Part shown: one piece after another, positions 1-64,000 of the stretch | Layout: each line of letters opens with the position of its first letter | How positions within the stretch are numbered: position 1 is the first letter of the stretch | Notes under the pieces: generated by a model | Database searches by the model: none | What the model was told of the DNA's origin: nothing | The model's input: the letters and a program-made list of their open reading frames with translations, nothing else | Made by a program: the position numbers and the translations under genes | Source of the DNA: an uncultured Candidatus Saccharibacteria bacterium | Lineage (GTDB): Bacteria > Patescibacteriota > WWE3 > UBA101185 > UBA10185 | DNA length: 64,000 nucleotides | NCBI GenBank assembly: GCA_964490125.1 | Contig: CAZBAJ010000001.1 | Location: 152,243 to 216,242, forward strand | Reading direction: 5' to 3'

Positions 1-840
1 ATCGACAAAAAGTCGTACCAGCAAACTATTACCAAAATTTCCCAATTTTTACAGGGTAAGCAAAAAACTATAGTAGAAGATCTGCGCAAAAAAATGCAGG
101 ACTACGCCAAAAAACAGCAGTACGAGCAGGCGGAAGAAACCAAAAAAATTCTAAGGCGGTTTGAATATGTCCAGCAAAGTTTTAGAGCCCCGCGGGAGTT
201 TATGGAAAATCCGTATTTGGTGGACGACATTTATGAGACAGCGCTTAAAGAACTTGCGGACGCCCTGCCCATGCTAAAAAATCCTCCAAAGCGCATTGAA
301 TGCTATGATGTGGCAAATATTTCCGGCAAAGACGCGGCGGTTTCTATGGTGGTGGCGGTGAATGGGCGACTTGAAAAGCGCGAGTATAAAAAATTTAAAA
401 TTAAGCTTAAAGACACGCCGGACGACTTTTTTATGTTGCGGGAGGCTTTAACTAGGCGGTTTTTGCATGAGACGCGAGAAGATTTAGTTTCTTGGGGTTT
501 GCCGGACTTAGTGGTGGTGGACGGTGGAAAGGGTCAGGTTTCCGTGGCGGAGGATGTGCTAGAGCGACTTGGTTTGGGTATTCCCGTTATAGGTTTGGCA
601 AAGAAGGAGGAGATAATAGTTTACCGTTCGGCGAGTATCGACGGTAACAAGATGGATAGCAACCACCGTGAGCAAGAAAAGCGTCATTGCGAGAATCGTA
701 GCCCCGAACCAATCTACAAAGAACTCCGTTTAGATAAATCCTCCGAAGCCTTAAAACTTTTACAGCGCCTACGCGACGAATCCCACCGCTTTGCGCGGGT
801 TTACCATCACTATTTAAGAACAAAACATGTTGGAGATTAA
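1..840 (+). CDS. uvrC: Excinuclease ABC subunit C (UvrC), C-terminal portion; the 5' end lies upstream of the window
   Basis: The reading frame is open from base 1. UvrC C-terminal endonuclease-region motifs are present (RIECYDVANISG, LVVVDGGKGQ, IPVIGLAKKEE) and the tail LLQRLRDESHRFA is typical of UvrC. Confidence 0.8.
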   Translation: MDKKSYQQTITKISQFLQGKQKTIVEDLRKKMQDYAKKQQYEQAEETKKILRRFEYVQQSFRAPREFMENPYLVDDIYETALKELADALPMLKNPPKRIECYDVANISGKDAAVSMVVAVNGRLEKREYKKFKIKLKDTPDDFFMLREALTRRFLHETREDLVSWGLPDLVVVDGGKGQVSVAEDVLERLGLGIPVIGLAKKEEIIVYRSASIDGNKMDSNHREQEKRHCENRSPEPIYKELRLDKSSEALKLLQRLRDESHRFARVYHHYLRTKHVGD

Positions 841-933
841 TTCGTTTGGATTTTCTAAGAACTGTTGACTTAAAAGGGGACAGGGACTGGCGACATCGTT
901 GGATGTACAAACATCGCCAGCCCCTCCGTCTAC

Positions 934-1143
934 TCACCGTCTACGCGAACCTTTCGGGATGTTGGTGTCGGGATGACAGTACTGCCAATGGTTTAGCTTC
1001 TGTGTGTTGGCGTCCCCATCGGCTTCATCTTGGGTACTACCCTTCCCGCACCCCGTCTGACCGCACGTTCCGCAAGTCCACGGCGAGAAGAACTGACTGT
1101 CCACCACACTTGTAGATGGACACGGGTGCTGTTTCGGTTTCAT
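934..1143 (-). CDS. Small Cys-rich hypothetical protein (69 aa), possible zinc-ribbon
   Basis: A canonical Shine-Dalgarno AAAGGAG sits 7 nt upstream of the ATG (plus-strand 1151-1157) and a TTGACT-17nt-TAAATA promoter-like element lies upstream on the minus strand. The motif WTCGTCGQTGCGKG is present. It is divergent from the downstream zinc-finger genes. Confidence 0.4.
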   Translation of the reverse strand: MKPKQHPCPSTSVVDSQFFSPWTCGTCGQTGCGKGSTQDEADGDANTQKLNHWQYCHPDTNIPKGSRRR

Positions 1144-1277
1144 TTCTAGCTCCTTTCATTATGTGTAGAAACAGCAACGATGGCGGTATTTAACTCTCTC
1201 TCTCCAAAAGTCAAACGATGATTTTGTTATAATAATTACGGCGCTTGCAAAAGCGACTACTACAATGGGGGCTAATC

Positions 1278-1493
1278 ATGAAAGATCAGTGTTCAGCGTG
1301 TCGTGGCACCGGGATTGCTTATCAATGCAGGACATGTAAGGGTTCGGGGATTGTGCCTGGGTATTCTCCTTCCCGCGGAAGTTACAATAATACTTGCCCA
1401 GGCTGCGATGGGAAGGGGGGTCCGCCCTGTTCTTACTGCAACGGTACGGGGCGCTGTGTGACACGCGAGCATGAGCCTCGCAGAGGGAGGTAG
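1278..1493 (+). CDS. DnaJ-type zinc-finger microprotein without a J domain (four CxxCxGxG repeats)
   Basis: Four repeats are present: CSACRGTG, CRTCKGSG, CPGCDGKG and CSYCNGTG. The start was trimmed to ATG 1278 (MKDQ...), with a G-rich RBS upstream and TATAAT at 1226-1231. Confidence 0.6.
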   Translation: MKDQCSACRGTGIAYQCRTCKGSGIVPGYSPSRGSYNNTCPGCDGKGGPPCSYCNGTGRCVTREHEPRRGR

Positions 1494-1659
1494 CGTGAGA
1501 AAGGACAAGAATTCTCCAAAACCTGGTTGTCTTCGTTGCTACAACACGGGCGAGATAACTTGTCCGAATTGCCACGGCACTGGAATGGTTGGTGGAAGAA
1601 CATGTCAGACCTGCCGTGGGTTACGGACGATAGCCTGTCCTGACTGTAGCAAAAAGTAG
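1471..1659 (+). CDS. Second CxxC zinc-finger microprotein; the true start is probably GTG near 1495 after GGGAGG
   Basis: The motifs CLRCYNTG, CPNCHGTG, CQTCRGLR and CPDC are present. It overlaps the 3' end of the previous gene in another frame. Confidence 0.5.
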   Translation: MSLAEGGSVRKDKNSPKPGCLRCYNTGEITCPNCHGTGMVGGRTCQTCRGLRTIACPDCSKK

Positions 1660-1924
1660 TTCCATCGGGAGAGGGAGCGGAGAAAAGCAACGCAGAATAA
1701 CGCGTTGGCGATGATCTTTGTCGCTCTTCACCCTCTCTCTATATGGTCCGGCATACTTTTTAGTCGTATTGCAAACGCATTGCATTTGCAATTCAAATGC
1801 AATACACTCCCAAAACCCTTCGGTGGGGATATAAAAAGTCCCACATTAAAAAATCCACCGCAATTATGCACAGCGCGCGGCATCAATTTTGTCGTCCAAC
1901 CAAAAATGTTGTATCCTTAACCCA

Positions 1925-2329
1925 ATGAGAGCGATTATTAGGCATTTTATTTACACCGCGTCCGCCATGTATCTTTTGCAGTCGTTTGCCAAACCCTTTG
2001 ATTACGGCTCAAGCCCCACCAAGACCTTTTTAATTGTTGCCCTCGCCATAACGCTAATTGTCTACTTTACGCGTCCGCTTCTTAAAATAATTTCTTTTCC
2101 GGTAGGCGGGTTGGTCTATACGGCGCTCCTTATTTTAGTAATAGGCGCGGGTTTTTACGCTTTGCAAAGTTTAATCCCGGAATTTGCCGTCAAAAGTTTT
2201 TACCTACCCCAAATTAACTTTTTTGGTATAATGCTTGGCGACACGGAGCTTAGCGGTTTTAAAGCCCTGGCTTTTGTTTCTGGCTTTATTGCGGTATTTA
2301 TTGGACTTGTCGGTTGGGTGATGGGGTAG
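1925..2329 (+). CDS. Small multi-TM membrane protein, holin-like (DUF360/phage_holin_4-like topology)
   Basis: It is hydrophobic with 3-4 predicted helices and a GF-containing C-terminal helix. The start was trimmed to the internal Met (MRAII). Weak similarity by eye only. Confidence 0.35.
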   Translation: MRAIIRHFIYTASAMYLLQSFAKPFDYGSSPTKTFLIVALAITLIVYFTRPLLKIISFPVGGLVYTALLILVIGAGFYALQSLIPEFAVKSFYLPQINFFGIMLGDTELSGFKALAFVSGFIAVFIGLVGWVMG

Positions 2330-2381
2330 ATAGCCCCGCTACGCCCGTACAAGTAAGTCAAAAGTTTCTTAAAGCGTCACT

Positions 2382-2582
2382 ATGGTAATTATACAAATAA
2401 TAATAAGCATAATGTTAATACTCTTAGTCCTAATTCAGTCCAAATCGGGCGGGCTTTCTGGCTCGGTGGCAAATTCCTTTGGTGCCTACCGTTCCCGTCG
2501 TGGAATAGAAAAAGGTATTTTTATTCTAACCATTGTTTGTGGTATCGTCTTTACCGTCAACAGCCTGTTTTTAATTATTTAA
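2382..2582 (+). CDS. secG: Preprotein translocase subunit SecG
   Basis: A 66-aa two-TM protein carrying the LLVLIQSKSGGLSG motif typical of SecG. Confidence 0.75.
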   Translation: MVIIQIIISIMLILLVLIQSKSGGLSGSVANSFGAYRSRRGIEKGIFILTIVCGIVFTVNSLFLII

Positions 2583-2583
2583 C

Positions 2584-3843
2584 ATGAGCCAAGCTACCAC
2601 AGCGCAAATAGACGGAGGAATTCCTTTAGTGGGCACGGTTAAAGCTTCCGGGAGTCGCGCGTTGGCGTTAAAACTTATTTACGCGTCCATTTTAAGTGGA
2701 GAGGAGTGTGTACTTTCCAATGTTCCTAAAGTCAAATATGTGTTGGACGACTTGGAGATTGCCCAAAATTTGGGCGTAACAGCTAGTTGGAGTGGCAATA
2801 CGCTAACCATAAATTCCGGGCAGTTAACCCAGTTTGCTCTTGAAGGCGACTTAGTTGCTAAAGTTGCTACCGCGCCTTTTTTAGTGCCAGCTTTAGTGCA
2901 TAAATTTGGCAAAGCGTCGTTACCAAAAAGTCAAAGAATAATGCAGTATGCCAAAATTTGGCAGGCGTTTGGCATGGAGGTATCCGAAGACTTTAATAAT
3001 TGTTTTGTGGAGGCGGTAAAACTAGTAAGTGGTGAGGTGGTTTTGCCCTACAAGTCGCGCGTTTTAACAGACATGGCAATTATTACCGCGCTGTTTATTT
3101 TGGGTGAAAGTGTGATTTTAAATCCCAGTACAGATGTAGAAACGGACGACCTGATTGACTATTGCAACAAACTTGGTGGGGAAGTTACACGGAGGGAGGA
3201 CGGTTCTATTGTAGTTACAGGTTGCGCGGTATTTAAAAGTGTTAATTTTACTTTGCCGTACGATCGGGAGGAAGCTGGATTTTTTATTGTAGCAACCTTG
3301 CTTACTAATGGAAATATTACTTTGGTGGACTTGGATAGAGCGCGCCTTCTGCCGTTTGTAAATTGGCTGTCAAAGGTTGGCGCAAGTTACGAATTTGTTG
3401 GTAGCGACATGCGGGTTTGGCACAATAGTGGGACGACCTTTGAGCCGTTTGACCTCACCGTTGCTCCGCACCCGGGCTTTATTACCGATCTTGCGCCTTT
3501 TGCCTGTCTGCTTGGCTGTTTTGCTGGTGGCGAAAGTAAAATAATCGAGCATGTCTTAGCCACAAATTTGGACTATCTTAAGGGTTTGAATCGGCTGGGG
3601 GCTAAAATAACCACCGAGCGGGTAGGCGAGTCACTTCAAATTAGTATCCCGGGTAATGTAAAGTTAAAACCCGGAAAAATGGTAATCTCTGACTTAAGGT
3701 ATGCTTTAATAAGTCTGCTTTACGCTTTAGTGGTGGAAGGTAAGCACGAGCTTGCGGACTACAACATGGCAGAGGACAGTTTTGAAGGTATTAGCCAACG
3801 CCTAAAATCCTTAGGTGCGGACATTAGTCTAAATGGGCTATAA
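2584..3843 (+). CDS. murA: UDP-N-acetylglucosamine 1-carboxyvinyltransferase-like (MurA/EPT family), divergent
   Basis: The enolpyruvyl transferase fold shows in GTVKASGSRALALKL, NVPKVKYV, VAPHPGFITDLAPFA (compare MurA TAPHPAFPTDMQAQF) and a MurA-like C-terminus. It lies in cell-wall gene context. The catalytic-loop region looks atypical. Confidence 0.65.
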   Translation: MSQATTAQIDGGIPLVGTVKASGSRALALKLIYASILSGEECVLSNVPKVKYVLDDLEIAQNLGVTASWSGNTLTINSGQLTQFALEGDLVAKVATAPFLVPALVHKFGKASLPKSQRIMQYAKIWQAFGMEVSEDFNNCFVEAVKLVSGEVVLPYKSRVLTDMAIITALFILGESVILNPSTDVETDDLIDYCNKLGGEVTRREDGSIVVTGCAVFKSVNFTLPYDREEAGFFIVATLLTNGNITLVDLDRARLLPFVNWLSKVGASYEFVGSDMRVWHNSGTTFEPFDLTVAPHPGFITDLAPFACLLGCFAGGESKIIEHVLATNLDYLKGLNRLGAKITTERVGESLQISIPGNVKLKPGKMVISDLRYALISLLYALVVEGKHELADYNMAEDSFEGISQRLKSLGADISLNGL

Positions 3844-3851
3844 TATCCCCA

Positions 3852-4934
3852 ATGGAAATCCAACTTTTACACCTGTTTCTCTCGGCCTTAATTAGCTTGG
3901 CGCTTTACCCGCTCTGGATCAAGTTTGTTTATAAGTACCAAATGGGCGAGGATGTCCGTAGCGACGGTCCCCAAACCCATTTAGCCAAAAAAGGTACGCC
4001 CACTATGGGAGGTTTGGTGTTTGTGTTGACGGTTGGGATTGTAACTTTTTTAGTCAATCGATCGCGGGATCAAACCCTGTTTCCGCTCTTTGTGGCGGCG
4101 TTAGCGGGACTTTTTGGGCTTATTGAGGACTTGTCCAAAGTCTATAAAAAATCTGGCTTGCCAGGGTTTTTTGAATATCATCTGGGTACAATTAATCTGG
4201 GCAAAATAGGCAAAATACTTTCCACAGTCGTAGCAAAACCGTGGCGTCTTTACACAGAATTTTGGCGGGTGGTGGGCAGCAAAACAGATGTCGGCATAAA
4301 AACGCATGAAAAGTTTTTTATCCAAGCGGTTATTGCGGGTTTTGTGTCGTACTGGACTTATTTTAAGCTTGGTTGGGATTACATTTGGTTTCCGCTCGTG
4401 GGCGATGTGCACATTGGCTGGGGCTACCCCGTGGTAATTTTTTTGCTGTTTGTAGCGGTGCTAAACTTTGTGGCTTTTACGGACGGGCTTGATGGTTTGG
4501 CAGGTGGACTTGCCTTTTTTGCCTTATGCGCTTATTGGGTGCTGGCGGTTATGTTTGAATTTAAGTCGCTTTCTGCTTTTTGTGCCACATTTATTGGCGC
4601 GTTACTACCGTTTTTGTATTTTAATATCTATCCCGCGCGGGTGTTTATGGGCAATGTAGGCAGTCATGTTTTGGGGGCGACGCTGGTGTTGCTGGCTATT
4701 TTATTGCACCGCGAATTTGCTTTGGTAGTTATTTTGGGTGTGTTTTTGGTCGACGGGCTTTCTAGCCCTTTACAACAGCTTTCGGTAAAACTTACCAGAA
4801 AGCGGATTTTTTTAATGGCGCCTCTACACCACCATTTTGAGATGCTCGGCTGGCCGGAAACCAAAGTCACTTTTAGATTCTGGCTTTTTGGCATTATCTG
4901 CGCATTTTTAGGAATTTTTGTCGCCTTGTTGTAG
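3852..4934 (+). CDS. mraY: Phospho-N-acetylmuramoyl-pentapeptide transferase MraY
   Basis: MraY motifs are present (VRSDGPQTHLAKKGTPTMGG, TDGLDGLAGG) and the protein is polytopic. Confidence 0.9.
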   Translation: MEIQLLHLFLSALISLALYPLWIKFVYKYQMGEDVRSDGPQTHLAKKGTPTMGGLVFVLTVGIVTFLVNRSRDQTLFPLFVAALAGLFGLIEDLSKVYKKSGLPGFFEYHLGTINLGKIGKILSTVVAKPWRLYTEFWRVVGSKTDVGIKTHEKFFIQAVIAGFVSYWTYFKLGWDYIWFPLVGDVHIGWGYPVVIFLLFVAVLNFVAFTDGLDGLAGGLAFFALCAYWVLAVMFEFKSLSAFCATFIGALLPFLYFNIYPARVFMGNVGSHVLGATLVLLAILLHREFALVVILGVFLVDGLSSPLQQLSVKLTRKRIFLMAPLHHHFEMLGWPETKVTFRFWLFGIICAFLGIFVALL

Positions 4935-6123
4935 TCGCAAAATGAAAAAGTCTGCCCCAAAATCCCGCAAATTTTATTACTTTGTTTTAGCCACGCTACT
5001 TTTTGGACTTTTGATGGTCTACAACGCTTCACCTTTATACTCACAACGCTTGTTTGGCAATCCATATCATTTTGCCAAATTGCAGTTAATTTGGACTTTG
5101 GTGGGACTGGTTTTTTTTGCCATTGTCAGCCTGGTAAGTTTAAGTTCTATTAAATGGTTTTCCCGCGGATTATTTGTATTTTCCTTACTTATTTTAATTT
5201 TCCTTGCCGGAGCTTCCTTTTTTTACCCGTGTAGCAAGGTTTTGGGTCCTTCTTCCGATATTGCGTTTTGTCCCTGTAAAAACGGCGCTAGGCGTTGGAT
5301 AAATTTAAACCCACCACCACTACCACAACTGCCAATTTTAGGAACCTTAGGCTTCCAGGCGTCGGACTTGGCAAAATTAGCCCTTATTGCCTACTTACCC
5401 CTATTATTAGAATCAAAACTTAAGTCAGCCAAGCGCAAGTACTCGCCGTTTTTTTACTTTTTTGGCTATTGCGCACTGGTTTCGGTCCTAATTTTAGGTC
5501 AGCCCAACATGTCAACTGCAGGACTTGTTATGATAATTGGCGTAGTAATATATTTTATTTCCGGTGCGGACCTTAAGCCACTAGCTATTGCCATCCCAGT
5601 AGGACTTATTATTAGCATCTTATTTATTATGATCTCACCTTATCGGCGGGAGCGGTTTTTGACTTTAGTTTCGCCTAGCGAGCAGTCTACCTTAAAAGAG
5701 TCGTACCAGAGCGAACAAATTTTAATAGGACTTGGTTCTGGCGGACCTTTTGGCGTGGGCGTTGGGCAGTCTATTCAAAAGCAACACTATGTGCCGGAGG
5801 TTATTGGCGACTCGATTTTTGCCATTATTGGCGAGGAAATGGGTTTTGTGGGTAGTTTGATTGTAGTGGTGGGTTTTGCGCTTTTGACTTTGGAGATGGT
5901 CAAAATTTCTTCCGGCGCAGTTACTTTGTATGAAAAAATGGTTGGTATGGGTGTTTGCGCTTGGATTTTCTTTCAGTACCTAATAAACCTGTACGCTACA
6001 ATTAACATTATTCCGTTTACCGGTATGCCTATTCCGTTTATTTCTTACGGCGGTTCCTCTATGGTTTTTGCTATGGCGGGACTAGGGTTAATTTCTAATA
6101 TTTATAGACGACAGGGAAGCTAA
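4918..6123 (+). CDS. ftsW: SEDS family peptidoglycan glycosyltransferase FtsW/RodA
   Basis: SEDS motifs are present (PEVIGDSIFAIIGEEMGFVGS, IPFTGMPIPFISYGGSSM). It sits between mraY and murG. The start is probably Met 4942. Confidence 0.85.
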   Translation: MSPCCSRKMKKSAPKSRKFYYFVLATLLFGLLMVYNASPLYSQRLFGNPYHFAKLQLIWTLVGLVFFAIVSLVSLSSIKWFSRGLFVFSLLILIFLAGASFFYPCSKVLGPSSDIAFCPCKNGARRWINLNPPPLPQLPILGTLGFQASDLAKLALIAYLPLLLESKLKSAKRKYSPFFYFFGYCALVSVLILGQPNMSTAGLVMIIGVVIYFISGADLKPLAIAIPVGLIISILFIMISPYRRERFLTLVSPSEQSTLKESYQSEQILIGLGSGGPFGVGVGQSIQKQHYVPEVIGDSIFAIIGEEMGFVGSLIVVVGFALLTLEMVKISSGAVTLYEKMVGMGVCAWIFFQYLINLYATINIIPFTGMPIPFISYGGSSMVFAMAGLGLISNIYRRQGS

Positions 6124-6142
6124 CTTGAGGTAAAATACCCGT

Positions 6143-7147
6143 GTGAGAATTTCACTAGACCAAGTAATAAGCATGTCGTATCAAATCCTTGCTGGCTGGG
6201 GTTTTCATGACGATGAGATTGGGTACATTAATCGTAATTTGCTCGACGCGGAACTTTCGGGCAGGAAAACCCATGGTTTTGTAAGGTTGTTGTCTTTTAA
6301 AAATCAGTACGACAAGGCGAAGCTAGATACAAAACCCTTAGTGCTAAATGTTATAAGCCAATCCCCAGTACACCTCCACATAGACGGTAAGAATAAGTTA
6401 GGTTTTGGGGTTTTGTATGAGGCTCTAAAGCTCGCTATACCAAAAGCTAAACAATCGGGGTTGGTTGCGGTTGGAGTTAAAAACACAGGAGTAACGGGTT
6501 TTATTGGTTCTTACGCACGAGAAGCGGTTAAAGAAGATCTAATTTATCTCGGATTTCATAATTCAACGGGCGGGTTAATTCCGTACGGATCTATTAAGGA
6601 AATGTGGGGAACAAATCCTCTCACCGTCGGAATTCCAACTTTTGACATTCCGGTTATTTTAGACATGGCATCTTCGCAAATTACTTGGGGTGACTTACTT
6701 GTCGCTAAAAATGAGAATAAACAGCTTAAAGAAGGTGTTGCCTTAAATTCCAACGGAGAAGTTACCACAAATCCCATTGAGGCTATGGGTGGCGGACTTT
6801 TACCTTTTTCTAGGCATAAAGGTTCCGGGCTTGCTTTTATTGTGGAACTTTTGGCAGGGGCGGTGACGGGTTCACGGGTGGGAAACAATGTACCCGGGGA
6901 ATGGGGTTCATTTTTTATTTTGCTTAACCCGGAGCTTTTTAGGCCGTTGGATGAGTTTAAAAAGGATGTCCAAACTGCCGTTTCAGAACTAAAGAATTCT
7001 CCAAAAGCCAACGGTGTGTCAGAAATATTTTTTGCAGGTGAGAAGTCGTACAAACTTTACAAGCAAAATCTGGAAAACGGCTACTTTGAAATTTCCGACA
7101 AGCTGTACAACGATTTACAAAATTTAGGGAAAGGAGAAAACAAATGA
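6143..7147 (+). CDS. Ldh_2 family (malate/L-lactate/sulfolactate dehydrogenase-like) oxidoreductase
   Basis: The motifs SGRKTHGFVRL, GTNPLTVGIPT and SRHKGSGLAF are typical of the Ldh_2 family. It uses a GTG start. Confidence 0.7.
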   Translation: MRISLDQVISMSYQILAGWGFHDDEIGYINRNLLDAELSGRKTHGFVRLLSFKNQYDKAKLDTKPLVLNVISQSPVHLHIDGKNKLGFGVLYEALKLAIPKAKQSGLVAVGVKNTGVTGFIGSYAREAVKEDLIYLGFHNSTGGLIPYGSIKEMWGTNPLTVGIPTFDIPVILDMASSQITWGDLLVAKNENKQLKEGVALNSNGEVTTNPIEAMGGGLLPFSRHKGSGLAFIVELLAGAVTGSRVGNNVPGEWGSFFILLNPELFRPLDEFKKDVQTAVSELKNSPKANGVSEIFFAGEKSYKLYKQNLENGYFEISDKLYNDLQNLGKGENK

Positions 7148-8064
7148 AATTAGTATTATTAAGCCCAAATTGTGAAACTTTGCTCACAGACGAGCAGAAG
7201 CGAGTGTTGAAGGACATAGGCAACTGCGCCTTTGTATCAAAAATTGCCCCATTATCCAAGGTTTCGGAACTTGCAGGTGACGACGAGAAGATTATTGCCG
7301 TAGACCCGGATTTTTGTGATTGGAAGATACCTAACGAGGAAGTGGATAAAATCCAAGGGTTAAAAGCAATCTGCTTACAGAGTACATCGTTTAGCTGGGT
7401 GGATGGAGAGTATTTAAAAAGTAAAAGTATTCCAGTAACAAACCTGCGGGGTTTTTCATCCGTTGCGGTTTCCGAATGGGCGTTTATGATGGCGTTAAAT
7501 TTGGCAAGAAAACTTCCTATTGTGATTAAGGACGGTTGGAAACAGGATTATACAAAACATCAAGGCATAGAGTTGCGAGGGAAAACAGCTGGGATAGTAG
7601 GATTGGGGAATATCGGGACAAAAATAGCAGAGAATTGCAAAGGTTTTGGAATGGAGGTTATTTATTGGTCAAAAAATTCCAGAGATGTTAGGTTTCAGTA
7701 CAAATCTATTGAGGAGATTATGAAGACGGCGGATGTTATTTTCCCCGCAGTCGCACAGAATTCAGAAACTAATGGACTAATTACTGACGACATGGTTAAT
7801 TCGATAAAGAGAAGCGTTATATTTGTTTCTATAGTCCATCATGTTTATAACCACGAGCTATTGTTGGAAAAGGCTAAAAAAGATGAAATTTATGGCTACG
7901 GTTTTGAGCAGGCCGGCGTAAATATGGCTGACTATGGGGGTAATGTGTGGGCAGGTCCGGAGCTTGCATGGGCAACGGATGGTTCTATGAAAAGGAATTC
8001 CGAGATGTGGGTTGAGAGCATACTGAAAGCATTAAAAGGAGAATTTCCAACAAGGATTAATTAG
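7144..8064 (+). CDS. D-isomer-specific 2-hydroxyacid dehydrogenase family protein (NAD-binding)
   Basis: A GKTAGIVGLGNIGTKIA Rossmann motif is present. The start overlaps the upstream stop (ATGA). Confidence 0.75.
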   Translation: MKLVLLSPNCETLLTDEQKRVLKDIGNCAFVSKIAPLSKVSELAGDDEKIIAVDPDFCDWKIPNEEVDKIQGLKAICLQSTSFSWVDGEYLKSKSIPVTNLRGFSSVAVSEWAFMMALNLARKLPIVIKDGWKQDYTKHQGIELRGKTAGIVGLGNIGTKIAENCKGFGMEVIYWSKNSRDVRFQYKSIEEIMKTADVIFPAVAQNSETNGLITDDMVNSIKRSVIFVSIVHHVYNHELLLEKAKKDEIYGYGFEQAGVNMADYGGNVWAGPELAWATDGSMKRNSEMWVESILKALKGEFPTRIN

Positions 8065-8065
8065 A

Positions 8066-8383
8066 ATGCTTAAAATCTTTGTAATGTGTCCAAAAGACAA
8101 TACGGACGACTTAATATACGCGATGTCTGACGCGGGTGGAGGTAGGATTGGAAATTACTCCCATAACGCTTTTATAACTCCGGGTTTTGGAAACTGGAAA
8201 AGTGAGGAAGGATCTAATCCTACAATTGGAGAGGTTGGAAAAATGAGTCGCGAGCCTGAAAATAGGATAGAGATGGTTTGTCCGGAAGAAGATTTGGATA
8301 AGGTGATTGAAGCGATAAAAAGAATCCATCCTTATGAAACCCCGGAAATTGATGTTGTAAAGCTAGAAAGACTGGTTTTGTAG
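8066..8383 (+). CDS. Small PII/CutA-fold protein resembling the Nif3/YqfO-associated domain (COG3323-like)
   Basis: The motifs GGGRIGNYSHNAF, GSNPTIGEVG and a C-terminal HPYETPEIDVV match those I recall from this family. Assignment from memory only. Confidence 0.45.
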   Translation: MLKIFVMCPKDNTDDLIYAMSDAGGGRIGNYSHNAFITPGFGNWKSEEGSNPTIGEVGKMSREPENRIEMVCPEEDLDKVIEAIKRIHPYETPEIDVVKLERLVL

Positions 8384-8701
8384 AAAGTGAGTTAAAGGGG
8401 TCGAAACCGGCGCCTTTAAACCCGTCGAATTCGACGGGTTTAGATTCTAATGTTATGGAAAACCATAAGACTAGATTTTGGGTAGAAAAGGGTCGGATAT
8501 TTTGCTCTTGTGACGAAAAGAGATTTTGTTGTTATAACGAGATTTTGGGAAAATACAAGGCGCGTTGGAATGGAGAATAGCTTGTGACGACAAGCTTGCT
8601 ACCATTTTCCCGGCGTCAGGAAAATGGTTTAGAGTTGTAGCGCCTAGTAAAAGTACAGATTTACTGCTCGATAAACAATTAAAACTTAAAGAAAGGAGAA
8701 A

Positions 8702-9307
8702 ATGATAAAAGCAATCTGTTTTGATTTAGACGGTGTGTACTTTCTTAACGGGAAGTCCAATTTTATTAAAGCTCTGGTAAATTTAGGTGTGACGGAAGAC
8801 GAGGCTAAGCAGGTGTTTCTAAAATCGGACGAAATGAACGCCCGATACAAACTTGGCAAAATGACGGACGACGAATATTGGACTTGGGCGCTCAAGGAGT
8901 GGAAGTTGCAGATGTCGGTGCAAGAAATTCTCGATTTGCTAATAAAAGGCTATGATACTAATCCGCAAGCGGTTGAATATGTTAAAAAAGTGCGACAAGC
9001 TGGGTACAAAACGGTAATTTGCTCAAACAATTTTCCCGCACGAATTAATGGATTGCAAAAGAGGTTTGGTTTTTTGGACGACTTTGATGTGGTTGTGTTG
9101 TCGTACGAAGTAGGATTTGTAAAGCCCGACAAAGGGATTTTTGAGGCGTTGGTGAAAAAATCCGGCGTTCTGCCTACGGAGATTATTTACTCGGACGACG
9201 ACGAGTCTAAGATGTACGGTGCCAAAGAATTGGGGATTAATACTTTTCTGTATACTGATTTTCCCGCGTTTGTGGGACACTTGGGAGGTTTAGGGGTAAA
9301 AATATGA
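8702..9307 (+). CDS. HAD superfamily hydrolase
   Basis: An N-terminal ICFDLDGV (DxDG) motif and an SDD motif near the C-terminus are present. Confidence 0.7.
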   Translation: MIKAICFDLDGVYFLNGKSNFIKALVNLGVTEDEAKQVFLKSDEMNARYKLGKMTDDEYWTWALKEWKLQMSVQEILDLLIKGYDTNPQAVEYVKKVRQAGYKTVICSNNFPARINGLQKRFGFLDDFDVVVLSYEVGFVKPDKGIFEALVKKSGVLPTEIIYSDDDESKMYGAKELGINTFLYTDFPAFVGHLGGLGVKI

Positions 9308-9876
9308 TAACTAAAGACATAATCGAAAAAGCTAAACAACTAGCGTACTCCGATTCCATTGAAAATGGCGTGCCGTCGATATTTCAAATCGACTATGCAG
9401 TAGAGGTGGCAGTTAGGCTATCCGGTTTGGTGGGAGCGGATGTAGGTATTGTACAGATTGGAACTTATTTAATGGACTGTACTTTAGGAACAGCCTATAA
9501 ACAGGGAAAATTAGCTGACCATGTGACTATGTCGCACAGTAAGGCAAGGGAATTTCTTAACGCCTTTAAAGGCATTACGGAATTGGAAAAAGTAAATATT
9601 TTGGACTGTGTCTTAGAGCATCACGGTGCCACAAATTTTTCCTCTCTGGAATCAGAAGTTGTGTGTAATGCAGATTGTTACAAATTTCTGTCGGTAAAGG
9701 GGGTAGTTGGTGGAATCATGCATATGCGTGACATGGAAGTAGAACAGTTAGTCCAGATCTTTAAAGCTAAAGCCGATGAAAAGTGGGGAGCGTTAAGCCT
9801 GGGTGTTTGTAAAGAAGAATTAAAAGACCAGTACGAAAGTGTAAAGAAATTTTTAGGATGTTATACAAGTAAATGA
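9304..9876 (+). CDS. Hypothetical protein (possible degenerate HD-like fold)
   Basis: The ORF overlaps the upstream stop. An LEHHGA motif is present but no clear HD dyad. Confidence 0.3.
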   Translation: MITKDIIEKAKQLAYSDSIENGVPSIFQIDYAVEVAVRLSGLVGADVGIVQIGTYLMDCTLGTAYKQGKLADHVTMSHSKAREFLNAFKGITELEKVNILDCVLEHHGATNFSSLESEVVCNADCYKFLSVKGVVGGIMHMRDMEVEQLVQIFKAKADEKWGALSLGVCKEELKDQYESVKKFLGCYTSK

Positions 9877-9931
9877 AATTTGAAGTTCTTAATGTAAAAG
9901 TACAAAGTTAAAAAAGCAAAGAAAGGGGAAC

Positions 9932-10663
9932 ATGAAAAACATTTTATTGACTGGAATATCAGGTGGGATTGGTCAGGAGATTGCAAAAAATTTAGTTTCA
10001 GATGGTTATTTTGTCCACGGAATCTATAACGACCGTGAAAAAGAAGCCAAACGAATCGAGCAAGAGTTAAAAAGCGTCAAGCTTTACAAAATCGACCTAA
10101 GTAAAAGAGATCAAGTGCTTGGTTTAGTGTCAACACTTAAGGATATTAAGCTGAACGGTTTGATAAATAACGCGGGGGTATTTTACGACGATCCCTTGAG
10201 TAATCAAGACTTAAGTGTTTGGGATAAAACCTTGGAAATTAATCTTACCACTCCAATGATTTTAGTGCGAGGCTTGGCGGATAACTTTGAGAAAGGCGCA
10301 AGCATTGTAAATATCTCCTCAATTTACGGCACGCGGGTTATGGCTAACGATAGTTTATCTTATACCGCATCTAAATCGGCTTTGGCATCATTAACCAGGG
10401 CTTTGTCGGTAAGTTTTGCTGGTCGACAAATTAGAGTAAACGGGGTAGCCCCCGGTCCTGTAAATACACCGATAAATAGTGCCATGACGGAAGAAGCTAA
10501 GAAGGAAATAATTAGCCAGACGCCTTTAAGAGAATATTGCTCACCTAAGTATATTGCCGATGTTGTAAGCTTTCTGATGTCGGAAAAAGCTTACTGGATA
10601 AATGGCGAAGTTATTGTAGCTGATGGTGGACAAACAAATTTTCACAGTTTTTTTAGTGTGTGA
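9932..10663 (+). CDS. Short-chain dehydrogenase/reductase (SDR) family oxidoreductase
   Basis: TGISGGIGQEIA, NNAG and YTASKSA (YxxxK) motifs are present. Confidence 0.8.
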   Translation: MKNILLTGISGGIGQEIAKNLVSDGYFVHGIYNDREKEAKRIEQELKSVKLYKIDLSKRDQVLGLVSTLKDIKLNGLINNAGVFYDDPLSNQDLSVWDKTLEINLTTPMILVRGLADNFEKGASIVNISSIYGTRVMANDSLSYTASKSALASLTRALSVSFAGRQIRVNGVAPGPVNTPINSAMTEEAKKEIISQTPLREYCSPKYIADVVSFLMSEKAYWINGEVIVADGGQTNFHSFFSV

Positions 10664-11898
10664 TTATGAAAATTGTTATTACAGGAGGACATCATAGTAG
10701 CGCGTTGCCAGTGATTAAAAAGTTGCGGGAAAAGTATCCGCAGGTGCAAATTTATTGGTTCGGGCATAAATTTTCCGCTCAAGGGGATAAAAATCCCACG
10801 CTGGAGTTTCACGAGATTACCGCGCTTGGGATTCCTTTTTACCACATTCATGCGGGAAAGTTTTACCGCACGCTTAATTTAAAACGGCTGGCAAAAATTC
10901 CTTACGGGTTTTTTCAGTGCATGGGTTTGCTACTTAAACTAAAGCCCGATGCTATTTTGTCCTTTGGTGGTTACCTTGCCGTTCCCACGGTTTTAGCAGG
11001 TGGACTTTGGGGGATTCCTTCCGTTACGCACGAGCAAACAGTTGTTGCAGGATGGGCAAATTTGCTGGTATCCAAAGTCGCTAAAAAAGTTTTGATTTCT
11101 TGGCAGGAATCGGCTAAATATTTTCCCAAGGAAAAAACTGTGTTTGTGGGTTTGCCCTTGCGTGAGGCGATTTTTGAACTTAAGTCCAACAGTTTTGTTT
11201 TTAACAACAATTTACCGGTTATTTACATTACAACGGGAAAAATCGGTTCCCATATTATTAATAAGGTGGTGGGTGAGTGTTTGAGCAACTTATTGAATTT
11301 TTGCAATATTATTCACCAGTGTGGGGATAATTCTGTGTTTAACGATTTTGATACATTAAGTAAAATTTTGACTGATGTGGAAAGGGGCAGGCGATTGACG
11401 AGCGATTCCGCAGTCCGCCTTGGCGGACGAGGACTTAGTGAGCAGACGCGTACCTCGACGCAAAGTTCAGGGGCGTACTATTTGCGGAAGTTCATAATGG
11501 AGGACGAAATCGGTGAAGCCTACCAAAAAGCTAATTTAGTAGTATCAAGATCGGGTGCACACACTACGGCGGAACTTCTTGCGCTAAAAAAGTCGTGCAT
11601 ATTAATTCCTATTCCGTGGGTTTCCCATAATGAACAATTTGAAAACGCAAAACTGTTGGTTGACGCGGGACTTGGACAAATTTTGCCGGAAAAAGATTTG
11701 TCACCCCAAAATCTAGTCGACAGTATTAAAATCGCGCTGGGAGGAGAGAATCATAAGATTATCATAAGCGGTCAAAGTAATCAGAGTAGTCGGACAATCG
11801 ATGTAAGTGAAACCTCTTCGATCAGAAATCAGACACATCATGCGGATCCCGCGGAATTAATTATTCAGGAATTAATGTCGATAATAAAAAAGCCCTAA
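10660..11898 (+). CDS. murG: Undecaprenyldiphospho-muramoylpentapeptide beta-N-acetylglucosaminyltransferase MurG, with an internal insertion and a C-terminal extension
   Basis: The N-terminal ITGGHHSSALPV and C-terminal SRSGAHTTAELLALKKSCILIP...NEQFENAKLL motifs match MurG. An extra ~45-aa low-complexity segment and a ~40-aa tail are present. Confidence 0.85.
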   Translation: MIMKIVITGGHHSSALPVIKKLREKYPQVQIYWFGHKFSAQGDKNPTLEFHEITALGIPFYHIHAGKFYRTLNLKRLAKIPYGFFQCMGLLLKLKPDAILSFGGYLAVPTVLAGGLWGIPSVTHEQTVVAGWANLLVSKVAKKVLISWQESAKYFPKEKTVFVGLPLREAIFELKSNSFVFNNNLPVIYITTGKIGSHIINKVVGECLSNLLNFCNIIHQCGDNSVFNDFDTLSKILTDVERGRRLTSDSAVRLGGRGLSEQTRTSTQSSGAYYLRKFIMEDEIGEAYQKANLVVSRSGAHTTAELLALKKSCILIPIPWVSHNEQFENAKLLVDAGLGQILPEKDLSPQNLVDSIKIALGGENHKIIISGQSNQSSRTIDVSETSSIRNQTHHADPAELIIQELMSIIKKP

Positions 11899-11902
11899 TC
11901 CA

Positions 11903-12814
11903 ATGAAAAGAAAATCTGCCTCCACTTTAATATATTTTACGGAACAAAATCGCAAAAAGAGTCTGGTTAAACGCCCAAAACATGTCAACAAAGAGAGAAG
12001 GGCAAAAACCTTGCGGGGAATTGCAATAATAATAGTATTAGCTTTTCTCGTAGGACTGGGAATTTGGGGGTATGTAAAATACCAACCTTTGGAAATTACC
12101 GGGGTTATGGTTAACGGCGCCCAAAGATTTGTGAACGCGCAGGATGTTAAAGCCGTTGCGGAGGAAAAAGCCCTTGGCAAAAATATATTACTTTTAAACA
12201 CGGGCGACTTGGAAAACACCATAGCCAACAATTTCCTAGCCTCAAAATCGGTAAAAATTAGTCGCCAGTTGCCAAAGTCGTTAAAAGTACAAATTACGGA
12301 GCGGGTGCCTATTGCCCTAATTAAGTCGCAGGAAAAAGCCGTAACCTCTGCAGAGTCAAATTTTTACTTTGTGGACGCGGACGGTTTTGTTTTAGGACTA
12401 GCGGATAAATCGGCTACTAATTTGCCAGTCATAAATTATCAAGGGCAAGTGGAGGTGGGAAAGTTTGTTCAGTCGTCCGCCGTTGCCTACTATTTTGACT
12501 TGATTAAAGCCCTGGATGAAGACGGCATTGCCGTGTCGACCGTAAGTTCCTACCCCAGGTACACCGAGTTTTTTACTAGGGACGACGCCAAAGTATTAGT
12601 TAGCAATGGGCAGTCTGCCAAGTCGCAAGTTAAGATTTTTGCCAAGATGTTGGGTGCGTTTAAATCAGAAGGAAAAAAAGTTAAGCAAATTGATTTGAGA
12701 TTTGATAAAGTAATAGTAGAATTTGCTAACGAACCAGAACAAGCTAAGGATGCAAATGAGATTGACGATGCTAGCAGTGTAAGTGGTACGCCAAATGCAG
12801 AAAAACTAGACTAA
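11903..12814 (+). CDS. ftsQ: Cell division protein FtsQ/DivIB
   Basis: A single TM helix followed by POTRA-like VMVNGAQRFVNAQDV. It lies between murG and ftsA. Confidence 0.75.
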   Translation: MKRKSASTLIYFTEQNRKKSLVKRPKHVNKERRAKTLRGIAIIIVLAFLVGLGIWGYVKYQPLEITGVMVNGAQRFVNAQDVKAVAEEKALGKNILLLNTGDLENTIANNFLASKSVKISRQLPKSLKVQITERVPIALIKSQEKAVTSAESNFYFVDADGFVLGLADKSATNLPVINYQGQVEVGKFVQSSAVAYYFDLIKALDEDGIAVSTVSSYPRYTEFFTRDDAKVLVSNGQSAKSQVKIFAKMLGAFKSEGKKVKQIDLRFDKVIVEFANEPEQAKDANEIDDASSVSGTPNAEKLD

Positions 12815-12815
12815 C

Positions 12816-14099
12816 ATGCCAAAAGAAAAATATCTTACCGCAATAGACGCAGGCTCAACTAAAGTTTTAACCATTGTGGCAACAGTTTCCGACAATAAAC
12901 TTTCTGTGGTGGGCGTTTCTAAACTGCCGTCCAAAGGCATTAACAAGGCAGTGGTGGTTAATATTGACGAGGCAGTAGAGGCGATTTCCCAAAGTATTGA
13001 TCGGGCGGAAAAAATGGCGGGCGTGTCAATTTCCCAGGCGTTTATTACGGTTTCCGGTGGACATATCGAGACGCTAAATTCCCGCGGAGTGGTTGCAGTG
13101 GTGCCTCACGAGAGTAGCGAGATTACCCCGGAGCATGTAGCGCGGGCAACAGAGGCGGCGCAGGCGGTAAGTTTGCCGTCGTCTAGGGAAATTATTCATG
13201 TTATTCCGCGCGACTTTATTGTGGACGGTCAGGACGGCATTAAAGATCCCGTTGGCATGAGTGGCGTGCGACTGGAAGTGGAAACAAACATTATTCATGG
13301 TTTGGCGTCGTCAGTCCGTAATTTAGAGAAGTGCGTTAAGGCGGTAGGCGTGGAGGTAGAAGGCTTGGTGTTTACGGGTATTGCGTCGGCAGAAAGTGCG
13401 CTTACGGAAACAGAAAAAGAGTTGGGGACGGTTTTGGTGGATATTGGGGGAGGCAGTACCAGCATTGTGATTTTTGTGGACGGAGCCCCCGCGTATTCGG
13501 CGGTGTTGCCAATTGGCGGTAAACATGTAACTAACGATTTGGCTATTGGTTTGCGGGCGGGTTTGGACATTGCAGAAAAAGTCAAAATTAAACTAAGTAA
13601 CGAAAAGTTGGACTACATGAGTCTGGCGCGCGACTTTGAAAGACCCAGTTCCAAGCAAATGCCTTTAGGTCCGGATGAGTTTGATGTTACTGGTTACGGA
13701 TTGGAAACTAACACGATTTCTAAACGCGTTTTATACGGCATTATTGATCCGCGGTTAGAAGAAATTTTTGAACTAGTTAGCGGTGAGATTAAAAAAGCTA
13801 ATCTTTCTGGCAAGTTGCCGGCGGGGTGCGTGTTAACGGGTGGTGGTTCTTTAACGGTAGGTGCGGAGCGGGTGGCAAAAAATGTCTTAAAAATGCCTGT
13901 AAGAATAGGTTTTCCCAAGGGAATTTCCGGTTTAATAGACGACATTCAGGGACCGGATTCATCGTCCTGTGTAGGTGCGCTTATTTATGCGTCAAAAATG
14001 TTAAAAACAAAAAGCCTCTTGAATTCTTCTGCGGGAACGAGTAAGATTGCGTCAGTATTTAAGAATTTGTTTGCAAAGATCAAAAGCTTTCTGCCCTAA
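12816..14099 (+). CDS. ftsA: Cell division protein FtsA
   Basis: An actin-fold N-terminus (LTAIDAGSTKV), VDIGGGSTSI and a C-terminal amphipathic tail are present. Confidence 0.9.
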   Translation: MPKEKYLTAIDAGSTKVLTIVATVSDNKLSVVGVSKLPSKGINKAVVVNIDEAVEAISQSIDRAEKMAGVSISQAFITVSGGHIETLNSRGVVAVVPHESSEITPEHVARATEAAQAVSLPSSREIIHVIPRDFIVDGQDGIKDPVGMSGVRLEVETNIIHGLASSVRNLEKCVKAVGVEVEGLVFTGIASAESALTETEKELGTVLVDIGGGSTSIVIFVDGAPAYSAVLPIGGKHVTNDLAIGLRAGLDIAEKVKIKLSNEKLDYMSLARDFERPSSKQMPLGPDEFDVTGYGLETNTISKRVLYGIIDPRLEEIFELVSGEIKKANLSGKLPAGCVLTGGGSLTVGAERVAKNVLKMPVRIGFPKGISGLIDDIQGPDSSSCVGALIYASKMLKTKSLLNSSAGTSKIASVFKNLFAKIKSFLP

Positions 14100-14111
14100 G
14101 CCTGTAATTTA

Positions 14112-15227
14112 ATGTTGGTAAAACCCGAAATAGAAAAGTTTGCAAAAATACGCGTGGTTGGTATTGGTGGTGCCGGTTGCAATGTTATTAACACCATGAT
14201 TGACTCTGGTCAAATTTCCGGTGTGGAATTTATTGCTGTTAACACGGATGCGCAGGCGCTTTCTGTTAGCAAAGCTATGGTAAAAATCCCTATTGGCCAG
14301 GATTTAACCCACGGTTTGGGTGCGGGTTCTAATCCGGAAATTGGTCGTAAAGCGGCAGAAGAGTCGCTTGACATTTTGCGGGGAAATTTAGAGGAGAGCG
14401 ACATGGTGTTTATTACCGCTGGTATGGGTGGAGGTACGGGTACAGGTGCGGCGCCAGTGATTGCCAGTCTAGCCAAGGAATTAGGGGCATTGACGGTGGG
14501 TGTAGTTACTAAACCGTTTGTCTTTGAGGGCGCACAAAGGATGTCCAACGCGGAGCGGGGTATTATAGAGCTTAAAAGTGAAGTTGACGCTTTAATTACC
14601 ATTCCCAATCAAAAACTATTGGATATTGCGGATGAAAAAATGAGCATTATTGAGGCGTTTAAAGTGTCAGACAGCATTTTGAATCAAGGCGTGCAGGGAA
14701 TTTCCGATTTGATTGTTATGCCGGGACTTATAAATGTGGACTTTGCGGATGTCCGGGCGATTATGAAGGACGCGGGGAGCGCTCTGATGGGCATTGGTAT
14801 TGGTACGGGTGCGGAGCGGGCGCAACAAGCGGCGCATTCGGCCATTTCCTCACCTTTGTTGGATGTTTCTATCGACGGGGCAACCGGCATTTTGTTTAAT
14901 GTTATTGGTGGACGGGATTTGACCATGCGAGAGGTTGACGAGGCAGCGCGGATTATCGGTCAATCTGCAAGTGCTGATGCCAATATAATTTTTGGGACGA
15001 CGATTGACGAGCGGATGGAAGACCAAATAAGGATTACCGTAATTGCCACAGGTTTTGACGACGCTACTAAAACACCTTACGGTATTCCAAGGGAAAAAAG
15101 ATCTAACTACACCATGGAATCAAAGGAGCAAAAGGCGGAAGTTGCTAAACAGCAGGAGATCGCACCCCAATCCGAGTCCGTTGATGACAACAAATACGAC
15201 ATCCCCGCCTTTTTACGCGGAAAATAA
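14112..15227 (+). CDS. ftsZ: Cell division GTPase FtsZ
   Basis: VVGIGGAGCNVIN, the tubulin signature GGGTGTGAAPV and a C-terminal DIPAFLR peptide are present. Confidence 0.95.
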   Translation: MLVKPEIEKFAKIRVVGIGGAGCNVINTMIDSGQISGVEFIAVNTDAQALSVSKAMVKIPIGQDLTHGLGAGSNPEIGRKAAEESLDILRGNLEESDMVFITAGMGGGTGTGAAPVIASLAKELGALTVGVVTKPFVFEGAQRMSNAERGIIELKSEVDALITIPNQKLLDIADEKMSIIEAFKVSDSILNQGVQGISDLIVMPGLINVDFADVRAIMKDAGSALMGIGIGTGAERAQQAAHSAISSPLLDVSIDGATGILFNVIGGRDLTMREVDEAARIIGQSASADANIIFGTTIDERMEDQIRITVIATGFDDATKTPYGIPREKRSNYTMESKEQKAEVAKQQEIAPQSESVDDNKYDIPAFLRGK

Positions 15228-15384
15228 GAAGCTAAATAAGTAGATCAGTGAGTTGCCACCGTTGTCCAGTTTGATTCTTGATACGCCGATAGCCCCGTTG
15301 TTACTGTATTCTCTAAAACCATTAGAAAATGCCTCAATAGAGCCGTATAACCGCCATTGATTTATCGATCACCTTATGTTAAAT

Positions 15385-15512
15385 TGGTCTGGAAATATCC
15401 TAAGGCGCCGAGGATCTAACTTAATTGCTAGATACCGATTTGAAATACCGCAAGGTGCCGAGGTTTTCCACTTTATGTGGGATTCCGATTTGAATTGCCT
15501 TAGGATGTTTTA
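15385..15512 (+). repeat. About 2.3 tandem copies of a ~50-nt unit (aaggYgccgaggWt ...ccgatttgaaWtRcc) in the convergent ftsZ / mazF-like intergenic region
   Basis: The direct repeats are visible by eye. No RBS-preceded ORF spans them. Confidence 0.6.
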
Positions 15513-15931
15513 GAAACCCCCGTTGTTAAAGCGGGGTTTTTCTTTATAAACAAGACAAGTTTATTCCTGATGTTGTCCGCATCCGTCTTTGAGACATTAA
15601 AATATTTTCTAGTTAATCTTTTTACGCTAATTAGCCTTAGTTGGGAGAGAATCGCGGATTCCTTTACACCGTTAGGAGCTGTAAAGTTATAATAAAAGTA
15701 GAGAGCTTTCTGTTTTGTTGTTAGAGGAACAGCCCAAAACATGTTTTGATTAAACTTCTTGATTAACAAAACAGGTCTTAAAAATTTTTGTCCACTTCCA
15801 CATTGCTCGTAGCCTATGTTCTTTCCTAAGCTACACATCCAAACCTCGTTTTCTTTTGGAAAAAACAGTCGTGGTAACTTTCTTGAGTCAATCGCGCGCT
15901 TGAGTATAATCCATCTGTCAAAATCGTCCAT
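15500..15931 (-). CDS. PemK/MazF-family endoribonuclease-like toxin with an N-terminal extension
   Basis: ENEVWMCSLGKNIGYEQCG...RPVLLIKKF...AVPLTTK matches the MazF/PemK core pattern (GxIxxVxxxxxxGxEQxGxRPxxVxS...xPxT). No antitoxin ORF of 60 aa or more lies upstream. Confidence 0.6.
   Translation of the reverse strand: MDDFDRWIILKRAIDSRKLPRLFFPKENEVWMCSLGKNIGYEQCGSGQKFLRPVLLIKKFNQNMFWAVPLTTKQKALYFYYNFTAPNGVKESAILSQLRLISVKRLTRKYFNVSKTDADNIRNKLVLFIKKNPALTTGVSKTS
15514..15545 (+). terminator. Rho-independent terminator hairpin (aaacccccg...cggggttttt) followed by a T-run
   Basis: A GC-rich stem followed by TTTTT. It overlaps the last codons of the minus-strand mazF-like gene. Confidence 0.6.
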
Positions 15932-16297
15932 AGGTTTTTACAACATAGCTTGAGTGATCTTTTTTGACAAGACAGTCCTCTCTAATCTGAATAGAATTTA
16001 TTGTCATGACTGGATAAACCGAATAATCTATTGTTACTTCTAGATTTCAAGAATTCCCCCAAGTTAAATAAGTGGCGATTAAAAATTAGTTCGAACACGA
16101 TTTTCTAGCTGTTGTATCAAGGTTTTTATTACAAACTAACAATCCGGATTGTTTGCAGTCGCCCGGCTAATTTGAGAGTATGTAAAAGTCGCATAAAAAC
16201 GACAAGTAAAAATTTAACGGACTTAAAAAGTCCAATAAGGGTTGTGGATTAACTACTTTCTCGGCAGTGCAAAGTCGTTAACCCATAAAGTCTGCCT

Positions 16298-18733
16298 ATG
16301 AAAAAAGCCAAAAACGCGCTGGTTAAAAACAGTGCAATAGATTTTTCTCCCAATTCATTAAAAATTTTAGAAAAAAGGTATCTGCTAAAGGACGAAAATG
16401 GCGTAGTGGCGGAAACTGTGGAGGGCATGTTTGAGAGAATTGCTAAAGTTGTTGCCTCGCCGGACGCTACCTATGGTTACCAAGAAAAGTCGCAAATCGA
16501 ATTCTATAATCTAATATCCAGCAAAAAGTTTTTTCCAAATTCACCCACTTTTACCGGTGCCGGAACGCCTTTAGGACAACTTGCAGCGTGTTTTGTTTTG
16601 CCGGTTGAGGACGATTTAGGCAAGCATCCGGACGGGATTTTTTCTACTTTGCGTAATGCGGCGTTAATTCAGCAAGTTGGTGGAGGTAACGGCTTTTCTT
16701 TTTCCGATTTGCGTCCCAAAGGCACTTTAGTTAAAAGCAGTATGGGCAAAGCAACAGGTCCAGTGGGTTTTTTGGCGGTGTACGACAAGGCTTTTGGCGA
16801 AGTCGCTCAAGGCGGGGTGCGTAGGGGGGCTAATATGGCGGTTTTACGAGTTGACCATCCGGATATACGGGATTTTATTAAATGTAAGTCCGACGAGGGG
16901 GAAATTAGCAATTTTAATATTTCCGTTGCCCTTACAGACGAATTTATGCAGGCGGTTAAGGACGACAGAAAGTACGACTTAATAGATCCGCATTCCAAAA
17001 AAGTTGTGGAATCTCCTCGCGCCCGCGAAATTTTTGAAATGATTGTGGAGTATTCCTTTAAGAACGGCGAGCCTGGCGTTTTGTTTATAGATGAAGCCAA
17101 CAGATATAATCCTGTTCCTAATTCGTACGATTTAAAAGCTACTAATCCGTGTGGGGAACAATGGTTAGGAAAATATGAAAACTGCTGTTTAGGCTCAATA
17201 AATTTGCTGGAGCATTTAGATAAAAACGGTCAGCTGGACTGGGACGACTTGGAGCAGACGATAATTTTGTCGACTAGATTTTTGGATAATGTAGTAACAG
17301 CAAATAAGTATGTGGATGCGGTACCACAGCTACGCCAAGCCGCAGAAAACTGCAGAAGAATCGGTTTGGGTTTTATGGGTTTGGCGGATGTTATGTACTC
17401 CATAGGAGTCCGTTACGGCTCGGAGGCGGGGTTGGATTTTGCAGGACAAGTTACGGAATTTATTAGATACCATTCCATGCTGGCGTCTGTCGACTTAGCA
17501 AAGGAGCGGGGGGCTTTTCCAGCCATTAAAGGTAGTATTTACGATCAGAAGAATATTAAATGGAAAGCGCCCAAACCCATAAAACCCTTCAAGCGGGATT
17601 TTGGTCGACCAGAACTAGACTGGAATAAAGTGCTTACCGGCGTTAAGAAGTATGGGATCAGAAACGCAGCCCAAACCACCGTTGCGCCCACCGGAACAAT
17701 TTCTACCGTTGCCGGTGTAGAAGGTTACGGTTGCGAGCCCGTTTTTGCTTTGGCATATTCCCGCAATGTATATCAGGCGGCTGGAGATGCAGAAAAACTT
17801 ACTCTAACCTACGTGAGTCCGCTATTCGACAAAGCCCTAGATAGTTTAAAGCTAAAAGAAGAATCAAAAGCCAAAATTGTGGAAAAAGTTATGGAGACAG
17901 GTTCGTGCCAGTCTATAGAGGAATTGCCGGAAAAACTGCGCGACACTTTTGTAGTTTCTGCTGATGTCCTGCCGGAAGAGCACATTAAAATGCAGTCGGC
18001 TATTCAGGCTTTTATTGACAATTCAATTTCTAAAACCTGCAATCTTCCGTCTGACGCAAAAAAAGACGATGTAGCCAAGGTTTACATGCTAGGTTGGGAG
18101 CTTAAATGCAAAGGTTTAACAGTGTATGTGGCAGGTTCCAGACAGGAAGTCGTGCTGGAAACTAAAGAGACAAAGTCTAAAAAGGACGGTAAGGGAGAGG
18201 CTACTTCCGTTGTGACAGAACCCGTTAAAAAAGAAGTTGAACGGGGTTACAGACTTTCTGGTACTACCTATAAATTGGATACGCCTCAAGGAAAAGCCTT
18301 TATAACAGTAAATAAAGACGAGACCGGCAATCCGCTTGAGGTTTTTGCTAATGTGGGTAAGGCCGGTAGCGATGTAGCCGCGCTTTCCGAGGCTTTAGGT
18401 AGGCTTATTTCCGGCTGGCTTCGCATTTCGGAAAACCCGTTGCGGACGGCTAAGGAAATTGTCATTCAGTTGTTAGGAATCGGTGGATCTAGGTCAGTGG
18501 GGTTTGGCAGTAAACGCGTAAGCTCCATTCCGGATGCCGTAGCCAAAGTTATTGCCGAGGAATGTGGCATTCATGTAAAAACTAACGGTGCAAATGTAGT
18601 AGAAAGTCCTACGGATAAAAAGGAAATTTCGGTGTTCTCGCATGTCAATATGTGTCCGGAATGTGGCAACTCCTCCTTTATTTACGAAGAAGGTTGCTCC
18701 AAGTGTTATGAGTGCGGTTACAGCGTCTGCTAG
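16298..18733 (+). CDS. nrdJ: Adenosylcobalamin-dependent (class II) ribonucleotide reductase NrdJ
   Basis: The class II active site NPCGEQWLGKYENCCLGSINL and a C-terminal Cys zinc cluster (CPECGN...CSKCYECG) are present. Confidence 0.9.
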   Translation: MKKAKNALVKNSAIDFSPNSLKILEKRYLLKDENGVVAETVEGMFERIAKVVASPDATYGYQEKSQIEFYNLISSKKFFPNSPTFTGAGTPLGQLAACFVLPVEDDLGKHPDGIFSTLRNAALIQQVGGGNGFSFSDLRPKGTLVKSSMGKATGPVGFLAVYDKAFGEVAQGGVRRGANMAVLRVDHPDIRDFIKCKSDEGEISNFNISVALTDEFMQAVKDDRKYDLIDPHSKKVVESPRAREIFEMIVEYSFKNGEPGVLFIDEANRYNPVPNSYDLKATNPCGEQWLGKYENCCLGSINLLEHLDKNGQLDWDDLEQTIILSTRFLDNVVTANKYVDAVPQLRQAAENCRRIGLGFMGLADVMYSIGVRYGSEAGLDFAGQVTEFIRYHSMLASVDLAKERGAFPAIKGSIYDQKNIKWKAPKPIKPFKRDFGRPELDWNKVLTGVKKYGIRNAAQTTVAPTGTISTVAGVEGYGCEPVFALAYSRNVYQAAGDAEKLTLTYVSPLFDKALDSLKLKEESKAKIVEKVMETGSCQSIEELPEKLRDTFVVSADVLPEEHIKMQSAIQAFIDNSISKTCNLPSDAKKDDVAKVYMLGWELKCKGLTVYVAGSRQEVVLETKETKSKKDGKGEATSVVTEPVKKEVERGYRLSGTTYKLDTPQGKAFITVNKDETGNPLEVFANVGKAGSDVAALSEALGRLISGWLRISENPLRTAKEIVIQLLGIGGSRSVGFGSKRVSSIPDAVAKVIAEECGIHVKTNGANVVESPTDKKEISVFSHVNMCPECGNSSFIYEEGCSKCYECGYSVC

Positions 18734-18817
18734 TTAATTTTATAGCAAATCATCGGTTTAATTGGTGTTGAGTTTTGGTGTCTATTTGACCGATGGTTGC
18801 AGATTCATTAAGTTATT

Positions 18818-19348
18818 ATGTCCATCTATACAAAAAATGGCGACGCGGGGGAGACGGATCTTTACGGAGGCAAAAGAGTTAGAAAATCCGTGGATGCGGT
18901 GGAGGTTTTAGGCGAGTTCGACGAGCTAAACGCTTTTTTAGGTTTGTCACGGCTGTTGCTAAAAAAGAGCGACGCAGTAAGAATCTCTCAAATCCAAAAC
19001 GACTTGTTTTTGTTGGGTTCCGTTGTGGCGGGGGTTAAGTTAAGTCAACCTGCTGTTCAGTATCTAATAAAACAGGTCGACAAGATGGAAACGGAAATTG
19101 ACTCGCTTGAAGGTAAGACCCCAAAGCTTAAAAACTTTATTCTACCCAATGGTTGTGAATCTTCCGCCAGATTACATTTAGCCCGCGCAATTTGTAGGCG
19201 GTGTGAGCGCTCTTTGGTGTCGCTAGGGGAATATATGGACCTTGTGCCCTATCTTAACCGGTTGTCCGACTACTTATTTGTTTTAGCCAGGTACGAAAAC
19301 GCCAGACGCGGAGTTAAAGACGAGCTTGCTACTCCAGTCCTACAATAA
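18818..19348 (+). CDS. ATP:cob(I)alamin adenosyltransferase, PduO type
   Basis: The N-terminus TKNGDAGETDLYGGKRVRKSV...DELNAFLG matches PduO/MMAB. It is adjacent to B12-dependent NrdJ. Confidence 0.8.
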   Translation: MSIYTKNGDAGETDLYGGKRVRKSVDAVEVLGEFDELNAFLGLSRLLLKKSDAVRISQIQNDLFLLGSVVAGVKLSQPAVQYLIKQVDKMETEIDSLEGKTPKLKNFILPNGCESSARLHLARAICRRCERSLVSLGEYMDLVPYLNRLSDYLFVLARYENARRGVKDELATPVLQ

Positions 19349-20672
19349 TAAGCACATCGTAATCAGTTGGTTTAGAGTCAAGTTCCACAACTTCAACCGA
19401 ATAATTAGTTTTTAAGTCGTTAACCAGCAAGTCTTTGTAATCTGCAAGCTCTTTAGGTAATTTTATTTGCGTTTTTGCGTAAGTAGCTTTGTCGGCATTG
19501 CCCGGGTCTCCCACGGTATAGCCAAAACCTTCCAGGTAAGCCTTTATTTTCCCCGCGGAACCCGGAATCCCGTTACCGTTTTCCACGCGTATTTTTAAAT
19601 CACTCCGTTTTACTTCTTTTTGGACGACCGGGGGAGTTGGAGTTGGTTCTGGAGTTTGAGGTTGGTTATTGGATTGTTCTTGCTCTGCCAATACTTCTTG
19701 TTTCTGACCATTATTCTGTTTACCAAAAATCGTGTCGAAACCCACGGTTAATTGGACTACCAGTCCTGCAACTAACAGTACGGATGCAATGGTGGCGCCA
19801 GCAATTACGGGAGTCTTACTTTTTTGGAAGACTTCTGGTACCGGCAAGATATTTAACAAATTTGCTTGTGAATTAAGAAGCCCACCTTTTTGGTCCAGAG
19901 TTTTTTGTGTTAAGTCCAATTCCTCAAAATCAGGTTCCAAACCTTGTCCACCCAAAATTAAAGGATGTGTTGAACCTATAGAGTGTTCGTGTTTTGCAAA
20001 TGTATAAAGATATACCTCACCTTTTTTAGTGTTGTACACAGAAAGTTTCCAGAACAGCTCCTTAAGTTCTTCCATAGAGACTTTTCCATTCAACTTTTCT
20101 GCAAAAGTTACGCCGGTAAGTTCGCTAAAAATCACCGTGTTCTCATCTTTATTAGGAAACACAAACATACTGGAAACATCGGCATTGGTTTTAGCTAGTA
20201 TAAGTCCTAAAGGCAGTACCCCGCCAATTTCCAACCCCATAATAGCGCCGGTTTCCAAAATAGGGTCAAGCAAAACCTTTTTAATGCCTACAAACTGATA
20301 AATAAACGGGGCAATTTTATATTGGGCAAAATACAACTCGTCCGGTTTTTGATCTACCAGCCTGTCCTTAATTTGCTTTTCCATCAAGTCAACCTCATCC
20401 TCCGGTTTGTCTGTCTTACTGCCCGTCAACAAAAAAAGCTCCGTAAGCTCCGGTTCTAAGATAAAATACATAGGGAGTTTTGGCAACTTGTCGCCATAAT
20501 GCGTAGCCAAGATCCGGGAAAGTTCCTTACAGAATTCGTTGGGGTCAACAACGCGCGACCTGGAAACCGCCGTCGGCAACAGTTCCTCGGTCAAAAATTT
20601 AGCAGGTTCCGCACCGTTGTAAAGTCCTACTCTAACCGTGCTAGAAGTTAAATGTATAAAATAGCCGTCCAC
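19329..20672 (-). CDS. Membrane protein with a C-terminal LytR_C (LytR/CpsA/Psr C-terminal) domain and a Pro/Thr-rich linker
   Basis: One TM helix, then PTPEPTPTPP, then a LytR_C-like segment (IRVENGNGIPGSAGKIKAYLEGFGYTV...DYDVLIIVG). The N-terminal domain is unassigned. Confidence 0.5.
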   Translation of the reverse strand: MDGYFIHLTSSTVRVGLYNGAEPAKFLTEELLPTAVSRSRVVDPNEFCKELSRILATHYGDKLPKLPMYFILEPELTELFLLTGSKTDKPEDEVDLMEKQIKDRLVDQKPDELYFAQYKIAPFIYQFVGIKKVLLDPILETGAIMGLEIGGVLPLGLILAKTNADVSSMFVFPNKDENTVIFSELTGVTFAEKLNGKVSMEELKELFWKLSVYNTKKGEVYLYTFAKHEHSIGSTHPLILGGQGLEPDFEELDLTQKTLDQKGGLLNSQANLLNILPVPEVFQKSKTPVIAGATIASVLLVAGLVVQLTVGFDTIFGKQNNGQKQEVLAEQEQSNNQPQTPEPTPTPPVVQKEVKRSDLKIRVENGNGIPGSAGKIKAYLEGFGYTVGDPGNADKATYAKTQIKLPKELADYKDLLVNDLKTNYSVEVVELDSKPTDYDVLIIVGLE

Positions 20673-20737
20673 CTATTCATCATAGCAGAACATGTGCGCT
20701 TGATAAAGTAATCAAGATGTTGTAGTATAGCCAAGTT

Positions 20738-21097
20738 ATGACTTACGCAATTATAGCTTTGGCAGGGCGACAATTTATGGTTTCGGAGGGCGACACTTTG
20801 CAGGTTACCCGTCAGATCGACCTTGCTCCAAAAGTGCTTTTTTATAAAAGTGACGAGGTTACCAAGGTTGGCTCGCCTTATTTAGAGGATGTGGCTGTGG
20901 GCTTGGAAAAGCTTGAGGATAAAAAGGACAAAAAAGTTGTTGTGGCAAGGTTTAGAGCAAAATCCAGGCATAGAAGAAAAGTTGGACATCGTCAGCCTAT
21001 TAGTGTGATAAAAGTAAAAAGTATCTCCCAGGGGGCAAAAACAGCTAAAAAGTCGACAAAAAAAGAAGAATTGGCGGAACAGGAGGCTAACAACTAA
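20738..21097 (+). CDS. rplU: 50S ribosomal protein L21 with a Lys-rich C-terminal extension
   Basis: The [23 protein letters not shown] pattern matches L21. Confidence 0.9.
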
Positions 21098-21351
21098 TGG
21101 CACATAAAACAGCAACCGCGTCAAAGGCTACTCAAAAAGGCAATGTTGCCGGCAAAAGGCTTGGAGTTAAGCTTTCTCACGGACAGGGCGTAAAGACAGG
21201 TCAAATAATTGTGCGACAGCGGGGGAGGACCTTTATTCCAGGAGAGAATGTGAGGATGGGTAAAGATTTTACTTTGTACTCGGTGGCGGACGGAAAAATC
21301 CGTTTTGCCGACACTTTAAGCAGAAGAAAAGAAGTTAATGTAACTGTGTAG
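21097..21351 (+). CDS. rpmA: 50S ribosomal protein L27
   Basis: MAHKTA...GKRLGVK...[16 protein letters not shown] matches L27. The start overlaps the rplU stop. Confidence 0.95.
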
Positions 21352-21422
21352 GTTTGAGCTCTTTCTCAAAAAATCTTCGATTTAACAACTTCGGATAACC
21401 GCCTGCTGTTTACATTATCACG

Positions 21423-21956
21423 CTAAATTTTCGTAATATTTGCGGGTGGCCAATATACTACAAATGCTTTACCCACAACATTTTCCAAAGGTACAAGTCC
21501 AAACATTCTGGAATCATAACTTTCCTTGCGATTGTCGCCCATAACCGCAATAAAGCCATTCGGAATTGGTTGTTGGGAGTATTCGTCCAGCACCCCTAAA
21601 CTGTCGACTTTTCCAAAATTACCGCCCAAAAATGTTTCATTCGATGCACTGGAAGTTACAACAACATCACCCGCATTGTTTGTCTGAATTAAATCGCCTG
21701 CGACACCAATAACCCGCTTGATCAAAAAAATTCGGTCATTTTGCAAGCTTCTAAAGACAATTATTTCCCCTCGTTCCGGCTTCCGGCTTTTATAGGTGAC
21801 TTTTTCTACCACAATCCGCTCGCCGTTTTTTAAAGTTGGGTACATGGAGTCGCCTGTAATTTCCAGCGACTGTCCTACAAAAAGCATTATCAGGACGGAC
21901 AAAAATATGCCTGACATCAAGGTTTCTAAAAAGCTCACCAGCGATTTTTTCACCAA
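21423..21956 (-). CDS. lepB: Signal peptidase I
   Basis: GDSMYPTL (catalytic Ser box), RVIGVAGD and GDNRKESYDSR boxes are present. Confidence 0.85.
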   Translation of the reverse strand: MVKKSLVSFLETLMSGIFLSVLIMLFVGQSLEITGDSMYPTLKNGERIVVEKVTYKSRKPERGEIIVFRSLQNDRIFLIKRVIGVAGDLIQTNNAGDVVVTSSASNETFLGGNFGKVDSLGVLDEYSQQPIPNGFIAVMGDNRKESYDSRMFGLVPLENVVGKAFVVYWPPANITKI

Positions 21957-22010
21957 ATGATTGTATAATTAACCGCGCGGGATGTCACGGAAATTTCCAA
22001 AGACTTTCTA

Positions 22011-22087
22011 GGCCACTTAGCTCAGCTGGTTAGAGCACTGCATTCACATTGCAGGGGTCAAAGGTTCGAATCCTTTAGTGGCCACCA
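22011..22087 (+). tRNA. tRNA-Val (anticodon CAC), CCA encoded
   Basis: Cloverleaf read by eye: acceptor ggccact/agtggcc, anticodon stem ctgca/tgcag with loop ttCACat, T-arm aaagg-ttcgaat-ccttt. Confidence 0.9.
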
Positions 22088-23402
22088 CGATAAGCATAAT
22101 ACCTACCAGGATTTGAGGATAGAAAATTGAGTTGATAAAGATCGAATTCAGTAGGAGGGCAAAGACCAACCCAGTTGTTGTAATATCCGGATGTTTTACA
22201 TTTGTAGCAATGGTGAAAATGAAAAAACCGGCGAAAAAGATAAGTCCAGATATGCCAGAGGTTGCCCAAACAAGAAGCAGGCTGGAATCGCTACCTGCGC
22301 CGGAACGGGAGGCTGTATTCATGTCGTCCAAAAAGCCGTAATCCTGCTGGGCGTACCTAAAAGTGTTATAACCGATGCCAAAAACCCAATTTTCTTTAAT
22401 TATTTCCCAAGTGTTTTGCCATGAAACAAGCCTAAAGCTAGCGGAATCCTGCGGATCTGTTATGCCGGAAATTCGGGTTTGGACGCGGGGGACGGCAAAA
22501 ACAGCTAGAAAAACAATCGCCACGGTAGACAGTAGGACGACTTTGTTCTTAAGTCCGACAAAGAATATCAAAACTGCGGTGGCAAGCCACGCGCTACGGG
22601 AAAAGGTAAGAAAAATGCCTGCAATAAATATTACTCCTGCTAGAAATAATATCGGCTGGGGTTTGATTTGGTGTACAGGATTTTCTAATCGACTTGAGGA
22701 CTCGGTAATCAAGTCGGACGATGGGACTCCGATAGATTTATGTTGCGCAGAGGTTGTAGAGGATTCGCAGGATGTTGAAGTAAAGCCTGTTTTGAACAAC
22801 TTTATAATCGTCGCCAAACAAATGACAAAATACATGCCCAAAAAATTGGGATCAAAAAAAGTTGAAACCATACGATTTTTGTGAGGATCCCAGCCAAGTG
22901 AAGAATCGAGTGTTTCTAAATCCGGTAGGACAAGTAGTTGAAAGATGCCCGCAACAAAAAGAAAAAGTCCGCTATAAATTATCACGCGGTAAATTCTGTC
23001 GATTTTAACAAAGTCTAGCCTAATAAAATTGTGGGTTATTAAAGCAAAAAGGATGTATGACAGAAAGCGCAGAGGATAGGCTAGCGAGGTCAAAAATTCT
23101 GATGGCTCGAGGTTTAGAGGAGTAAAAACAAGTGAAACGATTCCTAGTGCCACAAACGAAAACAAAAAGATAAAAGAAATTGGGATTTTAACTTCTTGCA
23201 ACTTTAGTAAATAAATGAGCCCAAAAAAGTCGAACAAAGTTATTAACAAGTCAAACAAATAAATATTACCCTGACCAAAAGCGTATATTACAGAAAATTG
23301 CCCAAGCGACAAGGTAAAAATGCACAAGCTAAACAGCCAAAAGAACAATCTACGGACTCTATTTTGATTCATGCGCGGTTTCCCTCCAAGTCTTTGTTGC
23401 AA
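22044..23402 (-). CDS. O-antigen ligase/polymerase (Wzy_C) family membrane protein
   Basis: It is polytopic with an FLTFSRSAWLATAV motif typical of the O-antigen ligase family. The 3' end overlaps tRNA-Val on the opposite strand. Confidence 0.7.
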   Translation of the reverse strand: MQQRLGGKPRMNQNRVRRLFFWLFSLCIFTLSLGQFSVIYAFGQGNIYLFDLLITLFDFFGLIYLLKLQEVKIPISFIFLFSFVALGIVSLVFTPLNLEPSEFLTSLAYPLRFLSYILFALITHNFIRLDFVKIDRIYRVIIYSGLFLFVAGIFQLLVLPDLETLDSSLGWDPHKNRMVSTFFDPNFLGMYFVICLATIIKLFKTGFTSTSCESSTTSAQHKSIGVPSSDLITESSSRLENPVHQIKPQPILFLAGVIFIAGIFLTFSRSAWLATAVLIFFVGLKNKVVLLSTVAIVFLAVFAVPRVQTRISGITDPQDSASFRLVSWQNTWEIIKENWVFGIGYNTFRYAQQDYGFLDDMNTASRSGAGSDSSLLLVWATSGISGLIFFAGFFIFTIATNVKHPDITTTGLVFALLLNSIFINSIFYPQILVGIMLIVVATKGFEPLTPAM

Positions 23403-24639
23403 AAATAGTCAGAAGAATTAAGATTAGTGCTTCCGACAGCCAGGTAACATAGGCAGAGGCGTAAAAGCTGTATTTCGGGATAAAAAAGATGTTGCTTACG
23501 ACATTAAAAACGGCGCCAACCAGGTAGATTATGGGCAGATATTTCTGTTTGTCTAGTGTAACGATAAGATAGGAGATTGGTTGCGTAATAAAGAACAAAA
23601 AAAGACCGACGGCTAGTATTCTTAAAACATCCACGGACTCGTTAAATTGCGCACCACCCAAAAGTCTTACAGCAAACGGGGCAATTAGAAAAAGTCCGGC
23701 TGAAGCCAAAATTCCCAAAGATAGAGTCAGTTTAATGGTTTTGAGGAAAGTCTTTTTAAGGTCAGCTCGGCTTTGGTTTAGTCTGGCAACAAAAACCGGA
23801 TAGGTAGCGTTCATAATGAAAGTTGGGATGGATAAGGAAACCTCAAAAATTTTGTACGGGAGGGCATAAATGGCCACAGAACTGATGTTGTCCAGGTTTA
23901 TTGACGCGGGGAGTGTGAGCAAAGAAAGTAAAATTGCGTCGGCTTTAAAATTAATTTGAGAGAAAACAAACATAAGACCCAAAGGAAGCGACGCCGAAAG
24001 TAGGTTTTTAAGTGCACTGCGATCGGTAAAAATGTGGAAGTTTAAGCGAGTTTGGTAACCAAGTTTAGTTAAGACAACGGCGTTTATAGCAAAAATAACT
24101 ACTCCGCCAAGCACATAAGAAAAACTCAAAAACCTCACATCTAGACCGAGTTTAATAAAGATAAAAACCAAAAGCGTAATTACAAGGCTTCCTAAAATGT
24201 AGCCAATTGACGCCAAGTCGTACCGTTGTTTGTGTTGAAAAGCCAGATTGGTGCTGGAAAAAAGTGATTGGGTAAGAATCCAAAAGGACGACATAAAAAT
24301 GCCGATTTTTAAAAACTGCGAATAAGGTAAAAATTGGACGGCGGTGTTAAGTACGACAATAAAAAAAAGCGACAACAGGGGGCGGACGGCAAGAACGGCT
24401 TGGTAGTATTTTTGAGCGTCTTCGTCGCTTTTGCCCATTTTTTTAAGGGCGGTGGCGTTAAGTCCAAAGTCAGATAGAATAAAAAACAAAGCGGGTAGGG
24501 TCTGCATAATGGAAAATTGACCGTAGCCTTCTTTACCTAGCGCCCGTGTTATAAGGACGGTAGTAATCATGGTTAGCGCCATACTAATAATTTTTGCAAT
24601 AAGCTGGGCGGTTGTATTGTAAAATATAGTTTTTTTCAT
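23359..24639 (-). CDS. Polysaccharide/oligosaccharide flippase (MOP/Wzx superfamily)
   Basis: A ~12-TM protein with an N-terminal TTAQLIAKIISMALTMITTVLITRALGKEGYG Wzx-like pattern. Confidence 0.75.
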   Translation of the reverse strand: MKKTIFYNTTAQLIAKIISMALTMITTVLITRALGKEGYGQFSIMQTLPALFFILSDFGLNATALKKMGKSDEDAQKYYQAVLAVRPLLSLFFIVVLNTAVQFLPYSQFLKIGIFMSSFWILTQSLFSSTNLAFQHKQRYDLASIGYILGSLVITLLVFIFIKLGLDVRFLSFSYVLGGVVIFAINAVVLTKLGYQTRLNFHIFTDRSALKNLLSASLPLGLMFVFSQINFKADAILLSLLTLPASINLDNISSVAIYALPYKIFEVSLSIPTFIMNATYPVFVARLNQSRADLKKTFLKTIKLTLSLGILASAGLFLIAPFAVRLLGGAQFNESVDVLRILAVGLFLFFITQPISYLIVTLDKQKYLPIIYLVGAVFNVVSNIFFIPKYSFYASAYVTWLSEALILILLTIFATKTWRETAHESK

Positions 24640-24652
24640 ACTCTAGCCTTTG

Positions 24653-25855
24653 TTATGGCGTTTGTTGACAGTCCGACACCGTAAGTTGAGTTTTTTGTAA
24701 ACTTGCGGGTTCACCCTTAACCTTTTTAATTTTCTTTAGCACCTCGTATTGTTCGTAAGGTACGCCATCGTTATTTATCCAAGAAAAGTGGTCAAAGGGT
24801 GCTTTATAGTATATTGTAAATGGCGTAACCGCGCGCACCCTGGCGTCCTTTAGCCAAATTTCTTCAAAGGCAATTTTAAAGTTTTGCGCGACTTGGTTGG
24901 CAGGGAAAAAAATTGAATTGTACGACTCGCCCTCCGCGTGCGCCCAACCCGTTTCTGTTATAAAGACGGGCAGTTCTTTGATTAGCCCTAGATTGTTTTT
25001 TAAATAGTCTAGCTCCGTCTCATAGGATTTAATGCTTAAAAGTCCTGTAGCGTAAGGGCTACCTGCAAAATTGGGCTGAGGGTATGAATGACTTGCCCAA
25101 CCGTCCAGCTTGTTAAAAATGCCCGGTACTGCCGTGTTCATTTGGTACAAAAAAGAAAGCGCGCTAATATAGCCTTTGCCATCAGGCGCACTGGAATTTA
25201 AAGCGCCGTTTAGGATAAAAAAGTTAGGGTTCTCTTTTTTAAAAATATCGATTGTGTAATTTAAAACTTGCGCATAGTTTTTGGCGTTAGCGTCGCCTTT
25301 CCAAAACCTGTCGTCGTTGGGTTCGTTGTAAGCGCTAATATAACGCTCTTTCACAGGCCACAGAAAGCTGTTTAAAAATTCTGCCGACTCTTTTGTGTCG
25401 CCCTTGTAATCTTTTGTATCCACATCCCACAGTTGAATTATGGGTACCAGGTGTCTTTTAGTAAGATCAGCAAAAACTCTGCGCCATTTATTATAGTCGC
25501 GATCTTTTACATTATACGGAATAAGTACATACCCCCAGTCGCCACCGTCGGAATTGACTAAGTTGTCGGCCAGTTTAAAGAAGCGCTCTTCCTCTGCATA
25601 AATATATAGACCAAATTTATTGTTCGGTTTTTCAAAACTGGAGTATTCTGGGTAGGACATGTACTCGATAGAAGAAGATTGGGTACATATTTTTGGCGCT
25701 ACATCGTTTGCTCCCGTTTCTATGGTGTCGGGGTCAATAGCTGTGGCGGTTGTTTTTGCTTTAGTATTTTCTTTTACAGTTTTTACCATTAGTCCAACAG
25801 AAAAAGTCAATAAGACCACCGATACTCCAATTTTCCAGACATTCTTATTTAACAT
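24653..25855 (-). CDS. Membrane-anchored glycoside hydrolase, clan GH-A-like (TIM-barrel)
   Basis: An N-terminal TM anchor, a candidate acid/base NEP (SAYNEPNDD) and a nucleophile ITETGW are present. The family is not resolvable by eye. Confidence 0.5.
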   Translation of the reverse strand: MLNKNVWKIGVSVVLLTFSVGLMVKTVKENTKAKTTATAIDPDTIETGANDVAPKICTQSSSIEYMSYPEYSSFEKPNNKFGLYIYAEEERFFKLADNLVNSDGGDWGYVLIPYNVKDRDYNKWRRVFADLTKRHLVPIIQLWDVDTKDYKGDTKESAEFLNSFLWPVKERYISAYNEPNDDRFWKGDANAKNYAQVLNYTIDIFKKENPNFFILNGALNSSAPDGKGYISALSFLYQMNTAVPGIFNKLDGWASHSYPQPNFAGSPYATGLLSIKSYETELDYLKNNLGLIKELPVFITETGWAHAEGESYNSIFFPANQVAQNFKIAFEEIWLKDARVRAVTPFTIYYKAPFDHFSWINNDGVPYEQYEVLKKIKKVKGEPASLQKTQLTVSDCQQTP

Positions 25856-25893
25856 ATAGCCATTTTAACCTATATTTATGCTAGACTAAAACG

Positions 25894-27222
25894 ATGTTTT
25901 TAACTCTGATCCAAAAGCTATCTGAACGCATCGATCAGAAAGTGGTTTTAGCCGTCTACCTTTCTTGTTTTTTGGTATTTGGCGCGGTAGTAGTGTCAAG
26001 CGATTTTGCAAATCTTAACCAAATTTTTTTGCATCCGTTGGATAATTCTTGCAGCATTTTGGGGAGTAAGTCTGTTTTTAAAGATTATTTAGCAGAACAA
26101 AGGGTTTACGCCTTTTTACCTTACTGGAGCGTGGGTGACGGCGACCTAAATACGGAGAATCTTACCGACCTTTCCTATTTTGGACTTACGGTTGACGCTA
26201 AAGCGAGAATTGTAACAACGGACGGTCCGTATAAAAAATGGCGGGAGGACAAAAAGTTGGCAAACGCGCTTAATAAAGTTAAAAAAGCCGGTGGTCAGGT
26301 GTCGCTTACCTTAATTTGTCATGACGACGATGACATTGATGCCGTTTTAGCCTGTCCAACTTGTTGGGAAGATTTGGCTAAAGATGTCATAAAAGAGCTT
26401 GCGTGGGCAAAAATTAAAGATTTAAATGTGGATTTTGAGTATTCTGGCTACACTACGCAGGCAAACGCCCAAAAATACTCACAATTAGTGGGACTTCTTA
26501 ATACCAAATTGGACGAGGCTTTTGGCGATTCATTTGTTGTAGTTTCTGCCTACGCCGACTCTGCCGACAGGGCGAGTAGAATGGCCAAAGACCCTGCTCC
26601 AACGGATGCTAAAATTACCGATGCTGTCATAATGGACGATCCCAAAGATGACCAAGCCCAGTCCAATGTCAGACTTACAGATCCCAAAAGCCTTGCCCAA
26701 ACCGCGGACGCACTATTTATTATGGCTTACGATTTTCATAGACCTACTTCTAACAACGCGGGTCCGGTTTCACCGCTTGATGGGTCGTATACTACTACCA
26801 GATTAAACCTTACTAAAGCTCTAGAAAGCTATCTTAAAGTAGCGCCCGCCTCAAAACTTATCCTGGGGTTGCCGTTTTATGGCTACGACTGGTTGGTGGA
26901 AGACGCGACACCCAAGTCGCCAAGAGTAGAAGGTAGCGACATTCTAGGCTTTTCCAAGTCAAAAACTTACGCGGAAATTACGGATTTACTGGTTAAAAAG
27001 CAATTAAAACCGCAGTGGGACGAAATTTCAATAACTCCGTATGTTAATTATATTGACGAGGAAACAGGTAGCCAAAGGCAAATTTGGTACGACAACGAGA
27101 GATCGCTAGAACCTAAAATCCAACTTGCCACAAAAAATAACTTGCTGGGGGTTGGTGTGTGGGCGTTAGGTTTTGAGGGTGGTTACAGCGATATTTGGAA
27201 AGTCTTTAAACCCCGGATCTAA
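25894..27222 (+). CDS. Glycoside hydrolase family 18 (chitinase-like) domain protein, membrane-anchored, with a variant catalytic motif
   Basis: MAYDFH, LGLPFYGY and GVGVWALGFEG boxes are present. The catalytic box reads DLNVDFEYS, i.e. DxxNxDxE instead of DxxDxDxE. Confidence 0.7.
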   Translation: MFLTLIQKLSERIDQKVVLAVYLSCFLVFGAVVVSSDFANLNQIFLHPLDNSCSILGSKSVFKDYLAEQRVYAFLPYWSVGDGDLNTENLTDLSYFGLTVDAKARIVTTDGPYKKWREDKKLANALNKVKKAGGQVSLTLICHDDDDIDAVLACPTCWEDLAKDVIKELAWAKIKDLNVDFEYSGYTTQANAQKYSQLVGLLNTKLDEAFGDSFVVVSAYADSADRASRMAKDPAPTDAKITDAVIMDDPKDDQAQSNVRLTDPKSLAQTADALFIMAYDFHRPTSNNAGPVSPLDGSYTTTRLNLTKALESYLKVAPASKLILGLPFYGYDWLVEDATPKSPRVEGSDILGFSKSKTYAEITDLLVKKQLKPQWDEISITPYVNYIDEETGSQRQIWYDNERSLEPKIQLATKNNLLGVGVWALGFEGGYSDIWKVFKPRI

Positions 27223-27910
27223 CATACCTAAATTTAATTTTTTCGGTCGACTTGTTACCTGCTTCATCGATAGCTTCAATGTTAATTTCTACCTCACCTT
27301 CCGTAACGCCCAGTAGCAACTCAAAGGTATTTTCAGGTCGTACGATAGCTAGTTTTTCGTTAATTCTAACCTCGCATTTTTTGTCTAAAGTTCCTTTTAC
27401 TAACACTCGTTGATTTAAGTTTCTAACCGTGGAACCGTCTTTAGGTTCTAAAACAGTAATTTTGGGCTTTGCTGTGTCGTAAGTAATCTCCAGCGTTTGC
27501 GATTTCTCGCTCTGATTTTGGTATGAGTCCTCCGCCTTGGCGTATATAGTGTTTTTGCCTTCAATTAACTGCAGACCGCCCAGTTCAAAAGTACCCGTGG
27601 CGTCTGCTACTGCCGACCCTGCCTCCGGTCCGTTAACATAAACCACTACCTTACTGCCGGGTTCGGAAAAGCCTTTTAAGCTAATTTGCGACTGATTAGT
27701 AGTTTTTGGACTATTATAGAAATACGGCGGGGGAGGAGCCAAAGTATCCTCTTTTTCCTTTGGTTTGCTTATTTTAGAAATTAGTCCAAAAAACGAGCCT
27801 ATGGTTGGGGCAAAAAATGCCAAACCTATAATAATAACGCCCAATATTATAACGGTAGCCAAGAGGGTCTTGTATAGCCTTTTTTTAACTTCTTCCTCGT
27901 GTTGTTGCAT
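27206..27910 (-). CDS. Membrane-anchored protein with a beta-rich (Ig-like) ectodomain; hypothetical
   Basis: An N-terminal TM helix, a PPPP linker and a beta-strand-rich repeat composition. Confidence 0.4.
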   Translation of the reverse strand: MQQHEEEVKKRLYKTLLATVIILGVIIIGLAFFAPTIGSFFGLISKISKPKEKEDTLAPPPPYFYNSPKTTNQSQISLKGFSEPGSKVVVYVNGPEAGSAVADATGTFELGGLQLIEGKNTIYAKAEDSYQNQSEKSQTLEITYDTAKPKITVLEPKDGSTVRNLNQRVLVKGTLDKKCEVRINEKLAIVRPENTFELLLGVTEGEVEINIEAIDEAGNKSTEKIKFRYVRSGV

Positions 27911-27927
27911 AATTTAGTTTGATCGAC

Positions 27928-28818
27928 TTAAAGATTCAGATCCCGCATATACTTTTTTAGGTCGACTGCTAAATCCTCCCGTTCAAGGGCAAATCTTAGA
28001 GTAGTTTTAAGATAGGCTAGAGGATCGCCTGTGGTTAACCACTCGCCGTCAATAGGTTGAGCAATAATTAAGTCGCCCTGTTGCGCCAAATTATTATTCA
28101 TATCAGAAATCCAAAGCTCTCCACCCAACCCTGTTTGGAGTTTTTCTGCCTCTTCAATGTACTTATAAGTAAACACAAATCTTCCAAACTGTGCCATGTT
28201 AGAGGGATTTTTTCCTAAAGGCGCTTTTTCTATTAGTTCCTCAATTTCGTATTTATGGCGTCCATTTTCTTTGTACTTTACCGTGCCGTATTTATGAATT
28301 TCTTCGTCTGGGGTTTGTTGGACTGCCAACACACCTGCTGGCTGGTTTTCTTCAAAAACATCAATTAACTGTTTAGTTACTGGGGTTTTAGCTAGAGTCA
28401 TATCGTCACCAAACATATAGACAAAAGCCTCGTCATCATCTATTAGATTTTTGACAGCCAGTAGAGGGGTTCCGTTTCCATACGGCAAGTGCCTCTTCTG
28501 TCGCACATATACAAAGTTGGCAATTTGGGGAATCTCCCGCACCATTTCCAGCGATTTTTCCTTGCCATTTTGTTCCAACATATATTCCAGCGCTAAATTA
28601 TTGTCAAAATAGTCCTCCATAATGCTCTGACCGGATCTGGTTACCAAAATAATATCCGTAATGCCAGAAGCCACCGCTTCCTCCACCAAATATTGAATAA
28701 TAGGCTTGTCTATAATTGGCAACATTTCTTTAGGTTGGTTTTTGGTGGCGGGCAAAAAACGGGTTCCGTAACCAGCTGCAGCAATAACAGCTTTGGTAAT
28801 TTTCTTATGGTTTTTCAT
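27928..28818 (-). CDS. galU: UTP--glucose-1-phosphate uridylyltransferase GalU
   Basis: KAVIAAAGYGTRFLPATKNQPKEMLPIIDKPIIQY is the near-canonical GalU N-terminus. Confidence 0.85.
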   Translation of the reverse strand: MKNHKKITKAVIAAAGYGTRFLPATKNQPKEMLPIIDKPIIQYLVEEAVASGITDIILVTRSGQSIMEDYFDNNLALEYMLEQNGKEKSLEMVREIPQIANFVYVRQKRHLPYGNGTPLLAVKNLIDDDEAFVYMFGDDMTLAKTPVTKQLIDVFEENQPAGVLAVQQTPDEEIHKYGTVKYKENGRHKYEIEELIEKAPLGKNPSNMAQFGRFVFTYKYIEEAEKLQTGLGGELWISDMNNNLAQQGDLIIAQPIDGEWLTTGDPLAYLKTTLRFALEREDLAVDLKKYMRDLNL

Positions 28819-28876
28819 CTTGCGTTCTCCTTCTGCCTTTTAGGCAAATAATGGTGGACTATTCGTTTGTGACGAA

Positions 28877-28952
28877 TGGAGCCAGAGGTGGGAATCGAAC
28901 CCACGACCTTTCCCTTACGAAGGGATTGCTCTACCAACTGAGCTACTCTGGC
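28877..28952 (-). tRNA. tRNA-Thr (anticodon CGU), CCA encoded
   Basis: The reverse complement folds as a cloverleaf: acceptor gccagag/ctctggc, anticodon loop ttCGTaa. Confidence 0.9.
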
Positions 28953-29003
28953 ATTTAGTCTACACCCGTGGGTTCTATTTTAACAAATTTTTGCGACACG
29001 ATT

Positions 29004-29573
29004 TTATGGCGTATTGACGAATGGATGAATTTCGGCCTTTGTTAGCAAACGAGACGAGGAGCAACGATTCATCATTGCGATGCTTGGCTTATGAGCAAAA
29101 CCCACATACTCCACGGTTTTACCTTTGGATACAACTTTTTTGATTGCAGGCGTCAGATCGGTATCAGATGAGACCAAGATGATTCGATCACATAGATTTT
29201 CATAACATGCCTCTAGCATGTCTACGGCTAATTGAACATCCACGCCTTTTTCGTGAAAAGCGTTGTTAGATTTAAGAAGAAAGCCGAGTTTATATCTGAA
29301 CCCATCCGACCTAAGTCTGGCTAGGAGTTTTTGCTGGTCGGCGTGTAGCCGGTTTACTTTCGCCGATCCATCTTGTTTTACAGCCCCAACATAATAAACC
29401 GATTTTTGTAGATTACCGTTTCCTGTTAGAAAGTTGGCAAAAGCTTTAAAATCGAAGTCGACAAGATTGTGGTAACCGATATCTTTCAGCTTAAAATAAA
29501 AGTTACTTCCGTCTATTAGAATGACGCACCTCTCAGGCATTTTATTTTTTGGGGCAAAAATTTTCCCCTGCAA
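29004..29573 (-). CDS. NYN domain (LabA-like) protein
   Basis: ILIDGSNFY...GVDVQLAVDM...ILVSSDTDLTP matches the NYN/PIN-like pattern. The real start may be Met 29540. Confidence 0.7.
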   Translation of the reverse strand: MQGKIFAPKNKMPERCVILIDGSNFYFKLKDIGYHNLVDFDFKAFANFLTGNGNLQKSVYYVGAVKQDGSAKVNRLHADQQKLLARLRSDGFRYKLGFLLKSNNAFHEKGVDVQLAVDMLEACYENLCDRIILVSSDTDLTPAIKKVVSKGKTVEYVGFAHKPSIAMMNRCSSSRLLTKAEIHPFVNTP

Positions 29574-29648
29574 ACAGCTCGCGCTCTCGCAGGGGGGTTA
29601 AGTGTTAGTAATATATCATAATGGGACTAAAAATGCAAGCAACACCAA

Positions 29649-30323
29649 TCAGTATTTTCTGCTTGTTAGTTTAAAGCTACCGTCGTCGTCAATTTCCATG
29701 TAGTTAGCCCAGCCAAAGTTAAAAAAGCCAATATCCAAAAAGTTTGACTTGGTGTCTATATACGGGCGATGCGTGTGACCGCAAACCAAAATCTCTCCCG
29801 GCTCGCCAATTGCGGATCTCTCTTGAAGTGGGATGTGATTTATAAAAGCGGGCAAAACTTTAGGTCCAAAAAGTCCAAAGCCCACTTGTTGGACTAAATT
29901 AGCTACCCACAGTCTGGTTTTGCGCCAGGCAGTGCCGGCTTGATTTTTGTGTTCTAACAGACATTTTTCTGTATGTTTTGGGAACAAAAATTCGTGACCG
30001 TGTCTAAATAAATACCTGTGCGACGGGGTTTCCAGGACATATTCATCAACGGCTTTAGTGCAAAAGCGCAAAACTCGGTCGTCCGAATACATTTTATGAT
30101 CGTGGTTGCCGTATACATAAACAGCGTCTTTTTGTTTTAACAAAGGGAAAAGTTTATTCCAACCCGACTCCAAAAAGTCGTCAAAAGAAATTGCCAAACC
30201 CTCCCAAAAATCGCCGTTAATAATAACTCTGTCCGACTTGGAAATAAGCGCGGATAGGGCGTTAAACAGCTTTTTATTAAATTTGGTGGACAAATGCGTG
30301 TCCGAGAAAACCAGGGTCTGCAT
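29649..30323 (-). CDS. Calcineurin-like metallophosphoesterase (LpxH/YfcE-like)
   Basis: DTHL, GDFWEG, GNHDH, RHGHEF and GHTHRP motifs are present. The start was trimmed to the internal Met (MQTLVFSDTHL). Confidence 0.75.
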   Translation of the reverse strand: MQTLVFSDTHLSTKFNKKLFNALSALISKSDRVIINGDFWEGLAISFDDFLESGWNKLFPLLKQKDAVYVYGNHDHKMYSDDRVLRFCTKAVDEYVLETPSHRYLFRHGHEFLFPKHTEKCLLEHKNQAGTAWRKTRLWVANLVQQVGFGLFGPKVLPAFINHIPLQERSAIGEPGEILVCGHTHRPYIDTKSNFLDIGFFNFGWANYMEIDDDGSFKLTSRKY

Positions 30324-30396
30324 AAGTAGTAATTTTAGCAAGTTTTTGAACCGCTTGCTTTGAGTTGCTTTGAGCGTGGTATGGAGAGATTGGTTT

Positions 30397-31305
30397 TTAC
30401 TCAATAAAGCCGTTTGGGTCCTTTTGCACATCGCGGTGTAAAAGATCAGGAATACAGATTTTCTTTGCAGTATCAGGACAGACGTTTTCGCCATTAACAC
30501 ATTGGTATCTACAAGTATGAGCAATGCCACAGTCGCTGTTTGTATCGCATTTTTTTACGCAGGTATTGGGTCCTTGGTTACTGTGGTCTCCTTTTAGCAC
30601 ACATATTGAATCTGACGCGCAGTCGTAGTTTGTATTACAGGGATTGAGAGGATACTCCGGCAATTTGACTTTAAAATATTCTGCTGCTTTTGTAATAACA
30701 CCCTTGGTTGAAAAGCGATTGTTGGCAAAACACATAGTAGCCTTAATATTTTCAGGCACTTTCTTTTCGGCGTCTTTTACCCAGTCTTGAGTTATTGGCT
30801 CTTCGGGACTAACCGTTCTTTTGTCTGCATCGGTAACTAGCCATTTATTGTTTTTATATTCCATCTTGAACAATGGAAACCCACCCCCACCACTTTCTCC
30901 TCTTAAATCCCCGTCGATCAACAAAACGCTACCACAATTATTAAGAGCGTAAACTATTTTTTCTCCGTCATTTAAAGGCTGTTCCCATAAAATCTCTACC
31001 GCACAAAAAAACTTGCTACCTGGCGATCTAAAATACGCATCTTTTTCTTTGGTGAGTAAGTATTGCTCAATAGCCAACTCCTCTGATTCTTTGTTTGACG
31101 GGATAACTGTTTTACTAATATTATTAGCTTTAGATAAATTAAATACAATTAGTATGACAACTATAAGTAAAAACCCCATTAAAACAACAACCGCACTCGA
31201 TCTTCCTGGCTGTATGGGAAATCCTTCAAACAGCTTTCCGATAACTTTGTTTGGCGAATCTGCATTCGTAAAGGGTAGGGTTTCCATAAGTGGTAATTTT
31301 AGCAA
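30397..31305 (-). CDS. Membrane-anchored secreted protein with a Cys-rich (12 Cys) C-terminal domain; hypothetical
   Basis: A TM anchor, a GGGG linker and then CNTNYDCASDSICV...CVKKCDTNSDCGIAHTCRYQCVNGENVCP. Confidence 0.4.
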   Translation of the reverse strand: MLKLPLMETLPFTNADSPNKVIGKLFEGFPIQPGRSSAVVVLMGFLLIVVILIVFNLSKANNISKTVIPSNKESEELAIEQYLLTKEKDAYFRSPGSKFFCAVEILWEQPLNDGEKIVYALNNCGSVLLIDGDLRGESGGGGFPLFKMEYKNNKWLVTDADKRTVSPEEPITQDWVKDAEKKVPENIKATMCFANNRFSTKGVITKAAEYFKVKLPEYPLNPCNTNYDCASDSICVLKGDHSNQGPNTCVKKCDTNSDCGIAHTCRYQCVNGENVCPDTAKKICIPDLLHRDVQKDPNGFIE

Positions 31306-31323
31306 GTTTTTAGGTTTTCCGCT

Positions 31324-31398
31324 TGGAGCGAGAGACGGGGATCGAACCCGCGACCTTCTCCTTGGGAAGGAGACATTCTACCACTGAACTACTCTCGC
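31324..31398 (-). tRNA. tRNA-Trp (anticodon CCA), CCA encoded
   Basis: Reverse-complement cloverleaf: acceptor gcgagag/ctctcgc, anticodon stem ctcct/aggag with loop tcCCAag. Confidence 0.9.
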
Positions 31399-31472
31399 AA
31401 TATGTCGTTCTAAAATACGAGCCTTTACTAAAAAAGCAACCTAATTATACAGCAATTATTCAGAATAATTTT

Positions 31473-31916
31473 ATGGGTATTGACAAACTAATACTCTTAA
31501 TGCAACATAAGATCATGTCTGATGAAATTGCATCTATTACAGTTAATGAAGCGGATATGGAACTAGAGGAAGCTCAGAGGGACGAGCGTGTCGGAACTTT
31601 AACATCGGATGTATTCCATCTGGCTACGAGTTGTCTAGTAGAAGGCGGTAAAGTCACGGAGAGTTCTTTAGATAGGGTTAGCGATATTTGTTTTGATGCG
31701 GTAATAAAGGGAGCAAATTCTGATGAGGCATTAGCACTTGCGGAGTATCGTAGATGGATGGGAGGTCTTCTGGCTTCCGACTTAGGTGTCGAGGCCGTTA
31801 AAAACTGTGGCAAACAGGGTGTAATGACTGCGTTAAATAATCCTGAATTTCTCCCGGTGTATGCAAGACGCCATGGATTAATCGCAGTAGAGGAAATCGC
31901 AACCCGTGCATTGTAG
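31473..31916 (+). CDS. Hypothetical acidic protein (147 aa)
   Basis: The ORF-track ORF was trimmed to the first Met downstream of tRNA-Trp. No recognisable motif. Confidence 0.4.
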   Translation: MGIDKLILLMQHKIMSDEIASITVNEADMELEEAQRDERVGTLTSDVFHLATSCLVEGGKVTESSLDRVSDICFDAVIKGANSDEALALAEYRRWMGGLLASDLGVEAVKNCGKQGVMTALNNPEFLPVYARRHGLIAVEEIATRAL

Positions 31917-31939
31917 TGGACCCTTTCTTTGCTGTTAAA

Positions 31940-32383
31940 TTAAGGTATCTGTAGTATCTGACCAGGGAAAATTAGCGCTTGGGAGCCGTTTGGTAAAAAG
32001 CCTACATCATCCGTGTTTGCCTGGAGAATGTTGACCCATAGAGATCCGTCACCATACACGCCCTCCGCAATTTCCCACAAAGTGTCGCCGGATTTAACCG
32101 TGTACGGTTTTTCAGTAATGTCGCCTTTTACATAGTCATTAGCAACCCAGGTAGTGGGTGTGCTAACAGTACTATCGGTTGAATCTGTTGATTCGCCGGC
32201 AACATCCTTGTCCGACTCATAGTCGCCCAAATTTTCCGTAAATGCAGAACTAGTGTCCGGTAGATTTTCAAACGATTTATCCGAATTTTTAGTTAGGTAA
32301 AATTTAACCTGATCAAAAGTCCAATAAGAAAATAGCGCCACAAAAACTAACGCAAGGAACGCTAAAGCTTTATTATTTTTCAT
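31940..32383 (-). CDS. LysM domain protein with an N-terminal TM anchor
   Basis: A C-terminal LysM-like segment (YTVKSGDTLWEIAEGVYGDGSLWVNILQANTD) is present. Confidence 0.75.
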   Translation of the reverse strand: MKNNKALAFLALVFVALFSYWTFDQVKFYLTKNSDKSFENLPDTSSAFTENLGDYESDKDVAGESTDSTDSTVSTPTTWVANDYVKGDITEKPYTVKSGDTLWEIAEGVYGDGSLWVNILQANTDDVGFLPNGSQALIFPGQILQIP

Positions 32384-32430
32384 ACCAACCTTTCTGGGGC
32401 GTGTTTACAAAATTTTGGCAGTACGACATT

Positions 32431-32507
32431 TGGCGGGACCGGCCGGTCTCGAACCGGTGACCTCTTCCGTGACAGGGAAGCGCTCTAACCAACTGAGCTA
32501 CGGCCCC
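32431..32507 (-). tRNA. tRNA-Asp (anticodon GUC), CCA encoded
   Basis: Reverse-complement cloverleaf: anticodon stem cttcc/ggaag with loop ctGTCac. Its shape resembles E. coli tRNA-Asp. The T-stem has one mismatch. Confidence 0.85.
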
Positions 32508-32567
32508 AAGTGTGGTTAGAATTTAGCAGAATGGGTGGATTTAGTCAATAAAAATTGTTAGTATAAT

Positions 32568-34343
32568 GTGGTGCAACTAAAACCCCAAACAGAGTTTAGA
32601 TTTACCAACAAAGAAATAGCGCGTTTTCTTAAGGAAGCTCTAGCAGCAATGGAAATTAAGGGCGCTAATGTGTTTAAAATCCGCGCGTATCAAAATGCTA
32701 TTATGTCCATTGAGTCTATTACAAATAGCGTGTACGACTTGTGGCAGAATAACCAGCTTGACCAAATTATTGGCATGGGCGTCGCCCTAAAAAGTCACAT
32801 TAACGAGCTTTTTACTGCGGGCGAGGTAGGGGAGTTTAAGGCGTTAAAAAAGGATTTACCGGCTGGCATGTTTGCGCTTATTGGAATTAAGGGCGTAGGA
32901 GCAAAAACCGCGTTTAAGTTGGCTACGGCTTTTAAGTTGGATAACGGGGAGACGGCGGTGGAAAAGGTTAAGGAAGCTGCGCTGGCAGGAAAAATTAGGA
33001 TGCTTGACGGTTTTGCGGAGAAAAAGGAGGCAGACATTTTAAAGGCAATTGATCAAGAGACTATGAATAAAAATGTTATGCCTAGGTTGCTACTGCCTCA
33101 AGCGGAGGAAATTGCGGGTAGAGTGTTGGAGTATCTTAAAGCATGTCCGCAGGTTTTAGAGGCGGAAGCTTTAGGATCGTTGCGTAGGAAAGCCTCAACG
33201 GTAGGGGATTTGGACATTGCTGTGGCTACCAAGGCGCCGGAAGCGGTTATTAAGCACTTTTTGGCTTTTAACGAGGTTGACCGGGTAACTGGTGAAGGTG
33301 ACAAAAAAGCCTCTGTTAGGCTAAAAAATGGGGTACAGGTGGATGTTAGAACCAGCGACCCCGCAAGTTTTGGCTCTATGAAGCAGTATTTTACGGGTTC
33401 TAAACAGCATAATGTGTTACTTAGATCTTTTGCTTTAGGTAAAGGACTTTCGCTTTCGGAATACGGAATTAAGGTTGGTGGAAAGTTACAGCCCGTTGCC
33501 AAAGAAGAAGACTTTTACAAAAAAGTGGGACTTACTTGGATACCGCCGGAATTGCGTCAGGGTAAAGAGGAGGTGGAATTAGCTTCTCAAAACAAATTGC
33601 CTGTTTTAATTAATCTGTCCGACATTATGGGCGATATTCATGTTCACACTACCGCGTCCGACGGAGTTAATACCTTACCGGAAATGGTAGAGGGTGCAAT
33701 AAAGCTGGGTTATAAGTACATTGGAATTTCCGACCATTCACCTAGTCTGCAAACCAGAGGTAAGTACGAGGTTTTAGGTATTATTGAGAGCCTAAGAAAT
33801 ACTATTGAGCAAATAAATAGTTCACAAAAAGACATACGAGTACTTTTTGGGTACGAAGTTAATATTTTGGTTGATGGAAAGATGTCTTTGTCCGACGATG
33901 TGTTGGAAAAGTTGGACTATGTGGTGGCGTCGGTCCACACCTCGTTTGACCAGTCCAGAGAAGTTGCTACAGAAAGAATGCTTTGCGCTATAAGGAATCC
34001 TCTAGTGACAGTTATAGGACATCCTACAGGTCGGTTGATAAATGAAAGAGAGCCGCTAGACCTAGACTGGGATAGAATTTTTGACGCTTGTTTAGAGTTC
34101 GACAAAATTCTGGAGATAAATTCCCAACCCAACCGCCTAGATTTGCCCGAAGATTTAGTTTACACCGCGCAAAAAAAAGGTCTTAAGTTTATAATCAGCA
34201 GTGACGCGCACTCTGTAGACAGTCTTACTTACATGTCGTACGGCATAAATACGGCTAGGCGTGGTTGGCTTACTAAAAAGTCTGTAATAAATACCTTGTC
34301 GACCGAAGACTTGCTTAAAAAATTTGTGCGGTATAATAAATAA
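32568..34343 (+). CDS. polX: DNA polymerase X family protein with a C-terminal PHP phosphoesterase domain (PolX)
   Basis: HhH motifs (GIKGVGAKTAFKL), a Pol beta-like nucleotidyltransferase segment (GSLRRKASTVGDLDIAVAT) and a PHP segment (HVHTTASDG...GISDHS) are present. Confidence 0.85.
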   Translation: MVQLKPQTEFRFTNKEIARFLKEALAAMEIKGANVFKIRAYQNAIMSIESITNSVYDLWQNNQLDQIIGMGVALKSHINELFTAGEVGEFKALKKDLPAGMFALIGIKGVGAKTAFKLATAFKLDNGETAVEKVKEAALAGKIRMLDGFAEKKEADILKAIDQETMNKNVMPRLLLPQAEEIAGRVLEYLKACPQVLEAEALGSLRRKASTVGDLDIAVATKAPEAVIKHFLAFNEVDRVTGEGDKKASVRLKNGVQVDVRTSDPASFGSMKQYFTGSKQHNVLLRSFALGKGLSLSEYGIKVGGKLQPVAKEEDFYKKVGLTWIPPELRQGKEEVELASQNKLPVLINLSDIMGDIHVHTTASDGVNTLPEMVEGAIKLGYKYIGISDHSPSLQTRGKYEVLGIIESLRNTIEQINSSQKDIRVLFGYEVNILVDGKMSLSDDVLEKLDYVVASVHTSFDQSREVATERMLCAIRNPLVTVIGHPTGRLINEREPLDLDWDRIFDACLEFDKILEINSQPNRLDLPEDLVYTAQKKGLKFIISSDAHSVDSLTYMSYGINTARRGWLTKKSVINTLSTEDLLKKFVRYNK

Positions 34344-34368
34344 AATTTGTGTTTGCAAAGGAGGAAAC

Positions 34369-34920
34369 ATGGTACCAACATTACTTCTTATTGCTCTGCC
34401 GGTTTTGGCAGTAGTGTATTTAATTGGGATTTACAATTCCCTGGCGTCCTTGCGGGTAAAAGTTAAAGAGGCTTGGAGCGGAATTGATGTCCAGTTAAAG
34501 CGACGAATTGATTTGATCCCAAATTTGGTGGAGACGGTTAAGGCTTATGCCAAGCATGAGAAAGAGGTTTTTGACTCGGTTACGCAGGCGCGGTCAGCTC
34601 TTATGAACGCGGGTTCGCATAAAGACGCTTTGCAGGCGGACGGTCAGCTCACGGGTGCATTAAAATCTCTTTTTGCTGTGGCGGAGGCTTACCCGGAATT
34701 AAAAGCGCAGGAAGGTTTTATCAAGTTGCAGGGCGAGCTTAGCGACACAGAAAGCAAAATTGCCTATTCCCGTCAGTTTTATAACAGCGTTGTGCGGGAA
34801 ATGAATTCCAGAATTGTAACTTTCCCAGGCAATGTTTTTGCTAATATGTTTGGGTTTAAGCAGGAAGACTTTTTTGAAGCGCAGGAGGGCGAGCGGGAAG
34901 CAGTAAAAGTTTCCTTTTAG
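34369..34920 (+). CDS. lemA: LemA family protein
   Basis: A strong SD AAAGGAGG sits 6 nt before ATG 34369. An N-terminal TM helix and LemA-like DLIPNLVETVKAYAKHEKEVF are present. Confidence 0.8.
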   Translation: MVPTLLLIALPVLAVVYLIGIYNSLASLRVKVKEAWSGIDVQLKRRIDLIPNLVETVKAYAKHEKEVFDSVTQARSALMNAGSHKDALQADGQLTGALKSLFAVAEAYPELKAQEGFIKLQGELSDTESKIAYSRQFYNSVVREMNSRIVTFPGNVFANMFGFKQEDFFEAQEGEREAVKVSF

Positions 34921-34995
34921 TTGAAGTTGAAGCATTGTTAGGAGGGATTTGTGCCATTTGAGGAGTCGGGTGGGTTTAGAACATCGTAAGAGCGA

Positions 34996-35062
34996 GAAAA
35001 TTTGCGGAATTCGAAGGATGGGCGCGAAGCAGGGACCCATCCTAAGAAGGACGCAAATTTTC
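34996..35062 (+). promoter_or_regulatory. Nested inverted repeats between lemA and htpX (outer gaaaatttgcg/cgcaaattttc; inner ggatggg/cccatcc)
   Basis: Seen directly in the sequence. It ends 18 nt before the htpX ATG. Confidence 0.4.
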
Positions 35063-35079
35063 GAGTAAAAGGATAAAAC

Positions 35080-35976
35080 ATGAACATCTACAACCGTATC
35101 GACGAAAACAAAAGACAAACTGTCTACATAATGCTGGCTTTTACCGCCGTAATTTCCGCGGTTGGTTATTTTGCCGGGCAGTATTTTGGCGACGGTTCCG
35201 GATTCACCTTTTTAGGTGGGGCGCTCATCTTTAGTGGAATTTCCGGCTTTATTAGCTACTACCAAAGCGACAAAATAGTTTTGGCAATTTCCGGGGCAAA
35301 AGAAGTTAAAGAGTCGGACAATCCTTATATACACAACTTGGTAGAAAATTTATGCATTGGTTCCGGTCTGCCCAAACCAAAAATTTATGTTATTAACGAC
35401 TCTGCTATGAACGCCTTTGCCACCGGTCGCGATCCAAATCATGCGGTAATTTGTTTTACTACAGGAATTATTGAGCGACTTAACAAGCTGGAATTGGAAG
35501 GTGTAACCGCGCACGAGCTTTCTCACATTGGTAATTACGACATTAGATTTATGTCGGTGGTGAGTGTTTTAGTTGGTACGGTGGTGCTACTTTCCGACTG
35601 GTTCACCCGAGGCATGTTTTACGGTAGAGGCAGAAAAAGCGACAGAAGTGAAGGTTCGGGACTCTTGATGCTGGTGGGGTTGTTTTTTCTGATTTTAAGT
35701 CCAATAATTGCTACTCTAATTAAGCTTGCTTTAAGTCGGTCTAGGGAATATTTGGCGGACTCTTCTGCGGTCCTTTTAACCCGTTATCCTAAAGGTTTGG
35801 CGGATGCATTAAGAAAAATTTCCGGCGACCGAGAAGTGTTAGAAGCCGCTAACGGAGCCACGGCGCATCTTTACATAACAAACCCGCTAAAGGGCGAACA
35901 GGCTAGTTTTGTGGCAAATTTATTTAGCACCCATCCACCGGTTGCGGAGCGCATCAAAAAGCTGGAGGAAATGTAA
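35080..35976 (+). CDS. htpX: Zinc metalloprotease HtpX (M48 family)
   Basis: An HELSH zinc-binding motif and four TM helices in M48 topology. Confidence 0.85.
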   Translation: MNIYNRIDENKRQTVYIMLAFTAVISAVGYFAGQYFGDGSGFTFLGGALIFSGISGFISYYQSDKIVLAISGAKEVKESDNPYIHNLVENLCIGSGLPKPKIYVINDSAMNAFATGRDPNHAVICFTTGIIERLNKLELEGVTAHELSHIGNYDIRFMSVVSVLVGTVVLLSDWFTRGMFYGRGRKSDRSEGSGLLMLVGLFFLILSPIIATLIKLALSRSREYLADSSAVLLTRYPKGLADALRKISGDREVLEAANGATAHLYITNPLKGEQASFVANLFSTHPPVAERIKKLEEM

Positions 35977-36279
35977 ATGGCTAATGTAAAGCTTTCTGTT
36001 GACGAGGTTTGCGCGATTGCAAAACTAGTAAAACTCCAACTTACAGACGAGGAGATAGAAAAATTTAGGGAAACTATCCCGCAGACTTTGGATGTTATTG
36101 ATATTTTAAAGGAGCTGGATACAGTTACGGTTGTTCCCACAAGTTCGGTTACGGGTTTGTGCAATGTTTACGCGGACGACTCTACTGGGGCAACTCTCCC
36201 GCAGGATTTAGCTCTGTCCAATGCCCATCAAGCAGAAAAAGGTTTGTTTGTAACAAAGGCGGTTTTTGACAGAACATGA
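35977..36279 (+). CDS. gatC: Asp/Glu-tRNA amidotransferase subunit C
   Basis: A ~100-aa protein with a GatC-like N-terminus (VDEVCAIAKLVKLQLTDEEIEKF). It lies directly upstream of gatA. Confidence 0.8.
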   Translation: MANVKLSVDEVCAIAKLVKLQLTDEEIEKFRETIPQTLDVIDILKELDTVTVVPTSSVTGLCNVYADDSTGATLPQDLALSNAHQAEKGLFVTKAVFDRT

Positions 36280-37682
36280 AGAAATTAAACGAATTAACAG
36301 TTTTAGAGGCGGTGGAGGGTTTAAAGTCGAAAATCTTTACTTCTTACGACCTTACCAAGGCTTGTTTGGATCAGATTGCCGACTTTGACGATGAACTAAA
36401 AGCCTTTGTAACCATTCTTAAAGCAGAAGCGCTAGTGCAAGCCGATTCGGCGGATAGAATAATCGACAGGTTAGGTGTTGACGCCTTCACAAGTCAGCCT
36501 TTACTGGGAATTCCTTATGCCTGCAAAGATAATTATTCAACCAAAGGCGTTAAGACCACCGCATCGTCAAGAATGCTAGAAAACTACATTCCGCCGTCTG
36601 AATCCACGGTCACAGAAAAACTAAGCAAAGCAGGCGCAATAATGCTTGGTAAAACTAATATGGACGCTTTTGCACACGGGTCGTCCACAGAAACCTCCGA
36701 TTTTTTTAAAACTAAAAATCCTCACGACAAAACAAGATCGCCAGGTGGATCTTCCGGGGGCTCTGCTTGTGCCGTTGCCTCAAACATGTGTATTTTTGCA
36801 ACTGGTTCAGAAACCGCCGGGAGTTTAAGGGGTCCTGCCAGTTGGTGTGGTATTGTAGGGTTAAAACCAACTTACGGAAGGGTTAGTAGATACGGGTTGA
36901 TTGCCATGGCTTCGTCAACCGATTCTCCCGGTCCGCTTACAAAAACTGTTCAAGATGGCGCTTATATTTTAAAAGTAATTGCCGGCAAAGATTCTTTGGA
37001 TGCCACATCCTCTCCAACATCCGTAGAAGATTATTCAACAATTGATGTTAGAAACCTTACGGGTATTAAAATTGGTCGACCGAGAAGTTATTTTGGAATT
37101 GAATTAGAGCCAGCAGTGCGACAAAAAGCGGAGGAATTTTTGACAATGCTAAAAGAGCATGGGGCGGAAGTAGTGGATATGGAACTTCTATCGCCCAAAT
37201 ACTCCATTGCGGTTTACACCGTTTTACAGAGGTCGGAGGTTTCCTCAAATTTAGCAAGACTTGACGGGATAAGGTATGGAAATTCCAGGGAATTTTTTGG
37301 CCACGAGGCAAAAAATAGAATGATGTTGGGGGCATATACTTTAAGTGCAGGTTATTACGATGCTTATTATGCCAAAGCGCAAAAAGTTAGGACGCTAATC
37401 GTTAACGATTTTAATACAGCTTTTAGTAAGGTTGACTTAATAGTAGGTCCCACGATGCCTTGTACCGCGTTAAAGTTAGGAGAAAGCCAGAAATCCCCGA
37501 TATTTGGGGAGCTGATGGATGTTCTGGCGGAACCAAGCTCCATCGCAGGACTTCCGGCAATTTCTATCCCTTTTGGTGTTGATGATAAAAATTTGCCAAT
37601 TGGAATGCAGTTTATAGGTCCGCAATTTAGCGAGAAAAAACTTATTGAAGTAGCAAATTTCGTGGAGAAAACATGTCGTTAG
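36276..37682 (+). CDS. gatA: Asp/Glu-tRNA amidotransferase subunit A
   Basis: The amidase signature GGSSGGSACAVA and the Ser-cisSer-Lys context are present. Confidence 0.9.
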   Translation: MKKLNELTVLEAVEGLKSKIFTSYDLTKACLDQIADFDDELKAFVTILKAEALVQADSADRIIDRLGVDAFTSQPLLGIPYACKDNYSTKGVKTTASSRMLENYIPPSESTVTEKLSKAGAIMLGKTNMDAFAHGSSTETSDFFKTKNPHDKTRSPGGSSGGSACAVASNMCIFATGSETAGSLRGPASWCGIVGLKPTYGRVSRYGLIAMASSTDSPGPLTKTVQDGAYILKVIAGKDSLDATSSPTSVEDYSTIDVRNLTGIKIGRPRSYFGIELEPAVRQKAEEFLTMLKEHGAEVVDMELLSPKYSIAVYTVLQRSEVSSNLARLDGIRYGNSREFFGHEAKNRMMLGAYTLSAGYYDAYYAKAQKVRTLIVNDFNTAFSKVDLIVGPTMPCTALKLGESQKSPIFGELMDVLAEPSSIAGLPAISIPFGVDDKNLPIGMQFIGPQFSEKKLIEVANFVEKTCR

Positions 37683-38071
37683 CAGCATTTGTTAAAAAAG
37701 TCGTCAATTTTTTGCTTGGTAAAAAAACGGTTAGTGCCAGGGTTTTGGCTATGGTAACGCGTGATTGGCAGGAGATTGCTACATTGCTTAAGGGCGACTC
37801 GCCAAGTCAATTAAAGCAGGCGCTAATTATGGCGGACAGATCGTTGGACTCCGTGCTTAAAGATTTGGTTTCAGGGCAAACTATGGGCGACAGATTAAAA
37901 AATGCCAAAAATCTGTTTAGTCCCCAGTCGTACGACAAAATTTGGCAAGCCCACAAGTTAAGAAACTCCTTGGTGCATGAGAGTGGTTTTGAGGCTCAAG
38001 GCTTTATCATTAAAAACGCGGTCGGGCAATTTAAAGGAGCCATGAACGAGCTGGGTATTAAGGGGATATAA
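37673..38071 (+). CDS. HEPN-superfamily protein, DUF4145-like (Rx4H motif)
   Basis: KLRNSLVHE (Rx4HE) lies at the end of a helical domain, in a DUF4145-like pattern (LKNAKNLFSPQSYDKIWQAHKLRNSLVHE). The start overlaps the gatA stop (ATGTCGTTAG). Confidence 0.5.
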   Translation: MSLAAFVKKVVNFLLGKKTVSARVLAMVTRDWQEIATLLKGDSPSQLKQALIMADRSLDSVLKDLVSGQTMGDRLKNAKNLFSPQSYDKIWQAHKLRNSLVHESGFEAQGFIIKNAVGQFKGAMNELGIKGI

Positions 38072-38074
38072 CTT

Positions 38075-38293
38075 ATGGATAGCATAAAAATAGAGGCAAC
38101 ACTGCCGATAAAATACCAAAGGGATGGAAAGTATTATATAGCTGGGATTAAATCGGCCAATCTATTTTCTTCTGGTGATTCTTATCAATCTGCATGTGAT
38201 GATTTGCTAGAGACAACGGAAATTCTTATGGAAGAAGTGTTTGGTCCTAAAAAGCGAAACTCGTATAAAATAAGTTATCTTAAGGAAAAATAA
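38075..38293 (+). CDS. HicB-like (UPF0150) small protein
   Basis: IKIEATLPIKYQRDGKYYIAGIKSANLFSSGDSYQSACDDLLETTEILMEE resembles the HicB N-domain pattern. The stop abuts the gatB ATG. Confidence 0.4.
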   Translation: MDSIKIEATLPIKYQRDGKYYIAGIKSANLFSSGDSYQSACDDLLETTEILMEEVFGPKKRNSYKISYLKEK

Positions 38294-39616
38294 ATGTACA
38301 GACTAACATTAGGTCTAGAAATCCATATTCAGGTCAATTCTGCTAAAAAAATGTTCTGTGGGTGCGATGCTAATATCTGGCAGGCGGAGCCTAACACTCA
38401 CACCTGTCCAACCTGTTTAGGACTGCCGGGAGCATTGCCGGTGCCAAATTTTGAGTCCGTTCAAAAAACTCAAGTTTTAGGTCTTGCCCTAAATTGTCGC
38501 CTTAATAAAAATAGTCATTTTGACCGAAAGCATTATTTTTATCCAGATTTGCCAAAAGGCTATCAGATTAGTCAGTATAAAGAACCTTTGTGCGGGGAAG
38601 GTTTTTTGGACTTAAAAAGCGGTAAACGGGCGCAAATCGAGCGGATTCATTTGGAGGAGGACACGGCAAAATCTTTTCATGAGGGTAATAAAACACTAAT
38701 AGACTTTAATAAGTCGGGTATTTCGCTAATGGAAATTGTTACAACCCCATGTTTTACAGATGTGGCGGATGCGGTTGACTTTTGTAAGAAAATTCAGGAC
38801 ATTGCGCGGGTTCTAGGTGTTAGTGACGCCGATATGGAAAAGGGCAATATGCGGTTGGAGGCAAACATTTCTTTGCGGACGGCGCAGATGGAGGCGCAAG
38901 GCGAGTTGGCAAAATATAAAGTGGAGGTTAAAAATATTAATTCCTTTAGATTTATGGAGAAGGCGGTTTTGTTTGAGGTTAAGAGGCAGGGCGACTTATT
39001 GGACGCAGGTCAAACGCCTAAACAGGAAAATCGGGGTTGGGATGAAAGAAAGGGCGGTACGGTTTCCCAGCGTGATAAGGAAGAAGCTCACGACTATCGA
39101 TATTTCCCTGACCCTGATATCCCACCCATGGTTTTTGAGAACAAGTATTTTGACGACTTAAAAAAGAGCTTACCTGAACTTCCTTATCAATTGCGGACTA
39201 GGTTGATTGTAAGTTACGGTTTAAATCCAGCCTCCGCGGACTTTTTTTCTACAGGTTTTGGAATTGAGCTTGCTAAAAAGTTTGAAGAAGTCGCCAAAAA
39301 AGTGCCAGACTACCAAAAAGTCGCCAATTTAATGATTAACAAGGTTGAATATCGAGACATGTCCGTTGACCAACTCGTTCTGGCATTGTCCAACGAGATG
39401 CAATTATCGGAAGCACCCTTGGATTTAGATGTTACCGATGTGATGGATAAGGTCCTTAAAGAAAACCCAACCGCCATCCAGAGTTATAAAGCAGGTAAAC
39501 AAGGTTCCTTTGAGTTTTTGCTTGGGCAGACGGTTAAATCGCTAGGTACTAAAACCGATATGGTCAAACTTCGTCAAAAATTGGTAGAGAAATTAAGAAT
39601 AGCCTCTAATCCTTGA
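38294..39616 (+). CDS. gatB: Asp/Glu-tRNA amidotransferase subunit B
   Basis: LGLEIHIQVNSAKKMFCGC and TCPTCLGLPGALPV are canonical GatB motifs. Confidence 0.9.
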   Translation: MYRLTLGLEIHIQVNSAKKMFCGCDANIWQAEPNTHTCPTCLGLPGALPVPNFESVQKTQVLGLALNCRLNKNSHFDRKHYFYPDLPKGYQISQYKEPLCGEGFLDLKSGKRAQIERIHLEEDTAKSFHEGNKTLIDFNKSGISLMEIVTTPCFTDVADAVDFCKKIQDIARVLGVSDADMEKGNMRLEANISLRTAQMEAQGELAKYKVEVKNINSFRFMEKAVLFEVKRQGDLLDAGQTPKQENRGWDERKGGTVSQRDKEEAHDYRYFPDPDIPPMVFENKYFDDLKKSLPELPYQLRTRLIVSYGLNPASADFFSTGFGIELAKKFEEVAKKVPDYQKVANLMINKVEYRDMSVDQLVLALSNEMQLSEAPLDLDVTDVMDKVLKENPTAIQSYKAGKQGSFEFLLGQTVKSLGTKTDMVKLRQKLVEKLRIASNP

Positions 39617-39632
39617 GTGTTATAATCCCTGC

Positions 39633-41471
39633 ATGGACTTAAAGTTTAGTTTTACCGACCCTAAATACCAGCATATTACCAGCATGGACCAGGTGGTTAA
39701 GGCGGTAGAAGAGCTGGAAAAACACCAAATGCTGGGCGTTGACATTGAGGGTACGGGCTTAGACCCATACACCGATAAACTTTTGCTCTTGCAGATCGGT
39801 ACGGACGAAGTAAGTTATATTTTTGACGCTCAAGTCATGCCACTTTACGGTATAGAGCCACTAATTAACCTTTTAGAAAACCCAAAGATTATTAAGATTA
39901 TGCAAAATGGTAAGTTTGACTATGGATTCATAAAATTGCAGGTCGGTGCAAAAATTAATAATATTTTTGACACGATGTTAGCGGAGGGCGTTTTAACGGC
40001 GGGCTTAAAGCGGCCACAATCTTTAGCGGCACTTTCGGAGCAATATTTAGAAACCAGGCTTGATAAGTCCACCAGAAAAAGCTTTGAGGAATTAAAAACC
40101 CAAATATCCGAGTCGCAATTAAAATATTCCGCGTTAGATACTTTAGTGCTTTTCCCCATTTTTGAGGCGCAATACAAGCGACTTCAGGAGGAGAAACTTA
40201 TTAATATTGCTAAACTAGAATTTGCCGTAACCACGGTTGTAGCAGAAATGGAGCTGTATGGCATTTATATCGATGTCCCTAAATGGCGCGGAATTATAAC
40301 TAATCTTAGAAAAAAGCACGCCGAATATTTATTTAACTTTCAGGAAGCGGTACGGCCGTTATACGAAACATCCCAAGTTGATTTATTTGGTCAGCACGCC
40401 GATGTTATAAATACTAACAGCAACACACAATTATTGGATCTCTTTAATAATAAACTGCATCTAGGAATTCTATCTACGGGCGACGAGGTGCTAATGAGTC
40501 TGAACCATCCGGTAGCAAAAATCTTACGCGACTACCGGGCTTATACCAAACTTATTACTTCTTTTGGCGACAATTTGCTGGCAAAAGTCAATAAAAAAAC
40601 CGGTCGACTGCACCCGGATTTTATGCAACTTGGAGCCGCTACTGGTAGATTTGCCTGCTCCAACCCAAACTTGCAACAAATTCCCCGAAATTCCGAAGAA
40701 GCCCCGTTTAGACAATGTTTTGTACCGGCAAGTGGCTATAAACTGGTGGTAACGGATTATTCGTCAATGGAGATGCGTATTTTGGCTGACCTTTCCGGCG
40801 ATGTAAAAATGATTGATGCGCTAAAAAATAATTTAGACATCCATTCCTACACGGCGGCTTTGATGTTTGGTAAAGAATACACGCCGGACTTTAAAAAGAA
40901 ATACCCGGAACTTCGTCAAATTGCCAAGCCTATTGGTTTTGGGCTAATGTACGGCATGGGTCCTATGGGTTTAGCAAAGCGACTTGAGCAAGAAATGGGC
41001 AGGGAAGTGACAAAAGAAGAGGGAGCGGATTACATGAATAAATATTTTTCCTCGTATCCGTCTGTGCGGACTTTTTTGGACAGGACGGCAAACGAGGCAG
41101 TTTTGCGTGGCTGGAGCATGACGCCGGCAGGCAGAAAAAGATGGTACAAAAAACCGGATCCCAGCGATCCCGATTTCAAAAAACATAATGCACAAATACA
41201 GCGGGAAGCAAAAAACCACCCCATTCAAGGTACTAACGCAGATGTTATAAAATACGCATTAGTATTTATTCATGAACGCCTTAAAAAAGAGGGTATTCAA
41301 GGCGCCATTACGCACACCGTGCATGACGAGGTAGTTACGGAAGTCCGAGCAGACCAGGCGGAGGATTGGGCAAAATGTCAGCAAGAAGAGATGGTGCGGG
41401 CAGGGGAATTGGTAATTAAAAAGGTGCCTGTGGTTTCTGATCCGGTAGTTGGTGATGTGTGGGAGCACTAA
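39633..41471 (+). CDS. polA: DNA polymerase I-like (family A) with a 3'-5' exonuclease domain and no 5' nuclease domain
   Basis: The exonuclease domain is marked by LGVDIEGTGLD...LLLQIG. Pol A motifs are present: motif A (DYSSMEMRILA), motif B (RQIAKPIGFGLMYGMG) and motif C (HTVHDEVV). Confidence 0.85.
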   Translation: MDLKFSFTDPKYQHITSMDQVVKAVEELEKHQMLGVDIEGTGLDPYTDKLLLLQIGTDEVSYIFDAQVMPLYGIEPLINLLENPKIIKIMQNGKFDYGFIKLQVGAKINNIFDTMLAEGVLTAGLKRPQSLAALSEQYLETRLDKSTRKSFEELKTQISESQLKYSALDTLVLFPIFEAQYKRLQEEKLINIAKLEFAVTTVVAEMELYGIYIDVPKWRGIITNLRKKHAEYLFNFQEAVRPLYETSQVDLFGQHADVINTNSNTQLLDLFNNKLHLGILSTGDEVLMSLNHPVAKILRDYRAYTKLITSFGDNLLAKVNKKTGRLHPDFMQLGAATGRFACSNPNLQQIPRNSEEAPFRQCFVPASGYKLVVTDYSSMEMRILADLSGDVKMIDALKNNLDIHSYTAALMFGKEYTPDFKKKYPELRQIAKPIGFGLMYGMGPMGLAKRLEQEMGREVTKEEGADYMNKYFSSYPSVRTFLDRTANEAVLRGWSMTPAGRKRWYKKPDPSDPDFKKHNAQIQREAKNHPIQGTNADVIKYALVFIHERLKKEGIQGAITHTVHDEVVTEVRADQAEDWAKCQQEEMVRAGELVIKKVPVVSDPVVGDVWEH

Positions 41472-41587
41472 CGGAGGATGCTTCAAGCGGTGGAGGTTTC
41501 CCGAGAAGACATGGGAAACCGAACACAATCTTAAGTCGTTTAGCACACACATTGCGCAACTGCTAAAGATATGCTAGGCTTTTATCT

Positions 41588-43702
41588 ATGGTAATCTGTC
41601 AACGCTGCGGGCAAAATCCCGCCACCGTAACAACTTATAAAATAATCGACGGCAGGCAAATATATTTAGCTTTGTGTGAGGCCTGCAATTTTGAATTGTC
41701 TCAAGTTTCTTCCGGTTCGGCTACTACGCTGGACAAATATGGTCGCGACCTTACTATTTTGGCAAAAATGGGCAGATTGGATCCTGTAATTGGTCGCAAA
41801 GAAGAAATTGAGCGACTTGTCCACATTCTTTGTCGTCGTACTAAAAATAACCCTGTATTAATAGGAGATCCTGGAGTTGGTAAAACCGCCATTGTAGAAG
41901 GTTTAGCCCAAAGAATTGTTAGCGGACAGGTTCCGGAACCGTTGCGTGGCAAAAGGGTGTTTGCGCTGGACCTTACAGCCGTTATTGCGGGAACTAATCA
42001 TAGAGGCATGTTTGAAGAGCGACTTAAAAATATTATCGGTGAGGTTATAAAATCCCAAGGTCAAATTATTATGTTTATTGACGAGTTGCACCAAGTGGTT
42101 GGAGCTGGTGCCAGTGGTAGTGCGGAAGCTATGGACGCCGCCAATATTTTAAAACCGTCTTTAGCGCGAGGAGAGTTGCAGTTAGTTGGGGCGACTACAT
42201 TAGATGAGTACCGCAGGTACATTGAGCGGGATGGTGCGCTAGAAAGAAGATTTCAACCAATCATCGTTAAAGAACCGTCACAAGAGGACAGTGTAGAAAT
42301 TTTAAAAGGTTTGCGGGAAAAATACGAGCAACATCATCATGTAAAAATCAGTGACGAGGCGTTGGAAACCGCGGTTAAACTTTCTGCACGGTATGTGTCC
42401 GATAGGTACTTGCCCGATAAAGCCATAGATGTTATGGACGAGGCAGGCGCCCAAGTCCGTCTTACCCAAGTCAAAGAGCCAGAAAATTTAAAAATGGTGG
42501 AACAGCAACTTAAAGACCTTAAAGACCTGCAAAAAACCCAGTTGACGGAGGAAGAAGCCCAAAGAAATAAAGAGCAGGTGGAGGATTTAGAAAAAGTTAA
42601 AAGCGAGCTTGTAGGAATTTGGATGCAGACAAAGCTGGAGGAGATTCCAACTGTGGATAAAACTGCCATAGCAAGAGTTGTTGCCAGAATGACGGGCGTA
42701 CCTGTGGAGGAAGTTTCCGCAATAGAGAAAGAGCGACTTATTAAAATGGAGGAGCTTATTCACGCCCGAATGGTTAATCAGGTAGAGGCGGTAAAAACGG
42801 TAAGTAGCGCCATAAGACGGGCTAGAGCGGGACTTAGGGATCTTAAAAGACCAATTGGAGTTTTTATGTTTATGGGTCCAACTGGCGTTGGTAAAACAGA
42901 GCTGGCAAAGTCCTTGGCGGAAGTGCTTTACGGAAATGAAAGCGCCTTAGTGCGACTGGATATGAGCGAATACATGGAAAAGCATACCGTGTCCAAAATG
43001 ATTGGGGCGCCTCCGGGCTATGTTGGTTACGGTGAAGGCGGTCAGTTGACAGAAATTGTGAGGCGCAAGCCTTTTAGCGTCATTCTGCTGGACGAAATAG
43101 AAAAAGCCCACCCTGATGTCTTTAATGCGCTTTTGCAAATTATGGAGGACGGCAGACTTACAGACAGTAAAGGTCGGGTGGTGGATTTTAAAAACACCAT
43201 CATTATAATGACTTCAAATGTCGGAAGCGATTTACTTAAAAAGTCGGATATTGGCTTTGGTAGCGCGGGTAGACTGGAGTCGACGGGTAAAAAAGAAGAA
43301 ATGGAACGCAAAATAAAAGAGTCGCTTAAAGACACCTTTAAACCGGAATTTCTAAACCGGATAGATGAAATTGTAATGTTCAGTAGTCTAACTAAGGAAG
43401 ATATAAGAAAAATAGTTGGATTGGAGATGGAAAAAGTCAAGAAAATGCTAACAGACAAAAAAGTTACACTTACGGTTGACGACAAAGTGCTGGATTGGCT
43501 TACTGAAGAAGGCTATAACAGCGAATACGGCGCCAGGCCGCTTAAGCGGTTGATCCAAAAAGAGCTGGAGGACAAGCTTTCCCAAATGATTATTGCGGGG
43601 GATGTTTTGGAAGGCGACGATGTTGATGTAGTGATTTCCGACGAGAAAACAATTAAAGTTGCCGTAAAAGAAAAGGCAGTTGTGCAGAATCAGGATTTTT
43701 GA
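41588..43702 (+). CDS. clpE: Clp ATPase of ClpE/ClpC type with an N-terminal CxxC zinc finger and two AAA+ modules
   Basis: CQRCG...CEAC is the zinc finger. Walker A motifs are GDPGVGKT and GPTGVGKT. A ClpP-binding IGF loop (SDIGFGS) is present. Confidence 0.85.
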
Positions 43703-43720
43703 TACTATTCCCACGCACAT

Positions 43721-44182
43721 ATGAAATCTACGGCGCAAAACAGCAAAATACCGGAGTTTAGAGCGGGCGACACAGTTACCGTTCATTATAAAATTATTGA
43801 GGGCGACAAAGTAAGAACCCAGCCTTTTACCGGGATAGTAATTTCAAAGCGGGGTGAGGGTGTATCCAAAACCTTTACAGTGCGACGCATTGGGGCGGAC
43901 GGCGTGGGTGTAGAAAGGATTTTTCCGTTAGCCTCGCCAAATATAGAAAAATTGGTGGTAGAGAAAACCGGTAAAGTACGACGGGCTAAATTGTACTATT
44001 TAAGAGGCAAAGTTGGTCGTCAAGCCACTAAAGTTAAAGAGCGCTTTGGCGACATCATTGTCGCGCCGGAAGTGCCTGCCGAGGTGGAAGAATCGGAGCG
44101 AGCGCAAGATTTAGAAAAAACAGAACACTTGGAAGAGGTTTCAGAACCACAAACTAATGAAGATCAACCAAAGACAGAGTAG
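43721..44182 (+). CDS. rplS: 50S ribosomal protein L19 with an acidic C-terminal extension
   Basis: [35 protein letters not shown] matches the L19 core. Confidence 0.9.
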
Positions 44183-44196
44183 TAGCCGATGGAATC

Positions 44197-44750
44197 TCAC
44201 CTTACTGGTATTAATTGATTCATGTCTAGTTTAAAAACCCTTGAGGGTAAATTATTAAGAACACCACCATCAAGGTAAAAATCCACGGATTTTCCAAAAT
44301 ACGCTTGTGCCTGTTTAATATCGCTGGCTGGTGTCTTGGAACTAGGGTTGGCGGATGTTGATACCAAAGGTCCTGTTTGTGTCAGCAAAGTCAAAAGCGG
44401 TTTCTAGGCGGGTAAGCGAAAGGCTAGGGATTTAGTTCCTCGGTGCAGGTACTCGAATCGTTCATTGGTTACGGGGAGGATGATGCTGTTTGGTCCTGGC
44501 CAATAATTAGCCAAGAGTTCGGATAATTTTTCGTCAACTGTAACACCATAACTTTTTAAGTCGTCCAAGGAAGAAATTAGTATTATAAAGGGCTTTGCTC
44601 GGTCGCGCCCTTTTAAGTCGTAAATTCTCTCAACCGCGCCTTTATTAGTAGCCAAGCAGTGAAGTCCGTAAATTGTGTCAGTTGGTAAAACCGCAATACC
44701 GCCATTTAGTAAGATTTTGCCCGCTTTCTCCCAGTCGTCCATATTTGACA
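44197..44750 (-). pseudogene. tsaC: L-threonylcarbamoyladenylate synthase TsaC/YrdC interrupted by an in-frame TAG (plus-strand 44404-44406)
   Basis: The N-part (ORF 44404..44907; GGIAVLPTDTIYGL, KGRDRAKPFIIL) and C-part (44197..44394; PLVSTSANPS, DFYLDGG) are in the same frame. They are separated by a single amber codon at the position aligning with the conserved D/H of the RxxDH box. Confidence 0.7.
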
Positions 44751-44884
44751 TTATCTCATACAAATGTGTGCTATAATGAACTCGCTCTAAAATGCAAGAA
44801 AGCGTGAGTTCCAAACCTTTATGTTTTTCCCAGATTTTAGATATTATCAAGTTAAAATGAAGGCGGTGAATAGAATTTAAGAAC

Positions 44885-45229
44885 ATGACCAAACTATATG
44901 TAGGCAATTTGCCTTATAGTTACAATGACGATGCGTTAAAGCAGTTGTTTTCTGCTTACGGCGATGTTGTTGCAACAATTATAATTGACAGAATGACTGG
45001 AAGAAGCAAAGGTTTTGGATTTGTAGAAGTGAGCGAAGAGCATGCACAGACTGCAATTTCCGAAATGAATGGTAAGGATTTAGAAGGTAGAGCGATAGTA
45101 GTAAATGAAGCCAGACCCATGACTGAAAGACCCAAAAGAGATTTTGGTGGCGACAGAGGTGGTTACGGTGACAGGAGAGGCGGTGGAGACAGGGGTGGAG
45201 ATAGAGGCGGATTTAGGAATAGATACTAA
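44885..45229 (+). CDS. RRM-type RNA-binding protein with an RGG/Gly-rich tail
   Basis: RNP-2 LYVGNL and RNP-1 KGFGFVEV are present, plus RGG repeats. Confidence 0.85.
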   Translation: MTKLYVGNLPYSYNDDALKQLFSAYGDVVATIIIDRMTGRSKGFGFVEVSEEHAQTAISEMNGKDLEGRAIVVNEARPMTERPKRDFGGDRGGYGDRRGGGDRGGDRGGFRNRY

Positions 45230-45245
45230 AGGTTGACTGTCTTTT

Positions 45246-45298
45246 TTCCCGCCACGGGCGGGAAACCTTGATCGGCTGGGTAACTCCAGCCGATTTTG
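45246..45298 (+). terminator. Tandem hairpins downstream of the RRM gene; the second (atcggctg...cagccgat + TTTT) is a Rho-independent terminator
   Basis: Stems ttcccgcc/ggcgggaa and atcggctg/cagccgat, followed by a T-run. Confidence 0.6.
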
Positions 45299-45326
45299 GT
45301 TGATTTTAGGTGGTTTGGGTGGTTAA

Positions 45327-46199
45327 ATGGTCAACATGGCAAATGGGGATGTTACGGAAAAGCACACACCAAGTCAGCAAGCTGGCGACCAAGATAGTTC
45401 CGCCAAGACATTACTTCTGTTTGTGGCAGGTATCTTGTTGGTGGGTTTTGTAGTTTTTATCGTTAGGGATAGCAATAGACAAAATAAATCGCAAGAAAAT
45501 CTTCTAGCAAGTCCACTTGAAGAAGTCCAAAAGTCCGATGAACTAAAAGAGGAGCCTTTAACAGAAGCAAGCACCGAACCTCTCTTGGAACCTTTAAGTG
45601 AGCCAAAAAGTGAGGCAACACCAAATTTAGAACGACAGGAGGCACAAAACATGAGCGACCAAAATTCAAAAGTAAAAATGACGGTGGAGCAAAAATTGGC
45701 AGTCCAGAAACCTACGGAAATGGTTGATTCAACCAAAAACTACACCGCAACATTTAAAACCAATATGGGCGACATTGTAATCGCTTTGGATGCTAAAAAT
45801 CGTCCCCAAACCGTCAACAATTTTGTGTACTTAGCCAACCTTGGTTTTTACGACGATGTAATTTTTCATCGCGTAATAGCTAACTTTATGATTCAGGGTG
45901 GGGATCCTTTAGGCATGGGAACGGGTGGTCCAGCCTACAAGTTTGCGGACGAGCTTTCTGCACCTAATTCTAACGCCAAAGGCACCATTTCTATGGCAAA
46001 TTCCGGCCCAAATACTAACGGCAGTCAGTTTTTTATAAATTTAGTCGACAACAATTATCTGGACGCTAAACATACGGTTTTTGGTAAGGTAACATCTGGT
46101 ATGGATGTGGTGGAGGCTATAGGTAAAGTCCAAACTGGTCAAAATGACAAGCCTCTTACCCCAGTCAAAATAGAGTCAATTGAGATAACTCAAGAATAA
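45327..46199 (+). CDS. Cyclophilin-type peptidyl-prolyl isomerase with an N-terminal TM anchor and an acidic low-complexity linker
   Basis: FHRVIANFMIQGGDP and MANSGPNTNGSQFFI are present. Confidence 0.85.
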   Translation: MVNMANGDVTEKHTPSQQAGDQDSSAKTLLLFVAGILLVGFVVFIVRDSNRQNKSQENLLASPLEEVQKSDELKEEPLTEASTEPLLEPLSEPKSEATPNLERQEAQNMSDQNSKVKMTVEQKLAVQKPTEMVDSTKNYTATFKTNMGDIVIALDAKNRPQTVNNFVYLANLGFYDDVIFHRVIANFMIQGGDPLGMGTGGPAYKFADELSAPNSNAKGTISMANSGPNTNGSQFFINLVDNNYLDAKHTVFGKVTSGMDVVEAIGKVQTGQNDKPLTPVKIESIEITQE

Positions 46200-46217
46200 T
46201 GGTTTAATTTTGGTGTC

Positions 46218-47153
46218 ATGATAGACGCAGTATTTTTTGCTCTTGCTTTAGTTGGTTTATGGATCGGTGCGGGCATTTCCGTTGGCGCTGTAGAAAAAGT
46301 CTCAAAATATCTAAAAATCTCCTCATTTTTTACCTCGTTCATTATTCTTGGTGGTTTAACCTCCGTTAGCGAGATTTCTGTTGCGTATTTTTCTATTGTC
46401 GACAAAACACCTACTATTTCCGTAGGTAATCTTATTGGCGCTTCTATTGTTCTTACGCTTTTTGCAGTACCCCTGTTAGCAATTTTTAATAAAGGGATAA
46501 AAATAGACGATCGTACCGAGCCGGTCAATTTTAATATTGCTTATCTTGTTATATCGTTGCCGGCACTGTTGATACTAGATAAAACTCTTAGCTTTTTTGA
46601 TGTTGGGGTTATGTTATGCTCTTTTGTTTTTTTAGGCGTCACTATGTCTACAAAAAGTACAGTTCTTGCAAAGCTGGAAGACGCTTTAACTCACCCTAAG
46701 ATAGACGCCATTAAAGAAGGCTTAAAAATTATTATGGGTGTTGGTATGATTATTCTTGCCAGCAAGTATATTGTTGATACTGCAGTTATTTACTCTGGTA
46801 GACTTGTGGTACCGCCTTTTTTAATTGGTGTACTGATTTTATCTTTAGGTACAAATTTACCGGAACTTTCCGTCCTAGTTAGGTCGACATTGGAGAAAAA
46901 GAAAAACATTGCACTAGGCGACTATGTTGGGTCGTCGGTATTAAACACGCTTACTATTTGCGGGTTAACAGTTTTTAATGGCGCCCCTATAGTATTAAAT
47001 GCCGGTCTTAAATTAAATTTGCTGATTTTACCCTTAGGCTCAACACTGTTTTTGTATATGACGCGAGATGGGCGGTTGGAAAAACGCGAGGGTTTTGTGT
47101 TACTGGCGTTGTATGTGCTTTTTGTAGTCTTGGAATTACTCCCCGTACTTTAG
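46218..47153 (+). CDS. Na+/Ca2+ exchanger (CaCA, YrbG-like) membrane protein
   Basis: Two alpha-repeat motifs are present (GNLIGASIVL; GTNLPELSV). Confidence 0.7.
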   Translation: MIDAVFFALALVGLWIGAGISVGAVEKVSKYLKISSFFTSFIILGGLTSVSEISVAYFSIVDKTPTISVGNLIGASIVLTLFAVPLLAIFNKGIKIDDRTEPVNFNIAYLVISLPALLILDKTLSFFDVGVMLCSFVFLGVTMSTKSTVLAKLEDALTHPKIDAIKEGLKIIMGVGMIILASKYIVDTAVIYSGRLVVPPFLIGVLILSLGTNLPELSVLVRSTLEKKKNIALGDYVGSSVLNTLTICGLTVFNGAPIVLNAGLKLNLLILPLGSTLFLYMTRDGRLEKREGFVLLALYVLFVVLELLPVL

Positions 47154-48206
47154 TAAAAACTCTGGGTTAATGACTTTAAAACTTATCCGACCTAAATCTT
47201 CATCCGTAGCCTCTTGTACAGACCTTACAACTACACCTTCCACCTCGGTTTCGGGTGCAATTACAGATTTACGGGTAGCGTAGGCAACCATGTCGTCCAC
47301 AGTTGGCAAAAGTTTAAAATTGTCCACCAAAAGCGGAACTACCGGAACTTCCAAACCTTTTATTGTCGCCACAAAATCCGCGTAAGGTAAAAACTTGCCT
47401 GCCTCAAAGTCGTAAACATTAAAAAAATAACAAGTGTGACCGTTAATTTTTAGCCGATTATTTTGAATATAGTCGCCCACCACCTCGCCTTGCAGGGCAT
47501 AAGGTTTGCCAAGAGCGCGTAATTTTTCCTCCAGTTTAAGCTCACGGGCTACCTGCCAGTAAGTATTTTTGTCGCTTTCTACAAGATCCAAACCCCGCGA
47601 GCACACATGAAACTCGTCGTCCTTAATAAAGACCGTCATAGAAGTACCGTCCAGCTTTTCCGTGACATAAAAAACCTTATCTTTGTGGCGGTCTAAAACT
47701 TGCGGGACGGCTTGGAGACGGATTTCGTCTGTTTTAGGAATGTACGACGGAAAAAGTCCGCGAGCCGTGCCTGAAAGACACGCCGGAATTGCAGGTTCGT
47801 ACTTAACTACGCCTAAAAGTGCGGTAACATCCAAGCCCTCTTTAAAGTCGTACACGGGCGTCTCCCTAGCGTCATTAGGATATTTTTTATTTTGTAAAAT
47901 TGACATGGGAAGACACAAACCCTGCGACACCTGCCCGCGAAGCTTTATGGTGCGCAAGCGGTAACCCTCGTACTCTCTACCGCCAAAATACGACTTTTTA
48001 ACCCCGCCTTTAGCCAAAAACTCAAAATCGGCTGTTACGGGGAGTAGGGAATCGATCTCAAAGTACACGCACAGGTCACCGGGCGCAAACTCGCCTTTTT
48101 TAACCACCACATGCCAGCCTAAAACCGTGGCGACTTCTATGGAATCCGCGCCTTCAATAGGCTTAAGGTCGACGATTTTTTGGATTGATGCAAGTTTTCT
48201 TTCCAT
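47136..48206 (-). CDS. ATP-dependent RNA ligase-like nucleotidyltransferase (KxDG motif) with an N-terminal OB-like domain
   Basis: TEKLDGTS (motif I lysine) lies after an N-terminal KIVDLKPIEGADSIEVATV OB-like segment. The architecture resembles Rnl5/DraRnl-type ligases, as far as I recall them. Confidence 0.55.
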   Translation of the reverse strand: MERKLASIQKIVDLKPIEGADSIEVATVLGWHVVVKKGEFAPGDLCVYFEIDSLLPVTADFEFLAKGGVKKSYFGGREYEGYRLRTIKLRGQVSQGLCLPMSILQNKKYPNDARETPVYDFKEGLDVTALLGVVKYEPAIPACLSGTARGLFPSYIPKTDEIRLQAVPQVLDRHKDKVFYVTEKLDGTSMTVFIKDDEFHVCSRGLDLVESDKNTYWQVARELKLEEKLRALGKPYALQGEVVGDYIQNNRLKINGHTCYFFNVYDFEAGKFLPYADFVATIKGLEVPVVPLLVDNFKLLPTVDDMVAYATRKSVIAPETEVEGVVVRSVQEATDEDLGRISFKVINPEFLLKYGE

Positions 48207-48261
48207 GGGAGGATTATAGCAAATTTGTTAGAGACCGGGATCTGCGTCCACTGATTATTAT

Positions 48262-48594
48262 TTACAGAGTTTTAAGAAGTCTAAATTTGACGATTTTTAC
48301 TAGTGTGTTTCCGTCTACCGGTTGATTGTAGTAACGGGAATAGTCGTCGTACATTTCTTGTTTAGAATTATATTTTTCATGACCCTCTAGGTCTTCCTCC
48401 GTCATGTTTTGTAAGGGTTTTTCTGTTACTTTTGTAAGCTCTGCCTCTGCGAAAGGAACAAGTTCTGGTCTTTTGATAAAAGTCACTAAATCCCCTGTGG
48501 TTAAATTTTTGTCGTCAAACAGCCTCCATGTGGTAGTTTTCTCGCCAGACAGGACTAATTCGACAAGATGGGGCATGAATTTAAGTGTTTTCAT
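48262..48594 (-). CDS. ASCH domain protein
   Basis: LSGEKTTTWRL (the GxKTxTxR ASCH signature) is present. Confidence 0.6.
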   Translation of the reverse strand: MKTLKFMPHLVELVLSGEKTTTWRLFDDKNLTTGDLVTFIKRPELVPFAEAELTKVTEKPLQNMTEEDLEGHEKYNSKQEMYDDYSRYYNQPVDGNTLVKIVKFRLLKTL

Positions 48595-49376
48595 ATCGTT
48601 ACATGCTTAAGTCGCTCAAAATTCTTACCTGGCTCAAGTCTAGTTTCTGCTAAAAATTCTTCCTCAACTGTTTCTGCAGAAAAAGCGTTTTTATGTTGTA
48701 ATAGCGCCTGTTTCTTTTTGTCGATATACTTTGTAATGTCAAAATGCAGAACATCTGGATAAGAATAAGAATCGGAAAACATCAGCTCGCTTACTGTGTG
48801 CGGGGTTAAGCCCGACTTACTAAAATGCTCTGGAAAAAATCCTCTGTCTCTGGAGTAGGGGTAAGACGAATCAAGCACAATTGACGCGACAGCCCGATGA
48901 TCCCTGTGGTTTACCCAATGGATGTCGTCAGAAAAAGTATTAATTGGATCAAACGGATTTTGAGTTATGATGATTTCCGGTTTAAATTGACGAATATGAA
49001 AAACAACCTTGCCGATATTTTCTAAAGTATTTTCCAATTCGCCGTCGGGAATGCCTAAATTAAACATTTCGTCTTCTCTAAGACCCAGCTCTTTACCGGC
49101 GGAAAACTGCTCCGCAACACGTATTTTGGCAAATTCAGCCTCGGTAACATCCGTTCGCTCTTGAAAACCCTTTCCACCGTCAGTCATAACTACAAGTCGT
49201 ACCTGCTTACCTTCGTCAAGTAGTCTTGCCACAATTCCACCGCAAATAATTTCGTTGTCGTCTGGGTGCGCCATAACAACAAGAACTTTTTGCTTGTCGC
49301 CAAATATTTTGTTAAAAGAGTCCTGTATTTCCATATTTCTTGGTTTTGGTGTCAATAATCCTTTATCTCGTTCCAA
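48591..49376 (-). CDS. PIG-L/LmbE family N-acetylglucosaminyl deacetylase
   Basis: VLVVMAHPDDNEIICGG (AHPDDE box) and the HxDH region (NHRDH) are present. Confidence 0.8.
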   Translation of the reverse strand: MERDKGLLTPKPRNMEIQDSFNKIFGDKQKVLVVMAHPDDNEIICGGIVARLLDEGKQVRLVVMTDGGKGFQERTDVTEAEFAKIRVAEQFSAGKELGLREDEMFNLGIPDGELENTLENIGKVVFHIRQFKPEIIITQNPFDPINTFSDDIHWVNHRDHRAVASIVLDSSYPYSRDRGFFPEHFSKSGLTPHTVSELMFSDSYSYPDVLHFDITKYIDKKKQALLQHKNAFSAETVEEEFLAETRLEPGKNFERLKHVTI

Positions 49377-49912
49377 TCGATTTCAAAATCTTCCCAAGGC
49401 GCTACCACGATGCCGTTAATTGTATCAGGATTTTGGCTGATTTTCTTTTCGCAAGTGCGTTTTCCGTAAAATATATGGTCGACATCTGGGAGATTTTCCA
49501 CCCCTTCTTCCAGCCACACTATAACCGCGTAAAATTTTGCGGTGGGAAAAAGCGGTTTTAAGTCGGTTATAGCCGATTTTAGAGTCGTGCCCGATGTTAA
49601 ACAGGAGTCGCAAATTAAAATATGCAAATCATCCGGTAACAGACGGGTTGTTTTTGGAATTTCTAATCGTTTTACTATTTTTCCTTGTTCGTACATGTAA
49701 TACACCGGCAAGGTTTCTTTAATCTCAAGTCGCGCTGCTATGTGATACGCCGGAAAAGCTCCGCTTCTAAGTAGCGGAACAACTAGGTTAAATTTTATGT
49801 TGTGGCCGACTTGGTAATCGTCTATTTGCTGGGTTAATAAATCCATAGTTTTGCCAAACTCGGCATAAGTTATTTGTACTAAATCATCTTTTTTGTACAT
49901 TCCCACGAGCAA
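49352..49912 (-). CDS. Phosphoribosyltransferase-like protein
   Basis: A PRPP-binding-like box ILICDSCLTSGTTL is present. Confidence 0.55.
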   Translation of the reverse strand: MLVGMYKKDDLVQITYAEFGKTMDLLTQQIDDYQVGHNIKFNLVVPLLRSGAFPAYHIAARLEIKETLPVYYMYEQGKIVKRLEIPKTTRLLPDDLHILICDSCLTSGTTLKSAITDLKPLFPTAKFYAVIVWLEEGVENLPDVDHIFYGKRTCEKKISQNPDTINGIVVAPWEDFEIDWNEIKDY

Positions 49913-49963
49913 ATTTTAGATCGTGCGGCGGTTTTTAAAAAGTTATTTGGATTGCTGTATCGA

Positions 49964-49990
49964 CTTGAGGTCGCAATTTGCGACTTCAAG
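49964..49990. promoter_or_regulatory. 27-bp palindrome cTTGAggTCGCAAtTTGCGActTCAAg (operator-like)
   Basis: An inverted repeat with one mismatch. It lies upstream of the PRTase operon. Confidence 0.5.
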
Positions 49991-50038
49991 TTTGCTTAGA
50001 AACGAGAATGCGCAAGACCTTTTTTAAATACCAACAGG

Positions 50039-50065
50039 TTTTGAAATCACAATTTGTGATTTCAA
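50039..50065. promoter_or_regulatory. 27-bp perfect palindrome tTTGAaaTCACAAtTTGTGAttTCAAa (same motif family)
   Basis: A perfect inverted repeat about 75 bp from the first copy. Confidence 0.5.
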
Positions 50066-50092
50066 AGTGTTAGCCTGATTTTTAGCGTAAAT

Positions 50093-51016
50093 CTACCCAA
50101 GTCGCCCCAAAATATCCAACGAGTTTTTGTCAAACTTAGAAACCGCGAACCACTTTTTACCCAAATCCTTTATCGACGCACCAAAATGGTACACATCTTT
50201 GTCGTCTACAATTAAAAATCTATCGTGCGACTGGTCAAACTCCTTAAGTTGTATGCTCCCGTATTGCTGGCTAAATTTTTGAACATCCAGCGTCGCCAGC
50301 TTTGTAATATTTTTAGTATAAATAATAAGCTCAACTCCGTTTTTTCTTTTGGTAAAAAGATCCAGTACGCTTTCGTCGATAAAGTTGTCGATTAGAACAA
50401 GCTTTTTATTGGCGGAACGGATGATTTTAGACACCAGCTTGTGCGCATCAAAAATCTGATTGTTGTAGAAAATTTTTTGGTGGGGAATTGAGTCTTTTGG
50501 GGACAACGCCTTAAAAACCTGGTCAAATTTTTTGTCAGTTTCCAGTTTATGCTCAAGTTGTTTTTGTTCGACGTTGTCAAGGCGGGCAAAGAGTTGAGCG
50601 TTTGACGCAACCATTCTTCGCATTTCTACAAAAGCGTTAATTATTCTTATGCTCATGTAGACTGCTACATCACTTTTTAAAACAGCGGAGAGCATTGCAA
50701 CCCCCTGCTCGGTAAAAACAAAGGGAGGTCGGGTTTTTCCACCCCGCTTTTCCTTTACATCCTTGTATGATGTGGTCAGATTCTTTGATATCGCAAATTG
50801 CGATGTCAAAAACTGATACTCCGGAGTTGTTAGCCGAAAGGAAAATTCCTCTGGAAACCTGTTTCGATTTCTCTTGACCTGTTCGTTCAACCTGTAAGTA
50901 GGTATTGTGTACAGTTTGGCCAGATCTGAATCCAGCATTACCTGCACCCCACGAATAGTGTAGATCTTACTTCTAATACCGCTAGATTCTATTAACTGAA
51001 GACTGCTGTTTTCCAT
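50093..51016 (-). CDS. ORF6N (KilA-N-like) domain DNA-binding protein with an uncharacterised C-terminal domain
   Basis: The N-terminus IYTIRGVQVMLDSDLAKLY...VKRNRNRFPEEF...FVFTEQGVAMLSAVLKSDVAV closely matches the ORF6N pattern. A third copy of the palindrome lies inside the ORF at 50786-50810. Confidence 0.75.
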   Translation of the reverse strand: MENSSLQLIESSGIRSKIYTIRGVQVMLDSDLAKLYTIPTYRLNEQVKRNRNRFPEEFSFRLTTPEYQFLTSQFAISKNLTTSYKDVKEKRGGKTRPPFVFTEQGVAMLSAVLKSDVAVYMSIRIINAFVEMRRMVASNAQLFARLDNVEQKQLEHKLETDKKFDQVFKALSPKDSIPHQKIFYNNQIFDAHKLVSKIIRSANKKLVLIDNFIDESVLDLFTKRKNGVELIIYTKNITKLATLDVQKFSQQYGSIQLKEFDQSHDRFLIVDDKDVYHFGASIKDLGKKWFAVSKFDKNSLDILGRLG

Positions 51017-51065
51017 TAAATTTTAGGCAGGGAAATCATCGTTCGCTCGACTTTATTTGCTATAT

Positions 51066-51140
51066 TGGTGAGGGCGGAGGGAATCGGACCCTCGACGAAC
51101 GGCTTAAAAGGCCGTCACTCTACCACTGAGTTACGCCCCC
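51066..51140 (-). tRNA. tRNA-Lys (anticodon UUU), CCA encoded
   Basis: Reverse-complement cloverleaf: acceptor gggggcg/cgccctc (one G-U pair), anticodon stem acggc/gccgt with loop ctTTTaa. Confidence 0.9.
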
Positions 51141-51208
51141 TCATAACCTGCCCATTATATTGAACCTGCCCTGTTATTTCAAGTCGTAAAACTATATACT
51201 TAAAATGT

Positions 51209-53677
51209 ATGACTGCCCAAACTGCCCAAGAAGACAAATCCGTAGGTAAAGATGAAGTAGGTTTAACCGCCGCGCAAGCCCAAGAAAACATTGCAAAATA
51301 CGGCGCCAACATTTTAGAGTCACAAAAACTTTCCGCGGTAAAAATTTTAGGTCGACAATTTAAGGGCAACTACCTAGTCTACATTTTAATAATATGTACG
51401 GTTGCATCCTTTGCTTTAGGTGAGCGAGTAAGCTCCTTATACATTTTTGCCATGATTTTTGTAAGCGCTGGACTTGGTTTTTGGAACGAGTATTCTGCCC
51501 AAAAAACTGTAGAGCGACTGTTAAAACGCATCACGCCAAAAGTTACGGTTAGACGGGACGGGGTTGACCAAGAAATATTGTTGACTCAAATCGCGGTGGG
51601 CGACGCGGTGCTGTTTTCCACCGGTAGTGTAATTCCAGCGGATTTACAAATTCTCCAGGCGGAAAATTTAGAAGTTAATGAAAGTGTGTTGACTGGAGAA
51701 AGTGAGCCGGTAGTTAAAAAGCCTGGCGACGCTATGTACATGGGCACAAATGTAGAAAGTGGACACGGTTTGGGTTTGGTGACACAAGTAGGTAAACGCA
51801 CAAAATACGGAGAAATTGCCAAAAGCATTAACTTTTTAAAACCGGAGACTTCCTTCCAAATAGGTTTACATAGTTTTGGAAATATGCTGGTAAAAATAAT
51901 ATTTATTTTGGCTGGCGCAATCTTTTTAGTTAACTCCGCTTTAGGTAAGGATTTTCTTTCTAGCCTAATGTTTGCTTTAGCAATTGCGGTTGGTCTAACA
52001 CCGGAGCTTTTGCCAGTGATAGTGACTTTAAGCTTGTCGCACGGGGCAGGAAAGCTTGGCAAAAAGTATGTAGTAGTTAAACAGTTGGTTGCCGTAGAAA
52101 ATTTGGGTAATATGGACATTTTATGTTGCGACAAGACCGGAACGCTTACAGAAGGCAAAATAGAAGTAACTGATTATTTTGATGGCCAAGGTCAAAAGAG
52201 TCTAAAAGTGTTAGAAAAAGCGTTTTTAAGCGTGCCTAAAGGCGTCCAACAAAGCGCTAGTTTGGATAAAGCTATAGTTCAAATGGCGCAAAAAGCGGGA
52301 ATTCCTAAAAGCCTGGGGGTTGTATCTTATTTGGACAGTGAAGCCTTTGACTACAACAAAAAAGCCTCGTTCAACGTGGTTAAGTTTGAGAGCGTGACGC
52401 ATTTTTTGGTTAAGGGTGTGTTTGAAGATGTGGCTAGAATGTGCGACTTAAGTTTAGGTCAAGTAAATCTAAAGGATTTGCAAAAAAAGGTGGACATGTT
52501 GGGGATGCGGGGATTTAGGGTTATTGTTCTAGCTGGCAAAACACTAACGGCAAAAACATCCGGCGAATACACTTGGGATGACGCAAAAAACTTGCAGCTA
52601 CATGGCTTTTTAGTTTTTTCTGACGCGCCCAAAAAAGACGCTAAAAAAGCTCTAGACCGACTTGAGAAGCTAAATGTCGATTTAAAAGTGCTAACCGGTG
52701 ATAACGAAATTGTTGCCCTTAAAGTTTGCGCGGAGGTTGGACTTGCGGTAAAAGGTGTAATTCTAGGCGAGCGATTAGCAAAATTAACTGAAGCGGAGCT
52801 TGCAACCGCGGTACTTAACAACAATATTTTTGCCCGAGTAACGCCGGAAAACAAATTGGCAATCATTAAAGCTCTAAGAAATGCGGGTCATACTGTGGGT
52901 TTTTTGGGCGACGGTATAAACGACGCGCCCGCCCTGCATACCGCGGATGTTGGTATAAGCGTGAACACCGCATCTGATGTAGCAAAAGACTCCGCGTCTG
53001 TAGTGTTAATGCGGGGCGGGCTTGATGTGATTGCGGAAGGTGTTGTAGAAGGCAGGCGGATTTTTAACAACACCATAAAATATATTCTAATGGGAACAAG
53101 CTCTAATTTTGGTAATATGTTTTCCGCAGCTTTTGCGTCGTTTGTCTTGCCGTTTTTGCCCATGACGCCGGTTCAAATATTGCTAAACAATACTTTATAC
53201 GACTTTTCCCAGCTTACTATTCCGTCCGATAATGTAGACAAGGAATCGTTGTTAAAGCCCAGACACTGGGATATAAGCTTTATTAAAAAATACATGCTCT
53301 TTTTTGGACCTATTAGCTCGCTGTTTGATTTTATTACCTTTTTCTTTTTAATTTTGGTATTTAAGGCAACATCTGGGCAATTTCAAACAGGCTGGTTTTT
53401 AGAGTCGCTCTTAACCCAGACATTAGTAATTTTTGTCATTAGAACGGCTAAAACTCCGTTTTGGAAGTCCGCACCCGGTAAATTGTTGATAATGTCCAGT
53501 GTTGTCGTGCTTGGAGGCGCCTTGGCGATTGTCATCCTTCCGTTAAGGGCGTCGTTTGGGTTTGAATCGCTCCATTTGGGTTATGGCGCCTTCCTGCTAG
53601 TCGTCCTGCTAAGTTACATGCTGCTGGTGGACGGATTAAAGCGCCAATTTATAAAAAAGTTTAAGATTTGGAATTAG
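51209..53677 (+). CDS. P-type cation-transporting ATPase (Mg2+/Ca2+ type)
   Basis: CDKTGTLT, TGDN and GDGINDAPAL motifs and ~10 TM helices. Confidence 0.9.
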   Translation: MTAQTAQEDKSVGKDEVGLTAAQAQENIAKYGANILESQKLSAVKILGRQFKGNYLVYILIICTVASFALGERVSSLYIFAMIFVSAGLGFWNEYSAQKTVERLLKRITPKVTVRRDGVDQEILLTQIAVGDAVLFSTGSVIPADLQILQAENLEVNESVLTGESEPVVKKPGDAMYMGTNVESGHGLGLVTQVGKRTKYGEIAKSINFLKPETSFQIGLHSFGNMLVKIIFILAGAIFLVNSALGKDFLSSLMFALAIAVGLTPELLPVIVTLSLSHGAGKLGKKYVVVKQLVAVENLGNMDILCCDKTGTLTEGKIEVTDYFDGQGQKSLKVLEKAFLSVPKGVQQSASLDKAIVQMAQKAGIPKSLGVVSYLDSEAFDYNKKASFNVVKFESVTHFLVKGVFEDVARMCDLSLGQVNLKDLQKKVDMLGMRGFRVIVLAGKTLTAKTSGEYTWDDAKNLQLHGFLVFSDAPKKDAKKALDRLEKLNVDLKVLTGDNEIVALKVCAEVGLAVKGVILGERLAKLTEAELATAVLNNNIFARVTPENKLAIIKALRNAGHTVGFLGDGINDAPALHTADVGISVNTASDVAKDSASVVLMRGGLDVIAEGVVEGRRIFNNTIKYILMGTSSNFGNMFSAAFASFVLPFLPMTPVQILLNNTLYDFSQLTIPSDNVDKESLLKPRHWDISFIKKYMLFFGPISSLFDFITFFFLILVFKATSGQFQTGWFLESLLTQTLVIFVIRTAKTPFWKSAPGKLLIMSSVVVLGGALAIVILPLRASFGFESLHLGYGAFLLVVLLSYMLLVDGLKRQFIKKFKIWN

Positions 53678-53720
53678 TGTGCTAAAATCCTCCCACAATT
53701 AAATTAGAAGAAAGGTTTAT

Positions 53721-54386
53721 ATGACATTACCAAAAATTAACTTGCCCCAAAATGTAAAAAAGAATCTGCCAACACTTGTGTTTGTGCTAGTCATCCCGCT
53801 AGGGATTTTAGTGGGCTACTTTTTCTCTAATATAAAGGGATGGGTTGCCGGTGGCTATAAAGGGATTTTTATGCCTGTAAATAAGATGCTGTATGTGGCT
53901 AAGGTTGACGGAGTAGGTATTTCCAAGGGTGAGTGGGAAAAAATGCTTAAATCGCGGTACGGCAAGTCCGCAGCTAGGGATTTAATTGATATTTACATGG
54001 TCAATAACCAGCTTAAAAAGGCGGGTATTAAAGTTTCCGAGGACGAAATTAACGCGGAGATTGCGGAAATTGAAAAGCAATTAGCAGGGCAGAGTTTGGA
54101 GGAAGTTTTAGGTCAACAAGGCATGACGCTTACGGACTTTAGAAAAAATGTTTCTATGCAGGTTGGTATGAAGAAGCTGTTAAGCGACAAAGTAGTAATT
54201 GCGGACGAGGATGTGACTAAGTACATTGCGGATTACGCCAGTACGCTTACAGGCAAAACCGACGATGAGAAGTTTGCGGAAGCTAAAAAGATTTTGACGG
54301 ATCAGAAGTTGGGCGAAGAAATAAATAAGTGGTACAGCGACTTGCAGACCAAAGTGGTGGTGGAGAATTACCTAGAAGCTAAGTAA
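53721..54386 (+). CDS. SurA N-terminal domain-like membrane-anchored chaperone-like protein
   Basis: An N-terminal TM helix and a helical SurA_N-like composition. Weak. Confidence 0.45.
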   Translation: MTLPKINLPQNVKKNLPTLVFVLVIPLGILVGYFFSNIKGWVAGGYKGIFMPVNKMLYVAKVDGVGISKGEWEKMLKSRYGKSAARDLIDIYMVNNQLKKAGIKVSEDEINAEIAEIEKQLAGQSLEEVLGQQGMTLTDFRKNVSMQVGMKKLLSDKVVIADEDVTKYIADYASTLTGKTDDEKFAEAKKILTDQKLGEEINKWYSDLQTKVVVENYLEAK

Positions 54387-54435
54387 CCGGTAACTAATAA
54401 TTCTCATCTAATTGACGATTTAAAGACAAAAAAAA

Positions 54436-54462
54436 GAAGCCCTAACGGGCTTCTTTTTTTTT
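54436..54462. terminator. Bidirectional Rho-independent terminator (gaagccc-taac-gggcttc flanked by an A-run and a T9-run)
   Basis: A hairpin with flanking homopolymers, lying between convergent genes. Confidence 0.8.
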
Positions 54463-54533
54463 GAAGGCCTGACGGCATTCAGATTGATACCACTTTGGAT
54501 ATTTTAACCGATATATTTTGTAAAATCAACCAA

Positions 54534-55862
54534 TTAGAAATTGAACATTAAATAATTGGGTTTTAAAATTAGTAAAGCGCCGATCAACACCATCAATAAT
54601 CCCCCAATAAGGTTGGAATATTTGGCGTATTTTGTGGAAATTCCGGTGACTTCCAAAGTCCGCATAGAAATAAAAAAGACTATAAAGTCGTCCAACATAA
54701 AAAAGACAATGTACAAGGCTATGTAGAGGTAGTATTGGATTGCTGATAAGCCGTTTAGTGTCAAGATTTGCGTAAAGATTGCTGGAAACCCCGCGGAACA
54801 AAAGAGTTCCACCAAATTAACCGCAAAAGCCAGCCCAGCGATTCCCAAAAGGGCAGTCAGCAAACTTTTGTCGTAAGTAATTTTCTTAAGTTTATCAAAG
54901 GTTTTTTTACGGTTTTCGTCCTCTGTAACCACGCAACCCATTTTATGCTGGAGATACTTGTTTAGGCTAAAAGCACCTGCCAGAATAGCAAATCCGGCAA
55001 TAAGGAGTCGTACCCAGACAATAAAACCCACAAACAACAGTATATTTAGCCACGCGGACATAAAAAGAAAATAAACCAAACCGGAAGCCAGCAAAAAAGT
55101 TATTCCCAAGAGCCATCTGCGGTTTTTGTTTGGCAGATTTACAAGCAGGCTAATTAAAAAGAGCAAAACCCACATAGCGCAGGGGTTAAAACCATCCAGT
55201 GTACCTATAACCACGGCAATAAGCGGTAAGGAGAGCGTTGTTAGGTTAATTTTGCCGACAATTGGGAGCACGACTTCTTTTGGTAAAGAAATCGGCGCAT
55301 TTTTCCACGGATCCGGCTTTGGGTTAGCGGGTTCGGGATTGGGCTTTTGTGTAGGTATAAGATCGTTTGGATTAGATGTGACCGATGTGGGATGAGGCGC
55401 GGGACTGGGTTCTGTTTTAGGCGTTGGGGCGGGATTTATTTCTGCTATAACATCTTTACAATCGTTAATCTGACAATAATCAATGTATTCATGGATTTGG
55501 GCTCCTGTGGTGTCGGCTGTGTAATAACCGCCAATATGATTCTCTCCCACGACGGTAAACGGTACGCCTTTAATGTCAGCATTAAGCTTTTCTCCTACTT
55601 TTTTTAAGAGTTCGCGGTTTTTAGCGTTGCCCCAAACCTCAAACTTGTTAATTGCTAGGTTTGGGTAATCCTTCTCAAGTTTGTCTAGAAACTTCTCTTC
55701 CTCCGCGCAGTGTGGGCATCCGTTACCCCAAAAAAAGTACAGGTTGACTTTGTTAGAAGTGCTAGTTTCTGCCCTTACATTAACAGAAAGTACCGTAAAT
55801 ACAGTAAAAATCACTGCCATGAGCACTTTGTAGTAAGGTGGACAAAACTTTCGGAAATTCAT
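54534..55862 (-). CDS. Thioredoxin-like domain fused to a CcdA/DsbD-type transmembrane thiol-disulfide transporter
   Basis: Signal peptide, then WGNGCPHC, a Pro-rich linker and a CcdA-like TM domain (DGFNPCAMWVL). Confidence 0.8.
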   Translation of the reverse strand: MNFRKFCPPYYKVLMAVIFTVFTVLSVNVRAETSTSNKVNLYFFWGNGCPHCAEEEKFLDKLEKDYPNLAINKFEVWGNAKNRELLKKVGEKLNADIKGVPFTVVGENHIGGYYTADTTGAQIHEYIDYCQINDCKDVIAEINPAPTPKTEPSPAPHPTSVTSNPNDLIPTQKPNPEPANPKPDPWKNAPISLPKEVVLPIVGKINLTTLSLPLIAVVIGTLDGFNPCAMWVLLFLISLLVNLPNKNRRWLLGITFLLASGLVYFLFMSAWLNILLFVGFIVWVRLLIAGFAILAGAFSLNKYLQHKMGCVVTEDENRKKTFDKLKKITYDKSLLTALLGIAGLAFAVNLVELFCSAGFPAIFTQILTLNGLSAIQYYLYIALYIVFFMLDDFIVFFISMRTLEVTGISTKYAKYSNLIGGLLMVLIGALLILKPNYLMFNF

Positions 55863-55877
55863 TAAAAGATTATAACA

Positions 55878-56658
55878 TTACCCTCGCTTTTGATTGAATA
55901 AAAAATCAAGGGCTTTAGTGATTGAATTGTGATCAATGGACTTGCCTAAAGTAACCGAATCCAGTTGTTTTGGGAAATGTTCTAAACTCGTAGTAAGAAT
56001 CTGATACTTTACTTTTTCTTTGGTAAGGCAGGATTCAATATAGCTATGATTTATCCTATTATCGTTTGGGTTTAAAAGAATTAAATAAGGTACTTTATGA
56101 AACTTCGGTCGGCTGTGGTCGGTTAATATCAGCTCCAATACTGCAAAGAATGTTTTTGGAGAAATTTCTTTGAATATCGCATCCCGTGTTGTTTGAGAGT
56201 GTTTTGCGAAAAAACCAAATTTTATTACTAATTTCTCGCGCAAAACATACTTTTCTATATGAAGTAGTCGTACAATTTTACATAACCCAAGAATTCCAAA
56301 TTGCTTGAATTGATTTATGCTCAAGGATTCTTTGTTTAAATAAGGAAATATGCCGATAATTCCGGAGCATTTTTTAGCAGACTCACAATCGTTAACTACT
56401 TTAAACCCAAAGCTCGCCCCCCCCCATGTAGAAATTTTCTAGTTTAAGCTTGGTTACCACGGCATCAACATAACAACTGTAATCTTTTAGCGAAGCCGGT
56501 TCTATGGCAGGAATGTTTTTTATAAAACCCGGAAGGTCTACCGGAATTACTTGAAAAAATAAATTCAAATAACCTATAAGACCATTAAGCGCTTTAGAGT
56601 TTGTAGGAAATGAGTGAACGAATATCAGATTTGCTTTAGTCATTTTTATGTTTCTCAA
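55878..56658 (-). pseudogene. Alpha/beta hydrolase split by a frameshift in a C9/G9 homopolymer (56417-56425)
   Basis: The 85-aa ORF (56401..56658; LIFVHSFP) and the 148-aa ORF (55878..56324) are in frames that differ by one. The downstream frame is open through the tract. With 8 G the join reads YMGGASFGF, restoring a GxSxG nucleophile elbow. Confidence 0.6.
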
Positions 56659-56905
56659 TCAAAGATACGATCTCTTGTTTAGAAGGCTCGCCGGAGAGTC
56701 GTGTGATTTCTTTGTCGTCCTTGTCCAAAAAGATAAAAACCGGTAAATTTCTACCTACATTCCACTTTTTCACCTCGTCAGGTGAATCGTCGTACTCAAA
56801 ATAGCGGGTTTCCAGCCAAGGATTTTCCGCCTCAATTTCCTTCCATCGAGGTCGCATAACTAAACAACCCGGACACCATACTGCACCAAACTTTAAAACC
56901 TTCAT
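56636..56905 (-). CDS. trxA: Thioredoxin
   Basis: WCPGC active site. 89 aa. Confidence 0.85.
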   Translation of the reverse strand: MKVLKFGAVWCPGCLVMRPRWKEIEAENPWLETRYFEYDDSPDEVKKWNVGRNLPVFIFLDKDDKEITRLSGEPSKQEIVSLIEKHKND

Positions 56906-56998
56906 AAACTCCTTTCTAATTACTTTAATCTTTGTGACTACTTAAACAAATCGAATACTAGCTTTCCGATGATTATAGTAACACAAAAATTTCGTCGA

Positions 56999-57928
56999 CT
57001 AAAGCAAAGTTAGCCATGCTAAACCCAGCACGATTCTGTAAATTCCAAAAGGTAAAAAGCTGTGTTTTTGGACAAAGTTAATAAACAGTTTGACGGCAAA
57101 TAGCGCGGTGATAAAGGATCCTACAAACCCTATAATTAGTAGGACGACTTCCTGGCTGGAAAAATTAAAGTTTGACTTATAAAGATCCAGACTTGTGGCG
57201 GCAAGCATTGTGGGAATTGCTAGAAAAAAGGAAAACTTGATAGCTTCTGTTTTATTTAACCCCATTAGCAGTCCGCCAAAAATGCTTGCCGCCGATCTTG
57301 AAACTCCTGGAACTACGGCAAGACTTTGGAACACGCCGATAACCAAAAGCCTCGGTACGGATAAGTTTTTAAAAAGCTCTTTGGCTGGTGTTATTGTTGG
57401 GGGAATAAGTCTGGGATTACTATACTTTTTGGCGTGATTGCCATTGTATATATTCGGTATACCGTTTTCGTAATGCGAAGTCGTTGGTACATGTGGGTCG
57501 GACAACCCGATGTTTTGGTTGGTAGCGTTTGTTGTATATTTATCCGATCGATTGGTTTTATCCACCAACTTGTCAATAACCGTAAAAACCAAACCGCCGA
57601 GAATTAACGCTAGAGTAGTAACAAGTCCGTTGCCAATAAGTCGCTCCTTAATAAAGTCGTACAGAAAAAAGCCAATAATTGCGGACGGCAAAAAAGCCAG
57701 AATTGTTTTGTACCAGAGCTGGGTGTTGCGGGAAAGCTCTTTAAAATACAGCGCGACAACGGCAAGGATTGCTCCAAGCTGGATAATGACCTCAAAGCTT
57801 TTAACAAAATCGGTTTGGGAAACGCCTAATATTTGTGAAGTTAAGATTAGGTGCGCGGTGGAGGAAATCGGCAGGAATTCGGTAATTCCCTCGACCACAG
57901 AAAGTACAATAGATTCAATGAAGTTCAT
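56999..57928 (-). CDS. uppP: Undecaprenyl-diphosphatase UppP/BacA with a ~65-aa hydrophilic insertion
   Basis: VEGITEFLPISSTAHLIL and the C-terminal SRSAASI box are present. An insertion NRSDKYTTNATNQNIG...HAKKYSNPRL is present. Confidence 0.85.
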   Translation of the reverse strand: MNFIESIVLSVVEGITEFLPISSTAHLILTSQILGVSQTDFVKSFEVIIQLGAILAVVALYFKELSRNTQLWYKTILAFLPSAIIGFFLYDFIKERLIGNGLVTTLALILGGLVFTVIDKLVDKTNRSDKYTTNATNQNIGLSDPHVPTTSHYENGIPNIYNGNHAKKYSNPRLIPPTITPAKELFKNLSVPRLLVIGVFQSLAVVPGVSRSAASIFGGLLMGLNKTEAIKFSFFLAIPTMLAATSLDLYKSNFNFSSQEVVLLIIGFVGSFITALFAVKLFINFVQKHSFLPFGIYRIVLGLAWLTLL

Positions 57929-57931
57929 AGT

Positions 57932-58360
57932 TTAAAATAAAAAATCTAGATACTTGTCAACCATATTTATATTGATTTCTTTAAACCTATCTATAAATCC
58001 GTGTTGACCTAGTAATGGTGAAGACTGTTTTTCCACAAAGAAAACAACCGTATCATTGATTACAATGTCGCCAAAAAACAAGTCACACCCATGACCCCAG
58101 GCATGGGCTTCGGTTCCTCCAGCACCGGTTATTGGCAGATACATGCCTTTTTTTATTTTATCTATAGAAAACCCCAAAAATACTTGGGCATACTCAAAGG
58201 GAAAGACATTTATAGCTGAACCTGTGTCAAAATAGCAACTTATCGCACGACCCATCATGTGATTGCACAGCAAGCCGACTTTTATCCACGGAGCGTAGTG
58301 AATAATTTGACCTTCCTGATTGGGTAGTAGGAATGTTGTTTCGGTTAAACCTACCTTCAT
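57932..58360 (-). CDS. Retropepsin-like (clan AA) aspartic protease
   Basis: The DTGS catalytic motif (YFDTGSAINVFP) is present. ~140 aa, single domain. Confidence 0.7.
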   Translation of the reverse strand: MKVGLTETTFLLPNQEGQIIHYAPWIKVGLLCNHMMGRAISCYFDTGSAINVFPFEYAQVFLGFSIDKIKKGMYLPITGAGGTEAHAWGHGCDLFFGDIVINDTVVFFVEKQSSPLLGQHGFIDRFKEININMVDKYLDFLF

Positions 58361-58563
58361 AGAATTATAGATGGAACATAAACGGAATTTAGTGGCATGA
58401 CCTTCTCCACAGTGTAGTCGTTATTTAGTGTCCGCATTTTTTCTGCTAGTACTGCTAAACTCTTGTCTGCTTCAAGCACAGCCCCTGTAACAGGATCCCT
58501 AGCCAGCCACATATTTTGATATTTAAGCTTAAAGTCTATTAACGCCTTGTTTTTTGTTTTCAT
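58357..58563 (-). CDS. Small protein (68 aa), DUF5678-like, overlapping the protease gene start
   Basis: MWLARDPVTGAVLEADKSLAVLAEKM resembles the WVAI...G.V pattern I recall for DUF5678. A 4-nt overlap with the downstream protease gene. Confidence 0.35.
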   Translation of the reverse strand: MKTKNKALIDFKLKYQNMWLARDPVTGAVLEADKSLAVLAEKMRTLNNDYTVEKVMPLNSVYVPSIIL

Positions 58564-58567
58564 AAAG

Positions 58568-58822
58568 CTATTCTACCACACTCGCATCGTTATAAACTTC
58601 ATCCGATTGACTTGACTGCAAAGGCTCTTCCTGCGGAGTTGGTGTAGGTAATACATTTTCCACGACAGTTTGCTTTTTTACCGGTCTAAGTCTATTTAAA
58701 ATTCCACTGTTGTAAACAAAAACCAAGACATAGACCAAAACAACTAAAAATGCTCCTCTAAATATTAAGTCCTTAAGATACTGGTCGTCTTGCCTTTTTT
58801 CCATGTAAAAATTAAACCACAA
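58568..58822 (-). CDS. Small single-TM membrane protein; hypothetical
   Basis: One hydrophobic helix (GAFLVVLVYVLVFVY). Confidence 0.35.
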   Translation of the reverse strand: MWFNFYMEKRQDDQYLKDLIFRGAFLVVLVYVLVFVYNSGILNRLRPVKKQTVVENVLPTPTPQEEPLQSSQSDEVYNDASVVE

Positions 58823-58852
58823 AAACCCACTTTTAGGTAGTATACTTGGCGC

Positions 58853-59842
58853 ATGCAGATGAACGACTTGATTTGGGGCAAGGTAACTATCGACGATAAG
58901 GATGTTCTAGCGATTTTAAAGCATCCGGCTATGGACAGAGTAAAAAGGATTTGGATTTCTTCATACGGTTACCTGTTTAATTTGCAACGGAGTTCTACGC
59001 GGTTTGAGCATTGTTTAGGAGTTTACTTGTTATTGAGACATTTTAAGGCATCCACAAAAGAGCAACTTGCCGGGCTGATCCACGACGTTTCTCATACAGC
59101 GCTTTCGCACCTTTCTACCTACGCAATTCAGGGAAAATATACGGGCGAGGAGTTTCACGAGCTGATGCAGAAAAAGTTTATTGACGATTCGGGCTTAGCT
59201 GATTTGTTTGTTAACTTAGGCTACAATGCGGACGACTTATTACACACCGATAAATTTACGCTATTGGAAAATAACCTGCCGGATATTTGTGCTGACCGTA
59301 TTGATTACGCCCTTCGCGACGGTTTACATTTGCAAATACTTTCCCGTCAACAAGCGGATCAAATTATCAATGGGTTGGTTATAAAAAACGGCGAGTTTGT
59401 ATTTTCCAACGGTCAGTCAGCATTTTTATACTCATTTAACTTTTATTTACTAAATTTAATGTTTTACGGTTCCCCCGCGGAGGCTCATTTTAACAACGAC
59501 TTTGGAGCTTTGGTTAATTATGCCATGAAGACGGGAGTATTAAAGGAAAAAGATTGGTTTAGTGACGATGTTTATTTGATTGGAAAGCTTAAAAAGTCCA
59601 AAAATGCCAAAATCCAAAAGTGGCTAGGTAAATACAATCAAAAACTAGTAGTTTATGAGGACAGCGCGCATTCGGACAAGGTTTTTTCTAAAAAGATTCG
59701 GGTAGTGGATCCAAAAGTTATTGTGGGCGGCAAAATAAGTCGATTAAGTGAGATTAATGCCGTTTATTGCAAATTAATTACCGATTACCAAAAAAACCAT
59801 AAGGAACATACATTACCCGTCAAGGTTAATTATAAAGATTGA
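58853..59842 (+). CDS. HD domain phosphohydrolase
   Basis: H...HD motifs (FEHCLGVYLL; LIHDVSHTALSH). Confidence 0.75.
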   Translation: MQMNDLIWGKVTIDDKDVLAILKHPAMDRVKRIWISSYGYLFNLQRSSTRFEHCLGVYLLLRHFKASTKEQLAGLIHDVSHTALSHLSTYAIQGKYTGEEFHELMQKKFIDDSGLADLFVNLGYNADDLLHTDKFTLLENNLPDICADRIDYALRDGLHLQILSRQQADQIINGLVIKNGEFVFSNGQSAFLYSFNFYLLNLMFYGSPAEAHFNNDFGALVNYAMKTGVLKEKDWFSDDVYLIGKLKKSKNAKIQKWLGKYNQKLVVYEDSAHSDKVFSKKIRVVDPKVIVGGKISRLSEINAVYCKLITDYQKNHKEHTLPVKVNYKD

Positions 59843-61055
59843 AGTCGGTCCAAACTTCGTCCCGTAAAGCAGGACCTGCGGTGACTTTTATCTCTGTTCC
59901 ATCCACAGTCATTACCCCAAAAATAGCCGACTTCACATCGACATTTGAGAAAGCTTTATCGTCCCCATATCTTCCACCTGTATTAAAGGCTAAAAGCCTG
60001 GAAATATCGTATGGGGTTGGAATCTCTCTTTGTGTAAGTACCCTCATTAAATGTAAGGCTCGGTCAGCTAAGGCCTGTCTCTGCAAATTCCAAGCCAATG
60101 CCTCTTCATTCGCATTTTCATTACCTTCTAAAACCACCTTACCGTTTTGAGTATAAATATTTGTGCTTATCATGCGTGTGCCAGCTTTGGATTCGAGTTC
60201 TATTTTATCTACGGTGTCGAGTGCGAATTCTACTTTTCCTGCTTCTATGCCTACTTCCCCACGCCTTGCATAATTGACTACATAACCATCTGCAAACGGG
60301 GCTAAAGCTCTCATAATATCGTATGGATGCATGCCGTTCCCTATATAAGAAGCAGTCCACACAGCGGTATTTGCCAAAATTGCAGGTTCCTGATCCTCTT
60401 TTGTATGTTGCATATCGACACATAGAAACAAATCCTTTCCGAAGGTAAATCCAGCACCAGGTAGTAAGTCCGGGTATACAAAAGAGAAGTATTCGCTACC
60501 CCTAACCCCCTTTATCTTCACTATTCTCGTTTTGTCCACACGAGATCCGGGTTCATCCTCAACATCTTCTTCGTTATGCCAAAATATCACCTCTCCGCTT
60601 TCACCTCTAAGCAGACCGCTGATACATCCCACATTATCGTTTTGCAAAGATAAGGCGATAAGTAGATTAAGTTTGTCTCGTTCGTAAATGTCGCCCAAAA
60701 GTTCTGAGATTTGTCGATGTTCTAAGGAGCTAAAGTCTATTTCATCGGACCAGCTTTTAATTGCTTTCAAATATGCCTCCAGCCCCCCTTTAATTAATGG
60801 GTTCTCTTCATGCTTGATTCTATCCTCGATCACAGACAGACACTTGTCCGCAAATTCTAAATCTACCCTGAATACCGATGGATCATCCTCATCTATTAAT
60901 GTATCAACGGATTTTCTAGCCGCGTCCCGTACTTGTCGACCCAATTCTCTGTAGCTTTCCTCCAACGACAGTTCCGAAAGATCGACCAACTCAAGACTCC
61001 CAAGTCGCTCTTTTTCTATCTTTAGTCCTTCTAAATTAACCATATTTGCACGCAC
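59826..61055 (-). CDS. Hypothetical protein, possibly a C45/Ntn-hydrolase-like self-processing enzyme (Gly-Cys at ~140)
   Basis: DNVGCISGLL could be an Ntn autoprocessing site. Assignment tentative. Confidence 0.3.
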   Translation of the reverse strand: MRANMVNLEGLKIEKERLGSLELVDLSELSLEESYRELGRQVRDAARKSVDTLIDEDDPSVFRVDLEFADKCLSVIEDRIKHEENPLIKGGLEAYLKAIKSWSDEIDFSSLEHRQISELLGDIYERDKLNLLIALSLQNDNVGCISGLLRGESGEVIFWHNEEDVEDEPGSRVDKTRIVKIKGVRGSEYFSFVYPDLLPGAGFTFGKDLFLCVDMQHTKEDQEPAILANTAVWTASYIGNGMHPYDIMRALAPFADGYVVNYARRGEVGIEAGKVEFALDTVDKIELESKAGTRMISTNIYTQNGKVVLEGNENANEEALAWNLQRQALADRALHLMRVLTQREIPTPYDISRLLAFNTGGRYGDDKAFSNVDVKSAIFGVMTVDGTEIKVTAGPALRDEVWTDFNLYN

Positions 61056-61107
61056 ATTTTATCACGGGGGTCTTGATCCCTGATCCATTTCGTATTATAT
61101 TCGGTTT

Positions 61108-61365
61108 ATGATTCAGCAAGTCCGCATGCCGGTGTCGGTTAATTTAATTTACGACCATAAGAAAAACCGCGTCTCACCCGTCGCACTAAAATGGGATGGC
61201 GAGGTTAAAAAAGTTAAAACTGTGGATTTGCATCATTCCTACAGAACTGGTCGCACCCTATACCATGTGTTTTCTGTGTCAACCGAAGGCGCGTTTTTTA
61301 AGCTGGTGCTAAATACCGACAATCTTTTTTGGGAAGTTGAGGAGGTTTCGTGCGATGGAGTTTAA
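61108..61365 (+). CDS. Small hypothetical protein (85 aa) overlapping the dinB start by 29 nt
   Basis: The ORF is translationally coupled to dinB. No known motif. Confidence 0.4.
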   Translation: MIQQVRMPVSVNLIYDHKKNRVSPVALKWDGEVKKVKTVDLHHSYRTGRTLYHVFSVSTEGAFFKLVLNTDNLFWEVEEVSCDGV

Positions 61366-62578
61366 CCCAAAACCTTCCACCACTATGCATATTGATCTAA
61401 ATTCCTGCTTTGCCACTATTGAACAGCAAGCTAACCGGAATTTGCGTGGCAGACCGATTGCGGTGGCTTCCTACAACAGTCCCGGTGGGTGTATTTTGGC
61501 ACCTTCTGTTGAGGCCAAAAAGTTGGGTATTAAAACCGGTATGCGGGTTAAGGACGGAAAGCTGTTGTGTCCTGGGCTTATTGTTATGGAGCCGGATCCG
61601 CCCAAGTATCGATTTGTCCATCTAAAACTTAAAGAATTGGTGGGCAGGTATACGCCAAAAGCGGTGCCTAAGTCTATTGACGAGTTTGTGTTGGACTTGG
61701 AAGGCTGTCCCGCGTTTAAGATGGGCATGCGGGAAGTTGCCCAAAAAATTAAAGTTGACATTAAACAGGAAGTTGGCGACTTTATTACGGTTTCCATAGG
61801 CATTGCGCCAAACAGGTTTTTGGCAAAGTTGGCATCCGGTTTGCATAAGCCGGACGGATTGGACGAAATTAACAAAGCTAATTTTTTAGAAATTTATGGG
61901 CGACTTTGTCTGCAGGACTTGTGCGGTATTGCCCTAAATAATGCAGTGCGACTTGGAAACACGGGAATTTACACCGTTTTGGATTTTTACCGCGCGGATG
62001 TGGCGGTTTTAAAACAGGCTTTTCATTCCATTGGCGGTTACTACTGGTATTTGCGACTCCGGGGCTGGGAAATTGATGATGTAGAGTTTAGTCGTAAAAG
62101 TTTTGGTAATTCTTATGCCTTGCCCAAGCCGTTAGCTAGTCCGGAGGAGCTTTCACCCATACTTTCTAAATTGGTAGAAAAAATGTCTTTTAGACTGCGG
62201 ACTGCGGGATTTAAAGCCAGAGGCGTTGGTTTGTTTATAGATTATCGTGGGGGAAATTTTTGGCACAAAACCAGGTTAGCCGGGGAGTTTTTGTATGAGT
62301 CGGGCGACTTCTTTAGGTCCGCATATAAACTTTTGTGTCAGTCGCCTTATAAAGAACCGGTTGCGGTTTTGGCGGTATGTTGTTTTGACTTGGAAAAAGC
62401 CACGATTATTCAGCAGGACATGTTTGGCGCGCAGGAGAAAAAGTTTAATTTGGCAAATTCTGTGGATGTCATAAATTCCAAGTGGGGCAGTTTTGTTTTA
62501 GGCCCGGCAAGCCTGTTGCTGTCCAAGGAAAATGTTAGAGACCGTATTGCCTTTGGCGGGGTTAGGGATTTGTTATAA
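61337..62578 (+). CDS. dinB: Y-family DNA polymerase IV (DinB)
   Basis: HIDLNSCFATIEQ, SIDEFVLDL (catalytic D,E), ITVSIGIAPNRFLAKLAS. Confidence 0.85.
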   Translation: MRRFRAMEFNPKPSTTMHIDLNSCFATIEQQANRNLRGRPIAVASYNSPGGCILAPSVEAKKLGIKTGMRVKDGKLLCPGLIVMEPDPPKYRFVHLKLKELVGRYTPKAVPKSIDEFVLDLEGCPAFKMGMREVAQKIKVDIKQEVGDFITVSIGIAPNRFLAKLASGLHKPDGLDEINKANFLEIYGRLCLQDLCGIALNNAVRLGNTGIYTVLDFYRADVAVLKQAFHSIGGYYWYLRLRGWEIDDVEFSRKSFGNSYALPKPLASPEELSPILSKLVEKMSFRLRTAGFKARGVGLFIDYRGGNFWHKTRLAGEFLYESGDFFRSAYKLLCQSPYKEPVAVLAVCCFDLEKATIIQQDMFGAQEKKFNLANSVDVINSKWGSFVLGPASLLLSKENVRDRIAFGGVRDLL

Positions 62579-62585
62579 TACCGAC

Positions 62586-63264
62586 ATGGGGGATGAAGCA
62601 AAAGTAAAAAATAATGAGGGCGAGCTTCTGGCTATCGAAAGGTACAGACAAATAGAGAGGGGTTTGGTTCACGCCCCGATGTTGAAAAAAGAATGGTCTG
62701 AAGAAGATATGAGCGCAGTTTTGTCTACGGTTGGAGACCCAGAAGTTGTTAGAGCAGGTTTGGAGCATGTTCGTGGGCGGGAACTTTGCCATGTATTGAG
62801 ATTGCTGCGGGGGGGGGGAGATAGAAAGAGAGTTTGCTATTGCGTATTTGAGATATAGTCCAGAAGCTATTTTGCCTGATTCTAATACTGCAACAAGCGA
62901 ACGCAGAGATGTAAGATTGGTGGTGGGAAGCGAGGGAACGGACACTACCGCTTTCTGGACATTCGCACCTTATTTATTTGACGAGTTTAAACAACAAGAG
63001 ATCGACGAAATTATATGTATGAGACTGTTGTACAGATGGGTTGCGGATGGAAGATCTGTTTCACGCGCAAGTTCCCAATACGATCAAGACAGCCATCGCT
63101 ACATACACCTTAAGGGCTTAGAATGGCTAAACAGGTTTGGTCTTAATAGTAACATTTACGCGTTGGATCCATACGACCCGGAACATGTTTCACACGAGTT
63201 TACTAGAGAAGAGGCTACGCGCATTGCTCCTATAATTATAACGGAGTTTGGGGATAAAATTTAG
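62586..63264 (+). pseudogene. Hypothetical protein gene split by a frameshift in a G10 homopolymer (62809-62818); moderately GC-richer than its surroundings
   Basis: ORF 62532..62858 (frame 0) and ORF 62848..63264 (frame 1). Frame 1 is open from 62800 through the G tract. A +/-1 change in the tract fuses them (...LRLLRGGG-EIEREFAIAYLRYSPEA...). Confidence 0.45.
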
Positions 63265-64000
63265 GTTAAAAAACGATCAATAGTAGACAAAATTATGCAA
63301 CCGGTATTTGTTTAAGCATAAGAATAAAATATGCCCCAAAGGGTACATATTTAAACGAACTAATAGTCGTATTTCTCCGATTTAAGCCTGTAGTAACAAC
63401 CAATACTATATGACAAATATCCGTTTGTGCGCTTGATAAAATACGCGAACTATTTCCGTCCTGTAATAACAACAAAATCCACATATCCTTAAAAAATAAG
63501 TGAACTATGTCAGGAGTATAGTTTGAAGGCTGTTAATACAACCTAAAAACGCTGACACATAAATACACACTCGAATACACAAACAAAGATCTAAATACTA
63601 AGTCGCGCTAGATAAACTAACAGATACTCACATAAACACACAGATACATCAAAAATCTAAATAAATACATATCGGAATATACTTAAGCACCCCAATACCA
63701 ATACGACTCACTGTCACCAAGATTAGACAATAATACCCAAAGAATTCAAGTCCGCCACCGTGACTGTAATTACAGCCACCGTAGCCTACGATATTTACGA
63801 ACTAGGGTAGTTCACTAATTATTCTAGAAAACTAGGTATTTGCTTTAACAACGGCTTAAAAATAGTTCGCAAATAAATATAACTGAACAATGTCACAAAT
63901 GTCATACAGTTAACGCCGTAGTAAAAGCCTTAAATCTATAAAAAGCAGTTTATTGTTCGTTTAAATATAGGGTCTGTGGACTAATAAAAAAAACGGCTGG

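What the first reader, a model, noticed from the sequence alone, without database searches (positions are those of the whole stretch)
37673..38293. HEPN (DUF4145-like) and HicB-like gene pair inserted with zero spacing inside the gatC-gatA-gatB operon
gatCAB is normally contiguous. Here a 132-aa protein with a terminal Rx4HE motif (KLRNSLVHE, HEPN/DUF4145-like) starts on the gatA stop codon (ATGTCGTTAG), followed by a 72-aa HicB/UPF0150-like protein whose stop abuts the gatB ATG. HEPN proteins are usually RNases. A HEPN plus HicB-like pairing is not a canonical toxin-antitoxin combination. GatCAB is a tRNA-dependent enzyme, and co-translation with it suggests a tRNA/RNA-directed function or a parasitic addiction module stabilised by an essential operon.
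Basis: partly seen in the sequence, partly recalled or inferred. Interest (0 to 1): 0.65.

Follow-up and report, generated by a model that had tools for sequence, protein, structure and literature searches.

The report
Conserved HEPN gene inside CPR gatCAB
The 132-aa gene between gatA and gatB is not a recent insert but an ancient, membrane-associated, RNase-like (HEPN-fold) gene that follows gatA across the candidate phyla radiation and is unstudied; only the 72-aa gene after it is a recent strain-specific insertion.

Summary
gatC, gatA, a 132-aa ORF ("X", 37673-38071), a 72-aa ORF (38075-38293) and gatB are packed with overlaps or 0-3 nt spacers.

X is not an insert and not part of a toxin-antitoxin pair. 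gatA lies directly upstream in 118 of 123 informative loci from WWE3, CPR2, Saccharibacteria, Parcubacteria, Woesebacteria and Berkelbacteria. About 2,700 50%-identity clusters exist. Most members carry an N-terminal transmembrane helix. None was found on plasmids, phages or viral contigs.

The positional equivalent in a cultivated saccharibacterium (SEML1_0535) is depleted in Tn-seq like gatA and gatB.

The 72-aa ORF is an AT-rich orphan that is absent from the closest relative. It is weakly similar to a HicB-like gene of a hicBA cassette in the same slot elsewhere. I read it as a separate recent insertion.

Best reading: X is a CPR-specific, membrane-tethered HEPN RNase-like protein co-expressed with GatA and probably acting on tRNA. 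This function is inferred, not shown.

The parts
35977..36279 (+). gatC
   Evidence: Pfam GatC, E 1.7e-12. Overlaps the gatA start by 4 nt.
36276..37682 (+). gatA (amidase subunit); the invariant upstream neighbour of X
   Evidence: Pfam Amidase, E 2e-129. gatA lies upstream of X in 67/72 genome loci and 51/51 metagenome loci with enough upstream sequence.
37673..38071 (+). X: 132-aa HEPN-fold protein, a member of a CPR-wide unnamed family. Its start overlaps the gatA stop by 10 nt.
37679..37717 (+). N-terminal amphipathic/hydrophobic helix of X (residues 3-15). It stands where most family members have a transmembrane helix.
   Evidence: Helix 3-15 in the model, at low pLDDT of about 65. Mean hydrophobicity 0.45 and hydrophobic moment 0.35. 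86 of 150 family representatives have a strong N-terminal TM-like helix, against 3 of 79 in the WWE3 subset.
37835..37837 (+). Codon of Asp55, the conserved acidic residue in HEPN helix 2
   Evidence: Invariant in alignment A1 and at least 90% conserved in the 141-sequence alignment A7. Lies in predicted helix 44-65. This is the role defined in PMC3710099.
37961..37978 (+). R97-N-S-L-V-H102: the Rx4H HEPN motif, at the C-terminal end of helix 3
   Evidence: R97, N98 and H102 are invariant in 37/37 and 141/141 aligned sequences. The pattern H-K-x-R-N-x3-H is present in 147/150 representatives. Helix 84-102 is followed by a loop.
38075..38293 (+). ORF72: a strain-specific 72-aa orphan, possibly a truncated HicB-like remnant. 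It fills a ~225-nt insertion between X and gatB.
   Evidence: Only itself is found in the protein collection. Absent from the closest relatives L087 and L088, where X overlaps the gatB start. GC 34% against 42-44% in its neighbours. 29% identity (E 2e-8, pairwise) to the first 55 aa of the 98-aa ORF of L005, which precedes a HicA-like ORF.
38294..39616 (+). gatB
   Evidence: Pfam GatB_N, E 9e-103, and GatB_Yqey, E 3e-9. gatB lies downstream of X in 67/76 genome loci and 30/57 metagenome loci.

Best explanation
X is an ancestral chromosomal gene of the candidate phyla radiation (Patescibacteria). It encodes a small protein with an N-terminal membrane anchor and a cytoplasmic HEPN domain. In most lineages the anchor is a transmembrane helix; in the WWE3 lineage of this window it is an amphipathic helix. 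The HEPN domain keeps a complete catalytic-type signature: Asp in helix 2 and R-N-x3-H at the end of helix 3. X is transcribed with gatA and translationally coupled to it, and in this lineage to gatB as well. I infer that it is an active, metal-independent HEPN endoribonuclease, or at least an RNA-end-binding protein, held at the membrane. I further infer that it works on the same substrate class as GatCAB, namely tRNA. It might survey or process tRNA(Gln)/tRNA(Asn) acceptor ends, or link tRNA integrity to the amidation step. It has no antitoxin partner and is not mobile. ORF72 is a separate, recent, AT-rich insertion into the X|gatB junction. It is most likely the decayed N-terminal part of a HicB-like antitoxin from a hicBA cassette of the kind still intact at the same junction in a related WWE3 genome. 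Shown: gene layout, fold, motif conservation, phyletic spread, linkage to gatA, absence from mobile elements, recency of ORF72. Inferred: RNase activity, membrane association, tRNA as substrate, functional link to GatCAB, HicB origin of ORF72.
Against: No biochemical data exist for any member. There is no significant sequence match to any HEPN Pfam or NCBIfam model or to any solved HEPN chain, so the superfamily assignment rests on a predicted structure plus the motif. I could not superpose residues, because the model coordinates are not exposed. At least one HepT homologue does not use its RX4H motif for catalysis (PMC11586414), so motif conservation does not prove RNase activity. The link to GatCAB is by gene order only. 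In about half of the distant lineages gatB is not adjacent and X is followed by lgt-like membrane-protein genes. Five loci have X away from gatA, after PMM-like or recF-like genes. Other unrelated genes (cyclophilin, SDR, aspS) also sit inside this operon. The Tn-seq depletion of SEML1_0535 may be a polar effect on gatB, and I did not see its sequence. For ORF72, the HicB assignment rests on sub-threshold matches only.
Confidence: 0.55

Rival explanations
1. X is a housekeeping membrane-proximal HEPN RNase or RNA-binding protein of CPR bacteria, for example in mRNA or rRNA turnover. Its job has nothing specific to do with GatCAB. The gatA-X adjacency is operon inertia in small, highly syntenic genomes.
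For: gatB is not adjacent in 27/57 distant loci, where lgt-like and other membrane-protein genes follow X. Five loci have X after PMM-like or recF-like genes. Unrelated genes (cyclophilin, SDR, histidine phosphatase, SHOCT) also sit in this operon. TM-anchored HEPN proteins have been proposed to process RNA at the membrane in general (PMC3710099 section 15).
Against: gatA is upstream in 118/123 loci over phylum-level divergence (GatA about 41-48% identical), often with overlapping stop/start codons. This is unusually strict for functionally unrelated genes.
Confidence: 0.3
2. X is a catalytically inert HEPN scaffold. It would act as a membrane anchor or substrate/nucleotide-binding accessory subunit that positions GatCAB, as HEPN domains do in nucleotidyltransferases.
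Against: According to PMC3710099, substrate-binding HEPN domains have lost the Rx4-6H motif wholly or partly. X keeps R, N, H and the helix-2 acid almost without exception.
Confidence: 0.12
3. One reading: X (toxin) and ORF72 (HicB-like antitoxin) form a non-canonical toxin-antitoxin or addiction module that was inserted into, and is stabilised by, the essential gatCAB operon.
For: The HEPN fold and motif resemble HepT toxins. ORF72 resembles a HicB-like protein. The two genes are tightly spaced.
Against: X occurs without ORF72 in every other locus examined (more than 150). The closest relative lacks ORF72. ORF72 has a different base composition. X is absent from plasmids, phages and viral contigs. 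X has no MNT neighbour and lacks the Tyr of RX4HXY.
Confidence: 0.03

Closest known systems
[quoted passage not shown] Shewanella SO_3166, PDB 5yep; Aphanizomenon HEPN, 7ae2; Legionella HEPN, 8xdj)
   Different: No significant sequence-model match (NCBIfam HepT_toxin E=0.11 for one relative, none for X). No Tyr two residues after the His, which is the AMPylation site in RX4HXY. No MNT antitoxin gene. An N-terminal membrane helix. Fixed position after gatA. Not on mobile elements.
Bacterial membrane-associated HEPN proteins (single TM helix plus cytoplasmic HEPN, DUF4145-type with a 'WP' TM signature; Anantharaman et al. 2013, PMC3710099 section 15)
   Same: Same architecture: an N-terminal TM segment followed by a cytoplasmic HEPN domain with the motif intact. 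These were proposed to cleave RNA at the inner face of the membrane.
   Different: The Pfam DUF4145 model does not match. The WP signature is present in only 6/150 representatives; 21/150 have a related [LWM]PF ending. Those families are sporadic and linked to defence or signalling. X is a core, single-copy, CPR-wide gene tied to gatA.
AF0298-like HEPN (PDB 2hsb)
   Different: According to PMC3710099, that family typically lacks the His of the motif and uses another His. X has the canonical R...H. Sequence identity is 9%.
HicB antitoxin / hicBA cassettes (for ORF72 only)
   Same: beta-beta-beta-(beta)-alpha N-terminal layout in a low-confidence model. 29% identity to a 98-aa protein that weakly hits HicB_lk_antitox and precedes a HicA-like ORF at the same junction in L005. 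Weak match to TTHA1756, PDB 2yzt (E 0.04-0.12).

Membership tests
HEPN superfamily | [quoted passage not shown] | tested here: met
HEPN superfamily | Rx4-6H motif at the end of helix 3, with a polar residue (N/D/H) right after the R | tested here: met
   R97-N98-S-L-V-H102 ends predicted helix 84-102. R, N and H are invariant in 141 sequences. 147/150 representatives carry the motif. Definition.
HEPN superfamily | Conserved acidic residue in helix 2, near the motif | tested here: met
   D55 (and D59) in helix 44-65 are invariant or at least 90% conserved. The context is A-D-[KR]-x-L-D, not the 'typical' E-x3-[KR]. Spatial proximity to the motif was not checked, because no coordinates were available.
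HEPN superfamily | Metal-independent endoribonuclease activity | not testable with these tools
   Needs biochemistry. One search shows that motif conservation does not guarantee motif-dependent catalysis.
Pfam DUF4145 (PF13643) | Match to the family HMM at or above the gathering score | tested here: not met
   No hit for X even at E<=10. One of 37 relatives hits at E=0.1. The ProtNLM label 'DUF4145' for SEML1_0535 in PMC10633639 Table S2 is a language-model guess, and Pfam is 'NA' in that table.
HepT toxin of type VII HepT/MntA TA | RX4HXY motif with the Tyr that MntA AMPylates | tested here: not met
   The two residues after the His are E/D followed by S, V, A, I, T, M or L; no Tyr appears among the 15 commonest dipeptides tabulated over the family sequences that carry the motif. 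Motif definition.
HepT toxin of type VII HepT/MntA TA | Adjacent MNT (nucleotidyltransferase) antitoxin gene | tested here: not met
   In the window the neighbours are gatA and ORF72/gatB. Elsewhere they are gatA and gatB, lgt-like, SDR or cyclophilin genes.
HicB antitoxin (ORF72) | Match to a HicB family model, a HicB N-terminal fold, and a partner HicA toxin gene | tested here: inconclusive
Known GatCAB parts (GatC, GatB helical/YqeY tail) | Sequence or fold similarity to a known amidotransferase domain | tested here: not met
Mobile toxin-antitoxin / defence gene | Patchy distribution and presence on plasmids, phages or islands | tested here: not met
   X has no match in 72,556 plasmids, 50,697 phages or 2.9 M viral contigs. 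Its position is fixed in 118/123 loci. There is a single copy in the window.

The most novel reading that the evidence does not exclude
X is a CPR-specific fourth component of the tRNA-dependent amidotransferase pathway. It would be a membrane-tethered HEPN nuclease that physically joins GatCAB or the transamidosome and acts on the acceptor end of tRNA(Gln)/tRNA(Asn). It might destroy or hold back mis-acylated Glu-tRNA(Gln)/Asp-tRNA(Asn) that escape amidation, or throttle translation when amide donor is scarce. That would be a toxin-type RNase domesticated into an essential translation-fidelity machine in a whole bacterial radiation.
Probability: 0.2. Interest if true: 0.85.

Novelty: new variant of a known kind. 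Interest (0 to 1): 0.62.

Why it matters
HEPN RNases are known almost only from conflict systems (toxin-antitoxin, Abi, CRISPR effectors) and a few eukaryotic RNA-processing enzymes. Here a HEPN protein with an intact catalytic signature is a core, apparently essential gene of a very large bacterial radiation. It has no antitoxin and sits in an operon for indirect aminoacylation of tRNA. The family has no Pfam or NCBIfam model. It appears in the literature I could search only as an unnamed 'Patescibacteria-enriched' family and as a row in two supplementary tables. It gives a concrete, testable handle on one of the essential unknown genes of CPR bacteria. A genetic system already exists in Southlakia epibionticum. 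If the link to GatCAB is functional, it would add a new player to the transamidation pathway.

Tried and rejected
1. Pfam, NCBIfam and PADLOC scans of X and ORF72 found nothing significant.
2. Profile searches of the X family against all PDB sequences, with 37- and 141-sequence alignments, found no HEPN chain. The best hit was ribosomal protein bS20 at E=0.05 over helices 1-2. I regard this as compositional or chance.
4. Homologue searches for ORF72, alone and as a profile with the L005 protein, returned only the queries themselves.
6. I considered X as a GatB/YqeY-like or GatC-like accessory domain and rejected this on fold.
7. I considered a HepT/MntA toxin and rejected it: no Tyr acceptor, no MNT gene, not mobile.
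8. The promoter/terminator scan of 33.5-42.5 kb was at background level and showed no sign of an internal transcription unit.
9. Literature searches for HEPN with GatCAB, gatA/gatB or Patescibacteria found nothing relevant. The 2013 HEPN survey and the 2019 CPR protein-family paper do not mention this association.
10. A first metagenome scan with a 16-sequence alignment failed for lack of a conserved block. It was repeated with six sequences.

Full report
THE SEQUENCE. Searches confirm the layout on the + strand. The genes are gatC (35977-36279), gatA (36276-37682), a 132-aa ORF called X here (37673-38071), a 72-aa ORF called ORF72 (38075-38293), gatB (38294-39616) and polA (39633-41471). LemA and HtpX genes lie upstream. 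The X ATG lies in 'ATGTCGTTAG' and overlaps the gatA stop by 10 nt. ORF72 begins 3 nt after the X stop, and its own stop abuts the gatB ATG. Pfam confirms GatC, Amidase, and GatB_N plus GatB_Yqey for the flanking genes.

WHAT X IS. X has no match in Pfam, NCBIfam or PADLOC. The first homologue search gave 79 proteins of about 130 aa; the named ones come from candidate division WWE3. An alignment (A1) shows invariant D55, G68, R74, L75, W91, H94, R97, N98 and H102, with the core motif W-x-A-H-K-L-R-N-x-L-V-H-E.

The HEPN survey of Anantharaman et al. (PMC3710099) defines the superfamily by four features:
- a four-helix bundle, with frequent inserts between helices 2 and 3;
- a polar N/D/H after the R;
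- an acidic residue in helix 2.

X fits each point. R97-N98-x3-H102 closes helix 84-102. D55 lies in helix 44-65. A short helical insert (71-77) lies between them. I therefore accept HEPN superfamily membership. Two caveats apply. The structure is predicted, and no sequence profile method linked X to a solved HEPN.

Family-level labels fail:
- The Pfam DUF4145 model does not match.
- HepT does not fit. Its hallmark is RX4HXY with a Tyr that MntA AMPylates (PMC11586414), whereas X-family proteins have E/D then S, V, A, I or T after the His.
- No MNT gene is nearby.

HOW WIDESPREAD X IS, AND WHERE IT SITS. An exhaustive profile search found 2,686 representative clusters (50% identity) at E<=1e-3 and 1,576 at E<=1e-10. 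Nearly all of the 150 listed are 110-170 aa. Of those 150, 147 keep H-K-x-R-N-x3-H, and 86 have a strongly hydrophobic N-terminal helix followed by basic residues. This predicts an N-out/C-in single-pass anchor with a cytoplasmic HEPN domain. The WWE3 subset, including the window, instead has an amphipathic, Lys-flanked helix. Another 21/150 have a hydrophobic helix ending in [LWM]PF.

A scan of GTDB species genomes found 428 loci. In the 80 best, gatA lies just upstream in 67 of the 72 with enough upstream sequence. gatB lies downstream in 67 of 76, and both are present in 63 of 70. Going by the record titles, many of which are generic MAG labels, these loci come from WWE3, CPR2, Saccharibacteria, Parcubacteria/Paceibacterota, Woesebacteria, Berkelbacteria and Microgenomates.

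A second, independent scan of metagenome contigs used a profile of distant TM-type members. It gave gatA upstream in 51 of 51 loci and gatB downstream in 30 of 57. Where gatB is not adjacent, X is often followed by a conserved ~250-aa membrane-protein gene that looks Lgt-like by its N-terminal sequence (not profile-tested), or by other genes. The invariant pair is therefore gatA then X.

In loci with called genes the junctions overlap or nearly abut. gatA/X shows 8-nt or 4-nt overlaps or a 2-nt gap, and X/gatB shows 4-nt overlaps. This is typical of translational coupling. X evolves under purifying selection (dN/dS 0.10-0.19). It has no match in plasmid, phage or IMG/VR collections and is single-copy in the window. 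Five loci have X elsewhere, after a PMM-like or a recF-like gene.

EXTERNAL EVIDENCE. In the only CPR bacterium with Tn-seq data, Southlakia epibionticum (Wang et al. 2023, PMC10633639), Table S1 lists these genes:
- gatC: SEML1_0537.
- gatA: SEML1_0536.
- A 420-nt 'hypothetical protein': SEML1_0535. It overlaps gatA by 4 nt and gatB by 1 nt.
- gatB: SEML1_0534.

SEML1_0535 is flagged as a core family and as Patescibacteria-enriched. It is called GD/GD/ES (growth defect, growth defect, essential). Its normalised reads fall from 126.6 to 5.9 to 2.8, while non-essential neighbours stay in the hundreds to thousands. Table S2 gives no Pfam hit, a ProtNLM label 'DUF4145 domain-containing protein', and a DPAM domain for residues 26-135 of type 'nucleotidyltransferase substrate binding subunit/domain', which is the HEPN fold. 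The main text never mentions the gene.

By position, size and fold this is the saccharibacterial equivalent of X, but I could not check its sequence. A transposon in it may also be polar on gatB. Searches for HEPN together with GatCAB, gatA/gatB or Patescibacteria found no paper describing the association. The 2013 HEPN survey and the 2019 CPR family paper do not mention it either.

WHAT ORF72 IS. ORF72 has no homologue other than itself among 5.8 billion proteins. Identical copies occur in three other assemblies of the same organism. The closest relative (L087, X 91% identical) and the next (L088) have X overlapping the gatB start, with nothing in between. The DNA alignment shows a ~225-nt insertion in the window. 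ORF72 has 34% GC (GC3 28%), against 42-44% for its neighbours.

In a more distant WWE3 genome (L005/L006) the same junction holds a 98-aa ORF followed by a 79-aa ORF. The 79-aa ORF matches HicA_toxin (E 2.8e-5, just under the Pfam cut-off). The 98-aa ORF matches HicB_lk_antitox weakly (E 0.042). ORF72 aligns to the first 55 residues of that 98-aa protein (29% identity, pairwise E 2e-8). Both give a weak match to TTHA1756 (2yzt).

The two junctions of X are insertion-prone in other genomes as well:
- a short-chain dehydrogenase between X and gatB in nine WWE3 loci (two of them profile-checked);
- a cyclophilin between gatA and X in several loci whose titles include CPR2 and Berkelbacteria (four profile-checked);
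- aspS between gatA and X in one locus;
- SHOCT-domain and histidine-phosphatase genes in others.

MECHANISM, WITH THE INFERRED STEPS MARKED. Shown: X is a HEPN-fold protein with a fully conserved catalytic-type motif. It usually carries a membrane anchor. It is co-transcribed with gatA and probably translationally coupled to it, across the CPR.

Inferred: because HEPN domains that retain the motif are, where tested, metal-independent RNases, X is most likely an RNase or RNA-end-binding protein at the cytoplasmic face of the membrane. TM-anchored bacterial HEPN proteins have been predicted to act this way.

Further inferred: the strict linkage to gatA points to tRNA as the substrate. So does the fact that many HEPN nucleases target tRNA. 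PrrC and RloC do, and by my own recollection HepT of A. flos-aquae clips tRNA 3' ends. X might act in quality control or regulation around the GatCAB step. The alternatives are a general housekeeping RNase with no GatCAB link, or an inert scaffold. The toxin-antitoxin reading is essentially excluded.

VERDICT. The HEPN call holds. The 'insert' and 'pair' claims do not. What remains is a large, unnamed, CPR-wide HEPN family locked behind gatA and apparently important for growth. I could find no described function for it.

Noticed in passing
L013:4381-5079, L029:4348-5052 (similar-sized ORFs at this junction in L022, L024, L025, L031-L033, L037); L047:2997-3854, L056:3124-3864, L065:3237-3887, L076:3197-3853; L011:2187-3950; L063:4340-4846; L057:4315-4881: Both junctions of X take up extra genes in other genomes. 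A short-chain dehydrogenase sits between X and gatB in nine WWE3 loci (two profile-checked). A cyclophilin PPIase with an N-terminal extension sits between gatA and X in several loci whose titles include CPR2 and Berkelbacteria. A full aspS (AspRS) sits between gatA and X in one locus. A SHOCT-domain protein and a histidine phosphatase occur in others.
   Followed up: partly
L005:5405-5927 (also L006:2990-3512): An apparently intact hicB-like/hicA-like pair (98 aa and 79 aa, overlapping) occupies the same X|gatB junction in another WWE3 genome. It lies inside an essential operon and is translationally packed.
   Followed up: partly
L062, L069 (X after a PMM/PGM-like gene); L071, L081 (X after a recF-like gene); L066: These are the few loci where the X family is not next to gatA. 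Whether these genomes lack gatCAB is unknown. The answer would bear directly on whether X depends on GatCAB.
   Followed up: no
L066 (JACSRR010000073.1, titled Ignavibacteriaceae) and L081 (OZ246401.1, titled Gammaproteobacteria, 938-kb chromosome): Two records with non-CPR titles carry a typical TM-type X. Contig size and neighbours look CPR-like. The titles are probably mis-binned or mislabelled, so this is not evidence of X outside the CPR.
   Followed up: no
X family N-termini, e.g. P0113, P0126, P0150, P0221, P0230: 21 of 150 representatives have, instead of a plain TM helix, a conserved hydrophobic helix ending in [LWM]PF followed by basic residues (e.g. ...GLWWLISLPFRK). Six have 'WP', recalling the WP-signature TM module described for DUF4145-type membrane HEPN proteins.
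   Followed up: partly
window 37730-37900 (X residues ~20-78): Both family profiles give their best PDB sequence hit to ribosomal protein bS20 (E about 0.05) over helices 1-2 of X. The hit is not significant and is probably compositional, but it is reproducible.
   Followed up: partly
window 38294-39616: GatB here is short (440 aa). Only the C-terminal half of the Pfam GatB_Yqey model matches (residues 369-434 to model positions 83-148). The helical domain after the catalytic domain is therefore diverged or shortened. Whether this correlates with the presence of X was not examined.
   Followed up: no
window 34324-41471 and L001-L005, L087-L089: WWE3 genomes share the order PolX-like (HHH_8/PHP), LemA, (NUDIX), HtpX, gatC, gatA, X, gatB, PolA, ClpB-like, over GatA identities down to about 60%.
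   Followed up: no
window 22011-22087, 28877-28952, 31324-31398, 32431-32507, 51066-51140: Five tRNA genes (Val-CAC, Thr-CGT, Gly-CCC, Asp-GTC, Lys-TTT). No other Rfam family reaches its gathering score in the window.
   Followed up: no

Follow-up and report, generated by a model that had tools for sequence, protein, structure and literature searches.

A self-complementary 25-nt element embedded in ORF6N-family genes, and its setting in a variable tRNA-Lys region of a Candidatus Saccharibacteria genome

Three short palindromes beside tRNA-Lys in the genome of an uncultured Candidatus Saccharibacteria bacterium are copies of one self-complementary 25-nt DNA element, which belongs in cis to this branch of ORF6N genes and is embedded in ORF6N-family genes across bacteria, archaea and phages. 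They lie within the 64,000-nucleotide stretch analysed here (the window), where the region downstream of tRNA-Lys is a mosaic accessory region and variable insertion hotspot, and the four neighbouring enzymes are a one-species mix at this hotspot with no conserved pathway. The taxa of homologues and the gene content point to a bacterium of small genome from the CPR/Patescibacteria. The overall account that we favour, and judge fairly probable, is of a mosaic tRNA-Lys region whose palindrome, intrinsic to ORF6N genes, is the predicted site of an ORF6N dimer, and whose enzymes form no conserved system. In the literature open to searching, we found no earlier account of such a palindrome within ORF6N genes.

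The initial annotation had described four packed minus-strand genes, an ORF6N gene and a tRNA-Lys, all of which are present as judged by ORF coordinates and ARAGORN (Table 1), and its gene and domain calls were upheld by profile searches (Pfam, TIGR02306). The five protein-coding genes share the minus strand, with ASCH overlapping PIG-L by 4 nt, and the four enzyme genes are probably co-transcribed here. Gene callers favour slightly shorter products for two of them, with the PIG-L start at 49355 (254 aa) rather than 49376, and the PRTase start at the ATG at 49900 (182 aa) rather than 49912.

Table 1. Features of the tRNA-Lys region, in window coordinates.
Feature	Position	Strand	Basis or remark
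Rnl5-type (DRB0094/NgrRnl-like) ATP-dependent RNA ligase (Rnl), N-terminal OB domain	47136..48206	-	TIGR02306, NgrRnl alignment
ASCH-domain protein, 110 aa	48262..48594	-	Pfam
PIG-L/LmbE-family metal-dependent deacetylase	48591..49376, likely start 49355	-	Pfam
Divergent type I phosphoribosyltransferase (PRTase), 6-oxopurine-PRTase-like fold	49352..49912	-	Pfam, AF2, Foldseek
Palindrome copy, 119 nt past ORF6N stop	49965..49989	.	Pattern scan, 11/12 arm pairs
Palindrome copy, 43 nt past ORF6N stop, upstream of PRTase	50041..50065	.	12/12 arm pairs (perfect)
ORF6N - long helix - PLD-like protein, 307 aa	50093..51016	-	Pfam, PADLOC PDC-S05, AF2
Palindrome copy inside ORF6N coding sequence	50785..50809	.	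Starts 207 nt from start codon
tRNA-Lys (UUU; ttt)	51066..51140	-	ARAGORN; Rfam tRNA 68 bits

The pattern TTGANNTCRCAANTTGYGANNTCAA has exactly three matches in the 64 kb, where 0.01 are expected and none of 100 shuffles reaches three, bearing out the earlier view that the motif is not a product of chance; with only these three matches, it is not a repeat spread through the window either. Folded as DNA, the copies each give a hairpin of about -10 kcal/mol, with z from -4.7 to -5.8. The copy inside the ORF6N gene encodes L-T-S-Q-F-A-I-S, at and just before a low-confidence loop of the protein model (residues 75-93, pLDDT below 50), and a palindrome of the same position and sequence type is found in relatives L011 and L303 and in most of 80 genome loci. 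In the spacer between ORF6N and PRTase, the perfect copy reads L-K-S-Q-I/F-V-I-S on both strands and has equivalents at +36/+37 downstream of ORF6N in the Legionellaceae loci L080 and L057, the second of which carries a downstream pair (+37/+124) similar to that of the window (+43/+119). The other spacer copy reads (N/D)L(K/R)SQ(I/F)ATSS on both strands, matches the C-terminal tail of family member P0107, and shares 97% identity across 33 nt with the palindrome inside the ORF6N gene of L011.

That the palindrome is specifically linked to the ORF6N gene, as first proposed, is borne out well beyond this genome. It occurs at the same codons in ORF6N genes of many phyla, encoding L-[RK]-S-Q-[IF]-[AV]-T-S. 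Among 80 bacterial and archaeal genome loci selected by protein, there are 56 strong palindromes within the gene, and 51 of them are located 180-240 nt into the match. Viral genes are no different in this respect, with the element present in 25 of 28 distinct protein-selected ORF6N genes whose C-termini vary, and in curated plasmid records the host genes are labelled ORF6N. Each coding sequence holds one to three in-frame copies with a period of 12-13 codons, and roughly one ORF6N locus in eight has extra copies in its immediate 5' or 3' flank. In all, 88 copies fall inside the ORF6N gene and 17 outside, the latter mostly within 180 nt, with a 29-fold greater density in the 200 nt next to ORF6N gene ends. 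Free-standing copies are also seen in phage intergenic DNA, and the element can occur separately from the gene: for about 36 of 83 palindromes on viral contigs, the stretch fetched contains no ORF6N gene.

What is conserved is self-complementarity at each individual site. At 64 sites selected by peptide only, arm complementarity is 10.83 of 12, compared with 5.47 under synonymous shuffling, and the codons are effectively locked (Q is CAA in 63/64, A is GCG in 13/13, V is GTG in 31/34). Paired codons covary (TCG/GCG, TCA/GTG, TTC/GGA, and TTG..TCA vs TTA..TTA vs TGG..TCC), compensatory double changes occur in 11 of 15 pairs, and doubly changed cells number 118 against 44+/-5 in shuffles (0/500). 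The covariation score is 0.373 for the palindrome and 0.05-0.10 for slid controls. Where sister sites of one genome differ in their left arms (n=326), a left arm is complementary to the right arm of its own site in 81% of cases and to that of the sister in 7%. Throughout, the core positions T-6, C-3 and A-2 are invariant across the domains of life.

The host protein was taken initially for a simple regulator, a description that does not hold: it is a full-length protein of the phage-defence-candidate family PDC-S05 with a PLD-like C-terminal domain, as indicated by PADLOC, AF2 and Foldseek. As modelled, it has three parts: an ORF6N DNA-binding domain (Pfam 105.8 bits, residues 16-112), a long helix (116-171) that probably mediates dimerisation, and a PLD-like alpha/beta domain (181-305; AF2 pLDDT 73.9 for the model). 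Foldseek matches include NucT, Nuc, Zucchini, PLD3 and TrmBL2, and the motif H264-D-R266-x4-D271...G279-A-S281-x-K283-D284 is invariant in the family. The PADLOC model PDLC04869 (PDC-S05) is matched end to end (residues 5-304, E 2.5e-118), and members occur in defence contexts, for example at L030, flanked by a PLD-helicase and an Eco57I-type methylase. One PDC-S05 representative is reported to protect E. coli against T7, T5 and T4; it differs from the window protein in being described with a Virulence_RhuM domain (bioRxiv 10.1101/2024.09.26.614923), which Pfam does not detect here at E<=0.01. No description of a PDC-S05 mechanism or cis-element was found in the searchable literature. TrmB/TrmBL2 regulators have the same overall arrangement, in which a long helix links a DNA-binding domain to a PLD-like domain at the C-terminus, and TrmBL2 (5bpi) is the best whole-chain Foldseek match (E 3.5e-5), but the N-terminal domain is a winged helix there and ORF6N (KilA-N-like) here, no sequence similarity to TrmB/TrmBL2 regulators is found, and the rmsd of 18 Å over the whole chain makes the two comparable in domain order only.

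The idea that tRNA-Lys marks an integration hotspot gains support from L214, where a 62-nt, 97%-identical partial tRNA-Lys repeat lies 3 kb downstream and brackets a five-gene insert. In this relative and in L006, L011 and L303 the tRNA-Lys is kept and is followed by different genes.

The enzymes themselves are recognisable. The PRTase scores 29.2 bits against Pribosyltran (Pfam cut-off 26.3), has a model of pLDDT 84.6 whose best Foldseek matches are 1vdm (E 3.6e-10), HGXPRT and XGPRT, retains the PRPP-loop-like sequence ILICDSCLTSGTT, and has nine close homologues, with 92 cluster representatives among 1.84 billion proteins. PIG-L (Pfam 93.2 bits) carries HPDD and H-x-D-H motifs, scores below the cut-offs of the BshB/MshB equivalog models, and has diacetylchitobiose deacetylase 8bgn as its closest solved relative (E 4e-17). 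For ASCH (41.7 bits), CPR and DPANN genomes supply about 340 homologues; the YqfB equivalog model gives it 17.6 bits, far under the cut-off of 93. Rnl combines PF21189 OB, PF09414 RNA_ligase and TIGR02306 (197.7 bits, cut-off 151), and has homologues in 346 phage records. It resembles the Rnl5 enzymes NgrRnl and DraRnl in its OB-then-nucleotidyltransferase order and conserved KxDG nucleophile motif, aligning end to end with NgrRnl 5cot (E 7.8e-60; KLDGTS opposite KLDGSS), with no difference detected at sequence level; its context of ASCH, PIG-L and PRTase is lineage-specific.

As a conserved four-gene module, however, the set did not survive a neighbourhood survey, which found no four-gene co-occurrence outside the window species. 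Only PRTase followed by PIG-L recurs, in five lineages; this conserved pair is present in the window species and in relatives L006-L009, L010, L012 and L013. In L006, nucleotide-metabolism genes lie beside the pair, the sole hint at its chemistry. The genes for ASCH and the Rnl5 ligase are accessory and have been shuffled independently: elsewhere ASCH neighbours GNAT (L011, L214), NUDIX (L216, L220) or unrelated genes, and none of 80 metagenome Rnl loci has ASCH, PIG-L or PRTase. The other enzyme genes are likewise absent from ORF6N and palindrome loci (0/80 and 0/159), and PADLOC has no match for the four enzymes.

The first gene after tRNA-Lys encodes this three-part ORF6N protein of the horizontally mobile family PDC-S05. 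In the mechanism we propose, the palindrome would be the ORF6N domain's cognate site, to which a symmetric dimer would bind; such binding is plausible. The bound form may be an extruded hairpin or cruciform, or a duplex kept symmetric by template-switch correction, and the element would give the mobile gene portable self-recognition or an autoregulatory circuit. The two spacer copies would be ORF6N's own 3'-flank copies, with any effect on transcription into the PRTase operon incidental. Three points sit awkwardly with this account: many viral copies have no ORF6N gene in the stretch fetched, the internal copy, 207 nt into the ORF, is in an unusual place for autoregulation, and because the per-site arm symmetry is unlike the prediction for a simple operator of consensus half-sites, a structure-level or mutational explanation must be added.

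The palindrome might instead be a selfish or neutral miniature element, akin to the palindromic elements of Rickettsia, that inserts in frame into a tolerant ORF6N loop and into intergenic mobile DNA without function for the gene. The variable copy number and its codon period would suit this, as would the low-confidence loop just after the first copy, a peptide that is identical in both orientations, the free-standing phage copies with their many different neighbour genes, and the clusters of different variants in non-coding DNA (L167). We nevertheless think it rather unlikely, as the codon position hardly varies across the family, archaeal and proteobacterial members included, the element is in the reading frame of no other protein family in the viral contigs examined, its core is invariant, and we saw neither terminal repeats nor target duplications nor a transposase associated with it.

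In the model that goes back to the initial annotation, ORF6N would act as a transcription factor on palindromic operators, which control a PRTase/LmbE/ASCH/RNA-ligase operon forming a novel module of RNA repair, modification or signalling. The ORF6N-PRTase spacer does contain two copies, the genes are closely spaced on a single strand, a TrmBL2-like architecture is known in regulators, and in sister species ORF6N adjoins ASCH-GNAT-PRTase (L011) and Rnl (L302, L303). Yet L011 and L303, with PRTase or Rnl adjoining ORF6N, have no intergenic copies; the same element resides inside ORF6N genes, and its flanking copies stand beside unrelated downstream genes in Legionellaceae, Neomarinimicrobiota, Lentisphaeria and others. 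Together with the lack of co-occurrence among PRTase relatives, ASCH relatives and the Rnl, ORF6N and palindrome loci, and of any PADLOC match for the enzymes, this makes the operator model improbable. The spacer between ORF6N and PRTase gave no match to a sigma-70-like promoter, which also counts against it; read-through from ORF6N is thus possible and the hairpins could influence the operon. Given the ORF6N neighbours in the sister species L011, L302 and L303, a local functional link of ORF6N with the enzyme genes is conceivable.

Action as an RNA hairpin of the ORF6N transcript, in mRNA stability, processing, termination or translational pausing, has a similarly low probability. In cellular genomes nearly every copy falls in the ORF6N ORF or no more than about 180 nt from it, where its mRNA could include the copy, and a few phage copies (L112, L159, L169, L094, L129) are followed by an intrinsic-terminator-like T-run; the window copies have no T-tails, however, no Rfam family matches the palindrome, and G:U-compatible mismatches are not favoured on the sense strand (21 G:T vs 38 A:C at arm positions 2-11 of 109 unique sites). 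A role as substrate for recombination or cleavage, by the PLD-like domain or by a host recombinase, mediating shuffling, neighbouring-cassette insertion or hairpin formation with arm symmetry regenerated mechanistically, would fit the PLD-like fold with its invariant HxR..D..GxSxK motif, the symmetry of every site and the spacer palindromes at the boundary of the PRTase-PIG-L-ASCH block, present here and absent in L303, but is very improbable given that most palindrome-bearing viral ORF6N genes lack the PLD domain, no rearrangement junction could be placed at a palindrome and no recombinase is encoded in the window region.

Several known systems offer partial parallels to the element. The Rickettsia palindromic elements (RPEs), which Ogata and colleagues are said to have described in 2000 as in-frame insertions into protein-coding genes, are 100-150 bp long and scattered through many unrelated genes of one genus. 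As with RPEs, a palindrome within a reading frame adds a stretch of peptide to a part of the protein surface that tolerates it, and the conserved trait is a property of the nucleic acid, not the peptide; the window element differs in being 25 nt long, at one fixed position in one gene family across bacteria, archaea and phages, and in its per-site compensatory covariation. REP/RAYT, IS200/IS605 ends and integron attC, DNA hairpins that are recognised sequence-specifically, are likewise short, imperfect palindromes that keep their pairing by covariation, are scattered through intergenic DNA and go with a single protein family. The window element differs in that it is accompanied by neither an HUH/Y1 transposase nor an integrase, sits in the ORF of its own partner gene and shows no mobility footprint. 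Finally, controller (C) proteins of restriction-modification systems, with their C-boxes, and other autoregulated mobile toxin or nuclease genes resemble the arrangement proposed for ORF6N, a dimeric DNA-binding protein and palindromic sites on the same mobile cassette, with which a horizontally transferred gene could bring along its own regulation. C-boxes are promoter elements upstream of the gene, with half-sites that conform to a consensus rather than being individually self-complementary, and their binding by C proteins is demonstrated, while the ORF6N element is found inside the coding sequence and its binding is predicted.

The four enzyme genes, the ORF6N gene, the tRNA-Lys gene and the three palindromes of the initial annotation were all recovered by ORF listing, ARAGORN and a pattern scan, in sequence that corresponds to the metagenome-assembled contig Logan SRR8925812. 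The G+C content of the locus, 0.415, matches the 0.42 of the whole window. The pattern TTGANNTCRCAANTTGYGANNTCAA matches three times in the 64-kb window against 0.01 expected, with 0 of 100 shuffles reaching three, which places the palindrome beyond chance, as had been supposed; with all three copies confined to the ORF6N locus, a genome-wide repeat is ruled out for the window. An Rfam scan of 46000-52000 returned nothing but the tRNA. The 3′ end of Rnl overlaps that of a convergent Na+/Ca2+ exchanger gene (46218-47153, plus) by 18 nt (47136-47153).

Features of the ORF6N locus in window coordinates, with offsets (nt) of extragenic palindromes from ORF6N genes in retrieved genome loci (L numbers) and the window
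Feature	Position	Strand	Source or remark
Rnl (RNA ligase)	47136-48206	minus	ORF listing
ASCH	48262-48594	minus	ORF listing
PIG-L	48591-49376	minus	ORF listing; gene callers start at 49355
PRTase	49352-49912	minus	ORF listing; gene callers choose ATG at 49900
ORF6N	50093-51016	minus	ORF listing
tRNA-Lys(UUU)	51066-51140	minus	ARAGORN
Palindrome copies	49965-49989, 50041-50065, 50785-50809		pattern TTGANNTCRCAANTTGYGANNTCAA
Extragenic palindromes, downstream	L057 +37/+124; L058 +88/+150; L080 +36; window +43/+119
Extragenic palindromes, upstream	L060 -177/-40; L030 -135; L055 -38; L067 -57; L091 -140

The domain calls were upheld by Pfam and NCBIfam profile searches, with neither the ligase nor the ASCH protein reassigned. 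Rnl carries PF21189 (OB, residues 5-101) followed by PF09414 (nucleotidyltransferase, 179-346), scores 197.7 bits with the equivalog model TIGR02306 (cut-off 151.15), and aligns end to end with Naegleria NgrRnl (E 7.8e-60), with tEKLDGTS opposite tvKLDGSS and the KxDG lysine nucleophile kept. Judged by these matches it is an Rnl5 (DRB0094/NgrRnl-type) RNA ligase, predicted to share the activity of that family, the ATP-dependent sealing of 3′-OH/5′-PO4 RNA nicks; homologues occur in 346 phage records. The PIG-L gene product is a predicted PIG-L/LmbE-family deacetylase (PF02585, 93.2 bits, cut-off 28.2), closest to the archaeal diacetylchitobiose deacetylase Dac 8bgn (E 4e-17), with which its metal-binding motifs AHPDDNEI (HPDD) and NHRDHRA (H-x-D-H) align. 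Assignment to BshB1, BshB2, MshB or Mca was rejected, the best match (BshB1, 78.2 bits) lying under the cut-off of 182.5. The ASCH protein is a generic family member (PF04266, 41.7 bits against 21.2), and a YqfB-type N4-acetylcytidine amidohydrolase was rejected (NF003443, 17.6 bits against a cut-off of 93; 1te7, E 0.88). PRTase, a predicted type I phosphoribosyltransferase with a 6-oxopurine PRTase-like fold in its model (pLDDT 84.6), matches PF00156 at 29.2 bits (cut-off 26.3), has a conserved PRPP-loop, ILICDSCLTSGTT, and finds 1vdm (E 3.6e-10), HGXPRT and XGPRT in Foldseek, and no solved relative in a PDB sequence search. Its family (P0250-P0339) is very rare: it has nine close homologues, and a search of 1.84 billion proteins gives 92 cluster representatives at E<=1e-3, 33 of which reach E<=1e-10. 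A PIG-L deacetylase gene follows PRTase in every context seen.

These genes had been read as a module for RNA repair or modification, or for signalling or defence. The full set was seen only in the same-species contigs L003-L005, in which the window gene order recurs, and co-occurrence fails beyond the species. In a 76%-identical, syntenic relative (L006-L009) the order is CTP_transf_like - PRTase - PIG-L - NTPase_I-T - 290 aa, with no ASCH, Rnl or ORF6N in the interval, which is flanked as in the window by a P-type ATPase gene and tRNA-Lys at one end and by PPIase and RRM at the other. Further PRTase relatives show PRTase - PIG-L ahead of a HepT/MNT pair (L010), SLATT - GNAT - PRTase - PIG-L (L012), or tRNA-Lys - ORF6N - ASCH - GNAT - PRTase (L011). 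The ASCH gene has ~340 homologues, whose sampled neighbours are GNAT (L214), NUDIX (L216, L220) or unrelated genes (L218), with Rnl, PIG-L and PRTase in none of the sampled loci. Homologues of ASCH, PIG-L or PRTase were found in 0 of 80 Rnl metagenome loci (38-84% identity), the closest of which read tRNA-Lys - ORF6N - Rnl - RRM (L303) and ORF6N ... Rnl - PPIase - RRM (L302). From the ORF6N side, none of 80 genome loci and none of 159 viral loci has any of the four genes, and no PADLOC model matches the four enzymes. Taken from all these sides, the neighbours limit the conserved pair to PRTase→PIG-L, the only one among the four enzymes. The interval from tRNA-Lys to PPIase/RRM is a mosaic hotspot, within which the four enzymes make up a lineage-specific mosaic, in an operon that is by itself ordinary. 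This removes a false lead, as the PRTase/LmbE/ASCH/RNA-ligase cluster is neither a conserved module nor a new RNA-repair or signalling pathway. The ORF6N homologue beside Rnl in L303 (2722-3641) has an apparent frameshift near its 3′ end, seen as two tblastn segments in differing frames, and is possibly a pseudogene or an assembly error.

The suggestion of a tRNA-Lys integration hotspot is supported by the varied gene content that follows tRNA-Lys in relatives, and by a partial tRNA repeat in L214; accessory and defence genes seem to accumulate there. In L214 the intact tRNA-Lys (1817-1891) is followed, 3 kb downstream, by a 62-nt, 97%-identical partial copy (4910-4971), and the two bracket a five-gene insert (HD - CN_hydrolase - PNPOx - ABM - GNAT). 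The repeats are an att-like signature of an integrated element, the insert holding no integrase; att-like repeats of tRNA-Lys are absent from the window, with one in the relative L214 only. In relatives, other conflict-type genes lie in the same variable neighbourhood, namely an MNT/HepT pair (L010, 2398-3025), a CopG-type TA pair (L011, 861-1419) and a gene for a SLATT_4 protein (L012, 684-1235).

The palindromes had also been proposed as an operator set through which ORF6N would control the PRTase operon, a proposal that finds no support in relatives, as the sites are not conserved alongside PRTase or Rnl. The PRTase-bearing relatives L006-L013 hold no sites, the interior of the L011 ORF6N excepted, and both L011 (ORF6N beside ASCH-GNAT-PRTase) and L303 (ORF6N beside Rnl) have the internal copy alone. 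Across the genome loci and the window there are 105 family-type palindromes, 88 within ORF6N coding sequence and 17 outside, most of the latter <180 nt from the gene end, and palindrome density is 29-fold greater <=200 nt from gene ends than farther out. The genes adjoining the flank copies differ case by case (DUF6817, DUF3987, SDR, an Eco57I-type methylase and others). The flank copies travel with the ORF6N gene and not with PRTase, and the position of the window's two upstream of PRTase is probably incidental. The ORF6N-PRTase spacer (49913-50092, minus) shows no sigma-70-like promoter, the promoter rules of this lineage being uncertain. An origin of the intergenic copies as fragments of decayed ORF6N pseudogenes was rejected, since they are perfect or near-perfect palindromes with no similarity outside the palindrome itself. 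A second palindrome class, with a related core and other outer arms or spacing (e.g. AACTGTCGCAAATTTTGCGACAGTT, AACTGGTCACAAATTGTGACCGGTT), is found near some ORF6N genes, at offsets from the ORF6N match of -1294 (L056), -158 (L073), -1720 (L033), +203 (L063) and +2086 (L050).

The palindrome is intrinsic to the genes of this ORF6N branch, as an element at the nucleic-acid level. The window intergenic copies, translated on both strands, read (N/D)L(K/R)SQ(I/F)ATSS and (T/V)LKSQ(I/F)VISK, and the internal copy encodes FLTSQFAISK, the motif type common to these readings. The peptide is present in one to three tandem copies in the family alignment, with an additional copy in the C-terminal tail of one homologue (P0107), DNLKSQIATSSRY, identical to the window intergenic reading. 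The 80 genome loci, which were chosen by protein match, contain 56 strong intragenic palindromes, and 51 of them are placed 180-240 nt into the match. In 64 sites chosen by peptide pattern alone, arm complementarity is 10.83/12, against 5.47/12 with synonymous-codon shuffling, and codons are locked: Q is CAA in 63/64 (background 0.67), A is GCG in 13/13 (0.12), V is GTG in 31/34 (0.22), and S is TCA or TCG in 46/46. Codon pairs covary across the inner arms (TCG..GCG, S..A; TCA..GTG, S..V; TTC..GGA, F..G; TGC..GGC; TAC..GG[CT]) and the outer arms (TTG-A..TCA-A, TTA-A..TTA-A, TGG-A..TCC-A, TTG-C..GCA-A). Over 58 unique sites, 11 of the 15 pairs have compensatory double changes; doubly changed cells total 118, where shuffles give 44±5 (0 of 500 as high), and a covariation score of 0.373 compares with 0.05-0.10 in slid controls. 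The palindrome is also present in 25 of 28 distinct viral ORF6N genes (171-449 aa, with varied C-termini) in a protein-selected sample, while a distant paralogue without the SQ..TS motif (L057, 3989-4537) has neither this palindrome nor another at the same position. Curated plasmid records name the host genes "ORF6N domain-containing protein". The internal window palindrome opens with TTGACA and has AAGAAT 18 nt downstream (50780-50809, minus), the two scoring 10/12 as a sigma-70-like promoter, perhaps by coincidence or perhaps because the gene has a promoter inside it.

A pattern scan of viral contigs returned at least 120 stretches, and 83 sites were analysed. Short ORF6N-domain ORFs without a PLD domain account for 41 of the 83, and the remaining 42 lie outside ORF6N frames, six of them 45-50 nt from an ORF6N ORF and the others mainly intergenic, near gene boundaries. 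Genes beside the free-standing copies include those for gp32-like, tape measure, connector, NUMOD4-HNH, NinG, resolvase and T4SS coupling proteins, with no consistent partner in the sampled viral flanks. In one viral contig (L167, 4389-4525; IMGVR_UViG_3300038345_000118), three differing self-complementary variants, of the TAC..GGC, TCG..GCG and TCA..GTG types, stand array-like 53-59 nt apart in non-coding DNA, and their arm variation is therefore not due to coding constraint. A few phage copies are followed by a T-run. In three related phage contigs (L112, 3114-3150; L159, 2265-2300; L169, 2682-2720), the palindrome lies 16 nt past a 239-aa ORF, with a T-run next and a gp32-like SSB gene downstream, an arrangement that resembles an intrinsic terminator. 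No HUH/Y1 transposase gene was found in the window region or the sampled flanks, and the copies do not group with REP/RAYT or IS200/IS605-type elements.

Insight into the nature of the constraint comes from sister sites with differing left arms within a genome (n=326), in which the left arm is complemented by the right arm of its own site in 81% of cases and by that of the sister in 7%, so that every copy is self-complementary on its own. This per-site symmetry points either to pairing inside the site, in hairpin or cruciform form, or to mutation that symmetrises the arms, for instance by quasi-palindrome template switching; a simple consensus half-site operator would not yield it. As single-stranded DNA, the window sites fold at -10.1 to -10.6 kcal/mol (z -4.7 to -5.8). 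Positions -6/+6 (T/A) and -3/+3 (C/G) are invariant across all taxa, and -2/+2 (A/T) nearly so, which argues for sequence-specific recognition besides pairing.

The window ORF6N protein had been regarded as a DNA-binding regulator. Its ORF6N domain call holds (PF10543, 105.8 bits), and its PDC-S05 match and PLD-like domain make it more than a regulator. By profile match (PDLC04869, E 2.5e-118 across residues 5-304 of 307), it is an end-to-end member of the PADLOC phage-defence candidate PDC-S05, another representative of which reportedly cut plating ~1000-fold for T7 and T5 and ~10-fold for T4 (bioRxiv 10.1101/2024.09.26.614923). In the AF2 model (pLDDT 73.9) the ORF6N domain spans residues 10-113 and leads by way of a long helix (116-171) into an alpha/beta domain (181-305), the last with a PLD-superfamily fold (Foldseek: NucT 6ehi, E 5.4e-5; Zucchini; Nuc 1byr; PLD3), giving a PDC-S05-type ORF6N/helix/PLD-like protein. 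The first embedded peptide copy (residues 69-77) edges a low-confidence region (75-93, pLDDT <50). TrmBL2, alike in domain order, is the best whole-chain Foldseek match, and a PDB sequence search returned nothing. Family-invariant residues follow H264-D-R266-x4-D271-x7-G279-A-S281-x-K283-D284, with Arg replacing the Lys of the canonical PLD HxK(x)4D(x)6GSxN. Homologues number at least 8000; the best 120, which share about 51-78% identity with the window protein, include some labelled Bacteroidetes, Ignavibacteria, Arcobacter, Deltaproteobacteria, Woesearchaeota and Nanoarchaeota; the 80 genome loci extend the range to many further phyla, a breadth that indicates horizontal mobility. In L030 (603-8341), an ORF6N-PLD gene lies between genes for a PLD and SNF2/ResIII helicase (1080 aa) and an Eco57I/MmeI-type methylase (1126 aa).

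We know of no target for ORF6N/KilA-N-type proteins or the PDC-S05 candidate. The palindrome is probably the cognate site of a dimeric ORF6N domain, and element and protein together would then form a portable self-recognition or autoregulatory circuit. A more specific reading, which we put forward speculatively and consider rather unlikely, is that ORF6N would be a structure- and sequence-specific hairpin/cruciform binder with a site in its own gene, that the PLD-fused PDC-S05 would aim its nuclease-like domain at hairpin-bearing invader DNA, and that the conserved motif of Pfam ORF6N, L-[RK]-S-Q-[IF]-[AV]-T-S, would be largely a by-product of selection on DNA. A recognition element inside its own gene would let protein and site move as a single cassette across bacteria, archaea and phages, and invader DNA would be the target, since phage intergenic regions commonly hold free-standing copies. 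Alternatively, the palindrome may be a recombination or cleavage substrate. It may also be an RPE-like selfish element, but dispersed insertion into many unrelated genes was rejected, as coding copies occur in ORF6N frames only and copies outside these frames lie in intergenic DNA or short, implausible ORFs. A role at the RNA level is a third alternative: sense-strand mismatches do not favour G:T over A:C (22 vs 15; in 109 unique sites, 21 vs 38), leaving a sense-RNA hairpin unsupported, an intrinsic-terminator scan of the three window sites was negative, their flanks lacking T-runs, and no Rfam family matches.

The openly accessible literature covered on ORF6N, PDC-S05, KilA-N with palindrome, and the peptide strings does not describe the element. 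It is apparently undescribed that a 25-nt palindrome dictates the peptide motif of a widespread Pfam domain, in both prokaryotic domains and phages, through locked codons and compensatory amino-acid covariation. As a candidate DNA ligand, the element offers a testable handle on the mechanism of ORF6N/KilA-N-type proteins and PDC-S05, and it carries a caution for protein-family analysis, in that conservation of a coding region can stem from selection at the nucleic-acid level. In kind, the element is like in-frame palindromic elements and cassette-borne palindromic operators; unlike both, it keeps a fixed position within a single gene family from one domain of life to another, shows covariation of its arms at the level of the individual site, and determines a "conserved protein motif".

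Follow-up and report, generated by a model that had tools for sequence, protein, structure and literature searches.

A candidate slippage-prone poly-G tract at the nucleophile elbow of an accessory alpha/beta hydrolase gene in a WWE3-like CPR bacterium

On/off switching at homopolymers is textbook biology in host-adapted pathogens. What is known of the CPR/Patescibacteria comes almost entirely from metagenomes, and their within-population variation is poorly understood. In a 64-kb stretch of DNA from a WWE3-like member of this group (hereafter, the window, i.e., the whole stretch that was analyzed), a run of nine G residues splits the gene of a predicted alpha/beta hydrolase directly at its nucleophile elbow. 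This raises the question of whether the run is a slippage-prone switch assembled in its OFF state, a lesion in a gene that is being lost, a site of programmed recoding, or an error of the assembly.

The split hydrolase gene, its product, and its neighbors

The locus contains the following features, all of them on the minus strand:
54534–55862, minus strand: gene of a 442-aa protein, starting 15 nt past the hydrolase stop
55878–56324, minus strand: 148-aa ORF, the frame of which continues open back through tract 1
55878–56416, minus strand: rest of the hydrolase frame below tract 1, from ASFGF to the stop, fully open, with Ser77, the cap helices, Asp194, and His222
56401–56643, minus strand: N-terminal hydrolase fragment present in the assembly, 80 aa if translated from the ATG at 56643
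56417–56425, minus strand: poly-G tract 1, G9 on the coding strand and C9 on the plus strand, spanning the Met-Gly-Gly-Ala codons
56636–56905, minus strand: thioredoxin gene, 89 aa, directly upstream of the hydrolase gene

The plus strand at 56417–56425 is exactly CCCCCCCCC. At this length the tract is out of frame, and the N-terminal fragment meets a stop six codons past it, so that its tail reads FYMGGGELWV and the catalytic serine is absent. If the alternative TTG start at 56658 is used, the fragment becomes an 85-aa ORF (56401–56658, minus strand). The frame downstream is open across the tract, for 179 codons below it and six codons above. In frame, the codons would be ATG GGG GGG GCG, i.e., G8: deletion of a single G gives one frame of 254 codons with the junction FYMGGASFGF, and addition of two (G11) gives one frame of 255 codons with the junction MGGGASFGF. 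The G7, G9, and G10 alleles yielded products of only 80–82 aa in the frame test. These results agree in every point with the preliminary description of this DNA, which had noted a C9 run, an 85-aa ORF ending just past it, a downstream frame open through it, and fusion of the two ORFs at 8 or 11 residues. The 80-aa product is identical to P0147, a record from the source NCBI contig.

The tract is unusual for this genome, given the run lengths expected and the rare use of GGG-GGG. At a GC content of 42.1%, the window has no G/C run longer than 6 other than the C9 run at 56417–56425 and a G10 run at 62809–62818. For runs of 9 or more, a first-order Markov model predicts 0.08 in C and 0.29 in G; the earlier remark on a 9-nt G/C homopolymer in a genome of about 40% GC is thus accurate. 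GGG is the rarest glycine codon in the window (14% of Gly codons), and the pair GGG-GGG encodes just one of the 83 Gly-Gly dipeptides in its long ORFs. The tract lies approximately 30% into the hydrolase gene and overlaps the nucleophile elbow. Its placement within the catalytic motif is probably incidental, since a Gly-Gly pair between ATG and GCN can encode eight G without any change of the protein; with ATG before and GCN after the two glycines, this is the longest G run that the peptide can encode.

The fused protein is predicted to be a serine alpha/beta hydrolase, i.e., a member of the superfamily without an assignable subfamily or substrate. Its AF2 model (pLDDT 88, pTM 0.87) has a strand at residues 71–76, Ser77, and a helix at residues 78–84, which together form the nucleophile elbow. 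A Foldseek search against the PDB returned 880 matches at E ≤ 1e-3; the top ones are all alpha/beta hydrolases, and the best are capped members of this fold (E about 1e-9, TM 0.6–0.69, 12–17% identity). In a collection of 5.8 billion proteins, 15 homologues of 251–295 aa span 96–99% of the fused hydrolase at 30–38% identity, and an exhaustive search matched 180 cluster representatives at E ≤ 1e-3. The family is small and belongs chiefly to CPR lineages (Woesebacteria, Paceibacterota, Saccharibacteria, Moraniibacteriota). Its alignment shows the motifs HSFPTNS, DLPGF, GGxSFGF, NxxD, and EHFPK, and Ser77, Asp194, and His222 are conserved in the window gene. Of these, D194 (in NPND) and H222 (in EHFPK) are invariant across 16 sequences and follow the nucleophile in the canonical order, and G75, S77, and G79 are nearly invariant within the family. 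The fused sequence reads G75-A-S77-F-G79, a GxSxG motif which the assembled G9 destroys. Thus, fold model, homologues, and the Ser-Asp-His residues concur with the earlier reading of the split gene as a serine alpha/beta hydrolase, with the GxSxG elbow under the tract lying between a strand and a helix.

More specific assignments fail. The window protein scores below every curated threshold for the named families considered (Pfam Abhydrolase_1; NCBIfam BioH, MenH, and PhaZ), with 19.6 bits against a cut-off of 25.8 for PF00561 (Abhydrolase_1) and 28.5 bits against a cut-off of 300 for the best NCBIfam match; some of its homologues have a precomputed PF00561 match. No specific function emerged from searches of Pfam, NCBIfam, PADLOC, and PHROGs, and the Foldseek and PDB profile searches for function returned generic alpha/beta hydrolases only. 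The fold, the elbow between strand and helix, and the Ser-Asp-His order are shared with MenH (2xmz), BioH (4nmw, 1m33), PhaZ (8ynv), and KAI2/D14, whereas the window protein is just 12–17% identical to these enzymes and has HSFPTNS, DLPGF, and EHFPK motifs of its own.

The stop of the thioredoxin gene overlaps the start of the hydrolase gene (ATGACTAA), an overlap that suggests one operon with translational coupling, and the same thioredoxin-hydrolase arrangement is found in a related lineage (L001, see below). The 442-aa protein encoded downstream combines an N-terminal thioredoxin/glutaredoxin-like domain, carrying CPHC, with a membrane domain. In two syntenic relatives (L116 and L119) the hydrolase gene is missing, and the thioredoxin gene and a 43x-aa gene for a membrane protein of thioredoxin fold are 6–8 bp apart (junctions at L116 6816–6825 and L119 4266–4273, corresponding to 55878–56658 in the window). 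The genes flanking the junction in L119 are 82–93% identical to those of L001, which has the hydrolase. Because it is absent from these syntenic relatives, the hydrolase gene can be regarded, on the sequence comparison, as an accessory insertion into a conserved operon.

The 442-aa gene and a convergent SurA_N_3-like gene are separated by a textbook bidirectional intrinsic terminator at 54428–54462 (A8 - GAAGCCC TAAC GGGCTTC - T9), which explains the only T9 run of the window and one of its A8 runs. This A8...T9 pair was considered as a third slippery site and rejected as an ordinary terminator hairpin. An Rfam scan of the window found five tRNAs only, and nothing near tract 1. GatA of the window is most similar to sequences labelled 'Patescibacteria group' (78%) and 'candidate division WWE3' (68%), which places the organism in the CPR.

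Tract 1 and the hydrolase gene in relatives

Approximately 100 orthologous loci were taken from metagenomes and GTDB genomes. They were found with a trimmed family alignment (A2); the single fused protein as a query had no match in genome contigs. These distant orthologues, about 100 in number, are uninterrupted genes with mixed glycine codons and G runs of 2–6 at the elbow, and the exceptions among the loci all have a G tract of at least 8 there. An intact gene without a tract appears, from these sequences, to be the family norm.

A near-identical strain is represented by a Logan assembly (L074, from SRR8925812), which is 99.6% identical to positions 53635–58840 of the window (5.2 kb). Its single indel relative to the window falls in tract 1, which is G8 and belongs to an intact gene of 254 aa. 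The 19 substitutions in this segment mark it as a different strain and not as a re-assembly of the same genome. In the collections searched, the window's species is represented at tract 1 by these two assemblies only. The products that G7, G10, and G11 alleles of this species would encode (in the L19 and R19 backgrounds) had no exact match on record, and exact look-ups of products in one index gave no match for the 148-aa and 80-aa ORFs, three DinB start variants, and P0019; the same kind of look-up with the 442-aa neighbor retrieved the L074 contig only.

The nearest other lineage is formed by two ENA assemblies (L001 and L002), the hydrolase of which is 57% identical to that of the window at the amino acid level. 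Both are low-coverage assemblies, probably from related or identical samples. They have G10 at the same codons (TAT ATG G10 CAAGC...), so that the gene is split at the same place, into ORFs of 83 and 141 aa. The preliminary description had held that the variable-tract reading would suffer if orthologues also carried two separate ORFs. One orthologue does carry two, as that objection anticipated, but with a different tract length, which argues for variability and against a stable split gene. A functional split enzyme was rejected, as neither fragment contains Ser77.

We compared the window hydrolase with that of L001, both tracts being set in frame. Over the whole gene, pN is 0.29 and pS is 0.79, i.e., synonymous sites are saturated; the half below the tract has a pN of 0.33 and a pS of 0.80. 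As pN is far below pS at saturated synonymous divergence, the downstream frame is under purifying selection and has been translated under constraint ever since the two lineages separated. Neither of the two OFF alleles has a further stop or frameshift within the 254 codons, and hence the frameshifts are recent or transient. An ancient pseudogene was rejected, given that there are no other lesions and that pN is so far below pS.

A more recent loss deserves separate consideration. Here, the G run would be a hot spot of mutation and the frameshift a fixed loss in a dispensable gene that is heading to deletion. The gene is indeed missing from two close syntenic relatives, two of the three tract-bearing alleles are OFF, and other decay is seen in the family: a homologue frameshifted mid-gene at an A-rich run (L112 5752–6430, Parcubacteria group bacterium SW_6_46_9), one truncated right after the elbow glycine (L071 743–1082), and one that seems to have lost, by internal deletion, the segment between the elbow and the NxxD motif (P0271). 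However, both OFF alleles keep the catalytic triad and the family-invariant residues as well as the reading frame, the constraint on the downstream half is that of a translated gene, and the tract itself was retained across the divergence of the window and L001 although a single synonymous change would remove it; retention of GGG-GGG by chance has a probability of about 2% under the codon usage of the window. We consider pseudogenization improbable.

Recoding, by which the G9 allele would be expressed through transcriptional slippage or +1 ribosomal slippage of tRNA-Gly to give some constitutive protein, seems to us very improbable. The position of the out-of-frame stop, only six codons downstream of the tract, would suit it; a tRNA-Gly that shifts along a pure G run finds a perfect pairing in every frame, and long homopolymers make RNA polymerases slip. 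But programmed sites keep their length, whereas tract 1 varies (8, 9, and 10) and has the in-frame length in the near-identical L074; the approximately 100 orthologues do without recoding; and transcriptional-slippage sites are known mostly as A or T runs.

Several other observations were made on the family. In a MAG labelled Bacteroidota (L113, JBCCFU010000001.1), an orthologue 30% identical to the window hydrolase carries TTG GGG GGG GTA at exactly this elbow (10219–10226); this G8 is in frame and may be an independent origin of the tract. The N-terminal fragment of a 39%-identical homologue (P0285, 81 aa, from a Logan contig of 2125 bp) ends in YWVGGCPLDL, a tail that corresponds, in the product sequence, to VGG|VSFGF read after a deletion of one nucleotide at the GG/V junction; in this lineage, too, the gene was probably broken at the site of tract 1. 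A G10 run lies in the intergenic region just downstream of a hydrolase homologue in L042 (3782–3791, Ga0182027_10012479), and five CPR loci (L079, L081, L085, L086, L095) have other G/C runs of 8–10, some lying close to the 5' end of an ORF. In a Saccharibacteria MAG (L111 3282–4207, CAYSSZ010000006.1), the homologue is broken by a scaffold gap of 100 N with duplicated flanks; a biological interruption was rejected here in favor of an assembly artefact.

A second tract beside dinB, and the possibility of an assembly error

The other long G run of the window lies in an unrelated gene:
61337–62578: DinB/Pol IV gene, upstream of the tract 2 gene
62587–63264, plus strand: 225-codon gene split by tract 2, directly downstream of the DinB/Pol IV gene
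62809–62818, plus strand: poly-G tract 2, G10 as assembled and out of frame; G9 is in frame

At G9, the codons would be CGG GGG GGG GAG, i.e., Arg-Gly-Gly-Glu. The encoded protein has full-length homologues at 70–76% identity and no match in Pfam, NCBIfam, PHROGs, or PADLOC. The alleles found at this site are as follows:
G10, split: the window
G9, intact: L117 and P0020, the latter an intact 238-aa product from a Logan assembly of the same species as the window
G8, split: L119 and L120
G7, split: L121–L124, from four JGI samples and mutually differing strains
no tract (CAG GGA GGG AAG), intact: L116

Every OFF allele of tract 2 becomes fully open once reset to G9. At this tract at least, the hypervariability of length among strains is real, judging from differences of two bases and from the occurrence of G7 in four samples, neither of which is expected from random error.

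These data bear on the explanation that the window is in error, i.e., that the organism really has G8 at 56417–56425 and G9 at 62809–62818, with both genes intact and the extra G an overcall of the consensus. Long G runs are a recognized weak spot of sequencing chemistries. Both window tracts are exactly one base longer than their in-frame lengths, as a systematic overcall of G homopolymers would give, and the Logan assemblies of the same species are in frame at both sites (the 254-aa hydrolase of L074 and the 238-aa P0020). On the other hand, three long ORFs of the window contain A8 and T8 runs that are in frame, which speaks against a general homopolymer problem, and L074, with its 19 substitutions, is a separate strain. 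Lengths also vary elsewhere, at tract 2 with G7 in four samples, G9 in a fifth, and G8 in L119 and L120, and at tract 1 with the G10 of L001 and L002, and such reproducible lengths, like the two-base differences, are not what random error produces. The homopolymer-error alternative named in the preliminary description therefore keeps its footing in the shared excess of one base. All in all we regard an overcall as rather unlikely, though it has to be taken more seriously than either gene loss or recoding. The tract may be truly hypermutable and the G9 of this one assembly nonetheless a wrong call, as the two do not exclude each other. Should the frameshifts be errors of assembly, all that would be left is an annotation fix.

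A putative switch and its counterparts in other bacteria

The explanation that we favor, and consider moderately probable, is that tract 1 is a genuine slippage-prone poly-G that toggles the hydrolase ON and OFF, the window being an OFF allele. The tract would be a hypermutable homopolymer, i.e., a simple sequence repeat, lodged in the codons for Met-Gly-Gly-Ala that directly precede the catalytic serine in an accessory hydrolase gene; this gene belongs to a thioredoxin/membrane thiol-redox operon of a WWE3-like CPR bacterium. During replication, slipped-strand mispairing would add or remove G residues. With 8 or 11 G, the 254-aa enzyme would be made (ON); with 9 or 10, translation would stop a few codons past the tract, before the catalytic serine (OFF). 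Switching would presumably be frequent and reversible within the population, which amounts to true phase variation, and it may be adaptive. The premature termination, about 540 nt upstream, could in addition lower the expression of the 442-aa gene via polarity.

Contingency loci are recognized by a slip-prone homopolymer (at least 7–8 G/C, in the ORF or the promoter) that is unusual for its genome, by a shift between intact and truncated frames upon gain or loss of repeat units, by the coexistence of ON and OFF lengths among close relatives, by OFF alleles that are otherwise intact, and, beyond these, by frequent and reversible changes of length in a clonal population and by weak mismatch repair or another cause of high slippage rates. 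The first two features are seen at tract 1; the third is seen in the lengths G8, G9, and G10 at tract 1 and G7–G10 at tract 2; and the fourth is seen at both tracts. Of the slipped-strand phase variation proposed in the preliminary description, the part concerning length differences stands (an intact G8 strain, a G10 sister lineage, and G7–G10 at tract 2), while the part concerning phase variation proper retains the conditional form given above. Neither mutS nor mutL was found among the ten window ORFs that were scanned against Pfam.

A wider generalization, that CPR/Patescibacteria such as this WWE3-like lineage possess a few poly-G contingency loci which stochastically switch accessory genes, here the hydrolase and a conserved protein that would be co-transcribed with the error-prone polymerase DinB, is more tentative, and we put it forward as a possibility that falls somewhat short of probable. 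If true, it would be the first case of phase variation by simple sequence repeats in the ultra-small, probably episymbiotic CPR/Patescibacteria, and mutagenesis might in principle be modulated by the switch next to DinB. Provided that the tracts truly switch, heterogeneity within populations of this group would have a simple marker that can be scored by counting reads, and two uncharacterized accessory genes would be flagged as conditionally advantageous. More generally, split genes of this kind in metagenome-assembled genomes should be neither silently repaired nor called pseudogenes without checking the reads.

The literature searched on phase variation in CPR, Patescibacteria, and Saccharibacteria contained no link to homopolymer tracts. 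A paper on 'hypervariation' in Gracilibacteria was considered as a precedent and rejected, as it concerns in-frame 9-mer repeats and not homopolymers. Thus, the mechanism is known, and its occurrence in CPR/Patescibacteria may be new. Slipped-strand mispairing at homopolymers is established in Campylobacter, Helicobacter, Neisseria, Bordetella, and M. tuberculosis (PMC8355987, PMC2823697, PMC3786947, PMC1891110, PMC10334774, 10.1101/717272, PMC2831843).

Campylobacter jejuni and Helicobacter provide a close parallel in their poly-G/C contingency loci, e.g., Cj1295 (PMC8355987, PMC3068675, PMC2823697). Shared with the window are the low GC content, rare intragenic G/C runs of 8–10, the switch of frame by one base, differences in length between strains, and the accessory nature of the genes. 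In contrast, these organisms are host-associated pathogens with approximately 20–30 tracts per genome and with switching measured in culture and in vivo, whereas the window comes from an uncultured environmental CPR bacterium and has two tracts in 64 kb. Furthermore, the window genes encode a cytoplasmic-looking hydrolase and a DinB-linked protein, and not surface structures.

In Neisseria meningitidis and N. gonorrhoeae, the genes hmbR, hpuA, and pgtA (PMC3786947, PMC2193922, PMC5084427) likewise have an intragenic poly-G, with ON and OFF isolates and the rest of the gene intact. Their tracts are usually situated near the 5' end of receptor or glycosyltransferase genes, whereas tract 1 of the window lies about 30% into its gene, on the nucleophile elbow. 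Finally, glpK with its C7 run and other homopolymer variants of Mycobacterium tuberculosis (10.1101/717272; PMC10334774) share with tract 1 the frameshifts at a short G/C homopolymer and, in glpK, a metabolic enzyme as the affected product. The glpK frameshifts are reversible and, like the window tract, were recognized by comparing genomes (many of them, in the case of glpK). M. tuberculosis differs in that its genome is GC-rich, so that such runs are common by chance, and in that the variants have a drug-tolerance phenotype; in the window, with its 42% GC, the run clearly stands out.

Follow-up and report, generated by a model that had tools for sequence, protein, structure and literature searches.

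A divergent retropepsin-like aspartic protease paired with a DUF5678-family protein in Patescibacteria-type bacteria

The locus and its two genes

The window analysed here, a 64,000-nucleotide stretch of DNA from an uncultured Candidatus Saccharibacteria bacterium, carries on its minus strand a 68-aa ORF (58357..58563) positioned directly 5' of a 142-aa ORF (57932..58360). Profile homology identifies the first as a divergent member of the DUF5678 family and the second as a single-lobe clan AA (retropepsin-like) aspartic protease. An initial annotation of this DNA had described a protease with a DTGS motif, preceded by a small protein with a W-L-A ... G-x-V core whose stop overlaps the protease start, and each of these features is borne out by the sequence. 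Both ORFs lie on the minus strand where they had been placed, the ATGA at 58357..58360 (minus strand) is common to both, FDTGSA occupies residues 44-49 of the 142-aa protein, and W19-L-A21 ... G27-A-V29 is present in the 68-aa protein. The stop/start overlap couples translation of the two genes. No second copy of the cassette was found in the window, where it is single-copy, and an Rfam scan of the window returned tRNAs only.

Four nucleotides upstream of the small gene is an 84-codon ORF (58568..58822, minus strand) with one strongly hydrophobic segment, predicted as a TM helix. On the other side, uppP/bacA (56999..57928, minus strand; BacA E=2e-71) starts 3 nt past the protease gene on the same strand, and is followed downstream by a thioredoxin gene (56636..56905, minus strand) and then, still on the same strand, by a 254-codon ORF that is broken in the window and a 442-codon membrane protein. 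The small membrane protein gene, noted in the initial annotation as a third one immediately upstream, exists as described but is not part of the unit. It is kept only in L002 and the near-identical L008, and its slot is taken by a Ferric_reduct membrane protein in L001/L012 and by GreA, YchF, thioredoxin or other genes in distant lineages, which rules it out as a third component. UppP and thioredoxin are likewise ruled out as members of the module, as the flanks differ in other lineages; the thioredoxin encoded beside the L029 pair has only generic similarity (27% identity) to that of the window. Since flanking genes vary between lineages, it is the two genes that form the unit, with the membrane ORF and uppP outside it.

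The 142-aa protein has few close relatives, with only two other 90%-identity clusters in 5.8e9 proteins, at 63-65% identity. Taken alone it gives weak Pfam matches that cover the entire domain model but do not reach the gathering thresholds (PF13975, 16.0 bits, E=0.019, threshold 28.2; PF13650, 14.0 bits, E=0.084, threshold 24.3). Its homologues do better: five of six match PF13975 (best E 5.8e-5), four of six match PF13650 (best 3.7e-6), and one touches RVP. Searches of the PDB with 3- and 6-sequence protease profiles gave nothing significant. A profile of 12 aligned proteases, spanning 18-64% identity to the window protein, matched the DDI1 protease domain (2i1a, E=7.9e-6), HTLV-1 protease (4.1e-4), DDI2 (1.3e-3) and the FIV and EIAV proteases (2e-3 to 9e-3), and nearly all of the 60 matches listed for this profile are retropepsins. 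The clan AA assignment made in the initial annotation is thus upheld both by the Pfam matches of the homologues and by the matches of the family profile to solved retropepsins. An AlphaFold2 model of the protease, built from a 3-sequence alignment, was all-beta with a pLDDT of 38.5, too low to use, and the fold assignment therefore rests on the sequence profiles.

Conservation within the 12 proteases is concentrated in the motifs expected of a retropepsin. The catalytic motif D45-T-G-S48 (58217..58228, minus strand) was identified by alignment to known retropepsins, where it pairs with catalytic DTGA in DDI1 and with DTGAD in HTLV-1 protease; D45 and G47 are invariant, and residue 46 is either Thr or Ser. 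A putative flap hairpin, I77-T-G-A-G-G82 (58115..58132, minus strand), aligns with GVGTG of DDI1. Invariant residues also include G63, G79 and G81, and P24, F53, F108, L117, G118 and F122 are nearly so. The last three of these lie in a C-terminal motif, P115-LLG-QHGFIDRF126 (57983..58018, minus strand), which we equate tentatively with the hydrophobic-hydrophobic-Gly motif known from retropepsins. Taken together, the conserved residues would represent the catalytic triad, a Gly-rich flap and a C-terminal hydrophobic-Gly motif, and with its D-T/S-G active site intact the protease is probably active. No signal peptide or TM segment is predicted in the 142-aa protein, which is on this basis cytoplasmic. 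Judged by these comparisons, it belongs to a divergent and new subfamily within the prokaryotic single-domain clan AA peptidases.

The 68-aa protein is basic (pI 9.3; family median 9.6) and soluble. On its own it has no match in Pfam, NCBIfam, PHROG or PADLOC, and DUF5678 (PF18929, gathering score 23.2 bits) does not match it even at E up to 10; a word-indexed search with it retrieved only the query itself. Every contig with a homologue of the protease, however, has a 68-codon ORF that overlaps the protease gene by 4 nt and encodes a protein of 54-59% identity. Lengths and overlap are kept in homologues at 54-65% identity, and both ORFs are real genes, not chance reading frames. When a profile made from the window protein and four close homologues was searched against 1.84e9 cluster representatives, 35 representatives were retrieved at E up to 1e-3, all of 57-103 aa, so that the small ORF is indeed conserved, a point on which the initial annotation depended.

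The assignment of the small protein to DUF5678 is transitive. The window protein gives no match by itself, but 30 of the 38 aligned family members match DUF5678 at E up to 0.1, and the DUF5678-like call of the initial annotation holds for the family in this sense. Six of ten members scanned one by one reach or pass the 23.2-bit gathering score. The bit scores recorded were 31.5 for P0020, encoded in the intact L018 pair, 29.8 for P0044, 29.7 for P0037, 24.5 for P0036, 23.8 for P0015, 23.4 for P0040 and 23.2 for the L016 small protein, and the small-protein profile in turn retrieves the members that pass at E values from 2e-15 (P0020) to 4.6e-4.

The family alignment has a conserved core, W19-L-A-R-D-P-V-T-G-A-V29 in the window protein (58477..58509, minus strand), within which all 38 members have W19 and 37 of them A21. 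The family thereby shares the DUF5678 core aromatic-x-x-x-W-V-A ... V. Unlike generic DUF5678 proteins, this subfamily carries an additional conserved C-terminal tail, P57-L-N-S-V-Y-V-P64-SIIL in the window protein (58360..58395, minus strand), that falls beyond the 49-position Pfam model. P57 is nearly invariant, the family motif for the tail is LP-x-[ND]-x-x-[FY]-[IV]-P, and its final proline is the last residue of the protein in 16 of 38 members. We consider the tail a candidate protease-contact segment. No relative of the small-protein profile was found in the PDB, and a structure model of moderate quality (pLDDT 68) had no informative structural neighbour. DUF5678 has no function or structure on record, and no paper discussing it was found in the literature searched.

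Pairing, context and decay across lineages

Directly after the small gene comes a homologous DTG/DSG protease, or what is left of one, in each of the 17 lineages sampled, and none of them lacks a protease trace at this position. The two families, whose recurrent co-occurrence was the point on which the initial annotation turned, thus go together throughout. The pair is intact in 12 of the 17 lineages: the window lineage, L001/L012, L002, L020, L021, L024, L029, L015 (candidate division WWE3), L016 (Saccharibacteria), L018 (Patescibacteria), L028, which is cut by a contig end, and L032, where the protease is an uncalled ORF with a GTG start. The protease is broken in the other five. The more distant loci were reached by way of intact small proteins, so that a protease kept after loss of its small gene would be invisible in this sample; scans seeded with the protease returned nothing from the genome collection and close relatives only from the metagenome collection. 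Our confidence in the identity and in the obligate pairing is high. The two genes are a cassette inherited as a unit in Patescibacteria-type (ultra-small) bacteria.

The surroundings of the cassette differ from lineage to lineage. It is flanked by GreA and an MGMT-type DNA-binding protein in L015, by YchF and rpsF-ssb-rpsR in L018, by thioredoxin and Obg in L029, and by a histidine kinase, a response regulator and an MFS protein in L024, and a decayed copy in L030 is flanked by a Type ISP restriction enzyme and DUF3800. The window lineage has a membrane protein or a Ferric_reduct protein on one side and UppP on the other, a position that is stable over about 35-40% protein divergence. A search of species genomes matched 5 of 185,579, all five of them Patescibacteria MAGs. 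The closest metagenomic relatives lie on contigs named as 0.1-0.2 um groundwater filtrates. From both results, the organism of the window probably belongs to the Patescibacteria as well. Plasmid, phage and viral-contig collections were searched with both proteins, and the cassette was not found in them. With different housekeeping neighbours in each lineage and repeated decay, the cassette is rare and accessory.

Both genes are under purifying selection. Between lineages, synonymous differences are saturated (pS 0.77-1.0), with pN at about 0.25. The closest pair, L001/L012, gives dN/dS values of 0.11 (small gene) and 0.07 (protease). Where the cassette has decayed, the damage mostly falls on the protease. 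In L017 an internal deletion leaves about 12 N-terminal and 10 C-terminal codons of it, L030/31 has an independent internal deletion, one and the same in-frame TAG interrupts it in L025-27, from three metagenomes, and in L022/23 a faint N-terminal trace precedes a DDE transposase (IS element); the small ORF is open in all four. L019 is the exception, with breaks in both genes. Compared with that of the intact L016 pair, the L017 small ORF has a dN/dS of 0.08. Since intact small proteins were the route to the distant loci, the tally of four lineages with only the protease broken against one with damage to both is biased.

The junction between the genes is conserved as an overlap, although its form is not fixed. 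Eleven of the 12 intact junctions overlap, by 4 nt (ATGA/GTGA), by 1 nt (TGATG/TAATG) or, in L032, by 17 nt; L028 has a 2-nt spacer, and the broken L025 pair a 13-nt overlap. No Shine-Dalgarno-like (purine-rich) motif was seen before the protease start in the 12 intact pairs. As the frame relation varies between lineages and there is no fusion among the 35 representatives, coupling would be by termination-reinitiation, not by a frameshift of the Gag-Pro kind.

Ahead of the small gene, an extended -10 element, TGgTAGAAT (58570..58578, minus strand), is identified by consensus match. Its TG is at 58578-58577 and its TAGAAT at 58575-58570, so that it falls within the 3' end of the upstream membrane ORF, stop codon included. 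With 6 nt between the element and the small-gene ATG, a leaderless or near-leaderless transcript is predicted. TAnnnT is found 6-7 nt ahead of the small-gene ATG in 13 of 16 loci, nine of which also have the TG extension, compared with 7.7% of random window positions for TAnnnT and 0.43% for the extended form. Conservation of the element at the small gene indicates that the cassette carries its own predicted promoter, and suggests a leaderless start for the small gene. The same arrangement is found ahead of 6 of 52 long ORFs in the window and is seemingly the organism's ordinary mode of leaderless start.

Comparison with known proteases and two-gene systems

We compared the window protease with solved retropepsin structures, including the DDI1 protease domain (2i1a/4z2z). 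Like the DDI1, HTLV-1, FIV and EIAV proteases, it would be a single lobe (about 100-140 residues) with D-T/S-G-A/S after a hydrophobic strand, a Gly-rich flap and a C-terminal hydrophobic-Gly motif. Unlike DDI1 and the retroviral enzymes it is prokaryotic and stand-alone, has about 20 extra N-terminal residues, and has neither UBL/UBA domains nor a polyprotein context; identity to these proteases is too low for detection with a single sequence.

Prokaryotic single-domain clan AA peptidases of the COG3577/COG5550 type have been little studied (PMC2642776). The statement in the initial annotation that retropepsin-like proteases of prokaryotes have no known substrates was too strong, since APRc processes OmpB/OmpA (PMC4140852) and RloA cuts glutamate-rich sequences (PMC11957051). 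APRc is embedded in the outer membrane, processes OmpB/OmpA in vitro and is autolytic (PMC4140852). RloA/RimB are secreted or linked to RimK, the Rlo enzymes carry signal peptides, and the Rlo operon encodes a transglutaminase-like protein and an ATP-grasp protein (PMC11957051). The window protease resembles APRc and RimB/RloA in having the same best Pfam families, PF13650/PF13975, and in being a small single-lobe enzyme and presumed homodimer. It differs from APRc, with its outer-membrane location, and from the Rlo enzymes, with their signal peptides, in having neither a TM segment nor a signal peptide, and its partner is a DUF5678 protein in place of the Rlo operon partners.

The gene arrangement resembles that of type II toxin-antitoxin systems. 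In the classical type II layout a small gene comes first and a larger effector second, with a 4-nt overlap. The cassette likewise consists of two small co-directional genes, the smaller one first, with a stop/start overlap and its own consensus-predicted promoter. Its distribution is patchy and its context variable, and in four of the lineages, sampled through intact small proteins, the larger gene is broken and the small one open. Unlike a type II system, it has no toxin or antitoxin domain in Pfam/NCBIfam and no recognisable DNA-binding domain, and it is single-copy and off mobile elements in the collections searched. We know of no aspartic-protease toxin.

Polypeptides that are encoded beside a protease and restrain it within the producing cell are found in other settings. 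The staphostatin inhibitor gene lies downstream of its protease, staphopain, and the HIV-1 transframe peptide lies upstream of the protease within the same polyprotein. The small protein is like these in being encoded beside, and co-expressed with, a protease, with restraint of that protease only a proposal here; it is unlike them in being the product of a separate, upstream, translationally coupled gene, and it has no sequence relationship to either. The literature searched contains no description of a DUF5678-retropepsin pairing, nor of a retropepsin toxin. The protein families are known, and their obligate pairing is previously undescribed in the literature searched.

Possible roles of the small protein

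We tentatively favour a role for the small protein as a stoichiometric restrainer or regulator of the protease, resembling an antitoxin or a dedicated inhibitor, a proposal drawn from the sequence features described above. The small protein would be translated first, from a leaderless mRNA. The protease, without a ribosome-binding site of its own, would be made solely by ribosomes coming straight from the end of the small gene. In such a scheme translation of the protease depends on the small gene, so that the partner would be present at a ratio of at least 1:1. The partner would then bind the protease and restrain or gate its activity. Of its parts, the family-specific tail, LP-x-[ND]-x-x-[FY]-[IV]-P, is the one most likely to sit at or close to the substrate cleft or dimer interface. 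Loss, titration or degradation of the partner would set the protease free to act on targets in the cell. Read-through of the cassette into uppP and the thioredoxin gene may occur in addition in the window lineage, an arrangement that would be specific to that lineage.

In favour of restraint we count the pairing, the coupling, the cassette's own predicted promoter, the intact active site and purifying selection, together with the rarity of the cassette, the four lineages with a broken protease beside an open small ORF, and a conserved tail outside the DUF5678 model. Against it we count the lack of a significant match to toxin-antitoxin or defence HMMs and of an antitoxin-like domain, the absence of the cassette from the plasmid, phage and viral collections, its single copy in the window, the sampling bias in the decay tally and the breakage of both genes in L019. 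The stable position in the window lineage, 3 nt from uppP, also makes the cassette look more housekeeping than selfish. A toxin-antitoxin-like or abortive-infection system, in which a retropepsin effector would be neutralised by a pseudo-substrate tail on the DUF5678 protein, is in our judgement doubtful.

The obligate pairing and coupled translation would also suit a small basic protein that serves as an adaptor or activator, delivering substrates or nucleic-acid-bound targets to the protease or stabilising its active dimer, which implies a conventional two-subunit housekeeping or stress protease. This agrees with the basic character of the whole small family (median pI 9.6), with the probable co-transcription of the window pair with uppP and thioredoxin (envelope/redox) in an arrangement that is stable over long divergence, and with the example of DDI1. 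The protease domain of DDI1, the nearest solved relative, works with accessory domains, namely ubiquitin-like and UBA domains. We nevertheless think an adaptor role unlikely: sporadic distribution and repeated loss speak against a housekeeping function, where the protease has been deleted the small gene is still open and seemingly under constraint, and fusions of the small protein to the protease number 0 among 35 representatives.

Aromatic/Pro junctions are frequent cleavage sites of retropepsins, and these enzymes also process polypeptides next to them, which raises the question of whether the small protein could be a dedicated substrate or precursor, for example one whose tail is trimmed at [FY]-[IV]-P to mature or inactivate it. 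The conserved aromatic-aliphatic-Pro motif of the tail, followed by 0-17 variable residues, would suit such cleavage, and APRc is autolytic (PMC4140852). Three observations make this role quite unlikely. The 16 of 38 members that stop at the proline have no downstream residues to trim, the small gene outlasts the protease in four lineages, and no modifying or export genes are conserved beside the cassette in the flanks examined.

A restrained protease released by a phage cue, as an anti-phage or abortive-infection module, is improbable. PADLOC matches of the protease to PDC-M52B (4 of 7 members) and PDC-M08B (3 of 7), the protease components of two candidate systems, recur at E of about 0.02, and although repeated they are marginal and below significance. 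One decayed copy adjoins a Type ISP restriction-modification gene and DUF3800 and another a transposase, but most intact copies are found among housekeeping genes, outside defence islands. Small retropepsin-domain proteins do accompany type III CRISPR loci in Sulfolobales (PMC3973734).

That the two genes are plain operon neighbours with no functional link is very improbable, given their adjacency in 17 of 17 lineages at 18-64% protease identity, with unrelated flanks and a conserved overlapping junction. Patescibacteria-type genomes are tightly packed and often contain overlapping genes, which is what such a reading would draw upon. Least credible of all is a Gag-Pro-like programmed frameshift yielding a small-protein/protease fusion that later cleaves itself, suggested by the superficial retroelement likeness of an upstream ORF overlapping a retropepsin ORF in another frame: the frame varies (4-nt, 1-nt and 13-17-nt overlaps; a 2-nt spacer), no conserved slippery sequence was found before the stop, and the 35 representatives, all of 57-103 aa, include no fusion.

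Very little work has been done on the cytoplasmic single-lobe aspartic proteases of prokaryotes, and the pairing described here offers a hypothesis of partner-controlled proteolysis for them and also for DUF5678. If the cassette proves to be a two-subunit housekeeping protease, it would modestly extend the set of proteases known from Patescibacteria. If instead the small protein restrains a toxic protease, the pair would be a small model of how a retropepsin is regulated by a polypeptide encoded just upstream of it, and aspartic proteases would join the types of effector used in toxin-antitoxin and defence systems. Neutralisation of a protease toxin by the DUF5678 protein would then be the first function for DUF5678, and would represent a new enzymatic class of toxin in the episymbiotic Patescibacteria.

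Disrupted copies of the protease gene

Several related loci carry the DUF5678-family small gene beside a broken copy of the retropepsin-like protease gene. In the locus L025 an in-frame TAG at position 494 (FPAD*GRS) breaks a protease gene that is otherwise well conserved. L026 and L027 carry the identical TAG at this position, and the three loci come from three metagenomes of different sources. This shared codon is either a nonsense allele that has become fixed or, possibly, one that is read through or recoded. Two further loci have lost the middle of the protease gene through independent internal deletions, at L017:3204-3263 and at about L030:3220-3330. Both deletions leave the first codons of the gene in place (about 12-14), together with the last 10 codons in L017 and about the last 25 in L030, and in both loci the small ORF upstream of the deleted protease is still open.

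When members of the protease family (the window gene at 57932..58360 and its homologues) were searched with the PADLOC defence-system HMMs, four of seven matched PDC-M52B and three of seven matched PDC-M08B, in each case with an E-value of about 0.02. Each of the two profiles stands for the B component of a different candidate defence system, both systems being uncharacterised, and the matches are marginal yet repeated.

Genes flanking the cassette

The undecaprenyl-diphosphatase UppP encoded next to the cassette (56999..57928, minus strand) carries an insertion of ∼51 residues, at about residues 131-188, that is rich in Pro, Asn and Thr and is probably loop-like. The Pfam match to this protein falls in two stretches, and the L001 orthologue, at 69% identity, has no insertion, being 261 aa in length versus 309 aa in the window. 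On the Hainich groundwater contig L012, almost all of uppP has been deleted between the protease and thioredoxin genes, leaving only its last ∼25 codons (...ATILPFGIYRIAVGLFWLFAIIRV), so that in this relative the thioredoxin gene comes immediately after the pair.

On the upstream side, an HD-domain gene that runs antiparallel to the cassette (58853..59842, plus strand) stands between the cassette region and the gene for a 409-aa protein (59826..61055, minus strand) with no Pfam match. Because in L002, a related locus that keeps the membrane ORF, a 52%-identical homologue of the 409-aa protein lies immediately before that ORF with no intervening HD gene, the HD gene represents a lineage-specific insertion or loss.

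A split ORF and a membrane protein gene downstream

Relative to the 99.8% identical L008 contig, the window has an extra G at 56425, which cuts a 254-codon ORF (L008:2368-3132; no Pfam match) into two minus-strand pieces, 56401..56658 and 55878..56324; the split reflects a frameshifted pseudogene or else an error of assembly. Further downstream, the gene at 54534..55862 (minus strand) encodes a 442-aa protein in which a Pro-rich linker separates a thioredoxin-like CPHC motif at the N-terminal end from a multi-pass membrane domain at the C-terminal end. Judged by eye this protein resembles the DsbD/CcdA type; L008 has an identical gene, for which no Pfam match is recorded. In the window the gene is preceded by an extended -10 box of its own.

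Predicted leaderless starts

Such a box (TGnTAnnnT), ending 6-7 nt upstream of the start codon, is present at six of the 52 long ORFs in the window, with starts at 55862, 48206 and 20672 on the minus strand and 39633, 25894 and 41588 on the plus strand. The simpler -10 box TAnnnT, with a spacer of 5-8 nt, precedes 15 of the 52. The placement of these boxes ahead of start codons suggests that this organism commonly makes leaderless transcripts.
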